Source: Candidatus Woesearchaeota archaeon (GTDB taxonomy: Archaea; Nanobdellota; Nanobdellia; Woesearchaeales; WJKR01). From it: a stretch of 64,000 bases of DNA. Within the stretch, counting starts at the first letter, position 1; every line of letters starts with the position of its first letter. This document shows, piece by piece, positions 1 through 64,000 of the stretch. Location: the NCBI GenBank assembly GCA_016927245.1, contig JAFGNA010000006.1, positions 17,230-81,229 of the forward strand, in the 5' to 3' direction. A model generated the notes under the pieces. It did no database searches. It had not been told where the DNA came from and saw only the letters and a list, made by a program, of their open reading frames with translations. The position numbers were made by a program, and so were the translations under genes.

Positions 1-145
1 ACCTCTTCAGGCAAGCGCTAACGAGCAAGCACCACGACGTCACGGACGAAGCATGGGAAGCGTTCCTCAAAGGCTACCGCCCCCTGAAGCGCGAACGCAT
101 CCTCCAACGGCTCCGAATCGTGGAACAACGGGGGCGGAACAAGGC

Positions 146-1882
146 ATGAATAAGCGCACCCTCCACCTCGCAGTCCTCATACTGCTGCTAGGAGCGACAA
201 TCTCATTCCTCCCCTGGCTGCTCCCCGCACGGCAAGGGCACCTCACCCTCCTCACCGTCACCACCGTCAACGGCACCGAAATAGGCGGCACGGCGGACGT
301 CACCCTCAAACTCACGCCCGGCAAAGGAGACGTGTACATCACCACTTACCCCTTCACCAAGCTAGACACCCAGATCAGCACCCGATTCGCAAAGGAAGTG
401 GCCTGCGCCTACACAGAGATGCCCTGCGACAACCACGACTTCTTCTACACCATCCACGCGGACAGCAGCATCATCGGCGGCCCGAGCGCAGGAGCAGCCC
501 TCACCGCCCTCACCATCGCGCTGCTCGAACAGGAACCCATCGACCAAGGAGTCGCCATCACAGGCACGATCAACAGCGGCGGCATCGTCGGCCCAGTCGG
601 CGGCATCGACGCCAAGGCTGCCGCAGCGGCCGCGAAAGGCCTGCACACGGTCATTGTGCCGCGCTGGCAGCAGGAAAGGAACAACACCCATAACGAGTCG
701 TTGCTCGAGCTCGCCCTCATCCCAGGACCAAGCATAGCGATCGTCGAGGTCGCAACGATAGAAGAGGCGCTCACCGTGCTCACCGGCGAGCCGCACGGAC
801 AGGGACCAGCAGGGTTCACCGTGCCCAAAGCCTACACAGAGCTCATGGAAGCCATAGCGGAACGCATGTGTGATCACAGCGACCAGCTCCGCTCCACACT
901 AGACCTCGATGCCCTCGCAGATGACCCCTTGCTCAACCAGAGCGAAAGCTACCTCGCCGACGCCGAGCTGGCCGACGAGCGCGGCAACCACTACAGCAAA
1001 GCGAGCTACTGCTTCTCCGCTAACCTACGCCTGCGCGAGCTCCAGCTCATGAACGCCACCGACGAGGCCCTCGTCGCCGACGCAGAAGCGTTGCGCGAGA
1101 CCATCAACGAACGGCTCGCAGACCTCCAGGAGCGGCCGCTCATCACCTTCTCGGACCTGCAGACAAAGGCCATCGTCGACGAACGGCTTCGCGAGGCGGC
1201 GGGCTACCTCGAACAAGAGCCCTCGCCGAACTCCTTGGCATACGCCATGGAGCGGTACCGCAGCGCGATTATCTGGAGCAACTTCTTCCAACTCCCCGGA
1301 GAGCCGATTGCTCTCGAGGAATCTCACCTCCGCTCAGCGTGCGAGGCGAAGCTCGCAGAGGTCGAGGAGCGCAAGAGCTACATCGACGCCCTCTTCGGCC
1401 CCTTGCTCGCCATGGACGAAGCGAGCGTGAAGGACGCCTACGCGATGTATCGAGACGGCGACTACGCGCTGTGCCTGTCAGAGGCGTCCATGGCCAAGGC
1501 GCAGATAGACACAGTAATATCCAGCATCTCCATGGACGAGGACGACCTCGACATGTTAGTAGGTGAGAAGCTCCGCGCCGCGGAGCGCGTATTGTCACGC
1601 GAGTCGTCGCAAGGACGATTCCCGGTCATGGGCTACAGCTATTATGAGTATGCGAGCTCGCTGCGCGAGGAAGACCCGTACACAGCGACGCTGTTCTCCT
1701 CCTACGCCTTAGAACTGGCGGATCTGAGCATGTACTTCCCGTCGCGCCCGTCATGGTCCTCCCGGCTGCGCATGGCGTTGTCCAGCCCATTCATGATAGG
1801 GTTCATCGCGGGCATGCTCGTAGCGTTCATCCTAGTCGTGCTAGTCTTCCCTCAGAAGAAGCGTGCCCGCCGCAGGCCTTGA
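146..1882 (+). CDS. Membrane-anchored Lon-like S16 peptidase-domain protein without an AAA+ module. It has an N-terminal TM helix, a Lon proteolytic domain, a long helical region and a C-terminal TM helix.
   Basis: The translation shows the Lon S16 motif IIGGPSAGAALTALTIALL with a downstream conserved Lys (AAKGLHTVIVPR). Hydrophobic segments lie at both ends and there are no Walker A/B motifs. The start is more likely the ATG at 146 (MNKRTLHLAVLILLL) than at 53. Confidence 0.6.
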   Translation: MNKRTLHLAVLILLLGATISFLPWLLPARQGHLTLLTVTTVNGTEIGGTADVTLKLTPGKGDVYITTYPFTKLDTQISTRFAKEVACAYTEMPCDNHDFFYTIHADSSIIGGPSAGAALTALTIALLEQEPIDQGVAITGTINSGGIVGPVGGIDAKAAAAAAKGLHTVIVPRWQQERNNTHNESLLELALIPGPSIAIVEVATIEEALTVLTGEPHGQGPAGFTVPKAYTELMEAIAERMCDHSDQLRSTLDLDALADDPLLNQSESYLADAELADERGNHYSKASYCFSANLRLRELQLMNATDEALVADAEALRETINERLADLQERPLITFSDLQTKAIVDERLREAAGYLEQEPSPNSLAYAMERYRSAIIWSNFFQLPGEPIALEESHLRSACEAKLAEVEERKSYIDALFGPLLAMDEASVKDAYAMYRDGDYALCLSEASMAKAQIDTVISSISMDEDDLDMLVGEKLRAAERVLSRESSQGRFPVMGYSYYEYASSLREEDPYTATLFSSYALELADLSMYFPSRPSWSSRLRMALSSPFMIGFIAGMLVAFILVVLVFPQKKRARRRP

Positions 1883-2547
1883 TCCACTAGTTTCTCGTCC
1901 CACCCGGCGCTGATTAGCCGCTCGCGGATGTCATTGTCCCCGTGCCCGGCGAGCAGTGACTGGTTGATGTAGGCTTGCAGGCGTTGTAGGTCAGGGGTTC
2001 CCTGCTTTGGTTGGCGGCGTTCCCCGCTCCGGTGGTAGGCGATGAACAGGAGCACGATGATGACGAGGATGAGGATGCCGAGTTGCGCCTGCACGCTGGG
2101 CAGGTCGCTCCGCAGGTCGTCGGCGGTGCCCTGCTCGCCAGTGATGGCGTACGTCCCGGTCATCGCTTCCCCCGCGTCGTACACCGTCTCGGTGGTGTAG
2201 CTGACCTTGATGGTGGTGTTCACGGCGGCCCATCCTTCGCCGTCCCATCGGTGCAGCGTTATTGCTTGCTCGTGCACGCGTTCCTGGCGGAGCCATTCCT
2301 TGCTGATGTCGAACGTCATGGTCGCGCCTTCATAGTCTGTGGCGAGGGTGAATGACCGGTACAGCTTGCCAGGGGGTGCTTCTCCTGGCAGGGGGTGCGC
2401 CTCGGTGATGTCCGCGTCCACCAGGTTGTCGCCGCGCTTGATATCGACGCTGAGCGGGGTGCTCGCGGGGAGGCTGAACGTGTTGAGGAGCACGAAGGCG
2501 ATGATGAGGAAGAAGATGATGACCCAGACGTTCCCTTTATGCTCCAT
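1852..2547 (-). CDS. Hypothetical membrane protein with an N-terminal TM helix.
   Basis: A 231-aa ORF with a hydrophobic N-terminus (VWVIIFFLIIAFVLL) and a second TM segment. A TATA-like element lies about 28 nt upstream at 2572-2582. No family recognised. Confidence 0.4.
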   Translation of the reverse strand: MEHKGNVWVIIFFLIIAFVLLNTFSLPASTPLSVDIKRGDNLVDADITEAHPLPGEAPPGKLYRSFTLATDYEGATMTFDISKEWLRQERVHEQAITLHRWDGEGWAAVNTTIKVSYTTETVYDAGEAMTGTYAITGEQGTADDLRSDLPSVQAQLGILILVIIVLLFIAYHRSGERRQPKQGTPDLQRLQAYINQSLLAGHGDNDIRERLISAGWDEKLVDQGLRRARFF

Positions 2548-2571
2548 GGGTGCCTGTTGTGCTTCCAGCCC

Positions 2572-2583
2572 TATTTATATCTT
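2572..2583 (-). promoter_or_regulatory. Candidate TATA box/BRE for the divergent gene 1852-2547.
   Basis: The element ctatttatatct sits about 25-30 nt upstream of the minus-strand start. A near-identical element occurs at 2703-2716 for the plus-strand gene. Confidence 0.35.
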
Positions 2584-2702
2584 TCTTCGGTTCGGGATAA
2601 ACCCAGAAAGACCCCAAGAACGAGTTGTTGATGGGATCTTTCTGGGAAAAAGAGGTGAGTGGGTAGCAACAACTCGTTGTATCTACTCTAGAATGGTGTT
2701 CT

Positions 2703-2716
2703 TTTATTTATATCTT
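2703..2716 (+). promoter_or_regulatory. Candidate TATA box for gene 2739-3299.
   Basis: The element ttttatttatatct lies about 25-30 nt upstream of the ATG at 2739. Confidence 0.35.
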
Positions 2717-2738
2717 TCTATTCTATAACCATTATGAA

Positions 2739-3299
2739 ATGGTTACTCTTTTGTTGCGCAATCTTTTTATGCGTTCCTGCCTTCCTGCTTCTATGCTTCT
2801 CTGCGCTGTCTGCGGCAGGCCTGCGACTATCTCTCTGAGCTACACGAGCCGTTCCTACTGCGACGAGCACTTCTGGCGCCTGATTGAGCGGCGCGTCCGC
2901 AAGGACCTCCGAATCCATGCGGCTATTGATATCATGAAGGAGTATCGTTTCAGGGATGACGGCTCGCCCTTGGCTGACCTGGCCAGGACGTTCTTGGAGC
3001 GCATCTTCGGCGGCCGACTCGCCCTGGTCGTTGATCCGGAAGCGGCTCCCGGCCCGGACGTGATACTCCCTGTCTGCCTCGAGGAGGAGGCTTCTGCCAG
3101 GTTCCTGCGATTCCTTGACCCCTCGTTGCCCGAGCTGTCAGGGATAAGGCCGCTGCGCACCGTCAGCATGGAGGACGTGCGGCACTTGCTTCCACGTGTC
3201 GCTTTGCGTGTCTCCGCGCATCCCTTGCTGGAAGGCCTTCGCGCCGTTGAGCCTACAGTCTTCTTCGGCGTGATGAGCGTGCTAGAGAAAGAAACATAA
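2739..3299 (+). CDS. Hypothetical protein with an N-terminal Cys-X2-Cys...Cys-X2-His zinc-finger-like motif.
   Basis: The translation contains CAVCGRP...SYCDEHF near the N-terminus. No recognisable enzymatic motif. Confidence 0.4.
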   Translation: MVTLLLRNLFMRSCLPASMLLCAVCGRPATISLSYTSRSYCDEHFWRLIERRVRKDLRIHAAIDIMKEYRFRDDGSPLADLARTFLERIFGGRLALVVDPEAAPGPDVILPVCLEEEASARFLRFLDPSLPELSGIRPLRTVSMEDVRHLLPRVALRVSAHPLLEGLRAVEPTVFFGVMSVLEKET

Positions 3300-3329
3300 A
3301 AAAATAGGAAAAAAATGTGGAGGAAAAAT

Positions 3330-3671
3330 TTACTTCTTCTTCCTCTTGGTGAGCTTCCTTTTTGCGGGCTTCTTCTTTGCCGCTTTCTTCGCTGCTTTTT
3401 TCTTTGCGGGCTTCTTCTTTGCCGCTTTCTTCGCTGCTTTTTTCTTTGCCGGCTTCTTCACAGCCTTCTTGACTGTTTTCTTTGCTGCTTTTTTCTTTGC
3501 GGGCTTCTTCTTTGCCGCTTTCTTCGCTGCTTTTTTCTTTGCCGGCTTCTTCTTGGCGACCTTCTTCACAGCCTTCTTGACCGTTTTTTTCGCCTTCTTC
3601 GCGACCTTCTTCACAGCCTTCTTCGCTTTCTTCTTCACGGGCTTCTTCTTTGCCGCTTTCTTCGCTGCCAT
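3330..3671 (-). CDS. Lysine/alanine-rich tandem-repeat basic protein (histone H1/HC1-like low-complexity DNA- or RNA-binding protein).
   Basis: The 113-aa translation is almost entirely AKKAAKKKPAKKK repeats. The DNA shows about 70-nt tandem repeats across 3360-3660. The plus-strand F-rich ORF 3346-3720 is its mirror-image artefact. Confidence 0.5.
   Translation of the reverse strand: MAAKKAAKKKPVKKKAKKAVKKVAKKAKKTVKKAVKKVAKKKPAKKKAAKKAAKKKPAKKKAAKKTVKKAVKKPAKKKAAKKAAKKKPAKKKAAKKAAKKKPAKRKLTKRKKK
3360..3660. repeat. In-frame tandem nucleotide repeats encoding KKAAKKKPAKK units.
   Basis: A recurring cttctttgccgctttcttcgctgcttttttctttgc(g/c)ggcttctt unit is visible at least four times. Confidence 0.6.
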
Positions 3672-3924
3672 GGAAACACCTCACATGCTTGCTATCATAA
3701 GCAGTTTTTTCTCTTCCTAGGATTAATTATTTATAAAGTTTATGTTTTTAAGCGATATTCATCCGTCATTTCCACGACAAATCCTTTGTCGCAAAGGATG
3801 CGGCGCGATCGCCACCCCTGAACTCGCCTTTCCAAAAAGCAAGTTGACCGCTCAATTTTTTTCACCGGAAATTCTCCTATCATGGCAAAGCAACGCATAT
3901 CAACGATCGCGAGACCGACATGCC

Positions 3925-4857
3925 ATGAAACACCCAATAGTAAGAGCGGCGTCCCTTATCCTCCTACTCATCATCACCGGCTGCGATGCCGACATGCCCA
4001 TGTCCACTGGCGGCATGAACGTGCATTTCTGCCATATCACCGACTGCGACGAAGTGTTCATCAACGGCATCAACGGAGCGGATGACGTCGCCTGCGCGTT
4101 CTACGAAGTCAACGGCCCGGTCGCGCAAGCCCTCGCCGGGAAGGAAGCGATCATCATCATCGACGACCACGCGGACGCGACTGTGGCCACGGACACGCGC
4201 ACAGGAGAAGGCATCATGCACCTCAAGACCTGCATCCTCGACCACGATACCGTCATTACCGGAAGTTATAATCCGACGCTGAGTATGGGTGGCGACTACA
4301 ACAACGTGCTCGTCATCCATTCCCGCCCGATCGCCAGGCATTACGAGGACCAACTCCGAGGGCTTACGCGCGATGGCAGGAAGCACTCGCGGCACAACGA
4401 GTTCCTCCATGACGGCCGACACGTGGAGGTGTACGCGTGCCCGCAGGACGATTGCCAAGCGTCATTGCTCGAAGAACTCCGCAGCGCGGAGGAGTCCATA
4501 AGATTCCTCCTCTTCACCTTCACTGACGGGGACGTCGCCGACGCCCTTATCGAGAAGCACGAGGAAGGATTGGACGTCATGGGCGTCACCGAATCGTTCC
4601 AATCAGCAAAGTACAACCAACACTTCCGGCTCGTGGCCGCGGGCGTTCCTGCAGTGCTCGAGGAATCGCCGGTCCTGCAGCACAACAAGGTGTTCATCAT
4701 CGACCACGACACCGTTATCACCGGGAGCTACAACCCGACCTTGGCGGCCGCAACGATCAACGACGAGACCCTTATCATCCTCCACGGGGAATCGTTAGCG
4801 GCCAGCTATGAGGCGCTCTTCGACACCATTTATGCAGAGACCCAAAGTTTTAAATAA
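3925..4857 (+). CDS. Phospholipase D family (two HKD motifs) protein with a lipoprotein-like signal peptide. Likely a Nuc-like nuclease or phospholipase.
   Basis: Two HxK(x)4D(x)6GSxN motifs are present: HLKTCILDHDTVITGSYNPT and LQHNKVFIIDHDTVITGSYNPT. The N-terminus MKHPIVRAASLILLLIITGCDA has a lipobox-like Cys. The ORF opens at 3742, but the signal-peptide ATG at 3925 is the more plausible start. Confidence 0.65.
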   Translation: MKHPIVRAASLILLLIITGCDADMPMSTGGMNVHFCHITDCDEVFINGINGADDVACAFYEVNGPVAQALAGKEAIIIIDDHADATVATDTRTGEGIMHLKTCILDHDTVITGSYNPTLSMGGDYNNVLVIHSRPIARHYEDQLRGLTRDGRKHSRHNEFLHDGRHVEVYACPQDDCQASLLEELRSAEESIRFLLFTFTDGDVADALIEKHEEGLDVMGVTESFQSAKYNQHFRLVAAGVPAVLEESPVLQHNKVFIIDHDTVITGSYNPTLAAATINDETLIILHGESLAASYEALFDTIYAETQSFK

Positions 4858-4902
4858 CCTTGGCTGCTCTCGTCAGGAACCAGTAACAGAAGGTGATCGT
4901 GC

Positions 4903-5346
4903 ATGACCATCATAGGATTCAACTTTTCCAAGCTCTACGCGGTGCACAAGAAAGCATCCAAGGGCGACGTCAAGGTAGCCACCAACATCAAAATTGACGC
5001 CATCGAGAAGACGAGCATCAACATCGACGAGAGCAAGCTCGCGCTCAAGGCATCCTTCACCTACACGATTAAGTATGACCCTGATATCGGCTCGCTGGAA
5101 CTTCAGGGAGACCTCTTGTTCGTCCAAGAGACGAAAGTCGCTGAGGCATTCCTCGCCGAATGGGAAAAGAAGCGCTCGATGCCGCGAAAGGCGTCCTCTG
5201 CCATCGTCAACGCCATCTTGCCGAAGTGCGTCGTCCAGGCATTGATCATGACCAAGGACATCGGCTTGCCTTCACCCATCCCGCTGCCAAGGATGAAGTC
5301 GTCTAACGTCAAGGTCGAGAAGGACGCCGCTGATAAGAAGAAGTGA
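4903..5346 (+). CDS. Hypothetical protein (147 aa, K-rich C-terminus).
   Basis: ORF with appropriate spacing after the PLD gene. No motif recognised. Confidence 0.35.
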   Translation: MTIIGFNFSKLYAVHKKASKGDVKVATNIKIDAIEKTSINIDESKLALKASFTYTIKYDPDIGSLELQGDLLFVQETKVAEAFLAEWEKKRSMPRKASSAIVNAILPKCVVQALIMTKDIGLPSPIPLPRMKSSNVKVEKDAADKKK

Positions 5347-5357
5347 TGTTCCTCTGT

Positions 5358-8075
<2,718 letters not shown>

Positions 8076-8196
8076 GCTTTTCTCCGCCGTTATCTTGTGC
8101 CTTTGGTTTGTCCGTTGCTGATTTGCTGGGGAATCACTTGTTTTTTTTGTGGGTGTTGGCCATGCAGGTTCTTTTTGACAAACTTTAAATACTTGT

Positions 8197-8514
8197 GTGT
8201 CTAGAGTTCGCTCACTTAATCGTGAGGTGATTGTGCACATGGCGGTATTGAAGAAGAAAAAGAAGAAGATGTCCAGGAAGAAGAAGGTGGCGATTGGCGT
8301 CGCTGTCGGCGCTGCTGCTGTTGCCGCTGGTGTGGCCGCCGCGAGGGCGGTGAAGAAGCGCGGCGGTGCGAAGAAGGTCGCCAAGAAGGCGAAAAAAACG
8401 GTCAAGAAGGCTGAGAAGAAGGCGGTTAAGGCGGTCAAGAAGGCTGTGAAGAAGGTCGTTAAGAAGAAGCCGGCAAAGAAAAAAGCAGCGAAGAAAGCGG
8501 CAAAGAAGAAATAA
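8197..8514 (+). CDS. Lys/Ala-rich repeat protein with a central hydrophobic (Ala/Val/Gly) segment. Paralogue of 3330-3671.
   Basis: The C-terminal KKAVKKVVKKKPAKKKAAKKAAKKK repeats match the other K/A-rich protein. The segment VAIGVAVGAAAVAAGVAAA could be a TM helix. The start may be the internal ATG at 8270 (MSRKKK). Confidence 0.45.
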   Translation: MSRVRSLNREVIVHMAVLKKKKKKMSRKKKVAIGVAVGAAAVAAGVAAARAVKKRGGAKKVAKKAKKTVKKAEKKAVKAVKKAVKKVVKKKPAKKKAAKKAAKKK

Positions 8515-8585
8515 GCGTTTTTTTCTTTTTCTTCAACCATTTTTGCGTTACTTTTATAAGAGTAAGTGTTATTCTGAGGGTTGCA

Positions 8586-9883
8586 TGAAGGACCTCGGCT
8601 CTATCGAGCGGTACAGCACCGTACGTCTCATCACAGGCAAGGCGTCCTATGAAGGAATCCTTCTCCCACAGGAAGGCAAAGAGGTGGTGCTCAAGCTCTC
8701 GTCAGGCTACAACATCGGGTTGTTCCCCAAGCATGTCAAGGACGTCGAGGTCCTTTCCCCACCGGAGGAGCAGCAGTCCCCAGCCCCGCCCGTCGTTGAC
8801 CAGGACCCAACCCTGCCCCGGCTGATGATACTGCACACCGGCGGCACCATCGCGTCAAGGGTGGACTACGGCACCGGCGGCGTCGTGGCCAAGTTCGACC
8901 CGAAAGAGCTCGTCGCCATGTTCCCAGAGCTCAAGTCCTGCGCCTACGTGGAGTCGGAACTTGTTGGCAACATGCAGTCTGACGATTTCCGATTCGCCCA
9001 CTTCAACCTCGTTGCGTCGCGCGTGCTCGAGCATGCCCGTGGCGGCGTGAAGAAGTTCATCGTGACTAGCGGTACGGACTTCCTCCACTACCTCTCCACT
9101 GCCTTGTCGTTCATTCTCAAGGACGTCCCTGTAGGTGTCCTCGTCGTGGGGGCGCAGCGGTCCTCTGATCGCGGCAGCTCAGACGCAGGGATGAACCTCG
9201 CCTGCGCCGCGCAGTTCCTCACCACGAACGACTTCAAGGGAGTCGGTGTGTGCATGCACGAGTCCATAGAGGACGACGACTGCCTCATCCTCGCCGGCGT
9301 GAACGTGCGCAAGATGCACTCTTCTCGTAGAGACGCGTTCAGGCCTATCAACAAGGGACCGTTGGCGAAGGTGTCCTACGCAGACAAAAAGGTCACGTTG
9401 CTAGAGGACCTCTCTCCAGCAAAAGGTGATATCCCTGAATCACTCCCTCTCCTCAAGGAAGATCTCAAGATAGGCCTGCTCTACGCGCACCCTCAAATGT
9501 TCCCTGAGGAGTTCGACCCCTACAAAGACTTCGACGGGCTCGTCCTCGTCGCATCAGGGCTCGGGCACTTCCCCATCACCGAGTTCGACGACAAGTGCAC
9601 CGGTCATCTCAATATCAGGGCGCGCATCAAGGCGCTCGCCGGCACCATTCCCGTCGCAGCGGCTGCGCAGACCATCTACGGCCGAGTGGACATGGATGTG
9701 TACAGCCCTGGCAGGGCGTTGCAGGAGGCGGGCGTCCTAGGCAACGGGTCGGTCATGTCGCCTGAGACGACGTACGTCAAGCTCGCGTGGCTCCTGAGCA
9801 ACCATCCCGACCGGGTAGCTGACCTGCTCCTTCACGACTTCGTCGGGGAGATGAACGCCCACGGGGCGAATCTGTACTGGTGA
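8586..9883 (+). CDS. gatD: Glutamyl-tRNA(Gln) amidotransferase subunit D (asparaginase-like).
   Basis: It has an asparaginase-type N-terminal TGGTIAS threonine motif (LMILHTGGTIASRVDY) and is directly followed by gatE, the archaeal GatDE arrangement. Confidence 0.85.
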
Positions 9884-9889
9884 GCTACT

Positions 9890-11731
9890 TTGGACACTCC
9901 TCAACTCAAGAAAGACCTTTCTGCGGATGACATCCGGCTGCTTGGCCTGGTATCCGGTATCGAGATACACCAGCAGCTGGAGGGCGAGAAGCTGTTCTGC
10001 CGCTGCCCCGCCAGTATCAGGGATGACAGGCCTGATTTTGAGGTCAAGCGCTACCTCCGCGCCGCCGCTGGCGAGTCAGGGACCATCGACGCGGCGGCGC
10101 TGGCGGAGATGAAGAAGCGGAAGCGCCATCGCTACCAGGGCTATCGTGACACGACATGCCTCGTCGAGCTGGATGAGGAGCCGCCGGGACCGGTCAACCC
10201 TGATGCTTTGCGTGCATCGTTGCAGGCCGCGATCCTTCTCGGGATGAGCGTCGTTGACCAGGTGCGCTTCATGCGCAAGACCGTGGTTGACGGGAGCAAC
10301 ACGTCAGGCTTCCAGCGAACCGCGCTCATTGCCACGTCAGGATCGTTCACTACTGCTTCTGGCCTGAGGGTCGGCGTTGAGTCATTGTGCCTCGAGGAGG
10401 ACGCTTGCAAGAAGGTCGAGTCGCGACCAGAGGAAGAGGTATGGAACCTTTCGCGGCTTGGCATACCATTGTTGGAAGTGGCCACAGCGCCTGACATGCG
10501 CACGCCTGAACAGGTCGCCGAGGCTGCCGAGCACGTCGGCATGGTCTTGCGCTCCCTCCCCGTCGTGAAGCGAGGGCTCGGCACGATAAGGCAGGACATC
10601 AACGTCTCTATCAAGGAGGGCGCTCGGGTGGAGATCAAAGGGGCGCAGGACTTGAAGATGCTCGCTACGCTCGCGAGGTATGAGGCTTTGCGCCAGCACA
10701 ACTTGTCGGTGATTTACAAGTCGTTGCGAGTGAGAGGCGCAAAGGTCGGCGAAGTGACTGATGTGACGAAGGTTTTCGAGGGGACTGCTTCCAAGGTCAT
10801 CGAGGAGTCCTTGGGGAAGGGAGGTGTCGTCCTCGCGCTCCCTTTATATAATTTCGGCGGCTTGACAGGGCTCGAGACGCAGCCGGGGAGGAGGTATGGC
10901 TCCGAGCTCTCCGACCACGCGAAGGCGATGGGCGTCCGCGGATTGTTCCACGCCGACGAGCTCCCGAGATACGGTATCACTCAAGGCCAGAAGGACGCGG
11001 TGTTCTCTTCCCTCAAGCTCGACTCCGCCGAGGACAATTTCTTGTTGGTCGCGGATGAGCGAGGCGTCGCTGAGCGGGCGTTGCTCGCCGCTGGGAACCG
11101 GGCGGCTGATTTCTCGCTACACGGAGAGGTGCGGCAAGCGTTACCGGATGGCACCACCGCTTACTTGCGTCCTATGCCTGGCGCGGCCCGCATGTACCCC
11201 GAGACTGATGTCAGACCGGTCTTTGTGGACGCGTCATCGGTGGAGGTGCCGCGACTGCTCTCCGAGCGGGTCGCCGAACTGGCAAGTAATCACGGCATCG
11301 CCAAGGATGTCGCGAAGCGGTTGCTCCGCGATGGGTTGGACTTGGACGAGCTGGCGAAGAAGCATCCCAACGTCAAGTCGTCGTTCATCATTGACTTCTA
11401 CTACGCTACTCCTGGTCTTGTGAAGAAGAGATATGGGGTTTCAGTCTCCATGGAGGACTTCGCTGGCGAGCTCTTGTCCAAGATTGACGCCGGCGAAATA
11501 TCCAAGGATGCCGTTCCTGAGATAGTCTCCCGGCTCGCCAAGGGGGAACGCGTCGATTACCGAGAGTATCGGCCCGTCTCGGAGCAGGAGATTGACGCTG
11601 CGGTCAAGAATGTCCTTGCTAAGGATCCGAACGCCCCTGTCGGCGCGCTCATGGGAATGGTCATGAAGGAGCTCGGCGGCAAGGCTGACGGCAAGGCCGT
11701 GATGGCGCGGCTCAAGGCGTCGCGGAAGTGA
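9890..11731 (+). CDS. gatE: Glutamyl-tRNA(Gln) amidotransferase subunit E.
   Basis: The N-terminus has the GatB/E-like GIEIHQQL motif and a Cys cluster (FCRCPASIRD). The length of about 613 aa is typical of archaeal GatE with a C-terminal extension. Confidence 0.85.
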   Translation: MDTPQLKKDLSADDIRLLGLVSGIEIHQQLEGEKLFCRCPASIRDDRPDFEVKRYLRAAAGESGTIDAAALAEMKKRKRHRYQGYRDTTCLVELDEEPPGPVNPDALRASLQAAILLGMSVVDQVRFMRKTVVDGSNTSGFQRTALIATSGSFTTASGLRVGVESLCLEEDACKKVESRPEEEVWNLSRLGIPLLEVATAPDMRTPEQVAEAAEHVGMVLRSLPVVKRGLGTIRQDINVSIKEGARVEIKGAQDLKMLATLARYEALRQHNLSVIYKSLRVRGAKVGEVTDVTKVFEGTASKVIEESLGKGGVVLALPLYNFGGLTGLETQPGRRYGSELSDHAKAMGVRGLFHADELPRYGITQGQKDAVFSSLKLDSAEDNFLLVADERGVAERALLAAGNRAADFSLHGEVRQALPDGTTAYLRPMPGAARMYPETDVRPVFVDASSVEVPRLLSERVAELASNHGIAKDVAKRLLRDGLDLDELAKKHPNVKSSFIIDFYYATPGLVKKRYGVSVSMEDFAGELLSKIDAGEISKDAVPEIVSRLAKGERVDYREYRPVSEQEIDAAVKNVLAKDPNAPVGALMGMVMKELGGKADGKAVMARLKASRK

Positions 11732-11811
11732 GAACCTATGGTTCTCTTGGCTGGTGCGAAGCGGAGTCTCACATGATTGCGTTTTTCTAAGAAAACAAAT
11801 CCTTCAACCAA

Positions 11812-12057
11812 TCAGTTATTCTCTGCAAAATGTTTTTTTTGGGCGCAAACGTATCCTTCTTTGTGTTCAGGTTCCAGCTTAACGACTAGATTCTCGCAGC
11901 GAACCTCGCCATACGTTGTCCAAACCGCTTTATTTTCTCGAACGCAAGGCAGCTTAACAACGAATTCTTGTCCGCATGTCCCTTCTAGAAATTCATGTGC
12001 TAAGCATTTATGGTCTTCGTCAAAGGCGCAATAATGCTGAGCGCCAATTTTTTTCAA
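11812..12057 (-). CDS. Cys-rich small protein body, apparently preceded by a signal-peptide ORF in another frame (ATG at 12164). Possible frameshifted or pseudogenised secreted protein inside an AT-rich island.
   Basis: On the minus strand the ATG at 12164 encodes MTLKRAAFSILLLMILLSGLTSVAILPYKEHCERRGYSFEK, then runs into a stop two codons after an A7 homopolymer. The Cys-rich 81-aa frame continues from that homopolymer. The region 11740-12260 is markedly AT-rich. Confidence 0.3.
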   Translation of the reverse strand: MKKIGAQHYCAFDEDHKCLAHEFLEGTCGQEFVVKLPCVRENKAVWTTYGEVRCENLVVKLEPEHKEGYVCAQKKHFAENN

Positions 12058-12263
12058 AAGAGTATCCTCTGCGCTCGCAATGTTCCTTATAGGGAAGTAT
12101 TGCTACGCTCGTGAGACCGCTTAGAAGAATCATCAAGAGTAAAATACTGAATGCTGCTCTTTTGAGTGTCATCTTCCGGTGGAAATAAGTTCTCCTTAAG
12201 TATTTGTTCAGGGCTTCAACGTTATCTACAATTAATAAAGTTATCTATTGAGAATCCTTTCTA

Positions 12264-13363
12264 TTACCCCCATTTCTCCCGCTGCATGAGCCATTGCGCG
12301 CACCAGATCATGCCTTCTCCTGTCGAGAAGAACCTGCTCGTGTACGGCTTGCCTTCCCGGTCGTATACCTCGAGGAACGTGCCGTGTTTCCTTATCAGCC
12401 GCTCGTACTGCCGCACGTGCTTCCTCGCCCGCTCCTCGTCCACTTTCGCGACGAGATCGATGTACGGCAGGCCTGACATCGGCCAGACGCTGTCCGCTTC
12501 CCAGTCCTTGACGAACAGGTTCTGCCAGATGCTCTTGCCTTGCTCTTCTCGATGCTTCACATACTTTATCGGGAATGGCTTGTCCAGCCCTGCGAGCTGC
12601 ATGCTCCTGACTGCTTGTCTGAGTTTCTCCTGGTCGTTGATGATGCCGAGCCAGAACGGGTAGATGTTCGCGTCAGCGGTGAGCGTGTCGTTCGTGACGT
12701 CATCCTTGAAGTGCGTGCCGGTCCAGTAGTCGTTGATGAGAACCTTCTTGTAGTCTGTTTTTGCGTGCTTGTAGCGCAGGCCGAGCAGGGCGCATTCCTG
12801 TTGCATGATTGCTGCCATGACCGTGTCGTAGCAGGAGGCGTTCCTGATGGCGTGGTCGCGCATCCCGCCGAGGTGCTTCTTCCGCTTGACCCGTCCGTCC
12901 TTGCCGAGCGCTTCCTCAGCGAACCGCCTCGTTTCCCGTTGGAGGAATCCTTTGTGCTTCTTAAGGAGCTTCTCGTCGCCGAGGATGCGCACGCTGCGGA
13001 GGAGGTAAGCGGCCGAGTCCGGCGAGTACGCCTGCGGGAAGCTGATGGGTTTCCCTGCTGGTGTGAGGTGCGTGGTTATCCTGCCCGCTTCTTCGTAGCG
13101 ATTGAGCGCGTATGCTAGGGTCGCCCGCGATTCTTCTCGCATGCCGAGCTTCAGCAATGCGGGTAGGGTCATGCCGAAGTCTCTTGCCCAGAATTGCGGG
13201 TAGTTGCCCAGGTCTGTCCGCAAGTAGCGCCCGTTCCAGAGCTGTGCGAGGATGGCGTGGCAGATGCTCGTCGCGTCCCCTGTGAACCGTTTGAAATATT
13301 TGTTCTTGACGTGGAGGTGTCGCCGGTACATCCTGACGCCTTCCCTGATGATAGCGATGCTCA
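12264..13363 (-). CDS. Glycoside hydrolase of the (alpha/alpha)6-barrel type (GDE_C/GH63/GH15-related).
   Basis: A W-x-R-D motif (FWARDFGMT) and a following acidic/aromatic pattern are present. The long His/Pro/Arg-rich N-terminal extension up to 13781 looks like antisense high-GC artefact. The real start is likely MSIAIIREGV at about 13363. Confidence 0.55.
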
Positions 13364-14371
13364 TTTTCTTGTCTTCCTGAACGGCAATCCTTCCTTGCCG
13401 TGGTGGAGCCAGTGGAAGCTCATCGCGGTGAACCCTGCGAGGCTGAGGATGATGTCCTTGAGCCTGGTGATGAGGGCGACGCCGATGCCCGTGCTGGCGC
13501 CCAGGCCTATCATCTTGAAGATGCCTGCTTGTCCCGCTTCGAGGGTGCCGAGGGCCATGGGGATGGGGATGAGGTATGCCGCGCCGATGAAGGTGATGAT
13601 GAGGAAGAGTTCCAGGATGCTCGTCGCGGGGTGGCCGAGGATGGCGAGGACGATGCCGTACTCGACGAACATGAGCGCCCAGGAGAGGAGGCTGATGAGC
13701 ACCGCCGCGAAGAACTTCTTCCGGTCCTGCTTGTAGAATCGCGTGATGTGCTCGTCGTACTCCTGGATGTGCTTCACCCATTGCTTTCCCTGCTTGGTGC
13801 GGTGCAGCCGTAGTAGCTTGAAGAGCTTGGTGTTGAGATCCTTCCCGCTGAACATCTGGGCGTAGAACAGTCCTATGAGGACGAGCAGGATGATGGAGGT
13901 GATGATCATCATTCCCGTTGCTCCTTCAGGGGTGATGTGCGCTAATAAGAGCACGGCTGCGCCGATGATGAAGAACGTGCCCGAGGCGGTGAGCTCGATG
14001 GTCTTGTCGATGAACACCGTGCTGCTCGCTTTTTGCAAGGAGCAGTGCCTGCTGAGGAGCCCTGCCCGGAACACCTCGCCGCCCATCTTCGCGCCCGGTG
14101 TGACGTAGCTCACCGCGTAGCCGATGAAGTAGTACCTGCACAGCTCCCAGAAGGAAGGGGTGGCGCCGTGCTGTGCCTTGATGATGACCCGCCACCGCCA
14201 TACCAATGCGAGCATGATGAGCAGGGTGATCGCCGCGTACGCCCCTACGAGCCTGAGCGTCGCGCCCGCCATGGTGTTGAACGCTTCTTGGAGCCCTACC
14301 TTCTCGAAGGTGATGATGGCCGCGGCGAGGCCGATGATGAGCGAGAGGGTGAGCGCTAGCCGTTTGTTCAT
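13361..14371 (-). CDS. Multi-pass membrane protein resembling the lysylphosphatidylglycerol-synthase TM (flippase-like, UPF0104) domain.
   Basis: The 336-aa translation has about 8 predicted TM helices and a pattern similar to the MprF N-terminal flippase region. No soluble domain. Confidence 0.5.
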   Translation of the reverse strand: MNKRLALTLSLIIGLAAAIITFEKVGLQEAFNTMAGATLRLVGAYAAITLLIMLALVWRWRVIIKAQHGATPSFWELCRYYFIGYAVSYVTPGAKMGGEVFRAGLLSRHCSLQKASSTVFIDKTIELTASGTFFIIGAAVLLLAHITPEGATGMMIITSIILLVLIGLFYAQMFSGKDLNTKLFKLLRLHRTKQGKQWVKHIQEYDEHITRFYKQDRKKFFAAVLISLLSWALMFVEYGIVLAILGHPATSILELFLIITFIGAAYLIPIPMALGTLEAGQAGIFKMIGLGASTGIGVALITRLKDIILSLAGFTAMSFHWLHHGKEGLPFRKTRK

Positions 14372-14397
14372 GGGGGTGCTGCCTTTTGCGATGGGTA

Positions 14398-14515
14398 CGA
14401 GCCTGGAGGGATTCGAACCCTCGACCTAGTGCTGGCTCCTCCGCTGTTGCGGGAGTAGGAGGCACTCGCGCTTTCTGGAGATTGAAAAAGCCTATCCAGG
14501 CTGCGCTACAGGCTC
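14398..14515 (-). tRNA. tRNA, probably tRNA-Arg(CCU), carrying two introns. One of about 21 nt lies in the D-arm region and one of 22 nt at the canonical 37/38 site.
   Basis: The minus-strand read shows acceptor GAGCCTG/CAGGCTC, T-arm GAGGG-TTCGAAT-CCCTC, anticodon stem AGTGC/GCACT and loop CUCCUA|intron|A. The gene is 118 nt versus about 75 nt for a mature tRNA. The extra sequence between GCGC (10-13) and its partner GCGC implies a second insertion. Confidence 0.55.
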
Positions 14516-14594
14516 AGGTAATGGCGAAAACCAGAAAGGGTTTAAAAAAGTTGTTCATGGGGGTTTATAAAACAGTGTTTCTTTCTCTTATCGC

Positions 14595-15542
14595 ATGCAC
14601 GTCCTGAAAGCGCGGCCAGAGGATTTCGTCGTCGAGGAGATCCCGAGTAGGGAGTGGAAGGACAAGGGCGCCTACCTCATCCTCGAGGTGACCAAGAAAG
14701 AGCGCAACACGGAGGACGTCGCTCAGCTCATCGCCACCAAGCTCGGGGTGAAGCGTTCAAGCGTCGCGTACGCCGGCCTGAAGGACAAGCATGCCGTGAC
14801 GACGCAGTACTTCTCCGTGCGGGGCAAGGGTAAGCACGCTGTGGACTGGCTGCGCATGGATGGTGTCTCCTTCAAGGCCATAGGGTTCACCGATGAGCCG
14901 CTCTCGCTCGGATCCTTGCGGGGCAATCGCTTCGCCATCACCGTGCGCAACATCGATTCTTTACCGGGTTACCGGTCATTGTTCCCTAACTGCTTCGACG
15001 AGCAGCGGTTCGGCGAGCACAACGACGACGTCGGCAAGGCTTTGGTTCGTGGGGACTTTTCGGAGGCGTGCGCGCTCATCGATGACGACCGAGTCCTAGG
15101 ATTCCTCGCTGAGCACCCTGGCGACCACGCCGGTGCCCTGCGCCAGCTGCCCAAGAAGCTCTTGACGCTGTACGTGCACGCCTACCAGTCGCGCCTGTTC
15201 AACAGAGTCCTGGAACTGCTGGTTGAGGAGCGGGGCGTGGAGGCTTTGCGCTCCGCGCGCATCCCCCTGCTCGGCTTCGGCACGGAGGACGTCGAGCTGT
15301 ATAAGCGCGTTATGGAGGAAGAGCGCATCTCACCGCGTGACTTCATCATCCGCTCCTTACCGGACATCTCCTCAGAAGGAGGTGAGCGGCAGGCGGTCAT
15401 CAACGTGAGTGATTTCTGGTTCGGCGAACTTGATGATGACGAGCTGCACCCGGGCAAGAAGAAGGTCGTCGTCACGTTCTCGCTTCCTAAGGGCGCGTAC
15501 GCGACGAACGTGATTAAGCGGTTGTGGTCACAGCCCGAATGA
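14595..15542 (+). CDS. truD: tRNA pseudouridine(13) synthase TruD/Pus7-like.
   Basis: The N-terminus MHVLKARPEDFVVEEIP is the TruD hallmark, and a conserved Asp-containing GLKDKHAVTTQ motif is present. Confidence 0.8.
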   Translation: MHVLKARPEDFVVEEIPSREWKDKGAYLILEVTKKERNTEDVAQLIATKLGVKRSSVAYAGLKDKHAVTTQYFSVRGKGKHAVDWLRMDGVSFKAIGFTDEPLSLGSLRGNRFAITVRNIDSLPGYRSLFPNCFDEQRFGEHNDDVGKALVRGDFSEACALIDDDRVLGFLAEHPGDHAGALRQLPKKLLTLYVHAYQSRLFNRVLELLVEERGVEALRSARIPLLGFGTEDVELYKRVMEEERISPRDFIIRSLPDISSEGGERQAVINVSDFWFGELDDDELHPGKKKVVVTFSLPKGAYATNVIKRLWSQPE

Positions 15543-15809
15543 TTCTTGGAACTGCTTCATCTGGTGGTACTTGTCGAGGAAGTCGTAGCCCTTGTCAGTG
15601 AGCAGGATTTCCTTCTTGTCCTGCTTTTTCCCGACGACCTCCTCGTCCACGAGCTCCTTGTCCCGGAGCTCTGCCAAGTACTCTGAGAGCAGTTGGTAGC
15701 TCAGGTTGGCCTTGTACAAGAGGTGTGTGGGCTTTATGCGCCCGCCTTTCTGCTGGATTGCCATCAGGATGTCGCTGATGATGTCGATCCTAGTCCTTCG
15801 TTTTGCCAT
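15528..15809 (-). CDS. Small winged-helix DNA-binding protein (putative transcription regulator).
   Basis: The 93-aa translation has an HTH-like YQLLSEYLAELRDKELV and a wing. Confidence 0.45.
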   Translation of the reverse strand: MAKRRTRIDIISDILMAIQQKGGRIKPTHLLYKANLSYQLLSEYLAELRDKELVDEEVVGKKQDKKEILLTDKGYDFLDKYHQMKQFQESFGL

Positions 15810-16497
15810 GTCTGAACACCAACAACCACATGTTGACGAGGAAGATGATGAACCCTGCGAGCTGCAGGATTTCCGCGATGACGTAGATAGCGTTGTTGAG
15901 GAAGATGAAGATGAATACTGCCTGGCTCATGAGGAGGAGGGAGAACGCGAGGAAGTTGAGGTGCGTCCCTACCGGCGCGGCTCGTTCCTTGCCGAAGCAC
16001 CTGCGGTGGTAGTGCCGCGCGATGAAGAAGAGGATGAACGCGGCGGTGATGTGGAACACGTAGTACGTGCTGAAGCTGAACAGCGCCACGACGAGGATTA
16101 AGTAGCCGAAGAGCCATTGGTGCTCGTAATCCTTTGACTTGCTCACGAGCCAATAGATGCCGAATAGGCCGAGGAGCATGAGGAACCGGTGGGCGTCGTA
16201 CCCTGCTTGGAGGAAGAGGTTGCTCTTATCGAGGAGGTTGTGCTTCACGATGAGCTCTTGGAACGCGGTCTTCACGGTCTGCTGGTAGTAGAGCGCGAAG
16301 TTCGTCGCTATCTTTGCCAGGAACGAGGCGCTGATGGCGAAGAAGCTAAGAGAGAGGAACTTGTAGGTGTAGTCCTTGCTGAACCGGTAGAGGCGGTGGC
16401 TGTGCACGCTGATGAGCAGGGTGACGATGACGCCCAGCAATTCGAAGATGATGTCGTAGCCGAAGAACCAGCGAGGACTGAAGATAAGCGTTATCAT
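15790..16497 (-). CDS. Hypothetical integral membrane protein (6-7 TM helices).
   Basis: Hydrophobic translation. No motif recognised. Confidence 0.4.
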   Translation of the reverse strand: MITLIFSPRWFFGYDIIFELLGVIVTLLISVHSHRLYRFSKDYTYKFLSLSFFAISASFLAKIATNFALYYQQTVKTAFQELIVKHNLLDKSNLFLQAGYDAHRFLMLLGLFGIYWLVSKSKDYEHQWLFGYLILVVALFSFSTYYVFHITAAFILFFIARHYHRRCFGKERAAPVGTHLNFLAFSLLLMSQAVFIFIFLNNAIYVIAEILQLAGFIIFLVNMWLLVFRHGKTKD

Positions 16498-16818
16498 ACC
16501 TCGGTGATAACGGGAAATAGTTTAAAAAGCTTATGGAAGTCGCTTATGGAGCGTCCTTGCACAACCCTTTTTTAAAAGCTCATCTGTATCTATATAGGTA
16601 GTATCATGTTGCGCGTCCACATCGACACTTCAGAAGAGAACCCTCTCGTGCAGGCGGCTGAGGAGCTATTGCTCGCAGGCCTCATCACCCCTTACGAGGC
16701 TGACGACCTCCTCGCGCAGCCCTGGCTATCAGAGGAGCACGCTTAACACACACCACAACCAAGGACGAAGCCGCCGAACCGCGCCCCCTCGCAGAGAGGG
16801 GGCTCGGGGAGGGGCCTT

Positions 16819-17448
16819 CTACACGCGCAACGCGGCGGTAACGTCCTCGAAAACTTCCTCGATGGGTTGCTCCCCGTCGATGCGGATGATGCGCGCACCT
16901 TTCCCTTCGAAGAAGCTGATGAGCGGCGCGGTCTTTGCGTGATAGTCCGCCAGCCGTTTCCGCACCGCCTCCGGCTTGTCGTCGTCACGCTGCACCAGCG
17001 AGGCGCCGTCCTCATCGCACTTGCCCGCTTGCTTCGGCGGGAGCGTGACTGTGTTGTAGCCTTTGCCGCACTTGCTGCACACGTAGCGGCTGCTGATACG
17101 CTGCACCGCTACCTCGTCGGAGACCTCGATGGCCACGACGGCGTCCACGCGAGTGATGCGATCGAGGAATTCTGCTTGTTCCTTCGTGCGAGGGTAGCCG
17201 TCGAATATCAATCCACGCTCCCGGTTCTGCTCGACCGCCTTCCTGGTCACTTCGTTCACGACGTTGTCAGGGACGAGCTCGCCCGAGTCCATGCATCGCT
17301 TGAGCCGCTTCCCCAGTTCCGAGCCAGACATCACTTCCGCCCTGAACGCTTCGCCGGTGCTGAAGTGCTTCATCCCGGTCCTCGCCGCGAGCCGTTCCGC
17401 TTGCGTGCCTTTACCTGATGCCTGCGGTCCGATGAGGATGATGTTCAT
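16819..17448 (-). CDS. adk: Adenylate kinase (long form with Zn-binding lid).
   Basis: P-loop GPQASGKGTQ is present, with the lid CSKCGKGYN...C...D and the pattern RxDDxxE. Confidence 0.85.
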   Translation of the reverse strand: MNIILIGPQASGKGTQAERLAARTGMKHFSTGEAFRAEVMSGSELGKRLKRCMDSGELVPDNVVNEVTRKAVEQNRERGLIFDGYPRTKEQAEFLDRITRVDAVVAIEVSDEVAVQRISSRYVCSKCGKGYNTVTLPPKQAGKCDEDGASLVQRDDDKPEAVRKRLADYHAKTAPLISFFEGKGARIIRIDGEQPIEEVFEDVTAALRV

Positions 17449-17574
17449 GGCGCTTGTTCGTGTTGTCGCCGCTCTTTTATAGTTTTCTGTCGTTTTTCAC
17501 CCCTCCCTCAGATGAAAACAATGTTGTCTTGCAGGAGCTGAAAACTTATTAATAACCTCGCCGTCACCCGCCAG

Positions 17575-18534
17575 ATGGCATTCCTCGACATCGTCGTGGC
17601 GGGGCCTGACGGCAGCGGGACGAGCACGCAAGTGCGTGACGTCATCGACTACTGCCAGGCGCGAGGCCTCAAGGTTGCCGACCTCCGCGGCGACGAGGTC
17701 GACGCGTTGTTCCATGCCGAGCGGTTCCGACGGTTCAACCACCGCGTCTCAGGCAGCCGTTTCGAGTCGTACGCCGGCTTCGCGGCGAGCGGCTTGGTAG
17801 AGGAGTTCAAGCATGACTTCCTCGCGCAGGCGAAGGCTACTCTCGATGAGGGAAGATTCGCGGCGTGCGTCGATGACCCTTCATTCTCGTTCGTGGACCC
17901 CTCCAGCATCGACGTCGCCGTCATGGAAGAGCCTTCTCGCCGTGCAGGCCTGTCCGTGCGGGGCGTCCAGCTGCACAGGAGCAGGTTCGGTATGCCGGAC
18001 GACCAGTACGCCAAGGCGGTCGGTTACGCGTTCGACCGCGAGTGCGAGTTCATCCGGTTCCGCAAGCAGTTGCGCGAGTCAGGCAAGGTGGTGCTGCGGA
18101 GCAGGGGGTTCGAATCCACCTCGACGTACCAGGAATATGATGGGTTGTTGTTGCCTAACGCTCCTCGCCGCGAGCACATCATCGGGTTGCCTGGCAACAA
18201 GCTGGCGCTCCAACACCCCCCGACGGACATCATCGTCGTGCACGCCCCGCGGGATTGGTCTGCCGATGAGTATTTGTCCTTGAAAGGCGTCCGGATGCGC
18301 GGCCGCATGCTGGACGACCACGAGAAGGACGTGGAGTACCAGCTCCTGGTCAACGCTCGTTATGCCTCTGACTGGCTGGAAGGATTGTACGAACTCGGCC
18401 GGTCCTTGTACGGGGCAGCCCCTCCTCGTATCCACCGCATTGAGATGTACGACGAGGATCGCTCGCCGCTGGGCAAACAGGCCATCAGGCGACGAGTGCA
18501 CGAGGTCATGGATAACATCTGCGGCGGCGACTGA
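17575..18534 (+). CDS. P-loop kinase-like protein (thymidylate-kinase-like N-terminus) with a C-terminal extension.
   Basis: Walker A GPDGSGTSTQ resembles dTMP kinase GxDGxGKST. The remainder is unrecognised. Confidence 0.4.
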   Translation: MAFLDIVVAGPDGSGTSTQVRDVIDYCQARGLKVADLRGDEVDALFHAERFRRFNHRVSGSRFESYAGFAASGLVEEFKHDFLAQAKATLDEGRFAACVDDPSFSFVDPSSIDVAVMEEPSRRAGLSVRGVQLHRSRFGMPDDQYAKAVGYAFDRECEFIRFRKQLRESGKVVLRSRGFESTSTYQEYDGLLLPNAPRREHIIGLPGNKLALQHPPTDIIVVHAPRDWSADEYLSLKGVRMRGRMLDDHEKDVEYQLLVNARYASDWLEGLYELGRSLYGAAPPRIHRIEMYDEDRSPLGKQAIRRRVHEVMDNICGGD

Positions 18535-18641
18535 GCGATTCCTGTCGGTAATCGCTCATAGTGGTATCTGCTGACAAGCAAGGATTCTCAGCGGAACGGC
18601 GTCCGCTCCGCCCATGGCATTACGTGAGGAACTCATTAGTG

Positions 18642-20504
18642 TTAGTGCGAGAAGAACTCGCGTATCAGCTTCTCGTACAGCAATGAGATGGTGACCTGCC
18701 AGTCTTGCGGGAAGCAGCGCTTGTAGTTCGGCCACGCGTATCTTTCGTCGAGGAAGATGATGACGCCGCGGTCCGTCTCGCTCCGGATGCACCTCCCCGC
18801 TGATTGCAATGCCTTGTTGAACGAGGGGAAGAGGTAGCCGTAGTCCCATCCTTTCCCGAACTTCTCGTCGTAGTACTTGATGAGCGCCTCTGACTCGAGG
18901 TCTGGCCGCTGCAGGGGCAGGCCGACGATGACGACGCCTCGTAACTCATCCCCTGGGAGGTCTATGCCTTCCCCGAAGTTACCGGTGATGACGCCCATGA
19001 GCACTGCTCCTGAGTCCTTGTACTGCCTGAAGCGGTCGAGGAATTCCTGCTTCTCCTGCGTGTTCATCTCCTGTTGTTCCGTGAACACCGTCTTGGTCGT
19101 GCTCGTCCGGAAGTGCTGGTTCACTTCTTCCAGTAAGTGGTAGCTGGGGAAATACACGGCGACGTTGCCCGGAATGCTGGAGACCGCTTTCGACAGCACG
19201 ACGGCGATGTTCTTGTATTGTTCCTCGCTCCTCGACGCGTATCTCGTGCTGGTCTGCGGGATGATGATGTTCAGCCGGTTCTTGTCAGGGAACGGACTGG
19301 GGTGCGTCGCTTCCTCAGCGTCCTCGAGCCCGAGCAATGCTTTGTACATGCTCGTCGGGGTGAGCGTGCCACTCATGAGGATGGTGGTGTGCGCCTCCTT
19401 GACCACCGGACCCGCCGCGATTGACGGGTCGAGGCACCTGTACGAGAGCGTGACGACCTCCTCTCGCATCCCTTTCCTCACGCTGAGGATGCGCGTGAAG
19501 CCCTTGTCGTCACCCGTCCATGATTCCATGAATGATCCTACCGCGCCGATGTAGGATACCTGCGCCTCTTCCCTGATGGCATCCCCGGTGCTGATAAGGT
19601 GCTCGACGAGGACGTCGTAGTCGCCGAGGGTCTTGAGTTCGCGCAGCAGTTCTTCCTTGGTGATGTGGATTTCCTTGCCGTCGGTCGCTCGTGCCTTGTC
19701 CGCGTAGCGCTCCATGATGGATTGGAGTTCGTGCAGCTGTTCTTCGATGTCTTCCAGTCCTCGTTTGCCCGCCTCGGTCACGGCACGTTTCAGGATGGTG
19801 GTGCTGAGCCGCGCGGATGCGAGGTCCTTGATGCGTGCTGGCAGGTTATGCGCCTCGTCCACGATGATGACCGCTTTGCTGAGATCCTTCCCGCTTCTCG
19901 CGAAGAACTGGCCGCGTATCTTCGGGTGGAACGCGTAGAAGTAGTCCGCGATGATCACTTTGGCCTGCTTGGCTAGTTCCATGGAGGTGTAGTACGGGCA
20001 GATATTATGCTCCTTCGCCGCCGCGATGACTTGCTGGTTGCGGGCCGGGCTCTTATCCCTTAGTGCTCCTAGCGCTAGTTGCCCGTGCGCGGTGAGTTTC
20101 TCGCCTTTTTTGAGGTTGGTGTAGTAGTCGCACTTGCCGTCCTCTCGCAGGCTCCTACAGTACTCGGCGAACTCACCACTCGGCAAGCGCTCAACGCCTG
20201 GTTGCGAGCACATCCATTTCTTGCCGATGATGTCGACGGCCTGGAACCGTTTGCCGTGGCGGTCCCTGATGTCCTCGAGCGTCCTCAACGCTATCTCGTG
20301 CTGCGTATGCCGCGAGGTCAGGAAGAAGATGGTCTTGTCATCACCCAAAGTCTCGGTCAGTGCTGGCGCCAGCGCCGCCGCGGTCTTGCCCAGCCCGGTG
20401 GGGGCGTGCGCGATGAGGTCCTTGCCGTCTCTCACCGCTTTCTTGACCTCGTCGATGAGCTCTTGCTGCGATGGCCTGATGTTCTCGTGCGGGAAGAGGA
20501 GCAT
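18642..20504 (-). CDS. XPD/Rad3-like (DinG family) superfamily 2 helicase with a predicted Fe-S cluster domain.
   Basis: Motif I HAPTGLGKT and motif II VIIVDEAHNL are present. There is a four-Cys cluster in the N-terminal insertion (CSQ...C...C..C) and C-terminal helicase motifs. Confidence 0.75.
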   Translation of the reverse strand: MLLFPHENIRPSQQELIDEVKKAVRDGKDLIAHAPTGLGKTAAALAPALTETLGDDKTIFFLTSRHTQHEIALRTLEDIRDRHGKRFQAVDIIGKKWMCSQPGVERLPSGEFAEYCRSLREDGKCDYYTNLKKGEKLTAHGQLALGALRDKSPARNQQVIAAAKEHNICPYYTSMELAKQAKVIIADYFYAFHPKIRGQFFARSGKDLSKAVIIVDEAHNLPARIKDLASARLSTTILKRAVTEAGKRGLEDIEEQLHELQSIMERYADKARATDGKEIHITKEELLRELKTLGDYDVLVEHLISTGDAIREEAQVSYIGAVGSFMESWTGDDKGFTRILSVRKGMREEVVTLSYRCLDPSIAAGPVVKEAHTTILMSGTLTPTSMYKALLGLEDAEEATHPSPFPDKNRLNIIIPQTSTRYASRSEEQYKNIAVVLSKAVSSIPGNVAVYFPSYHLLEEVNQHFRTSTTKTVFTEQQEMNTQEKQEFLDRFRQYKDSGAVLMGVITGNFGEGIDLPGDELRGVVIVGLPLQRPDLESEALIKYYDEKFGKGWDYGYLFPSFNKALQSAGRCIRSETDRGVIIFLDERYAWPNYKRCFPQDWQVTISLLYEKLIREFFSH

Positions 20505-20553
20505 GCACGGGGCAGGTGCAGAATCGTTTATATGTGTTGCGCGCGGACGCGAT

Positions 20554-21285
20554 TCACCCTTTCCACTCGGCCTCTTCCTCTCGTCGCGGCTGCGGCAGCT
20601 CTTCCTCTTCTTTTGTCGGGGGCCGTACTTTCTCCTTGAGCTGTTGCACGCTCTTCTTGATGGACGCGATGCCTTTCTCTAGTGCTGGCTTCGCCTTTTG
20701 CGCTTGCTGCTCCCACTCCACGCTGTAGTCCTTGAGGATGAGGTGCGGCTTCTCGTACGGGATGCCATAGGTGCCGAAGTACACCGCGCTGTCGAGGGAG
20801 GTGAGCTCTTTCTCTCCTGGCTGCTCGTCCGTGTAACCGAGGGTGACGATGGCCTGCGCCCTAGCGGTGTCGGGGATGTTCAGCGTCCGGTCAAGGTAGT
20901 CCTCGTCGAACGCGCCGACCCAGCAAGCGCCGAGCCCGAGCGCGTGCGCTGCGAGGAGCATGTTCTCCGTGGCGGCGGCGCATGACTGCACCGAGTACAG
21001 CCGCTTGCCGCGCAGCCCGTAGCGCATCTCCGTCCGTTCCTCGTTGCTGCACACCACGATGTACACGGGCGCGTGGGCCATCCAGTGCTGCTCGAGGCAG
21101 TGCTCGGCGATGGCATGCCGGGCGGCCTTGTCCGTGATGATGATGAACTTCCAGTCTTGCAGGTTGCCGGCGCTGGGGGCGTAGTGCGCAGCTTCGATGA
21201 CCGCGGTGACCTTGTCGAACTCTACCGGCTTCTGGAGGTAGCTCCTGATGCTCCTCCTCGTCTTGATGGCCCACAACGCGTCCAT
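20554..21285 (-). CDS. Nitroreductase family protein.
   Basis: The N-terminal RRSIRSY and the PSAGNLQ motif are typical of the NADH oxidase/nitroreductase fold. Confidence 0.7.
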   Translation of the reverse strand: MDALWAIKTRRSIRSYLQKPVEFDKVTAVIEAAHYAPSAGNLQDWKFIIITDKAARHAIAEHCLEQHWMAHAPVYIVVCSNEERTEMRYGLRGKRLYSVQSCAAATENMLLAAHALGLGACWVGAFDEDYLDRTLNIPDTARAQAIVTLGYTDEQPGEKELTSLDSAVYFGTYGIPYEKPHLILKDYSVEWEQQAQKAKPALEKGIASIKKSVQQLKEKVRPPTKEEEELPQPRREEEAEWKG

Positions 21286-21334
21286 GTTAGTCGTTATGGG
21301 CTTGGTCGTATAAAAAGCTTGTTGTTCCTTAACC

Positions 21335-22831
21335 TTATTCCTCGTATAGGGGGAGGAAGATGTCTTTGGTCAGTTGCTTGACGCGTGAGGTGGTGGAGTG
21401 CTCGAGCAGCGACGCCTGCGCTATTCTGATGTAGTGCTGGTATCTCATCTTTTCGGGGAGCGCAGAGAACTTCTTCATTTGCCTGATGCCGTATTCTAGC
21501 CCTTGCCGGTCGTTGGTCTCGAAGGGGAACCCGTTGCCGGTGCTGTTCGCCACGTGCAGCTCCTTTACCGTGTCCTTGACGCCGTCGATGGCATGCCCGA
21601 TGATGAGCGTTCCTTCTACGGGGTAGTTCAGGTTGGGGCCGCCGCACGGCTCGTAATTAGGGGTCATCACGCCGTACGCGTTGTCCGATTGCTTGACGAG
21701 CTCTTCGAGGTCCTTGGAGAAAGGGTGGTAGGCGATGAGCCCGTTGCTGCTCAAGGAGGTGTTCCGCGCGTGGTCCTCTAGTCCTCTGTCGCCGCCGGTG
21801 AGGAAGAGGAATCGGAGATCGTACTTGTTCGCGAGTTCCGCCGCGTTGTCTATGACCAGCTCGGGATTCTTCTGCTGGCTGTATAGCCTGTTCGGGAAGA
21901 TGAGAAGGGTTCCTCCTTGCTTGAGCCCGGTCCGCCGCCGCGCTTCCACGCTGTTCCTCCTCCTCAGCCGGATGGTCGTCTCGAGGCCGTGCGTGTTGAT
22001 GAGGGTGAGCAGGTCGCTGCAGTCCTTGTCGAGCGGGTTGAGGTGGCCGTGCACCCTTGGTCGTCCGTCCAGGTGCGTGTTCAATGTTTTGTTCCTGATG
22101 GCGTGCGTGACTGTTGGTGAGAGGTAGTCGAGGCTTCCTTGTAGCAGCCGCTTGAGGAATCCTTCGCTGACGGTGGTGAAGTCGTCCGCTGCGTTCACCG
22201 CTGTGGCCATGAAATCGAAGTCTCCCCTGTGCCAGTATATCCATTCTTCTGGCCGGTAGTCACCGGAGTTCCTGATGTCGATGCCTGCCCCGATGACGCG
22301 GTCTGCTTGGGCGCGCTTGGTGAAGATGTTGTGCCCTGTGGTGACGACCTTCATGCCGTACGCCTTGGCCACCGGCGCCACTGGTCCGAGCATCCAGTCG
22401 CTAATCCAGACGATGTCCGGCCTGACCTTCGGGAGGATTGTGTTGGCCACGCCGTTGGAGAATGCCAGCGCCCTGTCGATCGAGGAGAATCGGTGCGTGT
22501 CGTCGTACATCCTGATGTTCGATCCTTCCACCTGCACTCTGTTGAAGCTCGCGTGGTTGATGAGATAGAAGTTGTCAGGCATCGCTGCCTCTATCATCTT
22601 CGTCTCGGTCGCGGTGAGGTCGTTGAGTTCACGCAGCCCGCTCTCCCATTTCGGGATGGAGGCGTAGACGTCGAACGTCCCTTCTTGGAGGAAGCCGAGG
22701 ATGTACTTCGCGTTGACAGGCGCCATGCCGCCGTTGGAGAAGTTGATGCCTCTCCTGAGGAGGTTGCCCATGCCTGTTTCCAATCCGAGGATGATTTCCG
22801 GGCTCGCGATGAGGAGTTTCCCTTTCGTCAT
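21335..22831 (-). CDS. GT-B glycosyltransferase resembling glycogen/starch synthase (GT5/GT4).
   Basis: The C-terminal E-x7-E region includes EPCG (PNYEPCGGPNLNYPVEGT). Length is about 498 aa. Confidence 0.55.
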   Translation of the reverse strand: MTKGKLLIASPEIILGLETGMGNLLRRGINFSNGGMAPVNAKYILGFLQEGTFDVYASIPKWESGLRELNDLTATETKMIEAAMPDNFYLINHASFNRVQVEGSNIRMYDDTHRFSSIDRALAFSNGVANTILPKVRPDIVWISDWMLGPVAPVAKAYGMKVVTTGHNIFTKRAQADRVIGAGIDIRNSGDYRPEEWIYWHRGDFDFMATAVNAADDFTTVSEGFLKRLLQGSLDYLSPTVTHAIRNKTLNTHLDGRPRVHGHLNPLDKDCSDLLTLINTHGLETTIRLRRRNSVEARRRTGLKQGGTLLIFPNRLYSQQKNPELVIDNAAELANKYDLRFLFLTGGDRGLEDHARNTSLSSNGLIAYHPFSKDLEELVKQSDNAYGVMTPNYEPCGGPNLNYPVEGTLIIGHAIDGVKDTVKELHVANSTGNGFPFETNDRQGLEYGIRQMKKFSALPEKMRYQHYIRIAQASLLEHSTTSRVKQLTKDIFLPLYEE

Positions 22832-22878
22832 GGGGAGCGGGTGAACCAGGAGATGTTTTTAAACTTGGCCCTCTGCGC

Positions 22879-23271
22879 TTATTTGAGCCGAGCCCCGCAC
22901 TTGTGGCAGAAGTTGCTTGTGCTGTAGTGCTTCGTGCCGCATCTCGGGCAAGCCACGACGTTGTGCTGCGCTGGGTTCCCTTGTTGCCGTCGTTGCTCCT
23001 GTTGCCACCGCAGCCGCTGCTCGTTGAGCTGCTTGGTGTATGATTGCTGTTCCTCGTGCTCCGTCCGCGACGCCTCTTTTCCTTGCTTGCCGAGGAGGTA
23101 CTTGCCCGCCCCGATGACGGCCATGACGATGCCGAGCCAGAAGAACAATGCCATGACCGTGGCGTCAGGGTTCTTCGATTGGATGATCTTGGCATAGATG
23201 CTCATGCCAGCGCCTATCGCGACGTATGCCGACCAGGGGATGGCGACGTGGCCTTCACGGACCTTCTTCAT
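22879..23271 (-). CDS. Membrane protein with a C-terminal zinc ribbon.
   Basis: The translation shows TM helices followed by CPRCGTK...CHKCGARLK. Confidence 0.4.
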   Translation of the reverse strand: MKKVREGHVAIPWSAYVAIGAGMSIYAKIIQSKNPDATVMALFFWLGIVMAVIGAGKYLLGKQGKEASRTEHEEQQSYTKQLNEQRLRWQQEQRRQQGNPAQHNVVACPRCGTKHYSTSNFCHKCGARLK

Positions 23272-23337
23272 GGCTTGGCCTGCTGCTCGTCGACTATTAA
23301 AACTTTGTGCGTGCTTGCAGAGTAGAGAAAAATCCTA

Positions 23338-23410
23338 TGGGGCTGGGAGGATTTGAACCCCCGTTGGGCGGCCCCGAACCACCAGTGATACCAAGCTACA
23401 CTACAGCCCC
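23338..23410 (-). tRNA. tRNA-Pro (anticodon CGG), intron-less.
   Basis: The minus-strand read folds into a canonical cloverleaf. It has acceptor GGGGCTG/CAGCCCC, anticodon stem GGTGG/CCGCC with loop UUCGGGG, and T-arm GGGGG-TTCAAAT-CCTCC. Confidence 0.8.
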
Positions 23411-23575
23411 GCAGCTTGCCGTGCGGGATGACGCCTCTTTTTAAAAAGGTTATGGGCGTGCGCGTTCGCCTGGCTCTCCGGTGGTCGTGAAGCTCTCGTT
23501 CAGCGCGCTTAACGTCGCCCTTCAGCTCGCTGCCCTTTTGATACGCCGAAAGGTCTAAATACTCATCCTCGCTGT

Positions 23576-23911
23576 ATGGCTTTCATGGAACGGCTCTTGC
23601 GATGCAAGCGGTGCGGCAGGGACTTCCCCGCTTCCGATCTGCGTATTAGTCCTGACGGCGGCTGGATTTGCCGCGGTTGCTTGGCCGGCAACCCGGTCAT
23701 CGGCCAGGCGCCTTTGCGGGCGTTCGACGAGCATATGAAGCGGCAGGAGGGTGACCTCTCCGGCTTGACGACGTATAAGTGCCGGTGCGGCTACGTTATC
23801 CGGCAACGGCGGGGCGAGCAGGTGAAGCGGTGCCCGTACTGCGGCCGGGACGCGTCAGCGTTCAAGAAGGAGGTGTCCGCGCAGGACCTCTTGGACGACG
23901 CAGAAGAATGA
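23576..23911 (+). CDS. Small protein with two zinc ribbons (4 CxxC pairs).
   Basis: The translation contains CKRCG...CRGC and CRCG...CPYCG. Confidence 0.4.
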   Translation: MAFMERLLRCKRCGRDFPASDLRISPDGGWICRGCLAGNPVIGQAPLRAFDEHMKRQEGDLSGLTTYKCRCGYVIRQRRGEQVKRCPYCGRDASAFKKEVSAQDLLDDAEE

Positions 23912-25195
23912 CTAGCGCTTCACTGTTATCCTTTCCTGCCCGTCCATGTACGGCCGCAACGATTCTGGGATGGTGACCGACCCGTCCTTCTCTTGGTAGT
24001 TCTCCAAGATAGCGACCATGATGCGCGACGTCGCGAGGGCGGTGTTGTTCAGGGTGTGCACCGTGCCGCGCTCCCCGTCCCTGCGCACGTACCTGATGCC
24101 GAGCTCCTCTGCCTGGTACGTGGTGCAGTTGCTGAGCGACATGACCTCGCCGTACCCTTTCGTGGTGGGGCGCCATGCCTCGAGGTCATGGCTCCTAGCC
24201 TTCCACATTGCCAGGTCGCCGGTGCAGATCTCTACGACGCGGTAGGGTAGCTTGAGCGCTTGCAGGATTTCTTCGGAGTTCCTCTTGAGCTCCTCGTACG
24301 CGTCCCATGTCTGCTCGGGGAGGCAGAAGATGAACTGCTCGACCTTGTTGAACTGGTGCGTGCGCCACAGCCCTTTCTCGTTGATGCCGTGACTCCCTAT
24401 TTCTTGGCGGAAGCACATGCTGTAACCGTACACTTTCATCGGCAGGTCTTGCTCCTCAATGGACTTGCCTTCGAGCATGCCGAGGATGGCGTGCTCCGCC
24501 GTGCCGATGAGGCAGAGCGGGTCTTCCTCGTCCGTGACCTTGTAGATTGATTGCTCGAACCCCTCGGTGTCCATGGCCGCGTCGAGGACGTGCTTTCGCA
24601 CCAGTAACGGCGGTTCGATGTATGTGTATCCCTTCTTGCGCAGGTGGTCAATCGCGAATTGGACCAATGCTTGGTTGAGGTGCCCGAGGTCGTCCTTGAG
24701 GTAGTAGAACCCGTTGCCTGAGACGTTGGCGGAGGCGTCGAAGTCCGCTATCCCTAGTGATTCCGCGAGTTCGACGTGGTTCTTGACGGGGAACCTGAAC
24801 GTCCGGGGCTCGCCCCACCGCTTGACCTCCTTGTTCTCCGACTCGTCCTTTCCTTGCGGGACGTCTTGGTGCGCGACGTTCGGGATGCCCGCCAACAATT
24901 TCTGCAGTTGCTCCTCCTTTTTCTGGACTGATGATTCCTTCTCTTTGACCCTTCCTGGGATGGCCTTGGCCTTGCGCAGGAGCGATTGGACGTCCAGTCC
25001 TTCCTTCTTGGCCTTGTTGATGGCTTCTGAGACCTCGTTGCGCTCGTGCCGGAGCTCGTCGAGCTCCTTCTTCTCCTTGCGCCACTCCTCGTCCGCCTTG
25101 AGTAGTTCGTCGACGGCCGAGGCGTCTTTCCCAAGGAATGCCATGTTCTCCTTGACTTTCTTCTCGTTCTCCCGGATGAACTTGGCCGTTAGCAT
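23912..25195 (-). CDS. serS: Seryl-tRNA synthetase.
   Basis: It has an N-terminal coiled-coil tRNA-binding arm and class II motifs (FRQEIGSHG, GxGxGxxRxxxA-like region). The start is likely MLTAKFIREN at about 25195. Confidence 0.85.
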   Translation of the reverse strand: MLTAKFIRENEKKVKENMAFLGKDASAVDELLKADEEWRKEKKELDELRHERNEVSEAINKAKKEGLDVQSLLRKAKAIPGRVKEKESSVQKKEEQLQKLLAGIPNVAHQDVPQGKDESENKEVKRWGEPRTFRFPVKNHVELAESLGIADFDASANVSGNGFYYLKDDLGHLNQALVQFAIDHLRKKGYTYIEPPLLVRKHVLDAAMDTEGFEQSIYKVTDEEDPLCLIGTAEHAILGMLEGKSIEEQDLPMKVYGYSMCFRQEIGSHGINEKGLWRTHQFNKVEQFIFCLPEQTWDAYEELKRNSEEILQALKLPYRVVEICTGDLAMWKARSHDLEAWRPTTKGYGEVMSLSNCTTYQAEELGIRYVRRDGERGTVHTLNNTALATSRIMVAILENYQEKDGSVTIPESLRPYMDGQERITVKR

Positions 25196-25266
25196 GGCCG
25201 TGCAAGAGCCCTTATTCCTATATATAGCTTTCTGCGGACCGCAGACCAATAACTATTTAAATAATC

Positions 25267-25698
25267 GTGCCGCTAAGGGATGCGGGGATGGCGACGAGGA
25301 AAAAAGCGGCTGGGAGGAATGAGTCCGTTGAGGTCTGCCCTGCTTGCCGCTCGCCTGCGCTCGAGACCGCGTTGCGCAACGGTAGAGAGGTTCGCGTGTG
25401 CGAGCGCTGCGGGTACGTCACTGACCAGCCTGCTAGGAGGCCCGTCGCCCATGCTCGAGCCCATGCCAAGCGCCGGCAGGTGTCGGTGAAGCACGCCCAC
25501 GTCCGGAAGCGGTATCACGATGCTCGTTCGTTCAACGCGTTCTTGGAGCGGTATTCTTTGCGGGCGTGGTTCAAGGTGGTCGGCGTGATGCTCTTCTGCG
25601 CAGGGGTCGTGCTCCTGCCGACCGAGCAGCTCGTGACCGGCGTCCTGTTCGTGGTGTGCGGCGCTTCGTTGCTGTTCGCAGGGTTGAAATGGTTGTGA
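25267..25698 (+). CDS. Zinc-ribbon protein with a C-terminal TM helix.
   Basis: The translation shows CPACRSP...CERCGY plus a hydrophobic C-terminus. Confidence 0.4.
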   Translation: MPLRDAGMATRKKAAGRNESVEVCPACRSPALETALRNGREVRVCERCGYVTDQPARRPVAHARAHAKRRQVSVKHAHVRKRYHDARSFNAFLERYSLRAWFKVVGVMLFCAGVVLLPTEQLVTGVLFVVCGASLLFAGLKWL

Positions 25699-25699
25699 G

Positions 25700-26365
25700 G
25701 TGGAGAATATGCATAGGGAAGTGTTCATCATCATCGGCGCGATGGTCATGGCAGCCGCGGTCATCTTCGCGGCGAAGCCGATGGCGTCTGATTGCAAGAC
25801 GATACGCTCAGGGGAGATTATCGGTACCAACGGCGATCCTGTCACCATGGGCTCGAATGATTGGGGTTATAACTTCCAGGCTCATCGTTTCAGCGGCGAG
25901 TACTGCTTGGCGAACGAGCTGGAGAAGGAGTGCCCTCCTGGTGAGCCGTACCTGAAGATGCGGTGGAACGACGCTTTCCTGAGCAACAAGGATTGCGACG
26001 GCGATTCGCGGCTGGACACGCATTACGGTTATCCTTCCTATAAGGGCAGCGGTGCGTGGCTGCTCATGGAGTTATCCGGCGAGGAGGACTCGGGTGACGG
26101 TTCGACGTGCTCTTGGGAGTTGGAGATGGAACTGTTTGCCATCCCCTTTGGTGCCGTGCTCCATGATGGCCTCTGGATGACGCCTGACGGCGAGGAGATC
26201 GGTATCGTTTATGACGAGAGCTTCCTGATAACCGAGGTGCATGAGGCTAATTCGTGCACGGGTGAAGTGTTCGATTACAAGAGCAAGTATAAAACGAACG
26301 TGAAGCCCGAGCCTATGCCGAAGAATATGCCTAAGGAGCACCCGGTGCGAGCGGCGAAGCGGTAG
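25700..26365 (+). CDS. Secreted or anchored acidic protein of unknown function.
   Basis: It has an N-terminal signal/anchor (IIIGAMVMAAAVIFAA), several Cys and acidic composition. Confidence 0.4.
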   Translation: MENMHREVFIIIGAMVMAAAVIFAAKPMASDCKTIRSGEIIGTNGDPVTMGSNDWGYNFQAHRFSGEYCLANELEKECPPGEPYLKMRWNDAFLSNKDCDGDSRLDTHYGYPSYKGSGAWLLMELSGEEDSGDGSTCSWELEMELFAIPFGAVLHDGLWMTPDGEEIGIVYDESFLITEVHEANSCTGEVFDYKSKYKTNVKPEPMPKNMPKEHPVRAAKR

Positions 26366-26386
26366 AATTTTTTTTTCTCTTTCGGT

Positions 26387-27280
26387 TCACATCTGTTCCA
26401 GTCTTCTGATACGCTCCTCGATGGGTGGGTGCGTGGCGAACAGTCCTGCCTTGCGGTTCCTGAACGGCACGCTGATGTATAAGTGAGCGGCGGCCTTGTT
26501 CGCGTGGTCCACGAGCGGGTCGGGGTCGTCCTTGATCTTCCGCAGCGCGCTCGCCAGTCCTGGCGGGTACCTGGTGAGGAGCGCGCCGTTCGCGTCCGCC
26601 ATGTACTCGCGTTTCCGGCTGATAGCTAGTTTTATCATCTCGGCGATGATGGGTGAGAGGATGGCGAGCACGAGGCCGGCTATGATGAAGATGATGGTCG
26701 CGTTGCCGCTGTCCCGCTTGCCGCCCTTCCCGCCGCCGTACAGGAACATCCTGAGGAGGAACTGGCTGAGGAGCGTTATCGCGCCGACGAGCACCGCGGC
26801 GAGCATCATCACCTTGATGTCATGGTTCTTGATGTGGCTCATCTCGTGCGCGATGACGCCTTCTAGTTCTTGCCGGTTCATCTTCTCGAGCAACCCGGTG
26901 GTGACGGCTATCGATGCGTGCTCGGGATCCTTGCCCGTGGCGAACGCGTTCAGCGCAGAATCTTTGATGACGTAGCACTTCGGTGTTGTCGGCAGTCCTG
27001 CGGCTATTGCCAGTCCTTCGACGGTGTGGTACAGGTGCGGGTATTCTTGCTTGGTCACTGGCTTGGCGCCGTTGATGCCCATGATCATCTTGTCCCCGCT
27101 CTTGAACACGATGAGGGTGTAGATGATGCCGATGATGGTCGTGATGACGAGGCCCACGATGAGGCTGTTCACGAAGTAGCCGACGACGAGCCCTATGAGT
27201 GACATGAGGAAGAAGAATAAAAAGATGAGGAGCCAGGTCTTGCGCTGGTTCCTCCTGATATCGTCGAAGCCGATGCGCAT
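26387..27280 (-). CDS. htpX: Zinc metalloprotease HtpX (M48).
   Basis: The HEMSH zinc motif (VIAHEMSHIKNHD) and four TM segments are present. Confidence 0.8.
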   Translation of the reverse strand: MRIGFDDIRRNQRKTWLLIFLFFFLMSLIGLVVGYFVNSLIVGLVITTIIGIIYTLIVFKSGDKMIMGINGAKPVTKQEYPHLYHTVEGLAIAAGLPTTPKCYVIKDSALNAFATGKDPEHASIAVTTGLLEKMNRQELEGVIAHEMSHIKNHDIKVMMLAAVLVGAITLLSQFLLRMFLYGGGKGGKRDSGNATIIFIIAGLVLAILSPIIAEMIKLAISRKREYMADANGALLTRYPPGLASALRKIKDDPDPLVDHANKAAAHLYISVPFRNRKAGLFATHPPIEERIRRLEQM

Positions 27281-27281
27281 C

Positions 27282-27836
27282 TTAGAACTTGACCTTCACG
27301 TTCTTGCGCTCTTCTGCCGTGGCCTCGAATGATTGCTCTTCTTTGAAGCCGAGCATGCCCGCAAAAGCGTTGTTCGGGAACGTCTGCACCTTGGTGTTGA
27401 ACACCATGACCATGTCGTTGTAGTGCTGCCTGGCGTACGCGATCTTGTTCTCCGTGCCGGTTATCTCTTCCTGCAATTGGAGGAAGTTCTGGTTCGCCTT
27501 GAGGTCAGGGTATCCTTCCGAGACGGCGAAGAGTGATTTGAGCGTGTCCGTCAATTGGTTGCTCGCCTCTGCCTTCTTGCCCACCGACTTGGCGCTCATG
27601 ACGGCCGCGCGCGCCTTGGTCACGTTCTCCAAGACTTCTCGCTCGTGCTTCATGTAGCCCTTCACGGTCTCGACGAGGTTCGGTATGAGGTCGTTCCTTC
27701 GCTTCAGCTGCACGTCTATCTGGGCGAAGCTGTTCTTGACCTGGTTCCTGAGCCTGATGAGCCTGTTGAACAAGCCGATGACGAGCAGGATGACCAGGGC
27801 GACGATGCCGAGTATAATCCATGTTCCTAATGCCAT
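27282..27836 (-). CDS. lemA: LemA family protein.
   Basis: It has an N-terminal TM, the LemA-like [25 protein letters not shown] motif, and is adjacent to htpX as often observed. Confidence 0.75.
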
Positions 27837-27866
27837 GATGTATCAACCCCCTGTTGTTCTGAGTGC

Positions 27867-28409
27867 TTGAGGAGAATGTGCTATTTAAAGATTATGTATT
27901 TTCCTGTGCAGGTAATCTTAAATAGGTGTGCTGGCTGCTGTGTTGTCATGGTCTCTGAGTATTGGCTTCCTCATCACTATGCTTCGTTGGTTATGGCCTC
28001 TTCTTTCCCTGATGTCGGTGCTGTCGCCATGACCGTCGCGAGAAGCATGCCGCAGCCGTTGTGCCAGGTGTGCGGCCCTATCAGCACGGGCGGTTATGGC
28101 TCGTTGGAGCGCAACCTCGAATTGTTCGGGGAAACGATAGCCGCTCTGAGGATGCAAGGGAAGCACGTCTTCGACCAGATGCCCCTAGAGGATTCCTTGC
28201 TCAGGATACGTGCCTCGTTGGGCGAGTCGTATGATTGGCGAGGATTACTCACTGATGTCTACCTGCCGTTGTTCGCGTTAGGCGTGGTCAAGACCCTGTA
28301 CTTCATCCACGGCTGGGAATCTTCTCGTGGTGCGCGGTGGGAGCATGACGTGGCGGGGCGATTGGGTATTGCTAGGGTATACCTACCAGAACGGTTCTTG
28401 CTGGAATGA
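27867..28409 (+). CDS. Hypothetical protein.
   Basis: 180-aa ORF. The start is possibly internal. No confident family. Confidence 0.3.
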   Translation: MRRMCYLKIMYFPVQVILNRCAGCCVVMVSEYWLPHHYASLVMASSFPDVGAVAMTVARSMPQPLCQVCGPISTGGYGSLERNLELFGETIAALRMQGKHVFDQMPLEDSLLRIRASLGESYDWRGLLTDVYLPLFALGVVKTLYFIHGWESSRGARWEHDVAGRLGIARVYLPERFLLE

Positions 28410-28412
28410 ATA

Positions 28413-28568
28413 TGGCGCCGCGGGTGGGATTTGAACCCACGATCCCAAAGGGACAGGATGTTTGGCATTGCTGGTATTCTGATACACCAATAGGTATATA
28501 GCAATCTTACACGCCAGGAAGCTCATTGCTTGCCTGTCTCTGCGCAATACCAGGCTATGCGACCGCGG
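28413..28568 (-). tRNA. Intron-containing tRNA with a long (about 80 nt) intervening sequence. It has class-II-like features and resembles archaeal tRNA-Ser in the acceptor and D-arm. The anticodon is unresolved.
   Basis: The minus-strand read shows 5' GCCGCGG-UC-GCAUAGCCUGGUAUUGCGC (canonical D-loop with GG). The 3' part is GUGGG-UUCAAAU-CCCAC-CCGCGGC-G with a perfect 7-bp acceptor. A possible CCC-UUU-GGG variable-arm hairpin is present. The span is 156 nt. A paralogous gene lies at 38525-38663. Confidence 0.5.
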
Positions 28569-28607
28569 CATGGCTTGCACGCAGGTGTGAGAATCACCAG
28601 TTCCTTT

Positions 28608-29150
28608 TTAAATGTTGCTTTTCATTTTTTGCAGTTGCTTTATATTGATAAGGCCTATTTCTTCCATGAATTGTTTGCAACGCACTTTGCCGGATATGCG
28701 AAGGTGTTTTGAAGGCCCACCCCTTTTCTTTGGGATGTAGGTCCAGGTCGATGTTTTTATGCCGAATTCAGTGAGTGGTTGTTCGACTTGATTGGTGAGT
28801 GTGAATGAAGCGTTTGCGAACGGTATGGTCAGATAAGAATTTTTTCTGGACGCACACGCTACCATCTGCTGCGAACAGCCCGCGCAAAAACCTTGCTTTG
28901 ATACTTTTTTTTCTCCTGACATGATTGCCCTTGGTATCTCGACAGTTCTCGTTTTCTTGCCTGGTGGGAATCCTCCTTTATAGAGGAGGGCATGGAACGC
29001 TTTATCGGTGCACCGGATGCCATAACAACCGTTCTTTCCTCCGCTGCGATGTTTCCCTTCGAACGGGAAGTCATAGACGCGCTTCAATAAGGGGATGATG
29101 TGCTTGTCGTAGAACTCTTTTTCGTCGTTGTTTCCCCGTAGTTCCCACAT
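28608..29150 (-). pseudogene. Decayed LAGLIDADG-type homing endonuclease-like ORF in an AT-rich island immediately upstream of tRNA 28413-28568.
   Basis: The translation resembles the C-terminal half of LAGLIDADG enzymes (YLTIPFANASFTLTNQ...KHLRISGKVRCKQFMEEIGL). A second overlapping frame (28859-29074) suggests frameshifts. GC content drops sharply versus the flanks. Confidence 0.35.
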
Positions 29151-29331
29151 GTCTCCCTGGGTGGTTCTGTACAGCGTCCCATCACCTGCGTGAAGGCCCT
29201 AATTCAGCCAAATCCTCGGTTATCATCTCTGTTCTTGGGTGTTGTTTTTCTCCACTTAAACGCTACGTCAACACTTGTCCAGTGCTTCCCTGAGCGCAAA
29301 CCTTTTAAATCGCTTCGGACAGGACTGCTTC

Positions 29332-31302
29332 ATGAGGTGGCTCCTGTTCTGCGCCCTGGCCTTGCTCTCCCTGCCCGCAGCCCTAGCCCAGGTCACGCCG
29401 CACACCGCTTCCTCGCTCCTCATCGACGGCTCTATCACTAATCCTGTCGAGGTCATCGCCGCTTCTCCCCGGGCGTCCATCTCTTCCTTGGAGGCGAACA
29501 TCTCTTGGTTTCCCCAAGACCGTCCCGGCCAGGAGGTCACGTTCTTTGAGACTTTCCCCGCAGCGGAGATTGACGGCCATTCAGCCTTGTTCTCCATCCC
29601 TAGGCCTGTCCCTGGCCATTACTCCTTCGACGTCGAGTACCAGGTGCGCGTCACCGCTGACCACTCGCCCGTCTCGGATAAGGTCAGGTTCCCCCTCCCG
29701 CCTGTTTCTGGCGAGCTCCTTCCTTTCCTGCTCCCGACCGAGACCATTGACGTCACACCTGAGATTAGCAGCCTCGCCGCCTCTCTCGCAGGGGATGAGG
29801 ATGATCTTTTCCTCGTCGTGGCCTCCTTGGCGTCGTGGACGAGGGAGCACATCTCGTACGATCTCTCCACGGTGAACGTCGAGGCGTCGCAGCCTTCTTC
29901 TTGGGTCTTGGCGAACCGCCAGGGCGTGTGCGACGAGATGACCAACTTGTTCATCAGTATGCTCCGCTCCCTCGGCGTCCCGGCCCGGTTCGTCTCAGGA
30001 TTGGCGTATACTGATTCTGAGTTGTTCAGCGATCGTTGGGGGGCTCATGGCTGGGCGGAGGTCTATTTTCCGAGGGAGGGGTGGGTTCCGTTCGACGTCA
30101 CGTATGGCCAGCTCGGCTGGGTGGACGCGTCGCACGTCGTGTTCGCTACCGGCGTGGATAGCGGCAAGTACGCTTCAAGCTATTCCTGGTTGGGCCGGGA
30201 CGTCGGGGTCGAGGCTGAAGGGATGCGTCTCGATGCCAGCATTGTTTCTGATGCGGGCTCCTTGGACCCGGTGCTTTCACTATCGGTCGAGCCGTTGGAG
30301 GACGAGCTCGGCATCGGTTCCTATCAGCTCGTCATGGCCCGCGTTGCTAATCCTTCTGGTCGGTACGTTGCTGATGAGCTCCAGCTCGCGTTCGTGGATG
30401 GCTTCACCATGCTTGATGACGCGTTCCGTTCGGTCGTGCTTCCTCCTGGTGGTGAGGTCTCGCTGTACTGGCGGCTCCTCGTCGACCGAGACCTCGACCG
30501 AGGGTATCATTACCGTTTCCCCCTCCTCCTCCGTTCGCAGCGCGGCTCTGAGGCTGAGGGCGGTTTCCGCGTCGTCCCTGGTGAGCAGAAGCTCTCGTTA
30601 TCTTGGGTTGACCGTTTCGTCGAGGACTTGTCGAGCGGCGTCGAGGCGCCGTATTCTGATGAGGTCTCGTTCTCGTGCGGCTTGCCGTCCGGCGTGGTGC
30701 CTCGTCCAGGGGTCGAGTTTGAGGTTGAGTGCTCGCTCGTGAACGGTGGCGGGTTGTCGTTGCGTGGTGTCGAGGTGTGTTATGAGGAGACGTGCAGGGT
30801 GGTGGACGTCCCTGTTGGTGATGCGCGCACGGTTTCCTTCCCGGTCTCGTTCTCAGAGCAGTCATTGTACGCGTTGGCCTTCTCTGCGACGGGCAGCGTG
30901 GTGGAGCGGCGCGCTTATGTGTCTTTGGAGGTGTCTGCCAGGCCTTCCTTGCGATTAGAGAACTTGTCGCACCCTGCCGTGCTCGGTTATCATGATGAAG
31001 GAGTGGTGCATTTTGAGGTCGTGCACGTCAGTGGCTCGCCACCGGTCGCGGTGACCGTGTCCTTGGCGGGTCCTCGTGTCGAGAAGTCGTGGTCGTTCGA
31101 TGAGTTCTCGGGGCGCAAGGTATTCGATATCACTGTTTCGGGCGATAGCTTGTCCTTGGATGATGATCGCTTCGTCGTCTCGGTTGAGTACCATGACGAG
31201 GTCGGCGCGTTGTCGCGCGTGGAGGAATCGTTCTCGTTGCCGTTGGGTGAGGTCTCGTGGTGGCAGCGATTCCTGCTCTGGCTGGGCGCGTTGTTTGAGT
31301 GA
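29332..31302 (+). CDS. Secreted transglutaminase-like cysteine protease superfamily protein with C-terminal beta-rich (Ig-like?) repeats.
   Basis: Signal peptide MRWLLFCALALLSLPAALA is present. The transglutaminase core Cys (GVCDEMTNLF), His (HGWAEVYF) and Asp (FDVT) are present. Confidence 0.65.
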   Translation: MRWLLFCALALLSLPAALAQVTPHTASSLLIDGSITNPVEVIAASPRASISSLEANISWFPQDRPGQEVTFFETFPAAEIDGHSALFSIPRPVPGHYSFDVEYQVRVTADHSPVSDKVRFPLPPVSGELLPFLLPTETIDVTPEISSLAASLAGDEDDLFLVVASLASWTREHISYDLSTVNVEASQPSSWVLANRQGVCDEMTNLFISMLRSLGVPARFVSGLAYTDSELFSDRWGAHGWAEVYFPREGWVPFDVTYGQLGWVDASHVVFATGVDSGKYASSYSWLGRDVGVEAEGMRLDASIVSDAGSLDPVLSLSVEPLEDELGIGSYQLVMARVANPSGRYVADELQLAFVDGFTMLDDAFRSVVLPPGGEVSLYWRLLVDRDLDRGYHYRFPLLLRSQRGSEAEGGFRVVPGEQKLSLSWVDRFVEDLSSGVEAPYSDEVSFSCGLPSGVVPRPGVEFEVECSLVNGGGLSLRGVEVCYEETCRVVDVPVGDARTVSFPVSFSEQSLYALAFSATGSVVERRAYVSLEVSARPSLRLENLSHPAVLGYHDEGVVHFEVVHVSGSPPVAVTVSLAGPRVEKSWSFDEFSGRKVFDITVSGDSLSLDDDRFVVSVEYHDEVGALSRVEESFSLPLGEVSWWQRFLLWLGALFE

Positions 31303-31650
31303 AAAAGAGAGAAAAAAATGTTTCTTGTTCTCTGCTGTTCATGCGGCGATGAAGTGGGAGTTGCCTGCTGGGACTGCCGTGAATTGCGTCCTGAGACGGT
31401 AGTTGTTGAATCGATTGCTCAGGGTTCGGGAGAACACGCCATGCTTCTGTAGGATGAGTTGTTGCACACACACCACCAGTATACACAAACGTAAACCGAG
31501 GGGAAGTCATACTTATTTATAAATCTTTCGGTCTTTCAAGAGGGGGCTTTATTTCTTTTCCCTATACACACTTTTTTCTGAACCATTTAAAAAGTTTTCG
31601 GTCATGAACCATAGGTATTATATACTCATCCAGCCCTGAACAGAACCGCC

Positions 31651-32193
31651 ATGGACATCGTCGTCACGGCCATGATCGGCGGGTTCATCCTCCTCATCCT
31701 CGCCACGCTCTGGAACCTCCTCGTGGCGCCGAAGGAGCAGAAGGACCCCGACCGGTTGTTCAAGCACTTCGTGGAGCGGTACGGCTTCACCCCGAGCCAA
31801 GACGCCAAGCTATTCAACGGCTTCTTCGCGAACAAGAGCATGCAATTGCGCGCCGACCCGCCCGGGGCGTTCATCCAAGTGCCCAACCCGCAGGGCATCC
31901 ACCTCCTCTTGGAGAAAGGGTTCAGCACAGTCACCGAAGGATTGGTAGACACCCCTGTGGAAGGCGCGAAAGGGCTCACCATCAAGAGCAACAACCCCTT
32001 GCTCGTAGGCCAGATGCTCGACGAATCATTGCTGGGCAAGCTCAAGGGCGAGGACAAGTACTCGTTTGAGCTCGGAGACGGGCTGCGCCTCCGGTGCGAC
32101 ACGCGCAAGCCGCAAGACCTCGAGGACTTGTTGCGATTAGGGGCCGACCTCGCCGCCGCTCTCGAAAGGGTGAACTACGCGTACTCGCGTTGA
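31651..32193 (+). CDS. Hypothetical membrane-anchored protein.
   Basis: It has an N-terminal TM (VVTAMIGGFILLILATLW). No motif recognised. Confidence 0.4.
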   Translation: MDIVVTAMIGGFILLILATLWNLLVAPKEQKDPDRLFKHFVERYGFTPSQDAKLFNGFFANKSMQLRADPPGAFIQVPNPQGIHLLLEKGFSTVTEGLVDTPVEGAKGLTIKSNNPLLVGQMLDESLLGKLKGEDKYSFELGDGLRLRCDTRKPQDLEDLLRLGADLAAALERVNYAYSR

Positions 32194-32259
32194 GGCCACA
32201 ACCAAAGCTTTAAAAAAGAGCTGGGTTTTCTTGCTATTCTCCTGGAAAGTACCCAGCAT

Positions 32260-32389
32260 AGCGGAGTGGAGCAGTCAGGAGTGCTCGCAGAAATCATTTC
32301 ATTGCGAAATGGTTGCGGAAGGCTCATAAAAGGGTTATCTAACCCTTAGAGGCACCCTGAGGTCAAAGGTTCAAATCCTTTCTCCGCTA
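32260..32389 (+). tRNA. Initiator tRNA-Met (CAU) with two introns. Intron 1 (about 30 nt, 32291-32320) lies inside the anticodon stem and intron 2 (about 25 nt, 32330-32354) lies at or next to 37/38.
   Basis: A1:U72 acceptor AGCGGAG/CTCCGCT with discriminator A is present, as is D-arm GAGC/GCTC. After removing the inserts, the anticodon stem is CAGGG/CCCTG (three G-C pairs, initiator hallmark) and the loop is CUCAUAA. T-arm is AAAGG-TTCAAAT-CCTTT. Intron 1 contains a CATTTC/GAAATG hairpin. Confidence 0.65.
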
Positions 32390-32454
32390 TTTTTTCTTTC
32401 CACTGGTCATCTGCACGCACAGCAACTATATGCTTTCTTGTTCCTCGAGTTGTT

Positions 32455-33072
32455 ATGCAGGTTATTGATGAGAAGCTCGCTGAACTCGTAGGCGTTCTCC
32501 TTGGCGATGGTTCAATCAACACTTCAGTGTCGGGCAATCTATTGTGGACTCGTGTTCAAGTCACTTTTCATTCTGAGCAGAAGGAATACATTGAGTATGT
32601 TCGTTCATTGATGGAAGAGGTGCTGGGTGTGAATCCGATATACAAGAAACGACGCGCTCAGAATTGTGCAGACCTACAGATTTTTCGTTTTGCTGTGTTG
32701 AGGGATCTGCTTTTGATAGGGATGCAATTGTCTCCTAAATGGGATAGGGCGCGAATACCTCTCATGTTCATGAACAAATACTTCGGTAGATTTGTGCTCC
32801 GCGGATACTTCGATACTGACGGAAGTGTCGTGATTGCGAACAATAATGGTACTCGTTATCCTCGACTAGAGATGAAGATAAGCCCTTCTCCTATGCAAGA
32901 ACAGCTATTGATGCTCTTAGACTTGCATGGGTTCCATTATGGAGTCTATGATATTGGGAAAGGGAAAGTGCGTGTGCAGATGAACGGATTCTCTGCCTTG
33001 AAGAGATGGAATGAGGAGATAGGTTTCTCGAACAGCTATTATCAGGAGAGATGTGACTCTTTCTATACATAA
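32455..33072 (+). CDS. Free-standing LAGLIDADG homing endonuclease (double-motif).
   Basis: Two LAGLIDADG motifs are present: LAELVGVLLGDGSI and LRGYFDTDGSV. The gene is about 45% GC versus about 60% for the flanks and starts 65 nt after the two-intron initiator tRNA. Confidence 0.8.
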   Translation: MQVIDEKLAELVGVLLGDGSINTSVSGNLLWTRVQVTFHSEQKEYIEYVRSLMEEVLGVNPIYKKRRAQNCADLQIFRFAVLRDLLLIGMQLSPKWDRARIPLMFMNKYFGRFVLRGYFDTDGSVVIANNNGTRYPRLEMKISPSPMQEQLLMLLDLHGFHYGVYDIGKGKVRVQMNGFSALKRWNEEIGFSNSYYQERCDSFYT

Positions 33073-33073
33073 C

Positions 33074-33427
33074 TCATCTCCCGAACAGCCTGCCCAGGAA
33101 CCCTTTGGGATGGATGGGTTCGGGCTTCGCCCCACTCGGCGTCGCGGCGACGGGCGCTTCTTGGTCGGAGAACCGGACAGTCATGCCCTTGACCAGGTCC
33201 TTCTTCCCGACGCCGACGAGCGAGAACCCGATGTGGTCGCCGACGTGCGCCTCCTGGAGCTGCTCGTGATGCATCTCGATGGTCTTCACCGTGGCGGTCT
33301 TGCCGTTGATGCCGGCCTGCATGCCCGCCGTGAGCGTGCCGTCCTTGACCTCGCCGACGGGGATGACGCCGATGCCGGTGATGTGGTACACATCCATGAT
33401 GAAGATAGTCGCTTCCATACAGCGTGA
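33074..33427 (-). CDS. Stand-alone EF-Tu/EF-1alpha domain-2-like beta-barrel protein.
   Basis: The translation ITGIGVIPVGEVKDGTLTAGMQAGINGKTATVKTIEMHHEQLQEAHVGDHIGFSLVGVGKKDLVKGM closely mirrors EF-1alpha domain II (GIGTVPVGRVETG...KSVEMHHE...PGDNVGFNV...IRRG). The upstream part of the long ORF overlaps dus on the other strand and is rejected. Confidence 0.5.
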   Translation of the reverse strand, partial: SRCMEATIFIMDVYHITGIGVIPVGEVKDGTLTAGMQAGINGKTATVKTIEMHHEQLQEAHVGDHIGFSLVGVGKKDLVKGMTVRFSDQEAPVAATPSGAKPEPIHPKGFLGRLFGR

Positions 33428-33470
33428 CTGAAAGAAAGAGCATATAAAGATTGTCATTTCACTAGGGCAC

Positions 33471-34391
33471 ATGCGAAAGTTTTCCCTCCCCGGAAAGTTC
33501 CTGCTGGCACCCATGGCCGGCATCACCGACGCCGCGTTCAGGGAGCAGTGCCGGTTATACGGTGCTGCCTTGACCGTGACAGAACTGACTTCGGTAGAGG
33601 GCATCGTGCGCAAGGAGCAGGAATTGAAAGACGTCCTGGACGTCCTGCCTGACGAGAAGCCCGCCGTGCAATTGTTCGGGAACGACGTCGAACACATCGT
33701 GAAGGCCGCGAAGGTCGTGGAGCCCTTGGCTTCCGTGATCGATTTCAACATCGGCTGCCCAGCCCCGCACATCACAGCGCAGGAAGCAGGAGCCGCCTTA
33801 TTAATGCGGCCGGAGCGCCTGAAAAAAATCATTTCTTCACTCGTGGAAGCGGTCGACATCCCCGTGACGGCGAAGCTGCGCGCGGGGCCGGACGAGAATC
33901 AGTTGGTGTACGAGGAGGTGGCGTTGTTGTTGCAGGAATGCGGCGTGTCCATGATCACCTTGCATCCCAGGACGGTCAAGCAGGGCTACGCGGGCAGGGC
34001 TGACTGGTCGCGGATAAAAGAGTTAGTGGAGCTGTTGGACATCCCGGTGTGCGGGAACGGCGACGTGGCCACGCCTGAAGATGCCAAGAGGATGCTGGAC
34101 GAGACCGGCTGCCGGTATGTCATGATAGGGCGTGCCGCCGCCGGCAACCCGTACCTGTTCAAGCAGTGCAACGACTACTTGAAGACGGGCGCGTATGAGT
34201 CTTTGACAGATGAGAAGAGGAAGTCGTTGTTTGTCGAGTACGCCCGACGGGCAGACGAACTCAAGATCAAGTTCTCGCGCATCAAGGCAGTGGCGATGCA
34301 GGTCGCGCGTGGCTTCGAAGGGGCGAAGGACCTGCGGTTACGCGTCGGGATCGCGAAGGATGTCGATGAGCTGGTGGTGGTGTTCGACTAG
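33471..34391 (+). CDS. dus: tRNA-dihydrouridine synthase.
   Basis: A TIM-barrel Dus pattern is present: LAPMAGITDAAFR, the catalytic Cys region (NIGCPAP) and a K-R-rich C-terminal tRNA-binding part. Confidence 0.8.
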   Translation: MRKFSLPGKFLLAPMAGITDAAFREQCRLYGAALTVTELTSVEGIVRKEQELKDVLDVLPDEKPAVQLFGNDVEHIVKAAKVVEPLASVIDFNIGCPAPHITAQEAGAALLMRPERLKKIISSLVEAVDIPVTAKLRAGPDENQLVYEEVALLLQECGVSMITLHPRTVKQGYAGRADWSRIKELVELLDIPVCGNGDVATPEDAKRMLDETGCRYVMIGRAAAGNPYLFKQCNDYLKTGAYESLTDEKRKSLFVEYARRADELKIKFSRIKAVAMQVARGFEGAKDLRLRVGIAKDVDELVVVFD

Positions 34392-34453
34392 TTTTCCGGG
34401 TGTCGAGTTCGTAGCTCTTGCTCATGTCGATGATGATGAGCGCTTGCATGGTA

Positions 34454-35431
34454 TCAGTGCTCCAGTATCTCGATGGAATAATCCTTGTTCGCGGTTATCC
34501 TCGCCTTGCCGCCTATCGGGAATGCTGCCATCGGGGTGGTGTGCCCGAAGTCGACGTTGGCGATGATGGGGATGTTGTCCAGTTCTTTCTTCGTCTTCAC
34601 GATGCTGGTGAGGATTTCCTTGGTCATGTTGGATTCGTTTTGGAACCGCCCGGTGACTATGCCCTTGACGCCGCTGAAGTCGTTTTGGTGCAGTACTGAT
34701 TGGAGGTTCCGGTCGAAGTGGTGCGGTTGGGATTCATGGTCATCCTCGAGGAAGAGGATGGTGTCCTTGAGCGAGGGCTTGTACTCCGTCCCTTGGAGGA
34801 GGTTGAACGTGCACAGGTTCGCGCCGACAATCGTCCCTTCAGCGCTCCCTTCATTCAATACCCAGTAGCCCTCGTTCTTGGTGAAGCTCCTGTTCTCCTG
34901 GTCGTTCGCCCAGCGGTCGTCGCTCCACTCTCTTGAAGGGGTGATGCGGTACGATCCTTCTTGCATGAGGCATTCCCTGAACTTCTGCTCCGTGTACACG
35001 ATGCTTTTCTTGTCGCCGAACGTGAACCAGTGCGGTCCGGAATACGTGACCATGCCCGTCTTCGTGTAGATGGCGTTCTGCAGCGCGGTGATGTCCGAGT
35101 ACCCGCAGAGTATCTTCGGGTTCGCCCTGATGAGGTCGTAGTCGAGGTGGCGCAATAGCTGGTTGCTGTTGAAGCCGCCGATGACGGTCAGCACCGCCTT
35201 GACGTTCTTGTCGCTGAACGCGTCGTGCAGGTCTTCCATTCGGTGCTCGATGGTGGTGGAGCCGAACTCATCCATCTCGTCGACGTGCTTGCCGTACGTC
35301 ACGGTGAAGCCCATGCTCTCAAGCTTCTCATGGGCGTCGTCCTTGATGTTCTGTATCCAGGGGAGCATCCTGCTCCTCGCAGGGGTGATGACGCGTATCT
35401 CGTCCCCGACCTTGAGTTTTGGTGGTAGCAT
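34454..35431 (-). CDS. LD-carboxypeptidase (peptidase S66, MccF/LdcA-like).
   Basis: N-terminal LKVGDEIRVITPARS, the serine region (GYSDITAL) and C-terminal His/Glu are present. The start is probably MLPPKLKVGD rather than the extended ORF start. Confidence 0.6.
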   Translation of the reverse strand: MLPPKLKVGDEIRVITPARSRMLPWIQNIKDDAHEKLESMGFTVTYGKHVDEMDEFGSTTIEHRMEDLHDAFSDKNVKAVLTVIGGFNSNQLLRHLDYDLIRANPKILCGYSDITALQNAIYTKTGMVTYSGPHWFTFGDKKSIVYTEQKFRECLMQEGSYRITPSREWSDDRWANDQENRSFTKNEGYWVLNEGSAEGTIVGANLCTFNLLQGTEYKPSLKDTILFLEDDHESQPHHFDRNLQSVLHQNDFSGVKGIVTGRFQNESNMTKEILTSIVKTKKELDNIPIIANVDFGHTTPMAAFPIGGKARITANKDYSIEILEH

Positions 35432-35520
35432 GCTCCTCCTGGAGGGCGCACTCTTATAAATACTCTTCTGATGAAAACCATTATATAATCCGGGTTTCTC
35501 TCTTTTCCCACTGGCCATGT

Positions 35521-36570
35521 GTGCCCGTGGGCTATTTGAACATCTTCTTATTCTTTATTTCAGTGAATGACGAAATAGCTGAATGCGTCGGTTTATGGCT
35601 TGCCGAAGGTGATTCCACGTCTCGCTATGAGCTCACTTTCACGAATAATTCCCCTGCTTTGATTCGTCATTTCTATTCTGGCGTTTCAGGACTGTTCCCT
35701 GGAGAGCGATATCACTTGTACATTTATGGTCTTGGCAATCCTGTCAAACCCCCTATTCCTGGGATCGCCGTTAGGACCTATACGGACAAACGTGCTCGGA
35801 AGCCATATTTTATCATTCGCTTGGCATCAAAGGCGACCATGACTGCTTGGTATGATATTGTCAGTGACTATCTTTCTTCTGATGATATCTCTGTTGTCGC
35901 GTCTATCATCAGAGGGTTCTTTGCCGGTGAAGGTTCGGTAAAGGTTTCTTCCCACAATTCCAGAATATTGCGGATAGCGCAGAAAGAAAGGACCGATTAC
36001 CTTGATAACACGTTTTCTCTGCTCGGTTTGCACTTCCGTTTCTTTGCTGGCAATAGGACCTACGAGTTCTCAGGAAGAGATAACTGGCTAGTATTCGCTG
36101 AACATCGCCTGGCTGACCTTCACCCTTTGAAGAAGGCGTCGTTCTGGAGTGCTTATCATGATTTTAAGCAATGTCATTACCCTAAACTGTATCTTAAGCA
36201 AAGCATCTTTCCACTGCTGTCCGAGCCGAAGAGTGCTCGGCAGCTGGCAAAAGCCTTTTCTCGTTCTTCTGCAAGAATATATGATGTTCTCAGTGAGTTG
36301 AAAGAAGAAGGGTCAGTGAGCAATTATCGAGTCGGAAGCGTGGACTACTGGGTCGCAAGTGATTGTTTGGTCATTTCTGGGAAGAAGAAAGCGTATCTTG
36401 ACTGCTTATCCATACCCCGTGTGGCTTCTTATTGTGCTCGCTTGTTCGATGTCACCCATAAATCTGCTACGAGAAGACTCAGAGAGCTGGAAAAACTGGG
36501 CTTGGCCCAACGTCTGCCTAATAAGCAATGGAAAGCTATAAATACCGAGAAAAAGTTATGTGTCATATGA
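35521..36570 (+). CDS. LAGLIDADG-family endonuclease-like protein fused to two C-terminal winged-helix domains. AT-rich, likely non-ATG start.
   Basis: LAGLIDADG-like motifs VGLWLAEGDST and IIRGFFAGEGSV are present, with wHTH-like segments (SARQLAKAFSRSSARIYDVLSELKEEG; KSATRRLRELEKLGLAQRL). GC content is low relative to the neighbours. The 5' 100 nt of the listed ORF overlap the LD-carboxypeptidase gene, so a GTG/TTG start near 35521 is more plausible. Confidence 0.55.
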   Translation: MPVGYLNIFLFFISVNDEIAECVGLWLAEGDSTSRYELTFTNNSPALIRHFYSGVSGLFPGERYHLYIYGLGNPVKPPIPGIAVRTYTDKRARKPYFIIRLASKATMTAWYDIVSDYLSSDDISVVASIIRGFFAGEGSVKVSSHNSRILRIAQKERTDYLDNTFSLLGLHFRFFAGNRTYEFSGRDNWLVFAEHRLADLHPLKKASFWSAYHDFKQCHYPKLYLKQSIFPLLSEPKSARQLAKAFSRSSARIYDVLSELKEEGSVSNYRVGSVDYWVASDCLVISGKKKAYLDCLSIPRVASYCARLFDVTHKSATRRLRELEKLGLAQRLPNKQWKAINTEKKLCVI

Positions 36571-36572
36571 GC

Positions 36573-37477
36573 ATGTTCATCGCCGGCATCGACGAGGCAG
36601 GCAGAGAATAACACTCGCGTGGTGTCATTCGCCTATAGGCCCCGTTATCGGCCCCATGGTCATGGCCATCGCGGCTATCGAGGAGAAGGATCTCTTTGAA
36701 TTAGAGACGTTCGGCGTCACGGATTCCAAGGCGTTCTCTCCCGTCCAGCGTCGCGAGCTGGCCGAGATGGTGCGTCGCGTGTGCGAGGTCGAAGTGGAAA
36801 TAGCCACGCCCGAGCAAATTGATGAGGCCTTGACGCATCCTTCGCGCAATCTGAACATATTGGAGGCCGAGATGGCCGGCCGCCTCATCGACCGCCTCGT
36901 GGAGCGCCTCGGCGCCCTCAAGATCAAGAAGGTCATCCTTGATTGCCCATCATCGAACGCCAAGGCGTACGTCAAGGACATGCAGCACCGCGTCAAGCGT
37001 GACGTCCTTTTGGAGGCGGAGCACAAGGCGGACCAGAAGTATCGCATCGTCGGCGCCGCGTCCATCCTGGCAAAGGTCATCCGGGACGAGGAGATAGAGG
37101 CCTTGAAGAGGGAGCACGGCGTGGATTTCGGCAGCGGCTATCCCTCCGACGCGAAGACCGCTCGTTTCGTGAGGGAACACCATGCCGATTACGATTTCTT
37201 CCGGAAGACGTGGGAGCCGTACAGAAGGGCGGCTTCTGGCAAGGAGCAGCAATCACTGGGCAGGTTCGGCGTAGATATCTCTTTGCCGCCCGCCGTCAAG
37301 AAGAAGCAGGACAAGTTGTTGGAATTATTGGAGGAAGGATTCGTCCGCGCCGAGGCCAAGGGTGTTGCTGAGGTGTTGCGCTTGCGGCGGGAAGGCGTCA
37401 CCATCACGCTGTACGCGAACGGCAAGGTCTTGGTGCAGGGCAAGGAGAAGGAGGAGTGGGAGCGACGGCTCTCATGA
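36573..37477 (+). CDS. rnhB: Ribonuclease HII, interrupted after the GIDEAGR motif by a 32-nt element (about 36606-36637) that shifts frame. It would be intact if that element were removed at the RNA level.
   Basis: The ATG at 36573 encodes MFIAGIDEAGRE followed by a stop. The downstream body (GPVIGPMVMAIAA...DSKAFSP...ADQKYRIVGAASILAKVIRD...GSGYPSD) is canonical RNase HII in another frame. Deleting the 32 nt restores GIDEAGRGPVIGP exactly. Confidence 0.75.
36606..36637 (+). other. 32-nt intervening element within rnhB. Candidate archaeal mRNA intron (relaxed bulge-helix-bulge) or inactivating insertion.
   Basis: Element gaataacactcgcgtggtgtcattcgcctata. Its removal restores the frame and the conserved GIDEAGRGPVIGP motif. 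It contains an internal hairpin GAATAACAC/GTGTCATTC. Confidence 0.5.
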
Positions 37478-38434
37478 CCGCTCGTTCGTGACCATGGTGA
37501 TGGCCCATGGGAGCAGCTCGACCGTGAGCTTCTCCACGCCGGTCATGATCTCGCCGTCGTACTGGAGCACTTGCGGCTCCTCGAACACCGCTTCCAGTCC
37601 TCGGACGCCTCTCCGGTAGTCGAGGTGCTCGTTCTCGAGGTGTCTCTCCGTGCCTGCGAGCACATAGACCATGTTCGGCCAGAATGATACTCTCGTGGCG
37701 TTGTCGAGCATGAACAGCTCCGCCTCCCCGTCGTCTATCCTGCCTTGGGGGTTGAGGCGCTTCCCGTTGCCGAACTGGTTGCCGATGAGGAAGTCGAGGT
37801 TCGTCGCCTCTACGTTTTCCTTCCTGGTCGCCCGGTAATCGGTCGTGGTGAGCTCAAAACGGCTAGGCCCTCGCTTCGCGTGTCGACGCCGCTGCTGCAG
37901 CGCTATGCGGAGGTAGGGTTTTTGCTTGCCGTTGTACGCCCAAGCGGCGTGATTGACCTCTGCGAAGTAACCAGTACCGATGCTGTTCGCGAAGTAGTGC
38001 TCCTCGCCGTCATTGACCCGGAAGCGCCCGACGTCGACCCGCTTGAGATAGGCGTCGTTGCCGTGCGTGGTCATGATGAACGGCCAGAGGTACTCCTTGG
38101 TGTCCCGCTCGTTCCCACGCTTGATGATGTGCTTGAAGCGGTTGTCGAACCCCAACGCTGCGGCGTGGTCGTTGCCCGTGCCGTGCGGGATGATGCCCAA
38201 CCGGTAGCCATACTGGATTGCCGGCCGCAAGGCCTCGTTCTCGGAGCCGTCGCCGCCGACGATGAGCACGTTCCTCGGCCGCAGGTTCTCGATGTACCGG
38301 TGTATCTCTCCTTGCGCTTCCGTGGGGAAGAGGGATGCCTCGCGCATGTCCTTCTGGCAGATGAGTTTCATCTCCTTGAGCGCGTGGTTAGGGACGCGGG
38401 TACTGTTCACGAAGATGAGCGTTCCGCCTCTCAT
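37472..38434 (-). CDS. Lipid kinase of the diacylglycerol-kinase catalytic-domain (DAGK_cat/YegS-like) family.
   Basis: Motifs LIVGGDGS and IPHGTGNDHAAALG are present. Confidence 0.6.
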   Translation of the reverse strand: MRGGTLIFVNSTRVPNHALKEMKLICQKDMREASLFPTEAQGEIHRYIENLRPRNVLIVGGDGSENEALRPAIQYGYRLGIIPHGTGNDHAAALGFDNRFKHIIKRGNERDTKEYLWPFIMTTHGNDAYLKRVDVGRFRVNDGEEHYFANSIGTGYFAEVNHAAWAYNGKQKPYLRIALQQRRRHAKRGPSRFELTTTDYRATRKENVEATNLDFLIGNQFGNGKRLNPQGRIDDGEAELFMLDNATRVSFWPNMVYVLAGTERHLENEHLDYRRGVRGLEAVFEEPQVLQYDGEIMTGVEKLTVELLPWAITMVTNERS

Positions 38435-38524
38435 CCAAGAGTGTTCTCCCTCGTAGTATTTATGTGTTATGAGAATGCGCCACCGCCCGCTTCTTCACTG
38501 TTCTTCAGGGCGGACGGTGGACTA

Positions 38525-38663
38525 CGCCACCGCCCGGATTCGAACCGGGAATCCCGTGAGGGACCGGCTAACCAGGTATTCTTCCATGGTGAAGAATATC
38601 ACTCAAGGCTTACGCTCACCTTTAAGGGGTGATCGGCGCAATACCAGGTTATGCGACGGTGGC
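38525..38663 (-). tRNA. Intron-containing tRNA (about 65-nt insert) paralogous to 28413-28568. Class-II-like, anticodon unresolved.
   Basis: 5' GCCACCG-UC-GCAUAACCUGGUAUUGCGC matches the other gene at 24 of 26 positions. The 3' part is CCCGG-UUCGAAU-CCGGG-CGGUGGC-G with a perfect acceptor pairing. A CCC-UCAC-GGG variable-arm-like hairpin is present. Confidence 0.5.
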
Positions 38664-38699
38664 AAAGCTTCCATTATAAACGAACACTGCTGCTTATTT

Positions 38700-39206
38700 A
38701 AACTTAACTGGTAGGAAAGATGTTTTCCTCGCTGCTCATATGTCTTGGTTTCCCGCTCAAAAGCCCATACCGTACGAATCAGCTGTTGAAGACCTATGAG
38801 GAGTCGTTCGCTCGCAACATGAAATAAATACATCCTCTCAGGTCGCAATGAACTATCAGTGACGAGAAGGCCGAGGAAGAAGTGCTTCTGCAATTCATGC
38901 GAGCCATCCAATATGAACGAAGGAATGCCTACAGGCAACGCTTTCTTGCCGTTTGCCATCTCCAACTTACTGTTCAGAAGGATAATAGCTGTCGACTGAA
39001 TGCTTGTAGAACTCCCAAGGAGGTTGTTTATGATTCCTCTCACCGCACCTGGTCTTGCCTTTGAAGCCGAAGACCCGGAAGAACAGTTCAGAAAACAGCT
39101 CGACGTACTCCTTTCTCGTATTATAGAACTTGATAGGATGCATCCTGTTCCCATCACCGTTATGATTCACTGATAAACAGTCGTCACCGGCGAACATCCC
39201 CGGCAA
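38700..39206 (-). pseudogene. Decayed LAGLIDADG homing endonuclease-like ORFs (frameshifted) in an AT-rich island upstream of tRNA 38525-38663.
   Basis: One frame has ...FFLGLLVTDSSL... and a typical C-terminal half. An overlapping frame (38967-39206) has ...FAGDDCL...ELFFRVFGFKGK.... GC content is low. Confidence 0.35.
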
Positions 39207-39334
39207 TAATGCAGGTTCCTCGGTCAGGTCTGGCGTGGGCAGATCTTTCCTTTCATAGGGTGTGATTCAGGAATGATAATGCGGTATTAATGCCCTTCGC
39301 GCGCTTGGCCAGAGGTTCTTTCCTCAGAATTCCA

Positions 39335-39838
39335 TCACTTGAACCGTTCCATGTTGAGGTAGTTGCGTATCTCGTTGATGAGTTCGTTCGTGTCGCTCAC
39401 CGCTTCAGCTTCGAACCGCTTCGTGTACCCTTTGTAGATGAATTTCTCCACCATGGTGCGGATGAAGTAGTACGTCGCCTTGGTCTCCCAGTGGCCTTCG
39501 TAGTCCGTGATGAGGAAGCAGTCGAAGCTGAAGTGCAGGTCTCCTTTATTGTATTTCTGCTTGAGATCTCCTCTCGTGACGACCTCTTCGGTAAGGTTGG
39601 TCATCTCGACGTAGACGCGGATCTCGACCTTCGCGTAGTCGCTGATCTTCTTGTACGGTTGCAGCTCGAGGACTATCTGCTTGCTTCCTTCTGAGACTTC
39701 CTCGAAGTTGCGCTTCTCGATCTTGTCGTAGTTGTGCTCGGTGAACCACTTGTCCATGGTCTTGTACAGCCCTCTGAGGTCGAAGAGACCGCTGTAGTGT
39801 AGTGGTTTCAGCCAGACCAGCGTTTTTGTTTCTACCAT
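39335..39838 (-). CDS. Hypothetical protein, member of a tandem paralogue pair.
   Basis: 167 aa. It shares a W...GLY...W..E..Y...EKR and later hW.D...E..E pattern with 39841-40374. Confidence 0.4.
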   Translation of the reverse strand: MVETKTLVWLKPLHYSGLFDLRGLYKTMDKWFTEHNYDKIEKRNFEEVSEGSKQIVLELQPYKKISDYAKVEIRVYVEMTNLTEEVVTRGDLKQKYNKGDLHFSFDCFLITDYEGHWETKATYYFIRTMVEKFIYKGYTKRFEAEAVSDTNELINEIRNYLNMERFK

Positions 39839-39840
39839 GG

Positions 39841-40374
39841 TTACGTGTAGTAGTTAGCGTCGGTGCGCATGTTTAAAAATGTTTTTATGTCGTTGTGCAG
39901 GGAGAATATCTCTCTGGTGATTTTGTCGTGGTGGAGGGCATTGATTTCTTGCCGCCGCACCTGTATCCACCATTCCTTGAGCTTCTTGGTGATGGGCTTG
40001 CTCTCGTCGAAGCGCTTGCTGTAGTCAATCTCGACGGAGATCTCCATTTTTATGTGCAGCCTGCCGGTGTTGCGCTGCAGCGTCTTGGTGCCTTCGACGA
40101 CCTCGATGTCCCTGAGGTCCCAGATGTGGAAGTAGATGAAGATGTGGTACTTGTGCATCTCGTCGATCTTACGCTCCGCCACCATCTCCACTTCCACTTC
40201 ATCGCCTTTGTGCTTGTAGCGCTTCTCGTGGTAGCGGTACTTGTTCTCCTCAAGCCACATCCTGACGAGGCGGTAGAGCCCTTGCCAGTCGAACATGCCT
40301 TTGTACCTGATAATGGGCGGATGCTGGTTTTCGAAGGATTCCTCGCCGGGCAGGGCCATGGTACTATCCTTCAA
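39841..40374 (-). CDS. Hypothetical protein, paralogue of 39335-39838.
   Basis: 177 aa. It has the same conserved aromatic/charged pattern. No known domain recognised. Confidence 0.4.
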   Translation of the reverse strand: MKDSTMALPGEESFENQHPPIIRYKGMFDWQGLYRLVRMWLEENKYRYHEKRYKHKGDEVEVEMVAERKIDEMHKYHIFIYFHIWDLRDIEVVEGTKTLQRNTGRLHIKMEISVEIDYSKRFDESKPITKKLKEWWIQVRRQEINALHHDKITREIFSLHNDIKTFLNMRTDANYYT

Positions 40375-40406
40375 GAACGGGCGTATTTAAAGGTTTCTGC
40401 CTTGTT

Positions 40407-42305
40407 TTAACGAATCCTGACCGCGTCGAGGTTCCTGGGCGCGAGCGTCTCTATCCTGAACTGCTTGTGGATGCTGCTCGCCAGGTCCGTGCACCTGCCA
40501 GGCTCGCCGTGGTTGATGAGCACCTTCTTGGGCCGCGGGTTGCAGCGCTGGATGAAGCTCATGAGCTCCTTGCGGTCTGCGTGCCCTGAGATCTCGATGC
40601 GTTGCACTTCCATGTTGATAGTCATGATTTCCTGCCGGTTCGCGCCCGCGTGCATCGCTATCTCGCGCTCGCCACGCTGGATCCTTCGTCCCAGGCTTCC
40701 CTCGCCTTGGTAGCAGCTGAACACCAATGAGTGACGCTTGTCGTCCGCGAGGTGCTTGAGGTACTCGACCGATGGGCCGCCGACGAGCATGCCGCTCGTG
40801 GCGAGCACGACGCATGACCCTTCATCCTCGATGATCTGCTTTCGCTCCTTCTGGCTGCCGACCCGCTTGATGTTCTCTGCCAGGAATGGGTTGTTGTCCC
40901 GGTGGAATATTTGTTGGCGTATGGTGCTGTTGAGGAACTCTGGGTAGGCGGTGTAGATTGCGGTGATGTCCCAGACCATGCCGTCGATGTACACGGGGAT
41001 GTTGGGGATGCGCCCCTCCCGTATGAGCTTCTCGACGATGATGATGACCTCTTGTCCGCGACCGCTGCCCAGCGTTGGCATGAGGATTTTGCCTCCTCGC
41101 TTCACCGTGTTGGTGATGATGTCTGCTAGTAATTTGTCTTGCTCCTTCGGCGATGCCAGGATGGCGTCCCGAGCGCCGTACGTGCTCTCGATCATGAGCG
41201 TCTCGAGCCGTGGGAACGAGGTCGCCGCCGGCGATAGGAGCTGCGTCTTGGCGAACTTGATGTCACCGCTGTAGAGCAGGTTGTGGAGTCCGTTGCCGAT
41301 GTGGAGGTGGACCATGGCGCTGCCGAGGATGTGCCCGGCGTTGTACATGGTGATGCGGATGTCAGGGGTGATGTCGGTGACTTCCTCGTAGTCGAGGGTG
41401 ATGGTGTGCTTGACCATCTCCTTCACTTCCTCAGCGGTGTACAGCGGGTCTCGTCCTTCTCCGTGCGCGATCTTGACCGTGTCAAGCTGCAAGAGCGCCA
41501 TGATGTCCCTTGTGGGAGCGGTGCAGTACACGGGTCCGCGATAGCCGAACTTGAACAGGTACGGGACAAGTCCTGAGTGGTCGACGTGGGCGTGGCTGAC
41601 GATGATGGCGTCGAGCTGTTGGATGTCGAACTCCGGCGCCTCGAGGTGTGGGTAGGCCTCGGAGCCGTCCTTGGTGACGTCGATGCCGCAGTCCATGAGC
41701 ACCCTTGATTCCGGTGTTTGGAGGAGTATGGCTGATCGTCCGACCTGGCGCGCGCCTCCGAGGTAGGTGAGGCGGACCCATTCCTCTTTGCGCTCCCGCT
41801 GCCACCCGTTGTAGATGCGCTCGCCAGTCTTGTGCAGGAACTTCCTCCTATAGTCTGAGTTCTGGTACAGCACGGCGCGGATGTTCTCTATGATTTGGCT
41901 CCTGATAGCGGGTTTGCGCTTGACGATAGGGACCCAGTACGTCTGCTTCTTGATCTCCTGCAACGTCTCTCCTTGCTTGCCGATCGCTACTCCTGGCTTC
42001 TCTGCCTCGATGATGACTTGGCTTCGCTGCGGGTCGAAGATGATCTGGTCTATCCCTGCTTCCTCGTCGACGATGCCTTTGATGATCTCTTCGGCGCGTT
42101 CCTGGTCGATGCACAGGCTCGGGTCCGATCGGAGCTCGACGCGCTTCTTGATGCTGTTCACCGCCTTGCGGACGAGCCCTCTGTCGTTGAGGAAGAGCTC
42201 TCGGTCCTTGGTGTAGAGCACGATGTTCGCTCCTTCGAACACGGCGTCGCTGACGTCTCTTTCAGGGATGACCTTGAATATTTCCTTGATGATGTCTGCT
42301 GGCAT
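40407..42305 (-). CDS. Archaeal CPSF1-like beta-CASP ribonuclease (two KH domains, metallo-beta-lactamase and beta-CASP).
   Basis: The MBL motif HAHVDHSG is present, followed by beta-CASP motifs, with N-terminal KH-like repeats. At 632 aa it is typical of aCPSF1. Confidence 0.85.
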   Translation of the reverse strand: MPADIIKEIFKVIPERDVSDAVFEGANIVLYTKDRELFLNDRGLVRKAVNSIKKRVELRSDPSLCIDQERAEEIIKGIVDEEAGIDQIIFDPQRSQVIIEAEKPGVAIGKQGETLQEIKKQTYWVPIVKRKPAIRSQIIENIRAVLYQNSDYRRKFLHKTGERIYNGWQRERKEEWVRLTYLGGARQVGRSAILLQTPESRVLMDCGIDVTKDGSEAYPHLEAPEFDIQQLDAIIVSHAHVDHSGLVPYLFKFGYRGPVYCTAPTRDIMALLQLDTVKIAHGEGRDPLYTAEEVKEMVKHTITLDYEEVTDITPDIRITMYNAGHILGSAMVHLHIGNGLHNLLYSGDIKFAKTQLLSPAATSFPRLETLMIESTYGARDAILASPKEQDKLLADIITNTVKRGGKILMPTLGSGRGQEVIIIVEKLIREGRIPNIPVYIDGMVWDITAIYTAYPEFLNSTIRQQIFHRDNNPFLAENIKRVGSQKERKQIIEDEGSCVVLATSGMLVGGPSVEYLKHLADDKRHSLVFSCYQGEGSLGRRIQRGEREIAMHAGANRQEIMTINMEVQRIEISGHADRKELMSFIQRCNPRPKKVLINHGEPGRCTDLASSIHKQFRIETLAPRNLDAVRIR

Positions 42306-42360
42306 TTGTGCAATGGCCTCTCTGGTGACTGGTCAGAATGTTATCGGAAAAGATTTTGGC

Positions 42361-42990
42361 TTACTTGGCGATCTTGGTGTCGAGGAGCTTGTGGTATGCC
42401 TCCCTGACACCTTTCTTGTCGATGACGAACACGTCAATGCCTTGCCCGCTGAACACGTCTCGCTGGAGCGAGGCGTTCACCGCCTGGGTGATGAGCTTGA
42501 CGCCTTCCTCTTCTGATAATCCTTCTTGGTAGTTGTTCTCCAGGACGCCGTACGCGAACACGCTCCCGCTGCCCGTAGCGACGAAGTCCTCGACGTAGGT
42601 GACGCTGCCGTCGGGGAACAGGTCGTACAGGTGGATGTCCTCGTTGTCCGCTCCTCCGATGAGGAAGTGGCTGATGCCGCCGACGGCGCGGATGTTGCCG
42701 TATACGAAGCCGCCGAGGAGGTTGGCAGCTTCCTTGACCGTGGTGGACCTGTTCGTCCTGAACTCCTTGAGCTTGAGTTCTGCCTTGAGGTACTTGACGA
42801 GGAGCTGTATCTCGCTGACGCTGCCCGCCGTCGTGACTGCCATCCTGTCGTTGATGGGCACGACCTTCTTCGTCTTCTTGTCAACGACCAGGTTGCCCGC
42901 TGTTGCTCGCTTGTCTGCTGCGAGGATGACGCAGTCCTTGCACACGATACCGACGGTAGTGGTGCCGGTCTTCAACATGTTTCCTTCCAT
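42361..42990 (-). CDS. psmB: Proteasome beta subunit.
   Basis: The propeptide is followed by TTTVGIVCKDCVILAADKRATAGN (Ntn Thr). Confidence 0.85.
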   Translation of the reverse strand: MEGNMLKTGTTTVGIVCKDCVILAADKRATAGNLVVDKKTKKVVPINDRMAVTTAGSVSEIQLLVKYLKAELKLKEFRTNRSTTVKEAANLLGGFVYGNIRAVGGISHFLIGGADNEDIHLYDLFPDGSVTYVEDFVATGSGSVFAYGVLENNYQEGLSEEEGVKLITQAVNASLQRDVFSGQGIDVFVIDKKGVREAYHKLLDTKIAK

Positions 42991-43073
42991 GTGGCTTGTC
43001 CCCCTTCTACCGGTTTTGAGTCAGGAGAAGAACTCTTATGTTCAAGGGAAGAACAAGGCCTCATTTATAAATG

Positions 43074-43508
43074 TTATGGTTCTTCCCGGGTCACCTGCTC
43101 CGGGACGCGGTACTCTTTCCAAGAGACTTTTCTTCCTTGGATAGTGGTTTTCAGGCTCTTCTCCACGCCCGAGAGCCTTGACTTCCCGCTCTTCACCTCG
43201 ACGAAGACCACTTCGGAGATCTCTTTCTCATCCATCCCTTTGAACACGAGGAAGTCGACCGGTTTGCCCAGGAACCGGACCTCGGTCGGGTTGTAGGGGA
43301 AGCCAGGCAGGAACGGCGCTAATTGCTCGGAGAACTGTCCGCCCACGACCGCCCGGCTCCGCTTCGCCGCGTCCGCTCTGATACGGGGGAGCTCCTCCGC
43401 CCACAACCGGTCCGAGAGGAGCTTGCCGTAGTACTTGCCTAAGAGGTAGCCTATCCATAATGCCGCTATCGCGATGATAGCGATGACGAGGACCGTGACA
43501 GGGGTCAT
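43074..43508 (-). CDS. Membrane-anchored PD-(D/E)xK nuclease-fold protein (Hjc/NucS-like core).
   Basis: An N-terminal TM helix is present, then FLVFKG...EVVFVEVKSGKSRLSGVEKSL resembling the Hjc E-x-K catalytic strand. Confidence 0.4.
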   Translation of the reverse strand: MTPVTVLVIAIIAIAALWIGYLLGKYYGKLLSDRLWAEELPRIRADAAKRSRAVVGGQFSEQLAPFLPGFPYNPTEVRFLGKPVDFLVFKGMDEKEISEVVFVEVKSGKSRLSGVEKSLKTTIQGRKVSWKEYRVPEQVTREEP

Positions 43509-43573
43509 ACATCCTCACTGCGCCACCCACTTATTTATAGGTTTCTCTCCTCTTACACACCCACAACCTTTAT

Positions 43574-43590
43574 AAACACCTTGTTATTCT
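43574..43590 (+). promoter_or_regulatory. Candidate TATA box for the L1-L10-L12 operon.
   Basis: The element cctttataaacacc lies about 50 nt upstream of the L1 ATG (43640). Confidence 0.4.
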
Positions 43591-43639
43591 CGCCCCTTGC
43601 CCGTCAGCACTACGCTGCGCTCGTAGGAGGGAAGCCATT

Positions 43640-44290
43640 ATGAACATCGAGTCCGTCACCAAGGCCCTGCAGGCTGCCAAGGAGCAGTCCAAGGAGCGCA
43701 AGTTCTCCCAGACCGTTGATCTTATCATCGCCCTCAAAGGCCTGAATCTGAAAAAGCCCGAGGAGCAGGTCGAGTTCTTCGTCGACCTCCCCCACGCGCC
43801 GGGCAAGCAGCGCAAGATCTGCGCGCTGGTCGGCCCTGACTTGGAGGAAAAGGCTAAGGAGTCCTGCGACCTCGTCATCACCCAGGCAGGCTTCGACAAG
43901 TACAAGGACAAGAAGGAGGTCAAGAAGCTCGCCACGACGTATGACTATTTCATCGCCCAGGCCGACCTCATGCCCAAGGTGGCGGCGGCGTTCGGCAGGG
44001 CATTAGGCCCCCGCGGCAAGATGCCCAACCCGAAGGCAGGGTGCATCCTCCCCCCGAAAGCGCCGGTGCAGCCCGTCGTGGAGCGGCTGCAGAAGCTCGC
44101 CAGGATTGCGGCGAAGAAGCAGCTCGCCATCCAGCTCGCCGTGGGCAAAGACGACATGCCGGAACGGGACGTCGCGGAGAACGTCCTCGCCGTCTACAAC
44201 CACCTCGCCCATCACCTCCCCGCAGAGAAGAACAACATCAAGCACGCCTATCTCAAGTATACCATGGGCAAGCCAGTACTGCTCGACTAA
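43640..44290 (+). CDS. rpl1: 50S ribosomal protein L1.
   Basis: L1 signature regions are present (GPRGKMPNPKAG). Confidence 0.85.
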   Translation: MNIESVTKALQAAKEQSKERKFSQTVDLIIALKGLNLKKPEEQVEFFVDLPHAPGKQRKICALVGPDLEEKAKESCDLVITQAGFDKYKDKKEVKKLATTYDYFIAQADLMPKVAAAFGRALGPRGKMPNPKAGCILPPKAPVQPVVERLQKLARIAAKKQLAIQLAVGKDDMPERDVAENVLAVYNHLAHHLPAEKNNIKHAYLKYTMGKPVLLD

Positions 44291-44293
44291 AAG

Positions 44294-45160
44294 ATGATCG
44301 CTATGCCAGGAACCTACGAAACCAAGTCGTCGCCGGTGAAACGAGAGACCGTGGCCTCATACATCAAGCTCATCAAGGAGTACCCCATCGTAGGAGCGGT
44401 CGACGTGGAGCACATGCCCGCCCTGCAGCTGAACAGGCTGCGCGCCCAGCTGCGCGGCACAGTACTTATCAAGATGGCCAAGAGGCGCATCCTCTCCCTC
44501 GCGCTGGAAAGCTCTGGGAAGGAAGGCGTCAAGGAGCTCATCCCATACCTTAAGGGCATGCCCGCGCTCATCTTCACGGAGGAATCGCCGTTCAAGCTCT
44601 ACAAGACCTTGCAGAGGAACAAGTCCAATGCGCCTATCAAGCCTGGTCAAGCGGCGCCGAACAACATCGTCGTGCCCGCGGGCCCGACAGGGTTCGCGCC
44701 TGGACCGGTCATCGGCGAACTCGGCTCGCTCGGCATCAAGGCAGGCATCGAGGGTGGCAAGGTCGCTATCAAAGCGGACGCCGTGGTGGCCAAGGCGGGC
44801 GACGTGGTCAGCGCCAAGCTGGCGAGCATCCTCGGCCGGCTCGGCATTGAGCCTATGGAGATTGGCCTCAACCTCACCGCTGTGTGCGAGAAGGGGGAAA
44901 TCCTCGTCAAGGAAGTCCTGGACATCGATGAGGAGGAGTACCAGAAGGACTTCAACGCCGCCGCGTCGTGGGCGTTCAACCTGGCGTTCAACGCTGGATT
45001 CCCCACCGCTGACACCGTGCGCCCATTGCTGCAAGCCGCGCATCGCGACGCGTACCTGCTGGCAGCCGCGCAGGACGTCATGACCGATGAGACCAAGGAG
45101 CGAGTGCTCGCGAAGGCGGAGGCGCAAGCAGCCGCGCTGAAACAAATGACAGGATCATAA
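44294..45160 (+). CDS. rplP0: Ribosomal protein L10/P0 (stalk).
   Basis: Position after L1, the length and the P0 N-domain pattern fit. The C-terminus is Ala-rich. Confidence 0.8.
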   Translation: MIAMPGTYETKSSPVKRETVASYIKLIKEYPIVGAVDVEHMPALQLNRLRAQLRGTVLIKMAKRRILSLALESSGKEGVKELIPYLKGMPALIFTEESPFKLYKTLQRNKSNAPIKPGQAAPNNIVVPAGPTGFAPGPVIGELGSLGIKAGIEGGKVAIKADAVVAKAGDVVSAKLASILGRLGIEPMEIGLNLTAVCEKGEILVKEVLDIDEEEYQKDFNAAASWAFNLAFNAGFPTADTVRPLLQAAHRDAYLLAAAQDVMTDETKERVLAKAEAQAAALKQMTGS

Positions 45161-45186
45161 CGCAAGACCGTATGGAGGGATGAAGA

Positions 45187-45504
45187 ATGGAATATGTCTA
45201 TGCCGCAATGTTGTTGCACAAGGCTGGTAAAACGATCGATGAGGCTTCACTCAAGAAAGTGCTGGAAGCAGCAGGCGTCAAGGCTGACGACGGCCGCGCG
45301 AAGGCGCTGGTCGCCGCCCTGGACGGCGTCGATATAGAGGAAGCTGTCAAGAGCGCCGCGGTCGCCGCGGCCCCCGCCGCGGCCCCCGCCGCAGCGGCTC
45401 CCGCAGCTGCCGCCGAGGCGCCTGCTGAGGAGAAGAAAGGAGATAAGGAAGAGGAGAAGGATGAGGGACAGGCGGCTGCTGGTCTCGGCGCCCTCTTCGG
45501 ATAA
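45187..45504 (+). CDS. rpl12: Ribosomal stalk protein P1/L12.
   Basis: N-terminal [11 protein letters not shown] is present, with an Ala/Pro hinge and an acidic C-terminus ending GLGALFG. Confidence 0.85.
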
Positions 45505-45522
45505 GATTTTTTTTCCTGTTAT
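45505..45522 (+). terminator. T-rich putative archaeal terminator after the stalk operon.
   Basis: The element taagattttttttcctgtt (T8 run) lies immediately after the stop codon. Confidence 0.3.
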
Positions 45523-45558
45523 TATTTCATCGCGTACCATAACACCCGTGCATGCATC

Positions 45559-46461
45559 ATGGCAGAGGACAAGGAAGATGTGGAGCAGCTCCTGCGTCAG
45601 TTGAAGCTCGTCAAGGAAGAGGTCGCCCAGATTAAGAAGCGCCTCTCAGCGGTGAGCAAGGACAAGGAGGAGTGGTTCTCCAAGAAGCGTGATATCAGCA
45701 ACCAGATCCGCGAGAAGATTTCCTCTGTCAAGGAGTCCAAGACGGAGCGCAACTCGTTCACTGGGGAGGCGCGGAAGGCAAAGCAGGAGCGCGACAAGCT
45801 GAACAGGCAGATTACCGAGAGCATCCGCGAGATTAAGCGGATGAAGGATGCCTACCTGGCCGTGGCGGACAAGATGGGTATCAAAGGCAATCCTTCTGAG
45901 CTCAAGCGCATGATTGAGCGATTGGAGTACCGCTTGCAGACCGAGCCGATGAAGTTTGACCGCGAGCAGAAGGTGATGAAGGAGATCAAGGATCTCAAGA
46001 AGCAGTACAAGGAGTTCGAGGCCGTGCATCAGGAGTGGGAGGCGGTCGCCAAGAAGAGCAAGGAGATTGACGTGCTCAAGAAGAAGGCGAACGAGTTCCA
46101 TCGTATCGTCCAGGACTTCGCGAAGTCATCCCAGCAGCAGCACGAGGTCTTGGTAGGGGATTCCAAGGAAATAGATGAGCTCAAGAAGGCTGAGGAGGAG
46201 GCGTATAACAAGTTCTTCGAGCACAAGACCCGTTTCAAGGAGGTCAATGACGAGCTCAAGGCCAAGCTTAAGGAATTGCAGGCCATCAAGGAAAAGCTTC
46301 AGGAGAACGACGTCGCCCTCAAGGAGGAGGAGCGGAAGAAGGAGCAGAAGACCCTGAAGGAGAAGGCTGCCGAGGTGGAGGAGAAGGTCAAGCAGAAGAA
46401 GAAATTGACGACTGAGGACCTCCTCATCATGCAGCGGACCGAGTCTAAGAGGGCTGCGTAG
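45559..46461 (+). CDS. Lys/Glu-rich coiled-coil protein of unknown function.
   Basis: The 300-aa translation is heptad-like and KE-rich throughout. Confidence 0.4.
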   Translation: MAEDKEDVEQLLRQLKLVKEEVAQIKKRLSAVSKDKEEWFSKKRDISNQIREKISSVKESKTERNSFTGEARKAKQERDKLNRQITESIREIKRMKDAYLAVADKMGIKGNPSELKRMIERLEYRLQTEPMKFDREQKVMKEIKDLKKQYKEFEAVHQEWEAVAKKSKEIDVLKKKANEFHRIVQDFAKSSQQQHEVLVGDSKEIDELKKAEEEAYNKFFEHKTRFKEVNDELKAKLKELQAIKEKLQENDVALKEEERKKEQKTLKEKAAEVEEKVKQKKKLTTEDLLIMQRTESKRAA

Positions 46462-46543
46462 CCATCCTCAACCCTGAGATATACTTTTTCGTATACTGCT
46501 TCAAGCATGTTTATAAAGGGCTTTTTGCTTCTGCATCTGCAGC

Positions 46544-47401
46544 ATGACGCTGTACATGATAGGCTTGGGCCTCTACGACATGGCGGACATCACGCTGCGG
46601 GGATTGGAGGCCATCAGGAACTGCGACGTCATCTACCTCGAGCACTATACCGCCGTCCTGCACACGGGCAAAGAGGAGCTTGAACGGTTCTTCAAGAAGC
46701 CAATCATCCTCGCCAATCGCGAGATGGTGGAAGTAGGAGGAGGCAACATCGTCGACCAAGCAAGGGACAAGGATGTCGCCTTCCTCGTCGTGGGCGACCC
46801 GTTCGGCGCCACGACGCACGCAGACCTCTTCCTCCGCGCGCGGAAGAAGGGCGTGCACATCGAGGTCATCCACAACGCGAGCATCATGTCCGCCATCGGG
46901 GTCGTGGGATTAGAGTTGTACAAGTACGGCAAGACCACGAGCATCGTCTTCCCCGATGAGAATTGGCTTCCCGACGCCCCGTACCACGCGATCAAGCGCA
47001 ACCAAGAGGCGGGCATGCACACCCTCTGCCTTCTCGACATCAAGGTCGCTGAACCGAGCAAGGAAGACCTGCTTAAAGGCATCGACAAGCCGCAACCCCC
47101 TCGCTTCATGACCGTGCAGCAAGGCCTCGACGTCCTCAAACAGTTGGAGGAGAAGCACGGCCTTGGCGTCATCGGCGACGATACCATCATCGTCGGCGTC
47201 GCTCGTCTGGGCGGCGTGAACGACATCCCCCTCGTCCGCTCGGGGACCATCAAGCAGCTCATGGACGTCGACTTCGGCGAACCAATGCACTCCATCATCA
47301 TTCCTTCCCCTGAACTCCATCACGTCGAGGAAGAGATGGTCGAGCAGTGGTGCGCGGGCGAGGAATGCGTCGAGGAAAAAGAGGCGAAGAGAAAAAAATA
47401 A
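46544..47401 (+). CDS. dph5: Diphthine synthase.
   Basis: A tetrapyrrole-methylase fold is present (MTLYMIGLGLYD, GDPFGATTH). Confidence 0.85.
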   Translation: MTLYMIGLGLYDMADITLRGLEAIRNCDVIYLEHYTAVLHTGKEELERFFKKPIILANREMVEVGGGNIVDQARDKDVAFLVVGDPFGATTHADLFLRARKKGVHIEVIHNASIMSAIGVVGLELYKYGKTTSIVFPDENWLPDAPYHAIKRNQEAGMHTLCLLDIKVAEPSKEDLLKGIDKPQPPRFMTVQQGLDVLKQLEEKHGLGVIGDDTIIVGVARLGGVNDIPLVRSGTIKQLMDVDFGEPMHSIIIPSPELHHVEEEMVEQWCAGEECVEEKEAKRKK

Positions 47402-48199
47402 TCATTTCTTGGCAGCGGTCTTCATCGCATGCCTGAGATTCGCCGCGCTGATGTTATCCATGTTACCGATGGACTCGAACGCGCGCAGGACCTCGAGCGG
47501 CACGGCGAAGATGACCGTGTTGCTCTGGTCGCTGGAGAGGTCGTTGAGCGTCTGTAGCGTCCTGAGATGGAGCGCGCCAGGCGCCTTCGCCAGCGTCATC
47601 GCGGCCTTGCTCATGTTCGCCGCCGCCGCGGTCTCGCCCTCCGCCTTGATAATCACAGCGCGCTTCTCCCTTTCCGCTTCTGCCTGCTTGCCCATGACGC
47701 GCTTCATGTCCTGCGGCAATATCACGTCTTTCAGGTCCACTGATTCCACGAGGATGCCCCACGGGTCGGTGGCCTTATCCACAATCTGCTGTATCTTCCT
47801 GGAGATGTCATCCCTGTTGCTCAGCAGCTCATCCAATTCCACCTCACCGACGATGTTCCGCATCGTGGTCTGCGCGAGTTGCGAGACGGCGTACATGAAG
47901 TGCTCGACCTCGATGATGGCCTTCGCTGAGTCCTTCACCTTGTAGTACACGACCGCGTTGACGTTCACGCTGATGTTGTCTTTGGTCATGCAGTCCTGGT
48001 CAGGCACGTCCACCGCCTTGACCCGCATATCTACCCTCACCCAAGACTGGAAGATGGGGATGACGATGCGCCAACCAGGCTTCATGATGCCGCTGTACTT
48101 ACCGAACGTGAACTTCACGCCGCGCTCATATTCATTGACGACCTTCAGCCCTGCGAGGATGAACAGGACGAGGATACCGATGAAAACCCAACCAATCAT
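47402..48199 (-). CDS. SPFH/band-7 (stomatin/prohibitin) family membrane protein.
   Basis: An N-terminal TM and an SPFH core (RVDMRVKAVDVPDQD...TKDN) are present. Confidence 0.75.
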   Translation of the reverse strand: MIGWVFIGILVLFILAGLKVVNEYERGVKFTFGKYSGIMKPGWRIVIPIFQSWVRVDMRVKAVDVPDQDCMTKDNISVNVNAVVYYKVKDSAKAIIEVEHFMYAVSQLAQTTMRNIVGEVELDELLSNRDDISRKIQQIVDKATDPWGILVESVDLKDVILPQDMKRVMGKQAEAEREKRAVIIKAEGETAAAANMSKAAMTLAKAPGALHLRTLQTLNDLSSDQSNTVIFAVPLEVLRAFESIGNMDNISAANLRHAMKTAAKK

Positions 48200-48321
48200 T
48201 TTATTATCACCCCTGCTCTGAGTCTTCCCTGGACTTTTTAAATATTTCTTTTTTGTCCTCGAGCGCCGTCTCCACCGGTCAAATCGAAATATTTATAAAA
48301 ACGGTTTCGCTAGGGATGCCT

Positions 48322-48804
48322 ATGCGCTCAAGGAAAGGCATGTCCCCGCTCATCGCCACCGTTCTCCTCATAGCCTTCGCCGTCGCGCTCGGCGCGATGA
48401 TTATGAACTGGTCCGTGGACGGCACCACCACGACCCCTGATGACCGAGGAGGGGATGCCGGCGACCCCTGCCAGGACGTACAGTTGCAGCTCAAACAGGT
48501 GTTCGGCAAGCAGATCCTGTGCTACCAGGATGGTGCCATCAAGTTCAACGTCGTGAACACGGGCGGGCGCGAGATTACCGGCATCCAAGTGCGCACCATT
48601 GACGAGGACCTCAACGAGGTCAAGCACGACGTCCCAGGGAGCAGGTTACCGAGCGGCGGCACGTTCGAGTACTCGTTGCCCGCGGCGGCCTTGGGAAGGG
48701 TTCACGTCGAGCTCGTCCCATACGTGCTCGAGAACGGCAATCCAAAGTATTGCATCTCCCGCAAGATAGTCAATGACGCCCTGCCGAGCTGCTCGAACGA
48801 GTAA
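48322..48804 (+). CDS. Archaeal type IV pilin-like protein with a class III signal peptide.
   Basis: MRSRKGMSPLIATVLLIAFAVALGAMI shows a KG|MSP prepilin-peptidase-like site. A TATA-like tatttataaaa lies about 30 nt upstream. Confidence 0.5.
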   Translation: MRSRKGMSPLIATVLLIAFAVALGAMIMNWSVDGTTTTPDDRGGDAGDPCQDVQLQLKQVFGKQILCYQDGAIKFNVVNTGGREITGIQVRTIDEDLNEVKHDVPGSRLPSGGTFEYSLPAAALGRVHVELVPYVLENGNPKYCISRKIVNDALPSCSNE

Positions 48805-48838
48805 GCTTTTTATACCCTCTTCTTTTCTTCCTGCTCTC

Positions 48839-49636
48839 ATGAGGATAGTCCTGGACATCCGGAAGTCATTGGAGGAGAACGCTGAGGCGTACTTCCTGGC
48901 GGCGAAGAAGGCGAAGGGAAAGATTGCCGGCGCTGAGCGAGCGGTGGAGAAGGCACGGGCAGCCAGGGACAACACCTCTTCAGAGGCGGTCGTCGCGGAG
49001 CGACAGGCGCCGAAGCGCATCAGGAGACGGGCGTGGTACGAGCGGTTCAAGTGGTTCTGGGCGTCGAACGGCATGCTCGTCATCGCCGGCAGGGACGCCG
49101 CGACGAACGAGGCCGTGATCAAGAAGCACGCTGATAATCCTGACATCGTGTTCCATACCGATGCGCCGGGCAGCCCGTTCGTGGTCGTCAAGACCGATGG
49201 GAAAGAGGTGCCTGACCAGGTGTTGCAGGAAGCCGCTGATTTCTGCGCCTCGCACTCAAGGGCGTGGAAGCTCGGGCTCTCTTCAGCCGAGGTGTACTGG
49301 GTCTTGCCGGAGCAGGTGACCAAGGAGGCCAGGGCTGGCGAGTACCTGCAACGAGGAGGCTTCATGGTGTATGGCAAGCGCACCTACGTGCAGCCGCGGC
49401 TAGTGCTCGTCGCCGTGCCGTTCGAGGACAAGGTCATGGTCGCGCCTGAGACGGCGGCCAAGGCGCATCATGGAGGCGTGGCTGCTCGCGTGACACAGGG
49501 CGATGACAAGAAGAGCGACGCCGCGAGGAAGATTCTGGGATTACTCGGTGTCGGGGACGTGGATGATGTCGTGCCGGGGCTGCCGACCGGCGGGTGCAAG
49601 GTCACGAGGATGGTGCTAGAGAAACATGCTGAGTAG
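48839..49636 (+). CDS. NFACT-R (DUF814) domain protein, a short relative of RqcH/Tae2/FbpA.
   Basis: A coiled-coil N-terminus is followed by WFWASNGMLVIAGRDAATNEAV...DIVFHTDAPGSPFVVVK, typical of NFACT-R. Confidence 0.55.
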   Translation: MRIVLDIRKSLEENAEAYFLAAKKAKGKIAGAERAVEKARAARDNTSSEAVVAERQAPKRIRRRAWYERFKWFWASNGMLVIAGRDAATNEAVIKKHADNPDIVFHTDAPGSPFVVVKTDGKEVPDQVLQEAADFCASHSRAWKLGLSSAEVYWVLPEQVTKEARAGEYLQRGGFMVYGKRTYVQPRLVLVAVPFEDKVMVAPETAAKAHHGGVAARVTQGDDKKSDAARKILGLLGVGDVDDVVPGLPTGGCKVTRMVLEKHAE

Positions 49637-49913
49637 GCCGTCGGCCGCTTCCTCATCTTTCTTCTTCGAGGAGTGCTTGCCTTCCTCTGCCTCGTCAACG
49701 TGCGAGAACGTGATGCGCATCAAAGGAGTAGTAGGCTGCCGTGCTATTTATAAGTTATGAAACCTGTTTAAATAGTGGCTTCAGACGTTTCCTTTTTTGA
49801 GGAAGAGGCGCGCCTTTTCGAGCACCGCCTTGGCATTCCCGTACCTGAGCACTTGCAGTGCCTCCCCCATGCCTGGACTGGTGTGTTGCCCGTCACGTGT
49901 TCCCTCATCTGGT

Positions 49914-50701
49914 TCACCCTCCAGCGCTCGTGTACTTACGCATCGCCTGCCGCCAGAGCAGGAGCGCCGCGCAGAACACCGTACCGACGGGCAGCACGAC
50001 CTTGAAGAGCGCGTTGGCGAGCATGCCTTGGACGAGCGCGTCCGCCGGGTAGAAGGCGACGACGCCTATGGGGAAGACGAAAGTGAGGAAGAACCGCAAT
50101 CCCCCTTCGTAGATGGTGAGTGGGTAACGCCCGAAGTCGGAGAGCTTGAACATGATGTCGTACAATGCCCAGCTCTTCACCACGAGGAATGCCATCGATG
50201 CGATGATGACAAGCATGCTGTAGATGAACAGGCAGCCCAGCGCTATCAGCGCGGCGTACAGGAGCAGCGATGGCGGCGCGACGCCTACCTTGAGCATGCT
50301 CCACGTCACGAGCGCCAGCCCGGTCATCACCTCTGCAACTCCTTCGATGTCCCATGAGGAGAGCGTGAGCTGTACGAGCGGCCTGATGGGCTTGACCAGG
50401 TACTTGTCGAAGCTGCCGTCCCGCACCGCTTCTATCACCTTAGCAGGGAACCCTGTGAAGAAGAGGTGCGCGAGCCCAAAGATGAGGATGAAGCTCCCTT
50501 GGAAGAGGATGAACTGCTCGAACGTCCACCCAGGGATTCCAGGGGTGGTGGTGTAGATGAGCAGCGCGACGAGCGGCGAGATGATGTCCGCGATGATGAA
50601 GCTCACCATCTTGAAGAACAGGTTCGCCTTGTACATCATCTCGGTCTGGAGCTCCAACGACAGGTTCTTCATCCAGAATCGCCAGTAACGCTTGAGCGAG
50701 G
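49914..50701 (-). CDS. ABC-2 family transporter permease.
   Basis: About 6 TM helices. The long N-terminal extension of the listed ORF is a high-GC artefact. The start is probably MTSLKRYW. Confidence 0.5.
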
Positions 50702-51487
50702 TCATATTCCCGCCCCGCTGAACTTCTTGAACGCGCGCTCCCACACCCATCTGGTGACGAGGTAGAGCGCGAGCACCCATGCCAGCCCTATGCATAGTCC
50801 GAGGACCGCTTCCGCGGCGGCGACCTTGCCCATGTATATCTGCACGGGCGTGAACCGCATGAACGTGAACGGGAGGAACGAGAAGACCTTCTGCATGCCC
50901 GCCGGGAAGAACGTCAAGGGGAGCATGCTCCCGCTGAGGAAGGCGACGATGACCCGCCTGCTCCTTCGCAACCCTCGTATGCGGAGGAGCCAGAACGCTG
51001 CGAGCCCGGTAAGGTAGGTGAGGAGGTGGTACAGCGCCGCGGCTATGGTGATGGCTATGATGAGCAGTGGCAGGTTGCCTGGTGACGGCGCCTTGAGTCC
51101 GAGCGCGAGCCCGACGAGCATGACGGGGATGATTTGTATGATGATGCCGAGGCTGTTCATGCCGAGCGTGTTGTACAGGTGCCATTTGAAGTAGCTGAGC
51201 GGCTTCATCATCGCGTTGACCATGTGCCCGTGCACCACCTCGTATTCTATCCATTCGTCGACCTGGCTGTACGTGATGAACCCGACGAGCATGACGATGA
51301 CGTAGTACGTCACCATCTCTTGCAGGGTGTACCCGTTGATGACGTCCTGGCCGCTGTACGTGAAGATTGCTTTCCAGAGGAAGTAATAGATGAGCACGTT
51401 GACGGGCACGCCGAACAGGCTGACGAAGTAGTGGAACTTGTACGCTAGTGACTCCTTGAAGCCGAGCTTGGTCACGGCCAATCCTTT
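50702..51487 (-). CDS. ABC-2 family transporter permease (second subunit).
   Basis: Multi-pass hydrophobic ORF directly downstream of the ATPase gene. Confidence 0.5.
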   Translation of the reverse strand, partial: KGLAVTKLGFKESLAYKFHYFVSLFGVPVNVLIYYFLWKAIFTYSGQDVINGYTLQEMVTYYVIVMLVGFITYSQVDEWIEYEVVHGHMVNAMMKPLSYFKWHLYNTLGMNSLGIIIQIIPVMLVGLALGLKAPSPGNLPLLIIAITIAAALYHLLTYLTGLAAFWLLRIRGLRRSRRVIVAFLSGSMLPLTFFPAGMQKVFSFLPFTFMRFTPVQIYMGKVAAAEAVLGLCIGLAWVLALYLVTRWVWERAFKKFSGAGI

Positions 51488-51513
51488 TCTCCATCCGCTT
51501 GCTTGCTGCCTTC

Positions 51514-52497
51514 TCATTGCCTGAACACGAGTTCGATAATCTCCTCGATGGGTGGGTCGGAAACGTTGATGTCCGCCACGTCGTAACGCTTGATGAGGAG
51601 GTTGATGACTTCCTTGATAGTGGTCTTCTTCGTGTCTATCTGTATCCGCAGCTCGTACGGCCGCTTCTCCAGCACGGTGCATCCCTTCTTGCTGAACGTG
51701 TTCCGCTCAGTCTCCATCTTGACGTCCACCACCTTGAAGCTCTGGAACTGTTGCTTGATGCCGTGGAGGGGGCCGTCGTACACGATGCCGCCATGGTTGA
51801 TGATGATGACTCTTTTGCATAGCCGTTCTATCTCTTGCATGTCGTGCGTGGTGATGATGAACGTGGTCCTGTTGTGCTTGTTCGTCTCGATGATGAAGTC
51901 GCGCATGATGTTCTTGGCGATGACGTCCAAGCCGATGCTTGGCTCGTCGAGGAAGACGAGGTCTGGGTTGTGTAGCAGGCTGGCTACTAACTTGCATTTC
52001 ATCCGCTCGCCGAGCGAGAGGTCTCTGACCGGCTTCTTCACTACTTCTTCCAGCGAGAGGAGCCTTATCATGCGCTTGAGGCGCGTCGCGTACTCCCGCG
52101 GAGGGATGTTGTAGACCTCCTTGTGCATCTCGAAGCTGTCCATCGCGGGGAGGTCCCAGACGAGCTGCGGCTTCTGGCCGAACACGACGCCGATGTGCTG
52201 CACGTAATCCTCGCGCTCCTCCCATGGTGTGTAGCCAAGCACTTCCACCGTCCCTGAGGTGGGGAAGAGCACTCCTGAGAGTGCCTTGATGGTGGTGGAT
52301 TTGCCCGCCCCGTTCGGGCCGATGAGGCCGAGGATTTCTCCTTTCTTCACGCTGAACGTGATGCCCTTCAAGGCTTCTTTCTCCATGTACTGCCGCTTGA
52401 AGAGCGCTTTGATAGCGTTGATGAGCCCTGGGTCTCGTTTGCTGGTCTTGTAGGCCTTCTTGAGGCCGTTGACCTCGATGATGTTGCCGGGTTTCAT
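51514..52497 (-). CDS. ABC transporter ATP-binding protein.
   Basis: Walker A GPNGAGKST, signature LSLGERMK and Walker B VFLDEPSIGLD are present. Confidence 0.85.
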   Translation of the reverse strand: MKPGNIIEVNGLKKAYKTSKRDPGLINAIKALFKRQYMEKEALKGITFSVKKGEILGLIGPNGAGKSTTIKALSGVLFPTSGTVEVLGYTPWEEREDYVQHIGVVFGQKPQLVWDLPAMDSFEMHKEVYNIPPREYATRLKRMIRLLSLEEVVKKPVRDLSLGERMKCKLVASLLHNPDLVFLDEPSIGLDVIAKNIMRDFIIETNKHNRTTFIITTHDMQEIERLCKRVIIINHGGIVYDGPLHGIKQQFQSFKVVDVKMETERNTFSKKGCTVLEKRPYELRIQIDTKKTTIKEVINLLIKRYDVADINVSDPPIEEIIELVFRQ

Positions 52498-52980
52498 GGT
52501 GCTGCCTCTGCTCTCTGCGTGCCTTCTGCCATCATGGCGGAGAGCTCAAGAAAAGAAGCTGGTGCTGACTCACGCATCAGGGTCTTATGCATCAAGCATC
52601 GTTGGTTCCATGGCGAGTCACGCGGCTTGGAGGACACGCATCCTATTTAAATATTTCTTTCCGTGGCCGGAAGTCTTCCGTAGGCCTTCAGTTCTTCGTC
52701 ATAGCGATGATGAGCCCGCCAAGGTTTCTGAGAGTCACCTCGAACCAACCCCCATAATCCTTGAATTTGTCGTGTTGGTCGAAGTTGAAGTCGAAGCTGT
52801 GGTGTCCTGATTCCAGGACCGTTTTCGTCTTGATGTGCCGTTCAAGGACTGTTCTTATGAGGACGTCTCGTCCTTGAGGCGGAATCTTCCTTCCTGGCCA
52901 TTGGATTGCGCGAGCGCGCTGACCCTCTTCACGAACTCATCCATGGATACTTTCTCTGACATGGTGCTTTTCCTCCGTTC

Positions 52981-54066
52981 CTAGTTGCGCTGTTTCTTCT
53001 TGCCTTCGCGCTCGTTGAGCTCGTGCAGCGCGACGATGAACAAGGACTCCGACCATCCCAACGGGTTGTTCTCGTTGGGCATGTCCGTGTTGCTGTAGTA
53101 CAGCTCTGGCATCCCTTTCCTCGTCACGTTTGCCAGCATCCGTTGCAGGAACACTTCCGCCTTGGCGTGCTGGCCGAGCCGCTCGTAGATGATGGCGAGC
53201 CAGGCTAGGCCGAACGTCCACTCCGCCTCTTCAGAGTAGCCGTCGGGGTTCTTGTTGTAGTAGTAGTCATTCTTGTACCTGATCACGCCTCGCCGCCTGA
53301 GGAGGTGGTACTCCACGTTCTTCAGTATCTCCTTGCGCTGCTGCGCGTCCACCACGTCGTATGGGTAGATGAGGCTGAGCAATGCCAGGTCGACGAACTT
53401 CTTCGCCGACTCGCGCGGCAATAATCGGCGCAATGCCTCCTCGCCGCGGATAATGCTGTCGTCCGGGACGTCCACTCCTTTGAGGTGGTTCACCGCTTTC
53501 AGCCCCGCGACGCATGCCCCTATTGACGAGGCGTGCACCTCCTCGTCCTCCTCCCACATCCCGCTGTCCTGGTCGTGCCAGTACTGGATGCTGATGAGGT
53601 ATTGCACGAGCTTGTTCACGATGCGGAACTGGTCTGGCGTCTTGAGGATGCTCCTGTTGTGGTGGTGCTCGAGCTCCCCTATCCGGAAGAGGATTGCGCC
53701 GATGGCGTCATTCTGCTTGTTACCCCACTCCTCCCAGAACTCGTTGAATGTCAAGGGGTGGAAGCGGGCGTGGATGTACTCGTGGCGGTACAGCGGCTTG
53801 TGCGCGATGGCATGGTCTATCTTCCACTCGTGCTTCAGGAAGATCTCGAGCAGCGCGGTGTACGTCTTCTCCACGGTATCCCAGTCACCGATGACCTCGA
53901 AGGCTAGGCACTCATAGAAGTTGTCCCTGAGCCACGACTTGTCATACCCCGTACTCACCCCTTTCTCAGAGGCGGCGAACAGGCCTGAGTCGTACTGCAG
54001 CTCTTTGAGGATGCGGAGGTGTTGTTGGAGCACTCGTTGATAGGTGAGCGGCTTCCTCGCTGCCAT
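52981..54066 (-). CDS. GH15-related (glucoamylase-like) glycoside hydrolase.
   Basis: Pattern GYDKSWLRDNFY (W-x-R-D) is present with an (alpha/alpha)6-type composition. Confidence 0.55.
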   Translation of the reverse strand: MAARKPLTYQRVLQQHLRILKELQYDSGLFAASEKGVSTGYDKSWLRDNFYECLAFEVIGDWDTVEKTYTALLEIFLKHEWKIDHAIAHKPLYRHEYIHARFHPLTFNEFWEEWGNKQNDAIGAILFRIGELEHHHNRSILKTPDQFRIVNKLVQYLISIQYWHDQDSGMWEEDEEVHASSIGACVAGLKAVNHLKGVDVPDDSIIRGEEALRRLLPRESAKKFVDLALLSLIYPYDVVDAQQRKEILKNVEYHLLRRRGVIRYKNDYYYNKNPDGYSEEAEWTFGLAWLAIIYERLGQHAKAEVFLQRMLANVTRKGMPELYYSNTDMPNENNPLGWSESLFIVALHELNEREGKKKQRN

Positions 54067-54346
54067 GACCTCTCCTTTTCAGCGTCATCATTTAAAAATA
54101 TTATGCTCTGCCCGGGTTTGTAGAAAGCCTTTTTTCTAGTCGCGACCTTGGCAGCCCGGCTCTTTTTGCCTAATCGAAAAGACACACCTCATTTAAAAGC
54201 ATTTAAAAGTGAATTGTTTTGTGGCATCATCCCTCACCAACTCAATGCTCATGCTCAGACATTTTCTACAAGCCTGCTCCTCCCTCCAAGACAAAAACGT
54301 TTATATACTCCCGTTGCCGGGACGAGAAGAAAAGAGGGGCGCGTGC

Positions 54347-56047
54347 ATGGAAAGCTTGACGATAATCCTGGACATAGGCCTGATGATCATCGTCGCCACC
54401 GCGTTCGCCTACGTCCTGCGATTCTTCAAGCAACCCCTCATCCCCGCATACATCCTCACAGGCATCGTACTAGGACCGGTGCTCGGCCTCCTCCATGACC
54501 TGAGCGTGATGCGCATACTGGCAGAGATAGGCATCGCCTTCCTCTTGTTCATCGTCGGCCTCGAGCTCGACCTCAAGAAGCTCAAGGACATCGGCAACGT
54601 GGCCAGCGTGGGCGCCATCGTCCAGATAGCCGTGCTGTTCGGGCTCGGATTCCTCGTCAGCACGCTCCTCGGTTTTGGGAGACTAGCGAGCGCCTACCTA
54701 GGCCTCATCATGGCATTCAGCAGCACCATGGTGGTCATCAAGCTCCTCAGCGACAAGCACGAACTGGACACGCTGCACGGCCGCATCGTCATCGGCATCC
54801 TCCTCATGCAGGACCTCGTCGCCATCCTCGCCCTCACCGTGCTCCAGGACAAGAGCGGCTTCGCGTTCTACCCGTTCCTCGTCAGCCTCGCGAAAGGCGT
54901 CGCTCTCCTCGTCATCGCAGTCTTGTTCGGGAAGTTCATCTTCCCCGCCGTGTTCAAGTTCGCCGCGAAGCATCAAGAGCTCCTGTTCATCGCCAGCCTG
55001 GCCGTGTGCTTCTCGTTCTCCATCTTGTTCAGCCTCGCAGGATTCTCCATCGCCATCGGCGCATTCATAGCAGGCATCACCCTGGCAAACCTGCCGTACA
55101 ACGTCGAGATAGCCGGCAAGGTGAAGTCGTTGCGGGACTTCTTCAGCGTGCTGTTCTTCACCTCCATCGGCGCCGAGCTCGTCCTCACCAGCATCCTCCC
55201 CCTCCTCCTCCCCCTCCTCATCCTCACCGCGTTCACCATAATCCTCCTCCCCGTCATCACCATCTTCATCACCGCCCTCTTCGGCTACAAGACGAGGACG
55301 TCGTTCATGACCGGCATCGCCCTCGCCCAAGTCTCCGAGTTCGGTTTCATCATCGCCCTACTCGGCAAGGACCACGGCATACTCGACGAACAGGCGTTCT
55401 CCCTCATCGTCCTGCTCGCCCTCGTCACCATGGCAGTCACGGCCTACTTCATCAAGTATGACGACTGGCTGTACAAGCGCGTCGGCAGGTGGTTCAAGCC
55501 GCTGGAACGGCTCGGCAAGGCTTCACGAGAACTCTCCTACGTCCGCCAGGACCGAGGCCATGACTACGTCCTCATCGGCATGGACCGCATCGGGTACAGC
55601 ATCTTCCGGAAGATCCATAAGATGCACAAGGATGTCGTCGTCGTGGACTTCAACCCGGACATCATCAAGCGGCTCATCCAGCAGCACGTCCCGTGCATCT
55701 ACGGCGACATCGGCGACGCGGAGATACTCGAGAAGCTCAGGCTCAAGCATGTCAAGATGGTCATCAGCACTATCCCTGACCACGCGGACAACCTGCTCCT
55801 CATTGGGGAGGCGCGCAAGGAGAACAAGGATGCCACCGTCATCGTCACGAGCTACTCGGTCGAGGACGCGCTCTCATTATATGAGGAGGGCGCGGACTAC
55901 GTCATCATCCCGCACTACCTCGGCGGAGAGCACGTCTCCGTCCTCCTCGAGGACGTCTCACTGGACCTGGACAAGCTCATCACGGCCAGGCTGATGCACA
56001 TCAAGGAATTGCGCCACCGGCAGCACGTCCATCCCCACCACCACTAA
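54347..56047 (+). CDS. Kef-type monovalent cation:proton antiporter with a C-terminal RCK/TrkA-N domain.
   Basis: About 12 TM helices and an RCK NAD-binding fold (VLIGMDRIGYSIFRK...DVVVVDFNPD) are present. Confidence 0.8.
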   Translation: MESLTIILDIGLMIIVATAFAYVLRFFKQPLIPAYILTGIVLGPVLGLLHDLSVMRILAEIGIAFLLFIVGLELDLKKLKDIGNVASVGAIVQIAVLFGLGFLVSTLLGFGRLASAYLGLIMAFSSTMVVIKLLSDKHELDTLHGRIVIGILLMQDLVAILALTVLQDKSGFAFYPFLVSLAKGVALLVIAVLFGKFIFPAVFKFAAKHQELLFIASLAVCFSFSILFSLAGFSIAIGAFIAGITLANLPYNVEIAGKVKSLRDFFSVLFFTSIGAELVLTSILPLLLPLLILTAFTIILLPVITIFITALFGYKTRTSFMTGIALAQVSEFGFIIALLGKDHGILDEQAFSLIVLLALVTMAVTAYFIKYDDWLYKRVGRWFKPLERLGKASRELSYVRQDRGHDYVLIGMDRIGYSIFRKIHKMHKDVVVVDFNPDIIKRLIQQHVPCIYGDIGDAEILEKLRLKHVKMVISTIPDHADNLLLIGEARKENKDATVIVTSYSVEDALSLYEEGADYVIIPHYLGGEHVSVLLEDVSLDLDKLITARLMHIKELRHRQHVHPHHH

Positions 56048-56072
56048 GCATAAGAATCCCGCGGCTCCTCCT

Positions 56073-56351
56073 ATGTTCATGGACCCCTCGCAGAAGAAGG
56101 CCTTCGCAGGCCGCGCGAAAGCGCTGCCCGCCCTGCTCCAGATTGGCAAGAACGGCATCACCGATGCCTTCATCGCCGAGCTGGCGACCCTGGCAGAGAA
56201 ACGAGGCCTGGTCAAGGTACGCCTCCTCAAGAGCTTCGCGGAGAGCAACGACGCGCGAGCAGCGGCGGACGAGCTCGCCTCAAGGGCAGGCCTCCTTCTC
56301 GTCTCAGCCATCGGCAACACTATAGTGGTGTCGTCGCGCACCAAACAATAA
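56073..56351 (+). CDS. CRM-domain (YhbY-like) RNA-binding protein.
   Basis: GKNGITDAFIAELATLAEKRGLVKVRLL matches the CRS1/YhbY motif. Confidence 0.6.
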   Translation: MFMDPSQKKAFAGRAKALPALLQIGKNGITDAFIAELATLAEKRGLVKVRLLKSFAESNDARAAADELASRAGLLLVSAIGNTIVVSSRTKQ

Positions 56352-56366
56352 GCTTTATAAATCCCC

Positions 56367-57983
56367 TTGCTCTGTGGGAACGGTATGGCTAGGCATACCT
56401 CTCCTTCGCTGCGGCTCGTCGAGCACGGCTTCATCAAGAGCGGCGCCCGCTCACTGTACAAGCAGGACGAGGCGACCGGCAAGTTCGTCATCATAGACGC
56501 GGAGAAGCACGGCAAGCCCGCTGAGAGCCACGCAGACGAGGAAGAAGCAGAAGAGGCGAACATCTCCGCCATGGGAGCCGGCGATTTCACCGCGCTCATC
56601 AAGACTGGCTATCCAGCCCCTGTCAAGCGCTACCGCCTCGTGTACGAATCCTTCAACATGAGCTTGGAGGAATTGTACTTCTGGTTCCTCAACCACCTCC
56701 GCCAAGACCAAGGCTACCCAAGAGTCGAGAAGATAACGGATATCTTCTCCGCCTCCGAGAACAGCGCGTTCTTCGGCCAATCAGCGCAGCGACTCAGCAT
56801 ACAAGAGGACCGGGCGAGCAGCTTCCTCAAAGGCATCGCCGAGCTGGTCAAGCAACTCTTCCAGATCGTGCGAGAACTCCGCATCATCGACGAGCGACTC
56901 GTCCCCTACCATGACTGGGAGGTCAAAGGAGAGGACGGCAAGACCCATCACTCGAAAGCGGCTGACAGCACGCTCAAAGGCGTCTTCGCCGACTTCGCCG
57001 AGAACAAGGGCGGCCAGATGCAGCCAGGAAGCATCTATCACCTGGCGCAGACCGTCGGCTATGCCTCCCTCCCTGACCTGTTCTTCAACACGCACGTGTA
57101 CAAGAAGGATGACGTCGACAAAGTCGTCGACGGCATGAAGCAGTTCAACGCGAACGTGCGCAACGTGCTCAAGCGCAAGATCTACCAATTCCTCGTGTGG
57201 CGCGAAAAGACCTATGACGAGCTCCAATCGCGCAGGCGATTCCAGATAAAATACTTGAGGCAGCACTGGGCCACTATCAAGATGTACATGTCCTGGACCA
57301 AGCCGTACCTCAAGCACATCAAGCGGCTGCACATGAACGAGCGGCAGATGGACAGCCCCGACCTCATCTCGGCTTTCGAGACGAGCATGACCGAGATTGA
57401 GATCCTGTGTGTGCGGCCGTCCAAGACCTCTTACCATCCGTGCGTGCTTGCGACGTTCGAGTTCAGCACCCGCCCTCTCATGCAGTACCGCCAGGAATAC
57501 CAGCAAGGACCAGTGCACGTCGGCAAAGGCACAGCAACGCTGCGCGCGTACGCGTGGACCGAGGAGCAGATAGCGCGTTACAAGAAGCTCAAGGAGGACG
57601 AGGACCGAGAGCTACTCTACCTTGTCGATGACTCGGTCGCTGCGGCCATGGAGGAGCTCGGCGATGACCTAGAGAAGTACCTGAACGAGCACGGCAAGGA
57701 CGTGTTCGACCGAGACGTGCACGCCAAGTTCGGCTCGTCGGAAGAGCCGCAGAAGAAGGGCAAGCTCAAGGCAGCCCCGTCAGCCCCTGTCTGGGAGCCG
57801 TTCGTCGCGGTTTTCTCAGGGTTGTGGGACGCGTTCAACGCGGTCATCCCTGTGGGTGGGTTGGCGCGGAAGAAGCCTTCCGGTCCTTCGGGCAAGCCTA
57901 GCGGCGCTGCCAAGATCGCCGCTGGCACGATGTGGCAGGCGTTCAAGAACTACAAGAAGGCGCATGGGTTGTTGTCATGGTGA
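56367..57983 (+). CDS. Hypothetical 538-aa protein, first gene of an overlapping three-gene operon.
   Basis: No recognisable motif. Its stop overlaps the next start, and a TATA-like ctttataaat lies about 20 nt upstream. Confidence 0.45.
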   Translation: MLCGNGMARHTSPSLRLVEHGFIKSGARSLYKQDEATGKFVIIDAEKHGKPAESHADEEEAEEANISAMGAGDFTALIKTGYPAPVKRYRLVYESFNMSLEELYFWFLNHLRQDQGYPRVEKITDIFSASENSAFFGQSAQRLSIQEDRASSFLKGIAELVKQLFQIVRELRIIDERLVPYHDWEVKGEDGKTHHSKAADSTLKGVFADFAENKGGQMQPGSIYHLAQTVGYASLPDLFFNTHVYKKDDVDKVVDGMKQFNANVRNVLKRKIYQFLVWREKTYDELQSRRRFQIKYLRQHWATIKMYMSWTKPYLKHIKRLHMNERQMDSPDLISAFETSMTEIEILCVRPSKTSYHPCVLATFEFSTRPLMQYRQEYQQGPVHVGKGTATLRAYAWTEEQIARYKKLKEDEDRELLYLVDDSVAAAMEELGDDLEKYLNEHGKDVFDRDVHAKFGSSEEPQKKGKLKAAPSAPVWEPFVAVFSGLWDAFNAVIPVGGLARKKPSGPSGKPSGAAKIAAGTMWQAFKNYKKAHGLLSW

Positions 57984-58597
57984 TCACTGAGGCTGACCTG
58001 GAGAACATGGCGCCAGCCGAGCGCATCAAGGCGCTGCGCCGGTTGCAGATGGAGAAGCGGAAGGAGCTCGAGGAGCTCCAGGAACAGAAGTCGAAGGAGA
58101 TTGCCGAGGTGCAAAGCCGTCTCGAACGGAGCCTCGAGGACCTCGAGCTCGAGGAGGAGCGAGTCCGTGAAGAAGAGGGGTCTCGCCGTCAGCAGCGAGA
58201 GAATCGCCCTTTGGAGGAGTCAGTGGCTGAGGCTCCTGTCTCTGAGACGCCCGGGCAGGGCGCGGGGCCCGCGACGTACGGGAGCGCCTTGGAACGGCTC
58301 ATGCCTGGCAACTTGCAAGACTTGTCGGATTACAACTTGTACGGCGAGCTTCGGTCGTTGGAGGAGAAGGGTTACCTCACACCTGATGAGCAGCGGCGCG
58401 TCGCCGACCTGCAGCGCCAGGCTGAGGGTATCACTGCCGCGTACTCGCGGCGTGACCGCGACCGCGTGGATGAGCAACGAGGACACTACCTGTCCCGTAC
58501 AGAAAACGTGCTCAAGCGACTCCAGGACAAGATGCACGACCTTAGCGGGGGCTTGTACGACCTGAACAAGAGGGATCACGATGCAGTTTACCAATAA
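57932..58597 (+). CDS. Hypothetical acidic coiled-coil protein (221 aa).
   Basis: E/R-rich heptad-like sequence. It overlaps both neighbours, suggesting translational coupling. Confidence 0.4.
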   Translation: MAGVQELQEGAWVVVMVITEADLENMAPAERIKALRRLQMEKRKELEELQEQKSKEIAEVQSRLERSLEDLELEEERVREEEGSRRQQRENRPLEESVAEAPVSETPGQGAGPATYGSALERLMPGNLQDLSDYNLYGELRSLEEKGYLTPDEQRRVADLQRQAEGITAAYSRRDRDRVDEQRGHYLSRTENVLKRLQDKMHDLSGGLYDLNKRDHDAVYQ

Positions 58598-60596
58598 TAA
58601 CTATTATCATGCCATGGACCAGTTCGGCAGCGACCAGGTCATCGAGCCCTTGGTCAGCGAGGACGAGGGCGCGGTCAAGGACGCCTTGTCCTTCGGCACC
58701 GCTGAGCTCGGCACGACCACAAACCCGATGGGGAACACGCTCGACTCGGTCAAGTCGCGCATCATGGAGGGGGCTGGGAGGCTGGAGTTCGAGTTCATCG
58801 GCAAGGGGAAGGGGAACTCTCAGTCGCCGACGCCGGAGTCGTTCGGGGTGAGGGAGCGCCAGGACATGCGTGAATTGCTGACCATCAATGATATCAAGTC
58901 GTCCGTGCACGCCTCGGTGCACACCGAGTCGCTCGCAGGGTTCGGCCGCGACGGCTTCAGCGGTGCGCAGCGGGAGGAGGCGTTGCGCGAGATCAAGCGA
59001 GCCATCGACTTCGCCGGCGACGTCACGGACGGCGGGGCTATCGTCTTCCACCTGTCAGAGTGGCAGCGCCCCATGGTGCACGCCGGTCAGCGCAAGGAGA
59101 AGCAGTGGATGTTCAAGGGGTATGATACTGAGGAGAAGGACAGCCCCATGCTCGTCGTGGACGACCGTACCGGCAGGGTGATCAGCGGCGTGACGAGGGA
59201 TACGTATGTGTACGAGCCGAAGTTTGAGACTGTCAAGGAGCGAAACCCGTCCTTGATAGGGACGCGCGTGGACGGCCGGCTCGTCACCGGCGATGAATGG
59301 GTGGATATCAAGGGCCAGCCCGTGTTCCGGGATGACAACGTCGAGCGCATGTTCGACCGCGTACCGGTGTGGAACAAGGACAAGACGAACTTCGAGGTCG
59401 AGCATCTCACATGGGAGAAATTCGTCGAGCGCGCTGACGAGTACAACAAGCTGCACCCTGACAAGCAGGTCACGCCCGAGGAGATGTTCGCGCGCACCAC
59501 TATCCAGAACCGTGTCTTGCAGGCCAAAGGGTCGAGCTTGTATCACGCCCTACATTATGATGCCTTTCAGAAGCGGCAGGAGAAGCTGCGCCAAGCCTTG
59601 GAGTTGTACGAGGCGTATGAGGGTGACCTGCCGCCAGAGGCGCGTGAGCAACTCAAGGAGCTGGTAAGTGATGTTCCTGGGGTTGCAGGCCAGTTCACGA
59701 GAGGTGATTACCAGCTCCCGACCGAGATTATTAAGAGGGAGTTGGAGGACGCTGAGAATCAAATGCGCCACATCCATGAGTCCTCCGCCTCCGCGGATGC
59801 GCAGGCCATCGAGTACTTGGAGCAGATCAAGCATCTCAAGACTGCTGAGGAGTACGGCTTGGAGAAGACCGCTGACAGCATCGCCAAGGTGGGCTTGCTT
59901 GCCATGGAGGAGTCTCGCCGCAAGGGACTCAAGAACCCGTTGTACGCCGCTCCGGAGAACTATGACCAGCACTTGTACGGCTCGCACCCGTCTGAGATGC
60001 GCAAGGTAATCGAGGAGGGACGGAAGGCCATGGCGCAGCAGCTCGTCAAGGAGAAGAAGGCTGCTGACCTGAAGCAAGGGTTGGAAATCGCGAAGCAGCA
60101 CATCAAGGCCACGCTGGACATCGGGCACATGAACATGTGGCGGCAGTACTTTGACCCGACGGATGAGAAAGGCAAGAGCATTTACAAGACGGCGGAGGAG
60201 CGGGAAAAGGCGTTCGAGAAATGGTTGCTCAATGAGTCAGAGCGGCTCATCAAGGATGGCATCGTCGGCCACGTCCACCTCACTGACAACTACGGCTACG
60301 GGGACGAGCACCTTACCCCTGGCCAGGGCAACGTGCCGATGAAGGAGTTCTTGAAGCGCATGGAGAAGGCTGGTATGAAGGACTTGATAGTGGAGCCTGG
60401 CTCCTATAATATTAGCACGTCGCTCTTCGACACGTTGTCCTTGGTAGGCAGCCCGGTGTATGGCGTGGGCCGCTTGCCACGGTTCAACCAGGTCCAGCAC
60501 GCGCACTTCGGGTACAACGCGCCGCCGTTCTTCATCGCAGGGGCGTACGCGCCCAGCAATGATTGGCGTCCGTGGACCGAGGTTCCTTTGGAGTAG
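58581..60596 (+). CDS. Xylose-isomerase-like TIM-barrel (AP endonuclease 2/sugar-phosphate isomerase superfamily) protein with a roughly 330-aa helical insertion.
   Basis: The N-terminal HASVHTE...IDFAGDVTDGGAIVFHLSEW and C-terminal LDIGHMNMW...GIVGHVHLTDNYGYGDEHLTPGQGNVPMKEFLKRM...IVEPG match the His/Asp/Glu metal-site strands of this fold. The middle 330 aa are coiled-coil-like. Confidence 0.45.
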   Translation: MQFTNNNYYHAMDQFGSDQVIEPLVSEDEGAVKDALSFGTAELGTTTNPMGNTLDSVKSRIMEGAGRLEFEFIGKGKGNSQSPTPESFGVRERQDMRELLTINDIKSSVHASVHTESLAGFGRDGFSGAQREEALREIKRAIDFAGDVTDGGAIVFHLSEWQRPMVHAGQRKEKQWMFKGYDTEEKDSPMLVVDDRTGRVISGVTRDTYVYEPKFETVKERNPSLIGTRVDGRLVTGDEWVDIKGQPVFRDDNVERMFDRVPVWNKDKTNFEVEHLTWEKFVERADEYNKLHPDKQVTPEEMFARTTIQNRVLQAKGSSLYHALHYDAFQKRQEKLRQALELYEAYEGDLPPEAREQLKELVSDVPGVAGQFTRGDYQLPTEIIKRELEDAENQMRHIHESSASADAQAIEYLEQIKHLKTAEEYGLEKTADSIAKVGLLAMEESRRKGLKNPLYAAPENYDQHLYGSHPSEMRKVIEEGRKAMAQQLVKEKKAADLKQGLEIAKQHIKATLDIGHMNMWRQYFDPTDEKGKSIYKTAEEREKAFEKWLLNESERLIKDGIVGHVHLTDNYGYGDEHLTPGQGNVPMKEFLKRMEKAGMKDLIVEPGSYNISTSLFDTLSLVGSPVYGVGRLPRFNQVQHAHFGYNAPPFFIAGAYAPSNDWRPWTEVPLE

Positions 60597-60647
60597 AAAG
60601 CTATATATAGGAAGGGTGCGATGCAGGAGTAGAGGTGAGGGTGAGCA

Positions 60648-61448
60648 GTGGATTTCTCTATCGAGAAGCGCCGGCACAGGGCCGAGGAGCAGTACGCGCA
60701 CGGTGACCTTGACTTGGCGTACCGGTTCGCAAAGCGTTGCCATGACGAGTGCCGTGACCTTGTCAAGGCCGTCGTGCTGTTCGGCTCCGCCGCGAGGAAG
60801 AAGCAGGGCGCGAACGACGTGGACATCCTTGTCATCATCGATGATGTCTCCCTGGTGCTCGATTCGGAGCTCATCCAGACGTACCGGGTCATCACGGGCA
60901 AGATTATCAGGGATTTGTCCCGCCGATTGCACGTCACCACCTTGAAGCTCTCCTCGTTCTGGGAGTACGCTCGTGAGGGCGACCCGATAGCGGTGAACAT
61001 CCTCAGGGATGGCTTCCCTTTGCTTGATACGGGCTTCTTCGATCCCTTGCAGCTCTTGCTTCATCAGGGGCGCATCAGGCCTAGTCCTGAGAGCATCTGG
61101 ACGTACCAGGACCGAGCCTCGCAGACCTTATCCAACAGTTCTTGGCATGTCATGCAGGCCGCTGTCGACCTGTACTGGTCGGTTGTGGACGCCGCGCACG
61201 CTGCCTTGATGAGCATCGGCGAGGTTCCTCCTAGTCCTGAGCACGTGGCGGACTTGTTGCAGGACAAGATGGCCAGGCAGAAGATGATTCCTTCGTCGTT
61301 CCCGAACACGATGCGCAAGTTCTACTCGTTGTCAAAGGATATCCTGCATCGCAAGCGCCAGTCGTTGTCCGGCGCTGAGTACGACAAGCTCTACCAGGAG
61401 GCTGAGGGCTTCGTGAGGGCGATGAGGGCTTTCGTGGAGAAGCAGTGA
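60648..61448 (+). CDS. Pol-beta-type minimal nucleotidyltransferase with a C-terminal helical domain (KNTase-like).
   Basis: The GS-x10-DxD motif is present (LFGSAARKKQGANDVDILVI). Confidence 0.55.
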   Translation: MDFSIEKRRHRAEEQYAHGDLDLAYRFAKRCHDECRDLVKAVVLFGSAARKKQGANDVDILVIIDDVSLVLDSELIQTYRVITGKIIRDLSRRLHVTTLKLSSFWEYAREGDPIAVNILRDGFPLLDTGFFDPLQLLLHQGRIRPSPESIWTYQDRASQTLSNSSWHVMQAAVDLYWSVVDAAHAALMSIGEVPPSPEHVADLLQDKMARQKMIPSSFPNTMRKFYSLSKDILHRKRQSLSGAEYDKLYQEAEGFVRAMRAFVEKQ

Positions 61449-62465
61449 CTACTGCCGTATCTCTTTCAGTCTCTCCTCGACCTGTACCTTGTCCGCGACG
61501 TTCGCCTCATAGAACGTGGCGACTATTTTTCCCATCGCTTCGACGAGGAGGTCTTTCTCCATTCTGCCTTCCTTTCTCCATGAGGTGTAATTCCCCAATA
61601 GGCATCCTTGTATTGAGTGTTGGTGCTCACGCACGCTTTCATATCCTTTGCCTTCTTCGCTGCAGTGGTTCAGGTCGTAGAAGACGTTGTTTTGCCACGG
61701 GTTCAGCCTGAACTGCCGCATCTTCCTGTTGAATCTCCCGTAGGTGGTTTCGAATGCTCCCTTCTCTTCCAGGAGGAACAATGGTATGGAGTAGTCGTTG
61801 TCGACGTATTCGTTGAAGTACTTGATTTTGTAGTTCTTGAAGCTATGATAGAAATTGCTGTGCCTCCCTCCTTTTTGATCGTTGAGGAACGCTTGCGTGC
61901 TTTCCGGCAGCGCGGAGAACAGGGTCGTCTCGAGGTCTGTGTCCTCGAGGTTGAAGGCGGGCACGGTCTTGTTGAACAGGTAGAAGAGGGGGAGGCGGTG
62001 CGTGATTGCCATCGGCGCAGTCTCTATCGTGCCGTATTTGAGGTCGTGGTCCATGCGCATGATGACCTTGAAGGAGAAGTCATCCGCGTAGAGCCTCTCT
62101 TTCGCGTGCGCCTCTATCTCTTTCCTCGTCGCTTTCATCTCCTGGTCGAGGTCGTGCACCTTGCCCGCTACTTCTTTCGTGAGCGCTTGCTTGCTTTCCC
62201 GGACCTTCTCCATCGACGTTTTTTTCGCCGGTACCTGCTGCGAGGCCGTCAGCTCCTCGTGGTCCGTGAGCTTGTTCATGACGTTCTCCAGCACCGCGTA
62301 GGTCACTCCGTCATGCAGGTCGTGCGCCTTCTTCAGGTCTTCCTTGGCCACTTGTAGCCGGTATAGCTTGAGGTAGAGGTCGTCGATGGAGGAATCGATA
62401 TTTTCCGTCTTCTTGGCGAGCACATGCTTGGGTATGATGCCGTCGATGAGGTCGTCGAAAACCAT
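61449..62465 (-). CDS. Hypothetical 338-aa protein convergent with the NTase gene.
   Basis: No motif recognised. Confidence 0.35.
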   Translation of the reverse strand: MVFDDLIDGIIPKHVLAKKTENIDSSIDDLYLKLYRLQVAKEDLKKAHDLHDGVTYAVLENVMNKLTDHEELTASQQVPAKKTSMEKVRESKQALTKEVAGKVHDLDQEMKATRKEIEAHAKERLYADDFSFKVIMRMDHDLKYGTIETAPMAITHRLPLFYLFNKTVPAFNLEDTDLETTLFSALPESTQAFLNDQKGGRHSNFYHSFKNYKIKYFNEYVDNDYSIPLFLLEEKGAFETTYGRFNRKMRQFRLNPWQNNVFYDLNHCSEEGKGYESVREHQHSIQGCLLGNYTSWRKEGRMEKDLLVEAMGKIVATFYEANVADKVQVEERLKEIRQ

Positions 62466-62549
62466 GGTGGGAGGGAATGTGATTTTCCTTTTATCTTTTT
62501 GTGTTGTCCCATGAGAACTTTTTTAAGGGGTGGCTTGTCCTCTCTTCCT

Positions 62550-63167
62550 ATGGGCGCGTTCGACAAGGGCAAGTCCTCAACCTTGGAGGGTTTGGGCGGG
62601 CCTGACCGGAGCAAGCAGGGCTGTGTCGACGAGGCGGCTTGGCCGTTCATCCTGACGATCAACGGTCTTCCTGATTATTACACGACGTCGAGCTGCGCCG
62701 GCCGTATCAACGTGTTCAAGGAGTCTGTTTCTGGGAAGAAGCACGAGGCTGAGTGGTTGTTCGTCACGCATGATCCTGCTGATTACAAGGACGTCCTCGA
62801 GGCTTTGCGAGACCCGCCTCTGGAGACGCTCTGGTTCAGGATGGAGTGCCCTATCTTCCACGTCGCGTGCAGGGATTGCGCGGCTGCTGAGCGGTTGTTG
62901 CGAGTGTGCCAGTCGCATGGTTGGAAGCGCTCGGGCATCATCAGCACGGGCGGCAGGGCTTCTCGGCAGCGGCGTGTCATGCTCGAGATCGTCGGGAACG
63001 AGCGGATTGACACACCCATTGCTATGGGTGGGCGGTTGTTGTTCGACGAGAAGTATGTCCGGTTCTTGGTGCAGAAGGCGAACGAGAAGTTGGCCGTGAC
63101 GCGGAGGCGGCTGGAGGGGTTGCGAGAGGCTGTGAATGGTTCGCTCTCTGCTCGTGCAGATCGGTGA
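62550..63167 (+). CDS. taw3: tRNA wybutosine-synthesizing protein 3 homologue (Taw3/TYW3 methyltransferase).
   Basis: The characteristic SSCAGRI motif (YYTTSSCAGRINVF) and a DPA/H region are present. The start is probably MGAFDKGK at about 62550. Confidence 0.6.
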   Translation: MGAFDKGKSSTLEGLGGPDRSKQGCVDEAAWPFILTINGLPDYYTTSSCAGRINVFKESVSGKKHEAEWLFVTHDPADYKDVLEALRDPPLETLWFRMECPIFHVACRDCAAAERLLRVCQSHGWKRSGIISTGGRASRQRRVMLEIVGNERIDTPIAMGGRLLFDEKYVRFLVQKANEKLAVTRRRLEGLREAVNGSLSARADR

Positions 63168-63467
63168 TGTCTTCAGGGGTAAAGTTCCCCTTGCTCACAG
63201 GGCTTTCTTGCAGAGGTTGTACTTTGTTGGCCGTGGTTTTGTTTGTGGCGGATGATGGCTTGTTCTATGTTGTCTTGTTGGGTGAGCTTCCTGCCGTGTT
63301 CGCGCATGATTCCCTCGTCGTGAGGGTGGGGGAGCTCCTTGTCGTAGTTTCCTTCAGGGGTTTTGAGGATGGCGACGTATTGCCTGTCTTCTTCGCCGAG
63401 CGTTTTTTATTTACCTTCGGGACTGCTTCCTCTTAGGAAAGAAGAAAAGAAAAAGATTTGTTGGTTC

Positions 63468-64000
63468 TCATTTCTTGCCGCCGAGCGCGCTCGCCGCCAC
63501 GACGACGATGAGGATGACGAGTAGCACGACGATGAGGATGAGCAATGCCAGGTAGGTGGTGCTTCCTCGGTCGAGGAGCTTGCTCGGCGTTCCCGTGGTC
63601 GTGGCCACCACGCTGCCGGTGGTGCCGGTGCTCGGCGTCGGGGTGACGATATCGATCTCGTCTTCCTCTTCCTCCTCTTCCTCTTCTTCGTCTTCCTCAT
63701 CAGTGGTGCAGGCGAGGATGACGAGGTCTGCTGAGGTGATGTCTGTCTGGTCGTCCTCGGTTGGCTCCGTGAACACTTGTATGGTGATGAAGTACTGCCC
63801 GGGGTCGAGGTTTTCGCGCAGGGGCAGGGCGACTTCCTTGGTGAGGTCATCTCCTTCCTCTATGTCCATGTCCCTGACTATGACTTCATCTTTGAGTGCC
63901 TCGCCGGTGATGAGCAGGGTGCCTCTGTCTATGTCCCTGGTGCCTGCGTTCTCGATGTTGACGCGGAGTTGAGGATTGATCGTGGTGCAGGCTTCGACGT
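63468..64000 (-). CDS. Partial (N-terminus beyond the window) acidic surface protein with a poly-Glu tract, a Thr/Pro/Gly-rich linker and a C-terminal TM anchor ending GGKK.
   Basis: The reading frame is open from the window edge through ...DEEDEEEEEEEEED...TPTPSTGTTGS...ALLILIVVLLVILIVVVAASALGGKK. Confidence 0.45.
   Translation of the reverse strand, partial: VEACTTINPQLRVNIENAGTRDIDRGTLLITGEALKDEVIVRDMDIEEGDDLTKEVALPLRENLDPGQYFITIQVFTEPTEDDQTDITSADLVILACTTDEEDEEEEEEEEEDEIDIVTPTPSTGTTGSVVATTTGTPSKLLDRGSTTYLALLILIVVLLVILIVVVAASALGGKK

Follow-up and report, generated by a model that had tools for sequence, protein, structure and literature searches.

A three-exon tRNA-Ser(GCU) gene beside a dead LAGLIDADG endonuclease gene: a candidate decayed homing cassette in a woesearchaeal genome

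Why does a decayed, low-GC reading frame lie directly upstream of a tRNA-like gene whose middle segment cannot belong to a mature tRNA? The two were noticed on the minus strand of a 64-kb stretch of woesearchaeal DNA (hereafter the window, meaning the whole stretch analysed), and a first-pass annotation had placed them in an AT-rich island. Base composition agrees with this description: GC content is 46.7% in the upstream gene, an endonuclease pseudogene, and 44.4% in the tRNA introns, compared with 61% in the tRNA exons, 56–61% in the flanking genes and 57.4% in the window overall.

Judged by sequence reading and in-silico splicing, minus-strand positions 28569–28416 (position 1 to discriminator G73), together with the adjoining CCA, are a class II tRNA-Ser(GCU) gene of three exons interrupted by two bulge-helix-bulge introns. 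The 7-bp acceptor stem is perfect (GCCGCGG at 28569–28563 with CCGCGGC at 28423–28417), the discriminator G lies at 28416 and CCA is encoded at 28415–28413. The D-arm reads GCAU-AGCCUGGUA-UUGC, with G18 and G19 in its loop, and the T-arm reads GUGGG-UUCAAAU-CCCAC, with a loop that fits UUCRANY. Acceptor stem, D-loop and T-arm had already been described in the first-pass annotation, and our reading returned all three at the same coordinates; these features were also picked up by a purpose-built tRNA detector. Exon 1 (28569–28540, positions 1–29) carries the 5′ acceptor strand, the D-arm, G26 and C27 A28 G29. Exon 2 is an 8-nt micro-exon, GAUUGCUA (28506–28499), which corresponds to positions 30–37 of intronless genes and holds U33 and the anticodon GCU, while exon 3 (28459–28416, positions 38–73) supplies A38, UCCUG, the variable arm, the T-arm, the 3′ acceptor strand and G73.

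Removing minus-strand positions 28539–28507 and 28498–28460 leaves an 82-nt tRNA that folds as a cloverleaf and is called Ser(gct) by ARAGORN, bearing out the foldable product that had been expected from bulge-helix-bulge junctions. Its anticodon arm, CAGGA-UUGCUAA-UCCUG, has five Watson-Crick pairs, a 7-nt loop, U33 and a purine at position 37, and its 13-nt variable arm, UCCCUUUGGGAUC, forms a 4-bp hairpin. The earlier suggestion of a class II, tRNA-Ser-like gene is upheld by this product, which outside the variable arm is identical to the intronless Woesearchaeota gene L041 950–1031, itself scoring 58.3 bits against the Rfam tRNA model (gathering score 29). The middle segment of about 80 nt is indeed foreign to the mature tRNA, but it is not the one long intron first proposed: two short introns, of 33 and 39 nt, surround the 8-nt exon at 28506–28499. 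A non-canonical intron or a split anticodon arm had been offered as alternatives, and both turn out to be true, with one intron splitting the anticodon stem at 29/30 and the other at 37/38.

The same architecture is seen in related loci. The exon 1 block is conserved with an identical endpoint in 13 of 13 homologues, exon 3 is likewise a conserved block, and the micro-exon is unchanged in 11 of the 12 Ser(GCU) homologues, the remaining one (L144) having GACUGCUA. Homologues keep the variable arm with other sequences, such as GUCCGCAAGGACU, and the spliced genes of the window, L010 and L141 fold as class II cloverleaves. Applied to all 13 homologues, the same splicing rule gives a perfect 5-bp anticodon stem every time, and the stem covaries (CAGGA/UCCUG, CUGGA/UCCAG, GUAGA/UCUAC, UAGGA/UCCUA and CCGGC/GCCGG).

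Other assemblies of the gene were tried and rejected. The single-intron mode of ARAGORN proposes Gly(ACC), which is implausible given its mismatched stem. A single 37/38 intron with the stem CAGAG/CUUUG would produce a class I tRNA with the loop ACAGGCN, lacking U33 and a purine at 37, and we discarded it because L002 breaks that stem yet retains the variable-arm hairpin. An intron beginning in the D-loop, with the D-arm complement described below as splice helix, leaves exons one or two bases too short or too long, and no stem results when CUGUC in exon 3 is interpreted as tRNA-Asp. A group I intron does not fit either, since its catalytic core takes at least some 200 nt and the inserts have just 33 and 39 nt, and no Rfam group I match was obtained at E ≤ 10.

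The bulge-helix-bulge geometry, which is the substrate of the archaeal tRNA-splicing endonuclease, consists of a 4-bp helix with a 3-nt bulge at each end, one per strand, both cut after their second nucleotide. On their predicted pairings, both introns of this tRNA-Ser(GCU) gene are relaxed forms of the motif. In intron 1 (33 nt, 28539–28507, non-canonical position 29/30), G24–C27 pair with GUGU in the central helix (GCGC with GUGU, two Watson-Crick and two G-U pairs), flanked by the bulges AG/A and AA/G, where the stroke marks the cut. Compared with the strict hBHBh′ form, its inner hairpin (GACAGG...CCUGGC) is present and its outer helix with exon 2 has only 3 bp. All four central pairs, with G-U allowed, can form in 11 of 13 homologues; position 27 shows compensatory changes in L141 (GCGG/CCGU) and L143 (GCGU/ACGC), and intron 1 of L010 is a textbook bulge-helix-bulge motif. 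The sequence of intron 1 differs among loci with its helices retained.

Intron 2 (39 nt, 28498–28460, canonical position 37/38) pairs U32–C35 with CCAA (UUGC with CCAA), making three of the four central pairs in the window, between the bulges UA/U and AC/A; all four pairs form in six homologues (L005, L010, L012, L014, L089 and L137). It lacks a conventional inner helix, and the anticodon stem can serve as its outer helix only once intron 1 has been removed. Within the intron are a hairpin that covaries (UAUACC-UAUU-GGUGUA) and the sequence AAUACCAGCAAUGC, complementary to the D-arm of the same tRNA. Such D-arm complements are enriched, with a summed longest match of 85 against a maximum of 69 in 2000 shuffles, and the minimum-energy fold pairs AAUACCAGCAAUGC with the D-arm. 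The covarying pairing of positions 18–23 with intron 2 may supply both the outer and the inner helix. The complement is not a methylation guide of the tRNA-Trp type, since the UGAUGA and CUGA elements of a box C/D guide RNA are absent from both introns.

These pairings suggest an order of events in the precursor. A TATA-box-like element, TTTAAAAA (28612–28605), lies about 36–43 nt upstream of tRNA position 1 and overlaps the endonuclease stop codon (TAA, 28610–28608), much as stop codon and T/A box overlap in L002, L005, L008, L009 and L010; we infer that it is a candidate promoter of the tRNA. Transcription would probably start from this promoter, which lies within the 3′-terminal part of the endonuclease gene, and the leader would have about 13 nt. 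The first intron to be removed is probably intron 1, because the anticodon stem, as outer helix of the intron 2 motif, needs C27–G29 joined to G30–A31. The 3′ part of intron 2 would form a conserved pairing with the D-loop and D-stem (around positions 18–23), stacking between both central helices and keeping the precursor in a splicing-competent form rather than a cloverleaf.

Default ARAGORN does not report the unspliced gene, and an Rfam search of it stays below the gathering score and, when relaxed to E ≤ 10, matches nothing but the T-arm. This silence, like the mismatch in the central helix of intron 2 in the window, could mean that the tRNA is dead or disrupted by insertions, its ‘introns’ being junk inserts that are never removed. 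Such a reading is scarcely credible in view of the homologues, in which exons stay constant and inserts diverge across at least 13 loci, and compensatory changes keep both the splice-site helices and the anticodon stem that forms after splicing. Moreover, a scan of the 64-kb window with the tRNA detector found no further Ser(GCU) gene, and tRNA-Ser(UGA) and tRNA-Met(CAU) of the window share the same layout of two introns at 29/30 and 37/38. Three of the five tRNA genes found in the window by this purpose-built detector, with types of multi-intron genes partly assigned by eye, are missed by ARAGORN and Rfam (Ser-GCU, Ser-UGA and Met-CAU), owing to the micro-exon between two introns in each; the 29/30 plus 37/38 rule recovers them. 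The tRNA-Met(CAU) gene, with introns at the same two positions as Ser(GCU), also adjoins a LAGLIDADG gene (32455–33072), which is intact and encodes 205 aa, so that the window holds a second pair.

The reading frame upstream of tRNA-Ser(GCU) (180 aa, minus strand, 29150–28608) had been taken for the C-terminal half of a homing endonuclease. The similarity is real, as the unrepaired frame matches Pfam LAGLIDADG_3 at E 5e-5, but the extent was underestimated: three-frame translation makes an entire two-domain, I-DmoI-like gene recognisable from the ATG at 29226 to the TAA at 28608, once three frame breaks are bridged (GGG at 29199–29197, an A8 run at 28912–28905 and an A6 run at 28845–28840). 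The frame-repaired protein matches LAGLIDADG_3 (PF14528) at E 4e-15 with 56.3 bits. Both motifs, GLHAGDG and GLFAADG, are encoded in the pseudogene DNA, the 180-aa frame carrying the second one out of frame. The window endonuclease is 45–58% identical to intact homologues of 200–215 aa, and the catalytic residues D16 and D122 are invariant in a 31-sequence family alignment; the family has a mean column identity of 42% and a shared block, RSGGKNGCYG. An AlphaFold model of the closest intact homologue, P0002 (pLDDT 96.4), shows the alpha-beta-beta-alpha-beta-beta-alpha fold twice over and has I-Tsp061I (TM 0.71), I-DmoI and intein endonucleases as its top structural matches, while a PDB sequence search with the repaired protein gave weak matches only, to intein endonuclease domains (E 0.16).

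This copy is a pseudogene, as the first-pass annotation had suspected, and three frameshifts inactivate it. The frameshifts all lie in homopolymer runs, so sequencing error was considered; a second assembly, from Logan, shows 100% identity here and reproduces all three, but it probably derives from the same reads, which leaves room for a systematic error. The stop codon lies 38 nt before tRNA position 1, placing the reading frame outside the tRNA in the window. Upstream of the ATG, at a distance of 58 nt, is a conserved element, CACTGGACA (29284–29276), followed by a TTTAAG box at 29260–29255. The general motif CA[CG][TA]GGACA occurs 27 times in 87 endonuclease loci; in 22 cases it lies in coding orientation no more than 260 nt ahead of an endonuclease start, and these upstream copies are found in several clades, often in tandem.

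The neighbourhood of endonuclease and tRNA is not peculiar to the window. In seven of seven loci read individually, an intact homologue lies upstream of tRNA-Ser(GCU), and every Ser-clade locus has both genes on the same strand at a spacing of 25–40 nt. Across at least 13 independent related loci the pair recurs with its exons kept, its introns varying and compensatory base changes present, so a chance resemblance can be set aside. Among 80 more distant metagenomic relatives, 70 have room downstream for a test, and at least 41 of the 70 have a tRNA on the same strand between −40 and +320 nt from the endonuclease, an enrichment of about 30-fold over the background of 0.0185 tRNAs per 360 nt. 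The nearest endonuclease neighbour shares the tRNA type in 39 of 43 cases, and endonuclease identity is 50% within a tRNA type compared with 31.5% between types. On this comparison of relatives, the pairing is conserved and specific, beyond mere proximity, and treating reading frame and tRNA as one module was justified.

Since integrating elements favour tRNA genes as insertion sites, the endonuclease could still be cargo or debris of an element that integrated here and has nothing to do with the tRNA or its introns. Many DPANN tRNA-Ser loci do carry a second copy of the tRNA 3′ end 40–100 nt downstream (including L010, L014, L017, L028, L043 and L125), resembling attachment-site duplications. 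We nevertheless disfavour this explanation and give it very little probability, because the interval between the flanking host genes contains neither an integrase nor any other gene of such an element, and because it does not account for the constant spacing and strand in the Ser clade, the match between endonuclease clade and tRNA identity, or the enrichment over background.

A tie this regular might instead reflect a host function. WhiA is a regulator derived from a LAGLIDADG protein, and a similarly domesticated protein, serving as a tRNA-tied transcription factor or RNA maturase and inherited vertically, would make the window copy a recent loss. Strong protein conservation with invariant blocks such as RSGGKNGCYG, the fixed position and strand with the stop codon in the T/A box of the tRNA, the conserved element upstream and fold matches that include WhiA and the bI3 and I-AniI maturases would all suit such a role. 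However, the window endonuclease is dead beside an intact and conserved tRNA, the gene is missing at syntenic loci of relatives, and the family, instead of contributing a single gene to each genome, comprises many paralogous clades that differ in the tRNA they adjoin. The two catalytic aspartates never vary, although neither a regulator nor a maturase would need them, and one endonuclease (L009) sits beside an intronless tRNA, making a role in splicing unlikely. Domestication therefore seems to us decidedly improbable.

Presence and absence at the syntenic locus bear on how the endonuclease might move. The transglutaminase/tRNA-Ser(GCU) locus has the endonuclease in the window and in L002, L005, L008, L009, L014 and L142 (seven loci), and lacks it in L027, L066 and L107. 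This patchy distribution, like the low GC content of the cassette, speaks for mobility. Introns interrupt the anticodon arm in 12 of 13 endonuclease-linked Ser(GCU) genes; among the endonuclease-less DPANN Ser(GCU) genes that were read, at least nine have no anticodon-arm introns and four have some. Endonuclease and introns are separable, since L009 has the former beside a tRNA without introns, and L066, L089, L099 and L134 have tRNA introns without an endonuclease. Many endonuclease-linked tRNAs of other clades have no intron at all, so protection of the linked copy by introns cannot be a general rule.

From these data one could argue that the endonuclease was never intron-borne in this lineage and is a free-standing enzyme that cuts intronless tRNA-Ser(GCU) alleles lacking it, by collaborative or intronless homing. 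Break repair would then copy the endonuclease together with the resistant, intron-bearing tRNA, using the flanking synteny (the transglutaminase gene) as homology. Its patchy presence at the syntenic locus and the excess of introns beside it fit this idea, as do the differing anticodon stem of the exceptional L009 tRNA (CCACC/GGUGG) and the Logan contigs of the same sample (SRR13394437), which break precisely where exon 1 meets intron 1 (28540/28539), a pattern that alleles diverging from this point would produce; the contigs break at 28445 as well. A relic of exon 1 upstream of the window endonuclease would have spoken for an intron origin, and none was found (the best local match scored 9.0, compared with up to 9.5 in shuffled sequence). 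The pair also occurs in quite different flanks, however (L010, L012), beyond the reach of homing that depends on flanking homology, the counts of introns and endonucleases are not phylogenetically independent, and two relatives show that the family can be intron-borne. We consider a purely free-standing history unlikely, if less so than domestication.

The two relatives in question are tRNA-Leu loci. In L160 the endonuclease reading frame lies between exons 1 and 2 of tRNA-Leu(UAA), the spliced product being called Leu(taa), and the similar L159 has it within intron 1 of a tRNA-Leu, with complementary intron ends. Further loci preserve what appear to be traces of such an arrangement. About 155 nt upstream of its endonuclease, L138 has a TATA-like box and an intron-less copy of tRNA positions 1–34, and L140 and L207 have shorter upstream copies of the tRNA 5′ part; in all, exon-1 relics are found in L138, L140, L160, L170 and L207, and 3′-end relics in L145 and L014. 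The L138 relic extends 5 nt into exon 2, past 29/30, and an insertion at about 34/35 would explain it no worse than an old exon 1 would. As for a tRNA 3′ relic downstream of the window tRNA, nothing rose above shuffle level. With neither relic in the window, an account of intron origin rests on other loci and clades.

Taken together, the best explanation of the locus, which we favour with some reserve, is that the three-exon tRNA-Ser(GCU) and the dead LAGLIDADG gene are a decayed tRNA-targeting homing cassette. The endonuclease would belong to a DPANN-wide family of homing elements that target tRNA genes. Ancestrally, its reading frame would have lain within the first tRNA intron, as in L159 and L160. 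In the derived state, exon 1 would be present twice. Its second copy, equipped with a promoter, would stand between the reading frame and the rest of the tRNA, leaving a tRNA with only a short intron 1 and an original exon 1 that decays upstream (L138, L140, L170, L207). Once this relic is lost, the endonuclease would seem free-standing, as in the window. The substrate of the enzyme would be intronless alleles, cut close to the anticodon arm; introns that interrupt the target, or an altered stem (L009), would make the linked copy immune. The window would then represent the degenerate end of a homing cycle, with the nuclease dead and the tRNA and its introns kept.

A wider proposal, which we put forward tentatively, is that LAGLIDADG endonucleases are the missing engine of DPANN tRNA-intron mobility. 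Intron-borne enzymes of the L159 and L160 type would home into intronless tRNA genes at about 29/30 to 30/31, seeding protein-spliced introns, and escape from the intron by duplication of exon 1 and a promoter would create a previously undescribed type of cassette. A selfish gene would thereby provide an essential tRNA with its promoter, and the tRNA introns would shield the tRNA from the enzyme. Read in these terms, the window would contain one dead (Ser-GCU) and one live (Met-CAU) cassette.

To our knowledge, rRNA introns and inteins are the settings in which homing endonucleases of archaea have been described until now. The comparison of relatives points to a large LAGLIDADG family locked to specific tRNA genes, some members lying in introns and some beside intron-bearing tRNAs, with fossil exon copies between these states. 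Judging from these relatives, it may be homing endonucleases that carry introns from one archaeal tRNA gene to another. Disrupted tRNA genes are numerous in DPANN lineages, with Woesearchaeota among them, and such disruption is a reason why their predicted tRNA sets look incomplete (PMC5829648); the mechanism by which archaeal tRNA introns are gained or transposed has been stated to be unknown (PMC4090602). A tRNA-linked family of this kind would offer a concrete and testable mechanism for gain and movement, and a natural test of whether tRNA introns persist by breaking the targets of mobile elements.

Multi-intron tRNA genes with non-canonical bulge-helix-bulge introns are known from Thermoproteales, ARMAN/Micrarchaeota and other DPANN archaea through the work of Sugahara and Fujishima (PMC4090602, PMC5829648). 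Like the gene described here, they have protein-spliced introns, at 37/38 and at a site outside the anticodon loop, with relaxed motifs, and are missed by standard finders. The window differs from them in the 8-nt micro-exon that holds the entire anticodon between two introns, in the covarying D-arm complement of intron 2, apparently a helix common to both splice motifs, and in the repetition of the 29/30 and 37/38 positions in Ser(GCU), Ser(UGA) and Met(CAU). The rRNA-intron enzymes I-DmoI, I-PorI and I-Tsp061I share the two-motif monomeric fold of the family and are its best structural matches (TM 0.65–0.74), and they ride protein-spliced archaeal introns, as do L159 and L160. Here, in contrast, the host gene is a tRNA, and the reading frame mostly lies directly 5′ of it, in the window too, the remaining tRNA intron having no reading frame. 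LAGLIDADG genes of Woesearchaeota have been reported in rRNA group I introns (PMC6125680). A literature search of incomplete coverage, and hence weak evidence of novelty, found no report of tRNA-linked archaeal LAGLIDADG genes.

Further parallels exist for the arrangement. F-CphI is a free-standing endonuclease encoded next to an ORF-less psbA intron of cyanophages, an example of collaborative homing. The trans homing of T4 mobE/I-TevIII offers a similar comparison (PMC2790892). As in these systems, an endonuclease lies beside an intron-bearing gene, and the two would travel as a unit, with the intron shielding the allele to which it is linked. The phage systems rely on group I introns that splice themselves and interrupt protein genes, whereas the arrangement proposed here would rely on protein-spliced introns in a cellular tRNA gene, with cleavage that is predicted. 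In the hybrid atp6 gene of Allomyces, a homing-endonuclease gene reportedly brings along a duplicate of part of its target gene. There, a displaced and decaying fragment lies by its functional replacement, recalling the exon-1 relics of L138, L140, L160, L170 and L207 and the 3′-end relics, although atp6 is a mitochondrial protein gene, whereas the DPANN relatives duplicate a tRNA 5′ exon and promoter and the window has no relic. Finally, Randau and Soll proposed that disruption of tRNA genes protects against integrating elements, as cited in PMC4090602. Introns near the anticodon would likewise break the DNA target of a mobile element here, but the proposed attacker is a homing endonuclease instead of a viral integrase, and protection would fall to the very allele linked to that attacker.

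Read directly, minus strand 28569-28413 runs GCCGCGG-UC-GCAU-AGCCUGGUA-UUGC-G-CAG... ...GUGGG-UUCAAAU-CCCAC-CCGCGGC-G-CCA, containing the acceptor stem, D-arm and T-arm recognised in the first-pass annotation. The gene consists of exon 1 (28569-28540, tRNA positions 1-29), a 33-nt intron 1 (28539-28507, between positions 29 and 30), exon 2, GAUUGCUA (28506-28499, positions 30-37), a 39-nt intron 2 (28498-28460, between positions 37 and 38) and exon 3 (28459-28416, positions 38-73), all on the minus strand. Joined, the three exons give an 82-nt RNA that ARAGORN calls tRNA-Ser(gct) and whose predicted fold is a class II cloverleaf. The exon/intron reading is fixed by an uninterrupted tRNA-Ser(GCU) gene at L009, one of the loci compared with the window (...UUGC-A-CCACC-CUGCUAA-GGUGG-ACCCCUUGUGGGUGU-CCCGG..., long variable arm; 53.4 bits with Rfam). 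We also searched 185,579 species genomes for the Ser D-arm pattern, which brought up a Woesearchaeota contig (L041) whose intronless tRNA-Ser(GCU), scoring 58.3 bits with Rfam, equals the spliced window product outside the variable arm (UUCCUUUGGAAUC vs UCCCUUUGGGAUC), independently confirming the splice junctions. We regard the tRNA-Ser(GCU) assignment and splice sites as secure, indeed next to certain.

These results agree with the earlier suspicion of a tRNA-Ser-like class II gene with a non-canonical intron or split anticodon arm, as the introns lie at 29/30 and 37/38. The ~80-nt middle, then considered foreign to a mature tRNA, is intronic, but comprises two introns (33 + 39 nt) around exon 2 rather than one. 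The bulge-helix-bulge junctions proposed as a check were found, and they yield a foldable tRNA. Across the whole window, default ARAGORN reports tRNA-Pro only, and Rfam detects two other tRNAs and misses tRNA-Ser(GCU), of which just the T-arm scores at E<=10. A Gly(ACC) call at this locus from the single-intron mode of ARAGORN was rejected for its mismatched stem.

Splice sites were assigned by a rule that asks, on each strand, for 4 nt of helix and then a 3-nt bulge cut between its second and third bases. Intron 1 has a central helix of G24-C27 (GCGC) with GUGU, bulges A28 G29|A and A A|G30, and then an inner hairpin (GACAGG...CCUGGC). Intron 2 has U32-C35 (UUGC) facing CCAA with 3/4 pairs, and bulges U36 A37|U and A C|A38, a relaxed form of the motif. 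Relaxed or non-canonical introns are processed by only some archaeal splicing endonucleases, and disrupted tRNA genes are markedly increased in DPANN lineages including Woesearchaeota (PMC5829648). The window's tRNA-Ser(UGA) gene (38526-38663 (-)) has the same two-intron layout, GCGCCG|A...GCGUAA|GCCUUGAG|U...UGGUU|AGCCGG; it is missed unspliced by Rfam and ARAGORN, its spliced form is called Ser(tga), and it has no endonuclease gene beside it. We compared 13 genes, namely these two, 10 endonuclease-linked relatives and one endonuclease-less gene (L089). In 13/13, the spliced anticodon stem has five, covarying pairs (CAGGA/UCCUG, CUGGA/UCCAG, CUGGA/UUCAG, GUAGA/UCUAC, UAGGA/UCCUA, CCGGC/GCCGG). 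The central helix of intron 1 shows compensated changes (GCGG with CCGU in L141, GCGU with ACGC in L143), and in L010 intron 1 follows the strict motif in textbook fashion, its inner helix being 9 bp long.

The 3' part of the window's intron 2 (28460-28498 (-)) is complementary to the gene's own D-loop/D-stem (28546-28560 (-)), pairing AAUACCAG-C-AAUGC with GCAU-AGC-CUGGUAUU. This complement is present in both Ser(GCU) and Ser(UGA) genes, the window's tRNA-Ser(UGA) carrying the same AAUACC in its intron 2, and it tracks changes in the D-arm: CGGUAUUG with CAAUACCG in L010, GGCCAUUG with CAAUGGCC in L141, GUAGUG with CACUAC in L012, and UGGUACU with AGUACCA in L138. Summed over the 13 genes, the longest exact complement amounts to 85 nt, against a shuffle mean of 55.6 and maximum of 69 (2000 trials), and D-arms fit their own introns better (6.5) than those of other genes (5.0). 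AAUACC lies directly 5' of the 3' strand of the intron 2 central helix in most genes, and minimum-energy folds of full precursors form the D-arm/intron 2 helix beside the intron 1 central helix. A box C/D guide was rejected as the identity of the complement because the boxes are absent. It may be a helix common to both splice motifs: a single helix (positions 18-23 with intron 2) would serve as the outer helix of the intron 1 motif and the inner helix of the intron 2 motif, and would keep the precursor from adopting the cloverleaf until both introns had been spliced out.

Directly upstream, the 180-aa ORF at 28608-29150 (NCBI protein JXA12_00985, from a Candidatus Woesearchaeota MAG) has a weak Pfam LAGLIDADG_3 match (E 5e-5). 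Three-frame translation makes a complete endonuclease gene visible from ATG 29226, with the first motif, LAEL-GLHAGDGTLY, reached past a frame break at GGG 29199-29197, and the second, FLRGLFAADGSV, in a different frame, bounded by an A8 run at 28912-28905 and an A6 run at 28845-28840. The frame-repaired protein of 207 aa matches LAGLIDADG_3 with E 4e-15. The start-proximal break severs motif 1, and the two A-run shifts cancel each other yet leave motif 2 out of frame; this copy is very probably dead, and we consider the pseudogene call secure. The first-pass annotation had described a decayed LAGLIDADG-like ORF, which the Pfam match and three frame breaks corroborate, within an AT-rich island, in keeping with a GC content that falls from 57% in the window to 46.7% in the ORF and 44% in the introns. 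Its view of the ORF as a C-terminal half stands for the LAGLIDADG similarity, but not for the extent, the whole gene being recognisable with both motifs.

Two Logan-assembly contigs of run SRR13394437 flank the intron-bearing middle of the tRNA gene, which is on neither. L215 matches the window at 100% identity across 761 shared nt, all three frame-break sites included, and ends at the last base of exon 1 (28540, the exon 1/intron 1 boundary); L001 begins in the T-arm region, just before the T-stem (28445). Contigs of de Bruijn assemblers break where alleles diverge, and these breaks offer a lead: a sample containing both intron-bearing and intronless alleles could give them.

Another 52 proteins match the endonuclease, most of them intact, 200-257 aa long and 36-59% identical to the repaired window sequence. 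The motif aspartates D16 and D122 and an RSGGKNGCYG block are invariant in a 31-sequence alignment. The closest intact homologue, P0002 (55% identity), is modelled with pLDDT 96.4 and pTM 0.92 as two alpha-beta-beta-alpha-beta-beta-alpha halves, for which Foldseek against the PDB returned the TliVMA intein endonuclease, I-Tsp061I, which is encoded in an archaeal intron (TM 0.71), and numerous I-DmoI entries. The motif CACTGGACA (CA[CG][TA]GGACA), at 29276-29284 (-) in the window, precedes the endonuclease start codon by 50-100 nt, and 22/27 of its occurrences in 519 kb (both strands) are upstream of such a start. It often occurs in 2-3 direct copies, commonly with ..GACGTGA.. and a T/A box coming next. 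It is common to several endonuclease clades adjoining different tRNAs (besides the window, L002, L005, L008, L010, L014, L135, L137, L140-L143, L145, L151, L183, L198, L202, L208 and L214), and may serve the cassette formed by the endonuclease and tRNA genes as an operator or as part of a promoter.

Genomic loci were fetched for seven homologues (L002, L005, L008, L009, L010, L012, L014). In all but L008, whose contig ends ~60 nt past the endonuclease gene, 180-320 nt separate this gene from the next called gene, and a like tRNA gene can be read downstream in 7/7, beginning 25-40 nt past the ORF. The conserved blocks are GCCSSGGUCGCAUAGCCUGGUAUUGCGCAG, then GAUUGCUA, then AUCCUG with variable arm, T-arm and acceptor; the sequence between blocks is unrelated between loci. 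In many relatives a transglutaminase-like gene and tRNA-Ser(GCU) are divergently oriented neighbours, with the endonuclease gene between them in the window, L002, L005, L008, L009, L014 and L142, and absent in L027 and L107 (no anticodon-arm intron) and L066 (intron 1 only); L010 and L012 carry the endonuclease-tRNA pair in different flanks. Scanning metagenomes with the endonuclease alignment added 80 loci (24-49% identity). Our own intron-tolerant detector, which accepts only candidates with a T-arm, GG in the D-loop and acceptor strands that match at 7/7 positions, recovers 5/5 window tRNAs. It placed a same-strand tRNA gene starting -40 to +320 nt from the ORF end in at least 41/70 loci having >=200 nt downstream, with background occurrence at 0.0185 per 360 nt; the count is a minimum, as the detector overlooks genes with an intron in the T-loop. 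Just upstream, only 3/75 loci have such a gene. The closest clade always adjoins Ser(GCU), and other clades adjoin Arg(UCG), Arg(GCG), Leu(CAA/UAA), Thr(GGU), His or Gln. The nearest relative has the same tRNA neighbour in 39/43 cases, and endonuclease identity is 50% within a tRNA type vs 31.5% between types. We hold the family-wide link to be well supported and have little doubt of it.

At two loci the ORF lies within a tRNA gene. In L159 (196-1075) and L160 (625-1458), a LAGLIDADG ORF occupies the first intron (30/31, ~750-800 nt) of tRNA-Leu(UAA). Exon 1 of L160 ends ...GGGGCAGG, the ORF match begins ~15 nt on, and downstream follow ACUUAAG, a 19-nt second intron (37/38) and AUCCUG...; the joined pieces give an 83-nt tRNA called Leu(taa) by ARAGORN. 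L159 is of the same kind, its intron ends pairing UUGGCAUGGCAUC with GAUGCCAUGCC(UUG)CCAA. Relics of tRNA ends occur elsewhere: L160 has an additional exon-1 copy ~170 nt upstream, and in L138 (Ser clade), which has a complete two-intron tRNA gene after the ORF, a copy of tRNA positions 1-34 lacking intron 1 (1313-1347), accompanied by a TATA-like box, lies ~155 nt upstream of the ORF, reading ...GCGCUG-GAUUG and then unrelated sequence. Shorter 5' copies precede the ORF in L140 (1250-1275) and L207 (29-48), 3'-end copies lie past the tRNA in L145 (+64..+95) and L014 (3413-3426), at a distance of 60-100 nt, and also in L142, L203 and L178, and the endonuclease-less L027 has a 15-nt copy of the leader and positions 1-12 (~1455-1470), 64 nt upstream of its gene. 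Such arrangements could be stages of one process, in which an endonuclease ORF would begin inside intron 1, exon 1 and promoter would be duplicated downstream of it, and the old exon would decay, so that the endonuclease gene appears free-standing. The window, with a dead ORF and flanks holding no tRNA-end relic above shuffle level, would be the last stage. Since the L138 relic ends at position 34, not 29, an insertion at the anticodon that supplied a substitute 5' part would fit equally well. Our belief in the homing mechanism, the intron origin and a protective role of the introns is tentative, ranging from rather doubtful to evenly balanced.

That introns shield tRNA genes from integrating elements is a proposal relayed in a review (PMC4090602). 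Anticodon-arm introns are present in 12/13 endonuclease-linked Ser(GCU) genes, the exception being L009, with a different stem. Among the endonuclease-less DPANN Ser(GCU) genes read, at least nine lack such an intron (L016, L027, L041, L090, L094, L095, L105, L107, L130) and four have one (L066, L089, L099, L134). Protection of the linked copy is suggestive only, because these counts are not independent and cover only the genes read, and many linked tRNAs of other clades are intronless.

The window holds a second tRNA/endonuclease pair (32260-33072 (+)), in which a tRNA-Met(CAU) with initiator-like acceptor AGCGGAG...CUCCGCU-A has exons at 32260-32290, 32321-32328 and 32354-32389 (+) and introns at 29/30 and 37/38. 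Unspliced, it is missed by Rfam and ARAGORN in the window; spliced, it is 75 nt and called Met(cat). An intact 205-aa LAGLIDADG gene (32455-33072; 43.9% GC; 28% identity to P0002) lies ~65 nt downstream. Its best relative is L138 445-1026 (44%), after which comes AGCGGAGAGUGGAC..., perhaps the 5' end of a Met tRNA.

Several further features were observed. Rfam finds an intron-containing tRNA at 14398-14515 (-) (47.6 bits over 118 nt), apparently with two inserts, an ~20-nt one in the D-loop/D-stem (GAUAG-GCUUUUUCAAUCUCCAGAAA-GCGC) and a second after the anticodon loop CUCCUA; with two inserts it would be tRNA-Arg(CCU). A 180-aa ORF with a putative TTG start (27867-28409 (+)) converges on tRNA-Ser(GCU), ending 4 nt from the encoded CCA, and matches Pfam DUF4406 marginally (22.1 bits vs a cut-off of 22); L002 has a 168-aa gene in the matching position. 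Many DPANN tRNA-Ser genes carry a further T-loop intron after UUCAAA (L012, L022, L037, L040, L089, L101, L104, L107, L109, L123, L143), defeating standard finders and our detector. On a Woesearchaeota contig (L131, minus strand ~3300-3520), a complete tRNA-Ser(UGA), GCCACCG...CGGUGGCG, is apparently nested inside another, with the outer 5' part GCCGCGA... before it and the outer T-arm and acceptor …CCGGGUCGCGGCG after.

Neither multi-intron tRNA genes nor LAGLIDADG pseudogenes are out of the ordinary in archaea, whose known LAGLIDADG homing enzymes come from rRNA introns and inteins. Within partial full-text coverage, we came across no account of LAGLIDADG genes that lie within archaeal tRNA genes or are locked beside them, nor a published endonuclease gene inside an archaeal tRNA intron, as in L159 and L160. 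The mechanism of tRNA intron transposition is stated as unknown (PMC4090602), and the LAGLIDADG enzymes reported from Woesearchaeota are encoded in rRNA group I introns, with 39/39 of the introns studied located in rRNA genes (PMC6125680).

Follow-up and report, generated by a model that had tools for sequence, protein, structure and literature searches.

A probable 32-nt BHB intron in the RNase HII gene (rnhB) of a woesearchaeal genome and its counterparts in other DPANN and Asgard archaea

Introduction

For more than 20 years the literature has named cbf5 of the Crenarchaeota as the sole protein-coding gene of archaea to contain a BHB intron (PMC7714728), a pre-mRNA intron of Desulfurococcales and Sulfolobales (Watanabe, 2002; Yokobori, 2009, PMC2738675). 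Archaeal tRNA and rRNA introns with the same structural motif are cut by EndA, and cleavage in archaeal BHB motifs follows the second nucleotide of each bulge (PMC2738675). A BHB element is also found in the 5'-UTR of HVO_1309 of Haloferax volcanii, likewise an mRNA processed by the splicing endonuclease (PMC7714728). Some archaeal rRNA BHB introns are associated with LAGLIDADG enzymes such as I-DmoI, whose genes lie inside the intron. A free-standing arrangement is known from cyanophage S-PM2 where, according to Zeng (2009) as described in PMC6083498, the group I intron of psbA protects the host allele and the endonuclease F-CphI gives mobility.

Here we analyse a 64-kb stretch of woesearchaeal DNA (referred to as the window throughout), in which the gene encoding RNase HII, rnhB, very probably carries a 32-nt archaeal hBHBh' intron within the Arg codon where GIDEAGR meets GPVIGP, with splicing proposed to be carried out by EndA and RtcB. 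Comparative evidence supports rnhB as the second archaeal protein gene, after cbf5, with such an intron, and no prior report of it was found in the open-access papers searched. As in cbf5, the predicted cut falls between the second and third bulge nucleotides, and the intron is patchily distributed, subject to lineage-specific loss and routinely mis-annotated. The two cases differ in host gene and lineages (DPANN and Asgard archaea for rnhB) and in the motif, which is near canonical hBHBh' in rnhB whereas most cbf5 motifs are unconventional; cbf5 has no associated endonuclease gene, and its splicing was demonstrated by cDNA, whereas that of rnhB is predicted from sequence. Motif and presumed enzymes are those of the tRNA and rRNA introns, but the substrate would be an mRNA, in which the exon-exon pairing is made of codons that also encode DEA...GPV, and unlike the HVO_1309 element, which lies in an untranslated leader, the rnhB intron interrupts coding sequence. 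The protein encoded directly upstream resembles I-DmoI and its relatives in its two-motif monomeric fold and its association with a BHB intron, but its gene precedes the host gene instead of lying within the intron, and it has extra C-terminal winged-helix domains. With F-CphI and psbA the locus shares a free-standing endonuclease gene adjoining a gene with an ORF-less intron at a conserved site; there, however, a self-splicing group I intron and an Endo VII-type enzyme reside in a phage, while rnhB combines a BHB mini-intron with a LAGLIDADG-type enzyme in cellular archaea, with homing proposed from sequence.

A second host gene, backed by strong covariation, would make splicing of mRNAs by the tRNA-splicing machinery more than a crenarchaeal curiosity, as it would occur in DPANN and Asgard archaea too. 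It would also provide a recipe for finding further introns, namely to look for conserved genes that are truncated and have a BHB motif where they break off. The LAGLIDADG partnership would represent a testable route of intron gain and would bear on the spread of introns in archaeal relatives of eukaryotes.

Results and Discussion

The split reading frame of rnhB

From the ATG at 36573 the gene encodes MFIAGIDEAGRE and then runs into TAA, while the rest of the RNase HII frame (IGPVIGPMV...) reaches 37477 in a frame differing from that of exon 1. The first-pass annotation of this DNA had described exactly this split, MFIAGIDEAGR followed by a stop with the remainder in another frame, and the sequence bears it out. 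The parts of the gene are predicted as follows (window coordinates):

36573 to 36604, + strand: rnhB exon 1, encoding MFIAGIDEAG and ending in the first two bases (AG) of the Arg codon
36605 to 36636, + strand: 32-nt BHB intron of rnhB, AGAAUAACACUCGCGUGGUGUCAUUCGCCUAU; the frame is restored by a cut after the second nucleotide of each bulge
36637 to 37477, + strand: rnhB exon 2, beginning with the third base of the Arg codon and running through GPVIGP... to the stop

Removal of the 32 nt joins both frames into a 290-aa protein that matches Pfam RNase_HII (PF01351) over residues 4-204 (E = 1.2e-43) and aligns from residue 1 with solved archaeal structures (1uax, E = 3.6e-41; also 1eke and 1io2). 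A full-length RNase HII domain including the N-terminal DEAGRG is obtained only once the intron is removed, and exon 2 includes a C-terminal DUF3378-like extension. The excision originally suggested, 36606-36637, has the right length and gives the same product, but it is one of three sequence-equivalent choices, and the BHB rule selects 36605-36636. Nor is the intron placed at the active-site Asp codon, as had been claimed; it lies inside the Arg codon, four codons past the catalytic Asp-Glu, which we take to be the DE of DEAGRG as in the Thermococcus enzyme (Asp7, Glu8).

A BHB fold around the insert

The MFE fold of the rnhB region is an hBHBh' structure, in which the junctions fall in bulges of 3 nt (AGA) and 3-4 nt (AUA, or AUAG) on opposite strands, separated by the 4-bp helix AGGC/GCCU. 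Its elements, with the analyses that recovered each, are:

36591 to 36598, + strand: outer helix h, 5' strand (GACG-A-GGC, exon 1); MFE fold and RNAalifold consensus
36599 to 36602, + strand: central 4-bp helix H, 5' strand (AGGC); MFE fold, covariation and RNAalifold, both end pairs covarying
36603 to 36605, + strand: 5' bulge AGA; MFE fold, predicted cleavage 36604/36605
36606 to 36630, + strand: inner helix h' and hairpin (GAAU.ACACU / GGUGU.AUUC, loop CGCGU); MFE fold and locus alignment
36631 to 36634, + strand: central helix H, 3' strand (GCCU); MFE fold, covariation and RNAalifold
36635 to 36638, + strand: 3' bulge AUA(G); MFE fold, predicted cleavage 36636/36637
36639 to 36646, + strand: outer helix h, 3' strand (GCC-C-CGUU, exon 2); MFE fold and RNAalifold

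A canonical cut after the second nucleotide of each bulge would take out 36605-36636 (32 nt) and restore GIDEAGRGPVIGP. The 3' bulge has 4 nt in both the MFE and the consensus folds, which makes the rnhB motif slightly relaxed. The outer exon-exon helix consists of 7 bp with one mismatch and the inner intron hairpin of 9 positions with one mismatch. The 8/9-bp internal hairpin reported previously is thus real, GAAUAACAC pairing with GUGUCAUUC except for one A.C mismatch, and the BHB fold considered along with it does place both junctions in bulges, 4 bp apart.

On its own, the BHB motif is not beyond chance. The fold energy of the rnhB region is not unusual compared to shuffles (z = -0.69), the motif being too short for energy to discriminate, and a loose BHB descriptor gave 208 matches over the window against 142-192 in shuffles and is of no use for finding further mRNA introns. 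What gives the motif weight is that it coincides exactly with the junction that restores the frame and that it covaries across 34 homologous loci.

Recurrence and covariation of the insert

An insert at the same rnhB codon is present in 34 independent loci (33 besides this one), with lengths of 24-41 nt in all three phases, and its carriers belong to DPANN (Woese-, Aenigm- and Micrarchaeia) and to Asgard archaea (labelled Loki-, Hermod- and Thorarchaeota). It was found in loci L001, L002 and L003 (33, 32 and 31 nt), in 25 distinct metagenome loci and in L071-L075. The intron is therefore widespread in DPANN and Asgard lineages rather than peculiar to this genome, as had been supposed, and its recurrence in 34 independent assemblies settles the earlier concern about an assembly error. 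Among 29 pattern-defined loci the inserts measure 24-33 nt and fall into phases 0, 1 and 2 in 12, 9 and 8 cases, a stop codon being present in all 12 in-frame inserts. The search pattern used for the metagenomes fixed parts of the exons, so that conservation of the outer helix is partly ascertainment.

The equivalent of exon 1 is conserved in all 34 intron-containing loci; where the gene sequence is complete, exon 1 (G[ILVM]D[ED]AG[RK]) and the downstream frame are intact, save in two older frameshift-prone assemblies. Second introns as the cause of the early ORF breaks in these two (L025 and L027) were rejected, as tblastn revealed scattered frame changes typical of older assemblies; L028 and L062 have the same intron with intact ORFs. 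The cut rule yields a functional ligated product in 33 of the 34 loci, and L075 fits only after a 1-nt register shift. Comparison of related rnhB loci, which the first-pass annotation had called for, finds the insert present in some and absent in others: relatives 84-90% identical have rnhB without the intron, and the intron-less site of L004 reads GGTATCGACGAGGCAGGCAGAGGCCCTGTCATCGGTCCC; at L070 and L076 the intron-less sites are divergent. The background intron frequency among rnhB sets was 4/120 and 30/120. A scan of genome contigs recovered no intron-containing species representative and likewise missed the source genome. In every carrier examined, the annotated RNase HII is truncated at its N-terminus and lacks the catalytic residues (e.g., MBN1274862.1, MBY8983439.1, MHA2281025.1 and MFX0030558.1).

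In the central and inner helices, each of the eight variable pairs showed compensatory changes. Paired cells amounted to 96.7% as opposed to 78.3% in shuffles, with none of 500 shuffles reaching the observed value, and the covariation score was 0.537, while shuffles scored 0.163 and alignments with slid 3' partners no more than 0.09. The first inner pair is formed in 29/29 loci by four pair types, and the pairs of the inner helix are present in 25-29 of 27-29 loci. A de novo RNAalifold prediction from the natural sequences of 24 loci arrived at this geometry too, the 3' bulge having 4 nt, and 10 of the 18 pairs in its structure showed compensatory changes. Covariation thus supports exactly the hBHBh' helices. 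The fold, the exact restoration of the frame, and conservation with covariation across 34 loci from two archaeal kingdoms are direct observations, and with BHB fold, recurrence and covariation in agreement, the candidate protein-gene intron of the first-pass annotation is strongly supported by comparative evidence.

Alternative explanations of the insert

Read literally, rnhB is broken and NCBI records only a truncated 271-aa product, as would be expected of a pseudogene inactivated by a 32-nt insertion and decaying in its downstream frame. This is very improbable given that 34 loci of two archaeal kingdoms have an interruption at this site, that exon 1 is intact and the downstream ORFs are full length with conserved catalytic motifs, and that the inserts retain a covarying BHB structure; the only ORFs broken downstream, those of L025 and L027, come from the older frameshift-prone assemblies. 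It is also highly unlikely that the true product is the N-terminally truncated protein starting at Met18 or Met20, with no role for the upstream piece. Gene callers chose this start in every carrier, but the resulting protein would be devoid of the DE of DEAGRG, a motif that aligns with residues 1-12 of solved enzymes, and across carriers exon 1 varies synonymously (GAC/GAT, GCA/GCG/GCT, GGC/GGT/GGG) while its protein sequence is conserved.

Even less credit can be given to the ribosome crossing the gap by programmed frameshifting or translational bypassing, although in this window the frames do differ, with a hairpin and a stop codon beyond the break. Programmed frameshifting is excluded because inserts of all three phases occur and the 12 in-frame ones carry stops, so that no single frameshift works; neither a constant shift nor a conserved pair of take-off and landing codons was found, direct reading of the sequence gave no matching codons of this kind that would preserve DEAGRGP, and the covariation fits the 3-nt bulge/4-bp helix geometry of an EndA substrate. 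The source being a metagenome-assembled genome, an assembly or sequencing artefact also had to be considered, but the insert recurs with sequence variation in NCBI, ENA, JGI and Logan assemblies, which leaves this explanation with practically no probability. A group I or group II intron was rejected as well, 32 nt being far too short; Rfam searches of the window at gathering and E-value thresholds returned only tRNA matches and no ribozyme intron.

Proposed splicing

For the BHB intron, we infer the splicing event and its enzymes (EndA, RtcB) from the established tRNA/cbf5 pathway. In the rnhB pre-mRNA, pairing between exons 1 and 2 would give the outer helix, four exon 1 bases would pair with the last four paired intron bases as the central helix, and the remainder of the intron would be a hairpin. 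The tRNA-splicing endonuclease EndA would then cut two bases into each bulge, and an RtcB-type ligase would join the exons. Only the spliced mRNA would encode an RNase HII with the catalytic Asp-Glu, while the unspliced one would yield a 12-residue peptide. A Pfam scan of 58 ORFs of the window detected no EndA or RtcB gene. The window has five tRNA genes, four of them interrupted, in line with the several tRNA introns noted earlier; one has its insert at a non-canonical site, in the D-loop. DPANN EndAs have been associated with heavy tRNA gene disruption (PMC5829648).

The upstream LAGLIDADG-wHTH gene

Directly ahead of rnhB lies the following gene:

35527 to 36570, + strand: LAGLIDADG-wHTH gene, 347 aa, MBN1274861.1 (NCBI "hypothetical protein"); candidate free-standing homing endonuclease

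It ends 2 nt ahead of the rnhB ATG, and the adjacency pointed out in the first pass holds. Pfam gave matches to LAGLIDADG_3 and TrmB, both weak, and a sequence search against the PDB no match, so that a fold search was needed. The AlphaFold model (pLDDT 94), which includes C-terminal winged-helix domains, had I-DmoI as its best Foldseek match (E = 5e-6), besides I-Tsp061I and PI-SceI. The protein contains the LAGLIDADG motifs AECvGLWLAEGd and LRGFFAGEG, and the acidic residues at the ends of the two helices are invariant (E27) or conserved in at least 90% (E135); with two helices, acidic residues and an I-DmoI-like fold it has the characteristics of a LAGLIDADG homing endonuclease. The family comprises 405 matches of ~340 aa and is conserved across DPANN.

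Family members sampled regardless of the intron are located directly upstream of rnhB in 7/7 cases and accompanied by the intron in 5/7, compared to the lower background of 4/120 (binomial P = 8e-7). In the unbiased locus sets, endonuclease gene versus intron gave 7/27 against 0/13, which is only marginal (Fisher P = 0.048); the stronger signal is that of the sample ascertained by the endonuclease gene. About 20 intron-containing loci are without the LAGLIDADG gene, and two loci have the gene without the intron. A profile search detected no decayed LAGLIDADG remnants upstream of intron-containing loci without the gene, and found C-terminal fragments of the gene at contig ends in L049 and L056. 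The fold with its conserved acidic residues, the position next to rnhB and the intron in 5/7 of these loci suggest a free-standing homing endonuclease that may cooperate with the rnhB intron, and we propose with moderate confidence that gene and intron spread together, the intron protecting the host allele.

More tentatively, and at somewhat less than even chances, the rnhB mini-intron may be a non-autonomous mobile element that travels from one archaeal genome to another (perhaps from DPANN to Asgard archaea or the reverse) by means of the upstream endonuclease. The enzyme would cut alleles that lack the intron, within the highly conserved DNA coding for DEAGRGP, and the intron would make its host allele immune. 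If true, this would be the first collaborative homing of a protein-spliced (BHB) intron and a working model for endonuclease-dependent introns colonising protein-coding genes in the archaea closest to eukaryotes.

Alternatively, the upstream protein could be a domesticated WhiA-like or maturase-like protein that binds DNA or RNA as a partner or regulator, is co-transcribed with rnhB and is linked to the intron by shared ancestry, an explanation that we regard as possible though short of probable. The even conservation of the family (40-47% identity across DPANN phyla) is like that of housekeeping genes and would also fit a vertically inherited partner protein; the spacing of only 2 nt to rnhB, the C-terminal winged-helix domains and the fold matches, which include WhiA (TMq 0.41) and the bI3 maturase, point in the same direction. 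However, both catalytic acidic residues are conserved here, whereas WhiA has lost those of its LAGLIDADG motifs, and a BHB intron requires no maturase. Furthermore, as indirect signs of mobility, the LAGLIDADG gene is missing from the close intron-less relatives L004, L067 and L068, the 90%-identical intron-less allele P0023 is flanked differently on its 5' side, and the gene stays paired with rnhB while the other flanking genes vary at every locus.

The interrupted RNase HII gene and its fold

The first-pass annotation had described the RNase HII gene (rnhB) as split within its catalytic motif, a reading that holds: the ATG at 36573 opens a frame encoding MFIAGIDEAGRE and then TAA, and a long second frame from IGPVIGPMVMAIAA ends at 37477. 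The gene is divided as follows:

36573-36604 (+), exon 1
36605-36636 (+), predicted intron, inside the Arg codon of the motif
36637-37477 (+), exon 2

Joined in silico, the two exons encode a 290-aa protein whose residues 4-204 match Pfam RNase_HII (E 1.2e-43) and with which solved archaeal RNase HII structures align from residue 1 (1uax, 3.6e-41; also 1eke and 1io2). The public annotation holds only a 271-aa product starting with MAIAAIEE and without the DEAGRG motif (MBN1274862.1; 93-kb 'Candidatus Woesearchaeota archaeon' MAG). Residues about 215-290 (37220-37477) form a C-terminal extension of ~75 residues found in this Woesearchaeota clade, with a sub-threshold match (25.6 bits, cut-off 27) to DUF3378, a domain usually placed at the N-terminus of RNase HIII.

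The minimum free energy structure computed for 36585-36660 contains these elements:

GACG-A-GGC / GCC-C-CGUU, outer helix between exon 1 and exon 2
36599-36602 / 36631-36634 (AGGC/GCCU), central helix of 4 bp
AGA, 5' bulge of 3 nt
GAAU/AUUC, inner helix with a 5-bp hairpin on top
AUA(G), 3' bulge

Together they are an hBHBh' motif, in whose central helix bases of the 5' exon pair with the 3' end of the intron; its inner helix and hairpin stem correspond to the 8/9-bp hairpin recognized earlier. Applying the rule given for cbf5, that the cut falls between bulge nucleotides 2 and 3 (PMC2738675), removes exactly 32 nt (36605-36636) and restores the Arg codon as AG/A; the boundaries first proposed (36606-36637) yield the same sequence. 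The motif alone does not exceed chance: the fold energy lies at z = -0.69 relative to shuffles, and 208 sites of the window fit a loose BHB descriptor vs. 142-192 in shuffles. Its support is comparative.

Recurrence and covariation of the insert

The DEAGRG N-terminus is missing from only four of the 120 best RNase HII homologues, and all four carry an insert in the same codon; in three fetched relatives (L001, L002 and L003) it measures 33, 32 and 31 nt. A metagenome scan with a pattern that left the central-helix ends and the entire intron interior unconstrained returned 48 stretches, 30 of which proved to be rnhB, the insert being preceded by G[ILM]DEAGR and followed by GPV[ILFV]G. This gives 29 distinct intron-bearing sequences, window included, to which separate sampling of LAGLIDADG genes added another five. 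Since the insert is seen again in NCBI, ENA, JGI and Logan assemblies, an assembly artefact is excluded. Insert length ranges from 24 to 33 nt among the 29 (41 nt in L071, from the separate sample), with 12 multiples of three, nine in phase 1 and eight in phase 2, and each of the 12 contains an in-frame stop; inserts in all phases together with these stops rule out a single frameshift or read-through mechanism.

Pairs were counted on loop-removed constructs with a hand-written hBHBh' structure. Bearing in mind that exon bases are partly fixed by the search pattern and that the sequences are phylogenetically related, 96.7% of cells were paired, against 78.3% after shuffling (0/500 reached the observed value) and 30-48% with partners slid, and the covariation score was 0.537, against 0.163 and at most 0.09, respectively. 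The central helix shows A-U, U-A, G-C and G.U pairs at one end and U-A, C-G, U.G and G-C at the other. The exon positions at these covarying ends are third bases of Ala and Gly codons, so that synonymous exon substitutions are answered by substitutions in the intron. The first pair of the inner helix is formed in 29/29 loci, with four pair types. RNAalifold recovered the same structure de novo from 24 natural sequences left untrimmed, four of which had been obtained without using the DNA pattern. Compensatory changes were seen in 10/18 pairs, including one outer-helix pair; its consensus 3' bulge of 4 nt makes the motif slightly relaxed.

Distribution of carriers

The rnhB intron occurs in members of two archaeal kingdoms, Nanobdellati (DPANN) and Promethearchaeati (Asgard). 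Carriers among the Nanobdellati include:

window and L001-L003, Woesearchaeota-type
L074, labelled Aenigmarchaeota
L072, labelled Norongarragalinales (Micrarchaeia)

The largest metagenomic group, Asgard, has the central helix UGGU/ACCA and an in-frame intron of 30 nt, and its nearest named relatives are annotated Lokiarchaeota, Promethearchaeota, Hermodarchaeota and Thorarchaeota (contigs up to 998 kb). The N-terminal motif is missing in 30 of the 120 best homologues of this group, many of which start within the intron (MPKGPVIGP..., VSGYIPKGPVIGP) and are therefore mis-annotated. Metagenomic carriers nearest to proteins with these four labels are L022, L027, L028, L030, L033, L042, L059, L061, L062, L063 and L066; L023 and L055 are probably likewise nearest to Asgard-labelled proteins. 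Within clades the distribution is patchy, a neighbour-joining tree built from 140 proteins requiring a minimum of seven state changes, and the intron-less alleles P0002 and P0023 share 84% and 90% identity with the intron-containing allele of L001. In L075 (3040-3110) the BHB rule applies only after a 1-base register shift, which gives the central helix CCGG/CCGU with one C.U mismatch and the Arg codon A/GG instead of AG/A; this may represent a one-nucleotide intron slide.

The literature covered by our searches describes cbf5 as the sole coding-sequence BHB intron, with one more case in a 5'-UTR of Haloferax (PMC7714728). Our searches for BHB introns in RNase HII, DPANN, Woesearchaeota, Nanoarchaeota or Asgard returned nothing relevant; the rnhB intron is thus a known type in another coding gene, new within the literature searched.

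Predicted splicing machinery and interrupted tRNA genes

By analogy with the established archaeal tRNA/cbf5 pathway, from which we infer both enzymes and cuts, EndA would cleave the rnhB pre-mRNA at 36604/36605 and 36636/36637, an RtcB-type ligase would join the exons, and the intron would probably leave as a small circle. No endA or rtcB gene was found within the window. Extensive disruption of tRNA genes has been linked to the L3-loop EndAs of DPANN (PMC5829648). The window has five tRNA genes, and ARAGORN and Rfam at default settings detect just two tRNAs there. Four of the five genes (118-157 nt) are interrupted:

14398-14515 (-), interrupted tRNA gene
28413-28569 (-), interrupted tRNA gene, 157 nt
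32259-32390 (+), interrupted tRNA-Pro gene
38524-38664 (-), interrupted tRNA gene, 141 nt

The 157-nt and 141-nt genes probably contain more than one intron or very long introns, and the tRNA-Glu has two inserts, one in the D-loop. The tRNA-Pro gene, with a good BHB-like motif at 32286-32320, lies 65 nt upstream of a second, small LAGLIDADG ORF of canonical two-motif type (32455-33072, +; 205 aa, with LLGDGS and YFDTDGS as motifs; Pfam LAGLIDADG_3, E 5e-11), and the two may be a further instance of a free-standing endonuclease partnered with an intron-containing gene.

The upstream LAGLIDADG gene

35527-36570, LAGLIDADG-wHTH gene, ending 2 nt ahead of the rnhB ATG

This candidate endonuclease belongs to a family of ~340-aa proteins (405 matches, 40-47% identity) labelled Woese-, Pace-, Aenigm- and Nanoarchaeota and Norongarragalinales. 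Both motifs are kept (AECvGLWLAEGd and LRGFFAGEG), with E27 invariant and E135 conserved in at least 90%, each at the C-terminal end of a motif helix. The predicted structure (pLDDT 94) best matches I-DmoI (E 5e-6), I-Tsp061I, the bI3 maturase and PI-SceI; a further match is WhiA (TMq 0.41).

In seven family members sampled only for long contigs and diverse labels, rnhB lies directly downstream in 7/7, in otherwise unrelated neighbourhoods, and has a BHB intron in five (L071-L075; 41, 33, 31, 30 and 29 nt), the exceptions being L070 and L076. Background intron frequencies are 4/120 and 30/120 (binomial P = 8e-7 at the lower rate). Conversely, the gene occurs at 7 of ~27 intron-ascertained loci, counting contig-end fragments at L049 and L056, vs. 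0/13 intron-less loci (Fisher P = 0.048). In L068 an S66 peptidase gene (opposite strand) is followed directly by intron-less rnhB; in the window the same peptidase gene is followed by the LAGLIDADG gene and then intron-bearing rnhB. The gene is thus nearly always found with the intron and the intron often without the gene, an asymmetry that a homing cycle predicts if the intron shields the endonuclease's own target and outlasts the endonuclease. A homing partnership between protein and intron is, in our view, a tentative reading that falls somewhat short of probable, and a conserved non-nuclease partner or regulator is a serious alternative. The nearest precedent for such a partnership is 'collaborative homing', described for F-CphI with the psbA intron (PMC6083498); the pairing of the LAGLIDADG gene with the rnhB intron, if real, would be a new form of a known kind of system.

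The insertion site is divergent in both intron-less, gene-bearing loci (L070 3541-3582, GATGATGCTGGCAGAGGCCCAATAATA; L076 3074-3115, GATGAGGCTGGTAAGGGTCCAGTAATA), which is compatible with target-site immunity or may simply be an effect of low G+C content (0.34 and 0.27, respectively). L067, from a close relative of the window organism, carries a different LAGLIDADG_3-like gene (1-404, -; 254 aa) adjoining a Dus gene, 2.6 kb upstream of intron-less rnhB. Elsewhere in the window, two same-strand ORFs (2739-3296 and 3315-3818, +; 186 and 168 aa) lie next to each other, 18 nt apart, the sole match of the former being a weak one to the TtuA LIM-domain.

What the first reader, a model, noticed from the sequence alone, without database searches (positions are those of the whole stretch)
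35521..36570. LAGLIDADG-like domain fused to two winged helices, AT-rich, abutting the interrupted rnhB
This ORF is low-GC and carries two LAGLIDADG-type motifs (VGLWLAEGDST; IIRGFFAGEGSV) plus two C-terminal wHTH-like segments. Its 5' end overlaps the opposite-strand carboxypeptidase gene, so it probably uses a non-ATG start. It ends 3 nt before the rnhB ATG. It may be a domesticated homing endonuclease turned DNA-binding regulator, or the agent that delivered the rnhB insertion. Together with 32455-33072 and the two decayed copies, this window holds four LAGLIDADG-family loci in 11 kb.
Basis: seen in the sequence. Interest (0 to 1): 0.55.

Follow-up and report, generated by a model that had tools for sequence, protein, structure and literature searches.

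The report
Homing endonuclease beside intron-split rnhB
A selfish DNA-cutting enzyme gene (a LAGLIDADG nuclease fused to two winged-helix domains) sits directly in front of this archaeon's RNase HII gene, and that gene carries a 32-base tRNA-type intron at the enzyme's probable cut site; I found no description of this partnership in the literature I could search.

Summary
ORF 35563-36570 (GTG start; 35521 or 35527 also possible) encodes a 335-aa protein. It has a complete double-motif LAGLIDADG core with both catalytic-position glutamates conserved, followed by two winged helices (AF2 pLDDT 93.6; I-DmoI, bI3 and SelB-WH fold matches). GC3 is 0.46 against about 0.80 in neighbouring genes.

It belongs to a small, unnamed archaeal family. 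In 87 of 87 assessable loci the gene lies immediately upstream of rnhB, usually with overlapping stop and start codons. In about 85% of these loci rnhB carries a 20-100 nt bulge-helix-bulge (BHB) intron inside the catalytic DEAGRG codons (window 36605-36636). Covariation strongly supports the intron structure.

The closest relatives have empty sites with no endonuclease and no intron (L010, L011, L102, L103). One locus has the intron alone (L012). About 9 of 80 copies are decayed. Copies lacking the intron nearly always carry altered target codons (p=0.004).

Best reading: a free-standing homing endonuclease that targets the rnhB catalytic-site DNA. The host allele is shielded by the intron or by escape mutations. 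This is an archaeal analogue of collaborative homing (F-CphI/psbA) and of yeast WHO/FBA1 elements. Cleavage and splicing are untested. The domesticated-regulator reading is less likely.

The parts
35563..36570 (+). Free-standing LAGLIDADG-2xwHTH endonuclease gene (335 aa plus stop). Alternative in-frame GTG starts lie at 35521 and 35527; NCBI calls 35527 (347 aa).
   Evidence: There are 137 full-length homologues of 335-347 aa. The start aligns with the ATG of P0002 and P0003.
35584..35610 (+). LAGLIDADG motif 1 (CVGLWLAEG). E15 sits at the catalytic position at the end of helix 3-15.
   Evidence: C8, G10-A14 and G16 are invariant; E15 is at least 90% conserved, otherwise D. One search gives the helix boundaries.
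35905..35934 (+). LAGLIDADG motif 2 (IIRGFFAGEG). E123 sits at the catalytic position at the end of helix 109-123.
   Evidence: G118, F120, G122 and G124 are invariant; E123 is at least 90% conserved, otherwise D..
36175..36360 (+). Winged helix 1 (about aa 205-266).
   Evidence: Pfam TrmB 2.7e-5. AF2 gives H210-218, H225-232, H236-248 and a beta hairpin at 252-265. SelB and MarR fold matches.
36370..36567 (+). Winged helix 2 (about aa 270-335). Its last codons also carry the signals for rnhB expression.
   Evidence: Weak Pfam MarR/HTH_20 hits. AF2 gives H273-281, H288-294, H299-311 and strands.
35454..35489 (+). The original rnhB promoter region, now upstream of the endonuclease gene: TTATAAATA at 35454-62 and ATTATATAAT at 35480-89.
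   Evidence: Comparison with empty sites L011, L102 and L103 (ACTTATTTATACC, then 24 nt, then ATG) and with L001. This is inference from sequence; no transcript data.
36537..36544 (+). TATAAATA box inside the 3' end of the endonuclease ORF, about 29 nt before the rnhB ATG. It is a probable element-borne promoter for a near-leaderless rnhB mRNA.
   Evidence: The last 55 nt of the ORF are nearly identical between the window and L001, although the proteins are only 67% identical. Inferred.
36573..36604 (+). rnhB exon 1 (MFIAGIDEAG plus the first two bases of the Arg codon).
36605..36636 (+). 32-nt bulge-helix-bulge intron in rnhB. The central helix pairs 36599-36602 (AGGC, in the exon) with 36631-36634 (GCCT). 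The bulges are 36603-05 and 36635-37. The inner hairpin spans 36606-36630.
   Evidence: The canonical cut rule restores DEAGRGPVIGP.
36637..37477 (+). rnhB exon 2 (RNase HII catalytic domain plus a C-terminal DUF3378-like domain).
   Evidence: Pfam RNase_HII 1.2e-36. The spliced translation is intact.
34454..35431 (-). LD-carboxypeptidase gene, the left neighbour. In empty-site relatives it lies about 50 nt from rnhB.

Best explanation
The ORF encodes an intact, probably active, monomeric double-motif LAGLIDADG endonuclease extended by two winged-helix domains. It is a free-standing homing-endonuclease gene. Its one genomic niche is the short gap between the rnhB promoter and the rnhB start codon, so it is transcribed with rnhB. 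In most genomes it is also translationally coupled to rnhB.

Its inferred target is the DNA that encodes the universally conserved RNase HII catalytic motif (GAY GAR GCN GGN AGA GGN CC), about 30 nt downstream of the gene. In a genome that carries the endonuclease, that site is disrupted in one of two ways. Usually a small ORF-less bulge-helix-bulge intron interrupts it; the host tRNA-splicing endonuclease and ligase would remove this intron from the mRNA. Otherwise the site carries escape substitutions.

When DNA carrying the element meets a naive allele, cleavage would be followed by recombinational repair that copies the endonuclease gene and the intron together. This is collaborative homing.

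What is shown here: the domain structure, the conserved catalytic-position residues, the invariant linkage to rnhB, the intron structure, the presence/absence polymorphism, the decayed copies and the altered sites.

What is inferred: cleavage activity, the exact target, splicing in vivo, and the repair route.
For: Fold and motifs
- The AF2 model has pLDDT 93.6 with two alpha-beta-beta-alpha-beta-beta-alpha halves plus two winged helices.
- Foldseek matches I-DmoI, bI3, PI-SceI and I-OnuI, and matches SelB/MarR winged helices.
- E15 and E123 at the helix ends, and N28 and Q140, are conserved in 37 diverse members.

Linkage to rnhB
- rnhB lies directly downstream in 8 of 8 loci found through proteins.
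- It also lies directly downstream in all 79 assessable GTDB loci.
- Other neighbours differ. The stop and start codons usually overlap (NTGA).

Intron
- The canonical BHB cut rule gives a unique in-frame solution in about 60 loci.
- The inner helix was not used to find the introns, yet it pairs in 58, 53, 55 and 53 of 59 introns at positions 1-4.
- 91.9% of cells are paired, against 66.5% in shuffles (0 of 500 reach the observed value) and 31-51% when slid. Compensatory changes occur in all 6 inner-helix pairs and in both wobble-position central pairs.

Mobility
- The closest rnhB relatives (69-76% identity) lack both the endonuclease and the intron, with the same flanking genes: L010, L011, L102, L103.
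- All 9 more distant metagenomic relatives are also empty.
- Only 4 of the 120 best RNase HII relatives lack the N-terminal motif.
- Carriers and non-carriers interleave on the RNase HII tree.
- L012 has the intron only.
- About 9 of 80 copies carry frameshifts or internal stops.
- The family is small: 89 representatives below 1e-30 among 1.84 billion.
- The endonuclease is AT-richer than its host in every GC-rich genome.
- It diverges faster than RNase HII between close hosts, yet is more similar than RNase HII between distant hosts. Its tree scatters several phyla.

Target
- Endonuclease-linked alleles without an intron keep the canonical site in 1 of 13 cases, against 8 of 12 endonuclease-free alleles (p=0.0036).
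- They carry DDSGRG, DEAGKG and similar motifs in place of the otherwise invariant (D/E)EAGRGPVIGP.
Against: - No cleavage, splicing or transcript data exist.
- About 89% of copies are intact, and the protein is as conserved overall as RNase HII (mean identity 0.435 against 0.397). Pairwise identities of the two proteins correlate (r=0.56). So long vertical co-inheritance, and some benefit to the host, are not excluded.
- Thirteen loci keep the endonuclease without the intron, so the intron is not obligatory.
- The 5' exon in the window has host-like codons, so there is no visible co-conversion tract.
- Cross-species insertion upstream of the ATG needs a second recombination point that I cannot identify.
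- The site test is not corrected for phylogeny, and most loci without an intron fall in one Pace/Nano/Woesearchaeota subclade.
- No copy was found on viral contigs that could act as a vector.
Confidence: 0.7

Rival explanations
1. Domesticated LAGLIDADG-winged-helix protein. It would serve the host as a DNA-binding regulator of rnhB or as a repair/replication partner of RNase HII, analogous to bacterial WhiA.
For: - The arrangement with rnhB is operon-like, with overlapping stop and start codons and an embedded Shine-Dalgarno sequence.
- Conservation is strong over the full length across phyla.
- Most copies are intact.
- Identity correlates with that of RNase HII.
- WhiA appears among the fold matches (8dy9_I).
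- DNA-repair genes lie nearby in some loci.
Against: - The gene is absent from the closest relatives in otherwise identical gene order.
- It is rare overall.
- Decayed copies exist.
- It is AT-rich relative to its hosts.
- The catalytic-position residues are conserved, whereas to my knowledge WhiA has lost them.
- This reading does not explain why an intron or substitutions at the rnhB catalytic-site codons accompany the gene.
- There is no Pfam WhiA hit.
Confidence: 0.17
2. RNA-binding maturase or chaperone. The protein would bind the rnhB pre-mRNA hairpin through its SelB-like tandem winged helices and assist splicing or translation of the intron-containing message.
For: - The best fold match is the bI3 LAGLIDADG maturase, and the C-terminus matches the SECIS-RNA-binding winged helices of SelB.
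- About 85% of loci have the intron.
Against: - BHB introns are cut by the tRNA splicing endonuclease without maturases (established knowledge).
- The intron exists without the protein (L012), and the protein exists without the intron in 13 loci.
- The acidic catalytic-position residues are conserved.
- The intron hairpins share no common sequence that a protein could recognise.
Confidence: 0.06
3. Artefact: a chimeric assembly of low-GC DNA into a high-GC contig, or a chance ORF, with rnhB simply being a frameshifted pseudogene.
For: The GC content drops sharply across the ORF. The source is a metagenome-assembled genome.
Against: - The same architecture recurs in about 87 independent assemblies.
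- The upstream and downstream junction sequences are conserved with L001.
- The endonuclease is AT-rich in all GC-rich hosts.
- The intron structure covaries.
Confidence: 0.02

Closest known systems
Collaborative homing: the free-standing endonuclease F-CphI beside the intron-containing psbA gene of cyanophage S-PM2 (Zeng, Bonocora and Shub 2009; summarised in PMC6083498). The T4 mobE / defunct I-TevIII nrdB intron pair (PMC2790892) is related.
   Same: An endonuclease gene lies next to, not inside, a conserved gene. That gene carries an ORF-less intron at the presumed cut site, so the intron would protect the host allele and hitch-hike on the endonuclease.
   Different: - F-CphI uses an Endo VII-type fold and mobE is an HNH enzyme; here the enzyme is a LAGLIDADG with two winged helices.
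- There the intron is a self-splicing group I intron; here it is a 20-100 nt bulge-helix-bulge intron that needs host enzymes.
- The hosts are archaeal chromosomes, not phages.
- Cleavage is not yet shown.
WHO elements next to FBA1 in Torulaspora and Lachancea yeasts (Coughlan et al. 2020, PMC7282813).
   Same: A LAGLIDADG-type endonuclease with an extra DNA-binding domain sits beside an essential conserved gene, cuts sensitive alleles of that gene, and is copied in together with a resistant version of the gene's end. The endonuclease-linked rnhB alleles without an intron, which have altered motif codons, look like this.
   Different: - WHO proteins derive from inteins and carry zinc fingers; they replace the 3' end of FBA1.
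- Here the element lies at the 5' end.
- Resistance here usually comes from an RNA-spliced intron.
Archaeal intron-encoded LAGLIDADG endonucleases such as I-DmoI in rRNA bulge-helix-bulge introns.
   Same: The fold is the same monomeric double-motif type (I-DmoI TM 0.62 normalised to target length), with acidic residues at the ends of both LAGLIDADG helices (D/E in I-DmoI is from my own knowledge). The association with BHB introns in archaea is also shared.
   Different: - The ORF lies outside the intron.
- The host gene encodes a protein.
- There are about 140 extra residues forming two winged helices.
- Sequence identity is only about 16%.
The cbf5 pre-mRNA intron of Crenarchaeota (PMC2738675).
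   Same: It is a BHB intron in an archaeal protein-coding gene, with patchy gain and loss.
   Different: The gene, the lineages (DPANN, Thermoplasmata, Thaumarchaeota) and the position differ. No linked endonuclease is described in what I read of the cbf5 paper (title and abstract only).
WhiA (bacterial domesticated LAGLIDADG plus HTH regulator).
   Same: A double LAGLIDADG scaffold is fused to a C-terminal helix-turn-helix module, and there is a fold-level match (8dy9_I).
   Different: - WhiA lacks the catalytic acidic residues and is a core gene in its hosts (my own knowledge).
- This family keeps those residues and is sporadic.
- The target protein has no Pfam WhiA hit.

Membership tests
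LAGLIDADG endonuclease (monomeric, double-motif) | Two LAGLIDADG helices, each ending in an acidic residue followed by Gly | tested here: met
   The motifs are VGLWLAE15G and RGFFAGE123G. E is conserved in at least 90% of sequences (otherwise D) and G is invariant. Both glutamates sit at the C-terminal ends of helices 3-15 and 109-123.
LAGLIDADG endonuclease (monomeric, double-motif) | Two pseudo-symmetric alpha-beta-beta-alpha-beta-beta-alpha half-domains | tested here: met
   The AF2 secondary-structure order fits. Foldseek matches I-DmoI, bI3, PI-SceI and I-OnuI at E 5e-5 to 1e-3.
LAGLIDADG endonuclease (monomeric, double-motif) | Profile match above the curated threshold | tested here: met
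   Pfam LAGLIDADG_3 scores 25.1 bits against a cut-off of 22.5, but only over motif 2. There is no NCBIfam model.
LAGLIDADG endonuclease (monomeric, double-motif) | Mg-dependent site-specific double-strand cleavage | not testable with these tools
   Needs biochemistry.
Homing endonuclease gene (mobile selfish element) | Presence/absence polymorphism at one defined site among close relatives | tested here: met
   The site is filled in the window, L001 and the P0003 contig. It is empty in L010, L011, L102 and L103, which have the same neighbours. Filled and empty states interleave on the tree.
Homing endonuclease gene (mobile selfish element) | Degenerate copies, as expected from an invasion-decay cycle | tested here: met
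   Frameshifts or indels occur in L068, L071, L087, L089 and L091. Internal stops occur in L058, L063, L081 and L088. Assembly error cannot be excluded for the frameshifts.
Homing endonuclease gene (mobile selfish element) | Cleaves the empty allele and is copied into it by repair | not testable with these tools
   There is only indirect support: the invariant position next to the sole conserved DNA stretch, and the altered sites in carriers.
Collaborative homing pair (free-standing endonuclease plus ORF-less intron) | The endonuclease gene lies adjacent to a gene whose intron has no ORF | tested here: met
   The intron is 32 nt and lies 34 nt after the endonuclease stop codon. The same holds in roughly 74 of 87 loci.
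Collaborative homing pair (free-standing endonuclease plus ORF-less intron) | The intron interrupts the recognition site and blocks self-cleavage | tested here: inconclusive
   Carriers without an intron have a non-canonical site in 12 of 13 cases, against 4 of 12 non-carriers (p=0.0036, not corrected for phylogeny). There is no cleavage assay.
Archaeal bulge-helix-bulge intron | A 4-bp central helix flanked by two 3-nt bulges on opposite strands, with cuts after the second bulge base | tested here: met
   In the window the helix is AGGC/GCCT with bulges AGA and ATA. Applying the rule restores the frame and the motif in about 60 loci and in the window.
Archaeal bulge-helix-bulge intron | The helices are maintained by compensatory change | tested here: met
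   The inner helix has 6 of 6 pairs with double changes. Central-helix pairs 9-31 and 12-28 covary with the wobble bases of the Ala and Gly codons.
Archaeal bulge-helix-bulge intron | A canonical outer (exon-exon) helix | tested here: inconclusive
   There is only a 3-bp GGC/GCC helix, and only if bulge 2 is read as 4 nt. This is a relaxed form and would need a broad-specificity splicing endonuclease.
Archaeal bulge-helix-bulge intron | Removal by EndA and ligation by RtcB in vivo | not testable with these tools
   There are no RNA data, and the EndA gene was not looked for.
WhiA-type domesticated LAGLIDADG regulator | Loss of catalytic acidic residues, a WhiA-specific HTH, and core-gene distribution | tested here: not met
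   The acidic residues are retained. There are no WhiA Pfam hits. The distribution is sporadic.
TrmB/MarR winged-helix transcription regulators | Profile match above threshold, and dimeric regulator architecture | tested here: not met
   TrmB scores 24.4 against a cut-off of 25.6, and MarR 15.2 against 24.6. The resemblance is at fold level only. The architecture differs.

The most novel reading that the evidence does not exclude
The endonuclease does more than ferry an intron. Its cleavage pressure on the rnhB catalytic-site codons would itself create bulge-helix-bulge introns in a protein-coding gene. Short hairpin insertions at the cut site survive because the flanking exon sequence (GGC...GCC, NGGN) lets them fold into a BHB that the tRNA splicing machinery removes, and they are then fixed as immunity patches.

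Two observations fit repeated, independent intron births at one nuclease site: three different splice registers (-1, 0 and +2 nt) in different lineages, and unrelated hairpin sequences. This would be a mechanism for the origin and spread of ORF-less archaeal introns.
Probability: 0.3. Interest if true: 0.9.

Novelty: new variant of a known kind. Interest (0 to 1): 0.8.

Why it matters
Introns in archaeal protein-coding genes are extremely rare; cbf5 is the one documented in the papers I retrieved (PMC2738675). How ORF-less bulge-helix-bulge introns move or arise is, to my knowledge, unresolved.

This locus offers a compact, testable system of one nuclease, one 32-nt intron and one universally conserved target. 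It occurs in DPANN archaea, Thermoplasmata and Thaumarchaeota.

It would extend collaborative homing from phage group I introns to archaeal, protein-spliced introns. It would also add a new LAGLIDADG architecture, with a tandem winged-helix extension, that may interest meganuclease engineers.

There is a practical consequence too. rnhB is currently mis-annotated in these genomes as truncated or wrongly started. The endonuclease is mostly labelled 'hypothetical protein' or 'transcriptional regulator'.

Tried and rejected
- Translational bypassing (T4 gene 60 style) across the 32-nt gap. A landing on AGG would drop the conserved Gly, and the covariation fits BHB geometry instead.
- Very recent horizontal transfer inferred from GC3 alone. 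The endonuclease is AT-richer than its host in every GC-rich genome, and its GC3 partly tracks the host (r=0.64). So the contrast is a family trait.
- tRNA or other RNA genes beside the other LAGLIDADG ORFs. ARAGORN and Rfam find none near 32.4 kb or 38.6 kb.
- ORF 38603-39157 as a decayed LAGLIDADG copy. It has no Pfam hit and BLASTP E=0.12.
- A viral vector. No relative was found in IMG/VR.
- A sequence search of the PDB gave only noise. NCBIfam gave nothing. PADLOC gave only a weak Csa3 winged-helix hit.
- A single-protein metagenome scan with RNase HII returned only 9 loci. All were empty sites, which was useful, but too few to estimate frequencies.
- Literature searches found no paper linking RNase HII to a BHB intron, and none describing this LAGLIDADG-winged-helix family.
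Full report
**What is in the window**

The + strand ORF ends at TGA 36568-36570. The longest possible ORF starts at TTG 35419. That start would overlap the divergently transcribed LD-carboxypeptidase gene.

The overlap is an artefact of maximal ORF calls. The carboxypeptidase homologues in L011 and L001 begin at the Met that corresponds to window position 35431. The two closest homologues of the target protein begin at the residue that corresponds to GTG 35563. In-frame GTGs at 35521 and 35527 (the latter is NCBI's call) cannot be excluded.

The ORF has GC 0.455 and GC3 0.457. The surrounding genes have GC3 of 0.80-0.87.

**What the protein is**

Pfam gives LAGLIDADG_3 above its threshold and TrmB and MarR winged-helix hits just below theirs.

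An alignment of 37 diverse homologues shows two motifs, CVGLWLAEG and LRGFFAGEG. The glutamate before the invariant glycine is conserved in at least 90% of sequences and is otherwise Asp. N28 and Q140 are invariant and pseudo-symmetric.

The AlphaFold2 model is confident (pLDDT 93.6). It has two alpha-beta-beta-alpha-beta-beta-alpha halves (residues 1-180) with E15 and E123 at the ends of the two LAGLIDADG helices. A linker helix and two winged helices follow.

Foldseek against the PDB returns the bI3 maturase, I-DmoI (TM 0.62 normalised to the target length), PI-SceI and I-OnuI for the core. For the tail it returns the tandem winged helices of SelB, plus RPC62 and MarR-type regulators. WhiA also appears.

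No curated family covers the protein.

**The family and its fixed neighbour**

The word-indexed search found 137 full-length homologues of 335-347 aa, mostly from Woese-, Pace-, Nano- and Aenigmarchaeota. An exhaustive profile search of 1.84 billion representatives found only 89 hits below 1e-30, so the family is small.

In eight distinct loci recovered through proteins, the gene is followed directly by RNase HII on the same strand, while the other neighbours differ.

A scan of one genome per GTDB species gave 90 confirmed matches, of which 80 were kept. They extend the host range to Micr-, Iain-, Nanohalo- and Altiarchaeota, Thermoplasmata and Thaumarchaeota. Every locus with enough downstream sequence has rnhB immediately after the endonuclease gene.

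The endonuclease stop codon usually overlaps the rnhB start (ATGA, GTGA or TTGA). In many loci a GGTGAT Shine-Dalgarno sequence lies inside the last endonuclease codons.

**The rnhB interruption is a bulge-helix-bulge intron**

A DNA alignment of four loci showed an insert at the same place in the DEAGRG codons. The ends are conserved and the middle is variable.

In the window the RNA fold gives:
- a 4-bp helix between exon bases AGGC (36599-36602) and intron bases GCCU (36631-36634);
- a 3-nt bulge AGA;
- an inner hairpin;
- a second bulge.

I applied the canonical archaeal rule: a 4-bp helix, two 3-nt bulges, and cuts after the second bulge base. This removes 36605-36636 and restores MFIAGIDEAGRGPVIGP. 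The same rule gives a unique frame-restoring solution in about 60 loci, and several more introns are visible by eye.

The inner helix was not used to find the introns. It is nevertheless paired at positions 1-4 in 58, 53, 55 and 53 of 59 introns, although the sequences are unrelated.

On a gapless alignment of 52 introns:
- 91.9% of cells pair, against 66.5% in shuffles (0 of 500 reach the observed value) and 31-51% when slid;
- all six inner-helix pairs show compensatory changes;
- the two central-helix pairs that involve the wobble bases of the Ala and Gly codons also show compensatory changes.

The outer helix is weak: 3 bp, with bulge 2 read as 4 nt. Three splice registers exist:
- AG|A in most lineages;
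- A|GA in some Aenigmatarchaeota-type loci;
- AGA G|GC in Micrarchaeota-type loci.

Translational bypassing is rejected. It would drop the conserved Gly and would not predict the covariation.

**The element is optional**

Of the 120 best relatives of the window's RNase HII, only four lack the N-terminal (D/E)EAGRG. These are the window, L001, the contig of P0003, and L012.

Four close relatives (69-76% identity) have the same flanking genes but neither endonuclease nor intron:
- L011 and L102 have the carboxypeptidase, about 50 nt of spacer, then rnhB;
- L103 has Dus, 39 nt of spacer, then rnhB;
- L010 has a HAD-family hydrolase gene (Pfam PF00702), then rnhB.

Nine more distant metagenomic relatives are also empty. 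L012 has the intron but no endonuclease. On an RNase HII tree, carriers and non-carriers interleave.

Comparison of empty and filled sites places the insertion between the rnhB TATA box and the ATG. The TATA box is retained at 35454-35462 in the window. The 130 nt upstream of the endonuclease gene are 76% identical between the window and L001. The last 55 nt of the ORF are nearly identical between the two and contain a TATAAATA box (36537-36544) about 29 nt before the rnhB ATG.

**Signs of a selfish life cycle**

About 9 of 80 copies are disrupted. Five have frameshifts or indels. Four have internal stops, three of them at conserved Trp codons.

In GC-rich hosts the endonuclease GC3 is always far below that of rnhB. 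Examples are 0.56 against 0.91, 0.54 against 0.87, and 0.20 against 0.59. In AT-rich hosts the two are about equal. The low GC in the window is therefore a family trait and does not prove very recent arrival.

Between closely related hosts the endonuclease is more diverged than RNase HII (0.65 against 0.76). Between distant hosts it is more similar (0.41 against 0.29-0.33). The endonuclease tree scatters Micr-, Aenigmat- and Thermoplasmata-labelled genomes. This is consistent with some horizontal spread, but saturation could contribute.

**Where it probably cuts**

The only DNA conserved next to the insertion point across phyla is the catalytic-motif coding stretch about 30 nt downstream, which is exactly where the intron sits.

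Thirteen loci carry the endonuclease without an intron. Only 1 of those 13 keeps the canonical GAN GAN GCN GGN AGA GGN CC. Among endonuclease-free intronless alleles, 8 of 12 keep it (Fisher p=0.0036, not corrected for phylogeny).

At the protein level the endonuclease-linked alleles read DDSGRG, DEAGKG, DDAGRGCLIGN and similar. All 12 endonuclease-free alleles read (D/E)EAGRGPVIGP. So whenever the endonuclease is present, this site is either split by an intron or altered.

**Interpretation**

The best-supported model is a free-standing homing endonuclease that targets the rnhB catalytic-site DNA, with self-protection by a BHB mini-intron or by escape substitutions. This resembles collaborative homing (F-CphI/psbA, PMC6083498; mobE/I-TevIII, PMC2790892). 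It also resembles the yeast WHO elements that sit beside FBA1 and co-convert a resistant gene end (PMC7282813).

The differences from those systems are the LAGLIDADG-plus-tandem-winged-helix architecture, the protein-spliced archaeal intron, and the archaeal chromosomal hosts.

In the library I could search, no paper links RNase HII to a BHB intron or describes this family. The known archaeal mRNA intron there is cbf5 (PMC2738675).

Cleavage, target identity, splicing and the repair route are inferred, not shown.

The main rival is a domesticated regulator or partner of RNase HII. It is supported by operon coupling and strong conservation. It does not explain the empty sites, the decay, the retained catalytic residues or the site alterations. 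A maturase-like RNA-binding role is unlikely, because the intron and the protein each occur without the other.

**Verdict**

The locus is a new variant of homing-endonuclease systems and is of high interest.

Noticed in passing
window 36573-37477: rnhB is mis-annotated. Public gene calls start it downstream of the intron (271 aa, P0121), and ORF finders start it in a wrong frame at 36560. The true product needs removal of 36605-36636. The same problem affects rnhB in most of the roughly 87 related loci.
   Followed up: yes
window 32455-33072 (+): This is a second free-standing LAGLIDADG gene of 205 aa, with strong Pfam LAGLIDADG_3/_2/_1 hits. It is also AT-rich (GC3 0.48). It is related to the target only at motif level. 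It is absent from the syntenic locus L103, while L010 has a different 254-aa LAGLIDADG gene nearby. No target or partner intron was identified.
   Followed up: partly
window 38435-39334: This is a low-GC block between the DAG-kinase-like gene and orf167. It has no Pfam hit and no significant similarity. Syntenic loci L010 and L103 have a shorter spacer with a 78-aa ORF instead.
   Followed up: partly
window 14398-14515 (-): Rfam finds a 118-nt tRNA match that ARAGORN misses. It is presumably an intron-containing tRNA, which would show that this genome uses the BHB splicing machinery.
   Followed up: no
window 34454-35518 (-): The maximal ORF of the LD-carboxypeptidase is about 29 codons too long. 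Homologues start at the Met at 35431.
   Followed up: yes
L007 / L025 (Norongarragalinales), about 5000-5104 in L007: The endonuclease ORF has no stop codon before rnhB. It reads through exon 1 and the intron in another frame, giving a 367-aa product with a 30-aa tail.
   Followed up: no
L070:4034-4066: An endonuclease-linked rnhB has a degenerate catalytic motif (DEARRGPIISV). It may be an inactivated RNase HII or an extreme escape allele.
   Followed up: no
introns of most loci (e.g. window 36605-36612): In the loci I read by eye, an in-frame stop codon follows within one to a few codons of the 5' splice site; the window reads AGA GAA TAA. In those cases unspliced mRNA would yield only a peptide of about 12-17 aa. 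I did not count this systematically.
   Followed up: partly
P0349, P0356, P0360, P0371, P0381, P0385: These are distant relatives (E 1e-13 to 1e-20) of 350-455 aa. They have an N-terminal extension, a LAGLIDADG core (some also hit the WhiA LAGLIDADG model) and, in at least three of the six scanned (P0360, P0381, P0385), a winged helix. They suggest a broader, unexplored class of LAGLIDADG-winged-helix fusions. Their genomic contexts were not examined.
   Followed up: partly
L009:1-2472: In this Aenigmatarchaeota locus the MCM gene, two genes away, carries an intein with its own LAGLIDADG domain. That gives several homing elements in one neighbourhood.
   Followed up: no
L001:1560-1620: A remnant of the LD-carboxypeptidase 5' end (MIPPKLKEGDEIRVIAPA) survives between Dus and the endonuclease gene. 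The left junction of the element is therefore the same as in the window, although most of the carboxypeptidase gene has been lost.
   Followed up: partly
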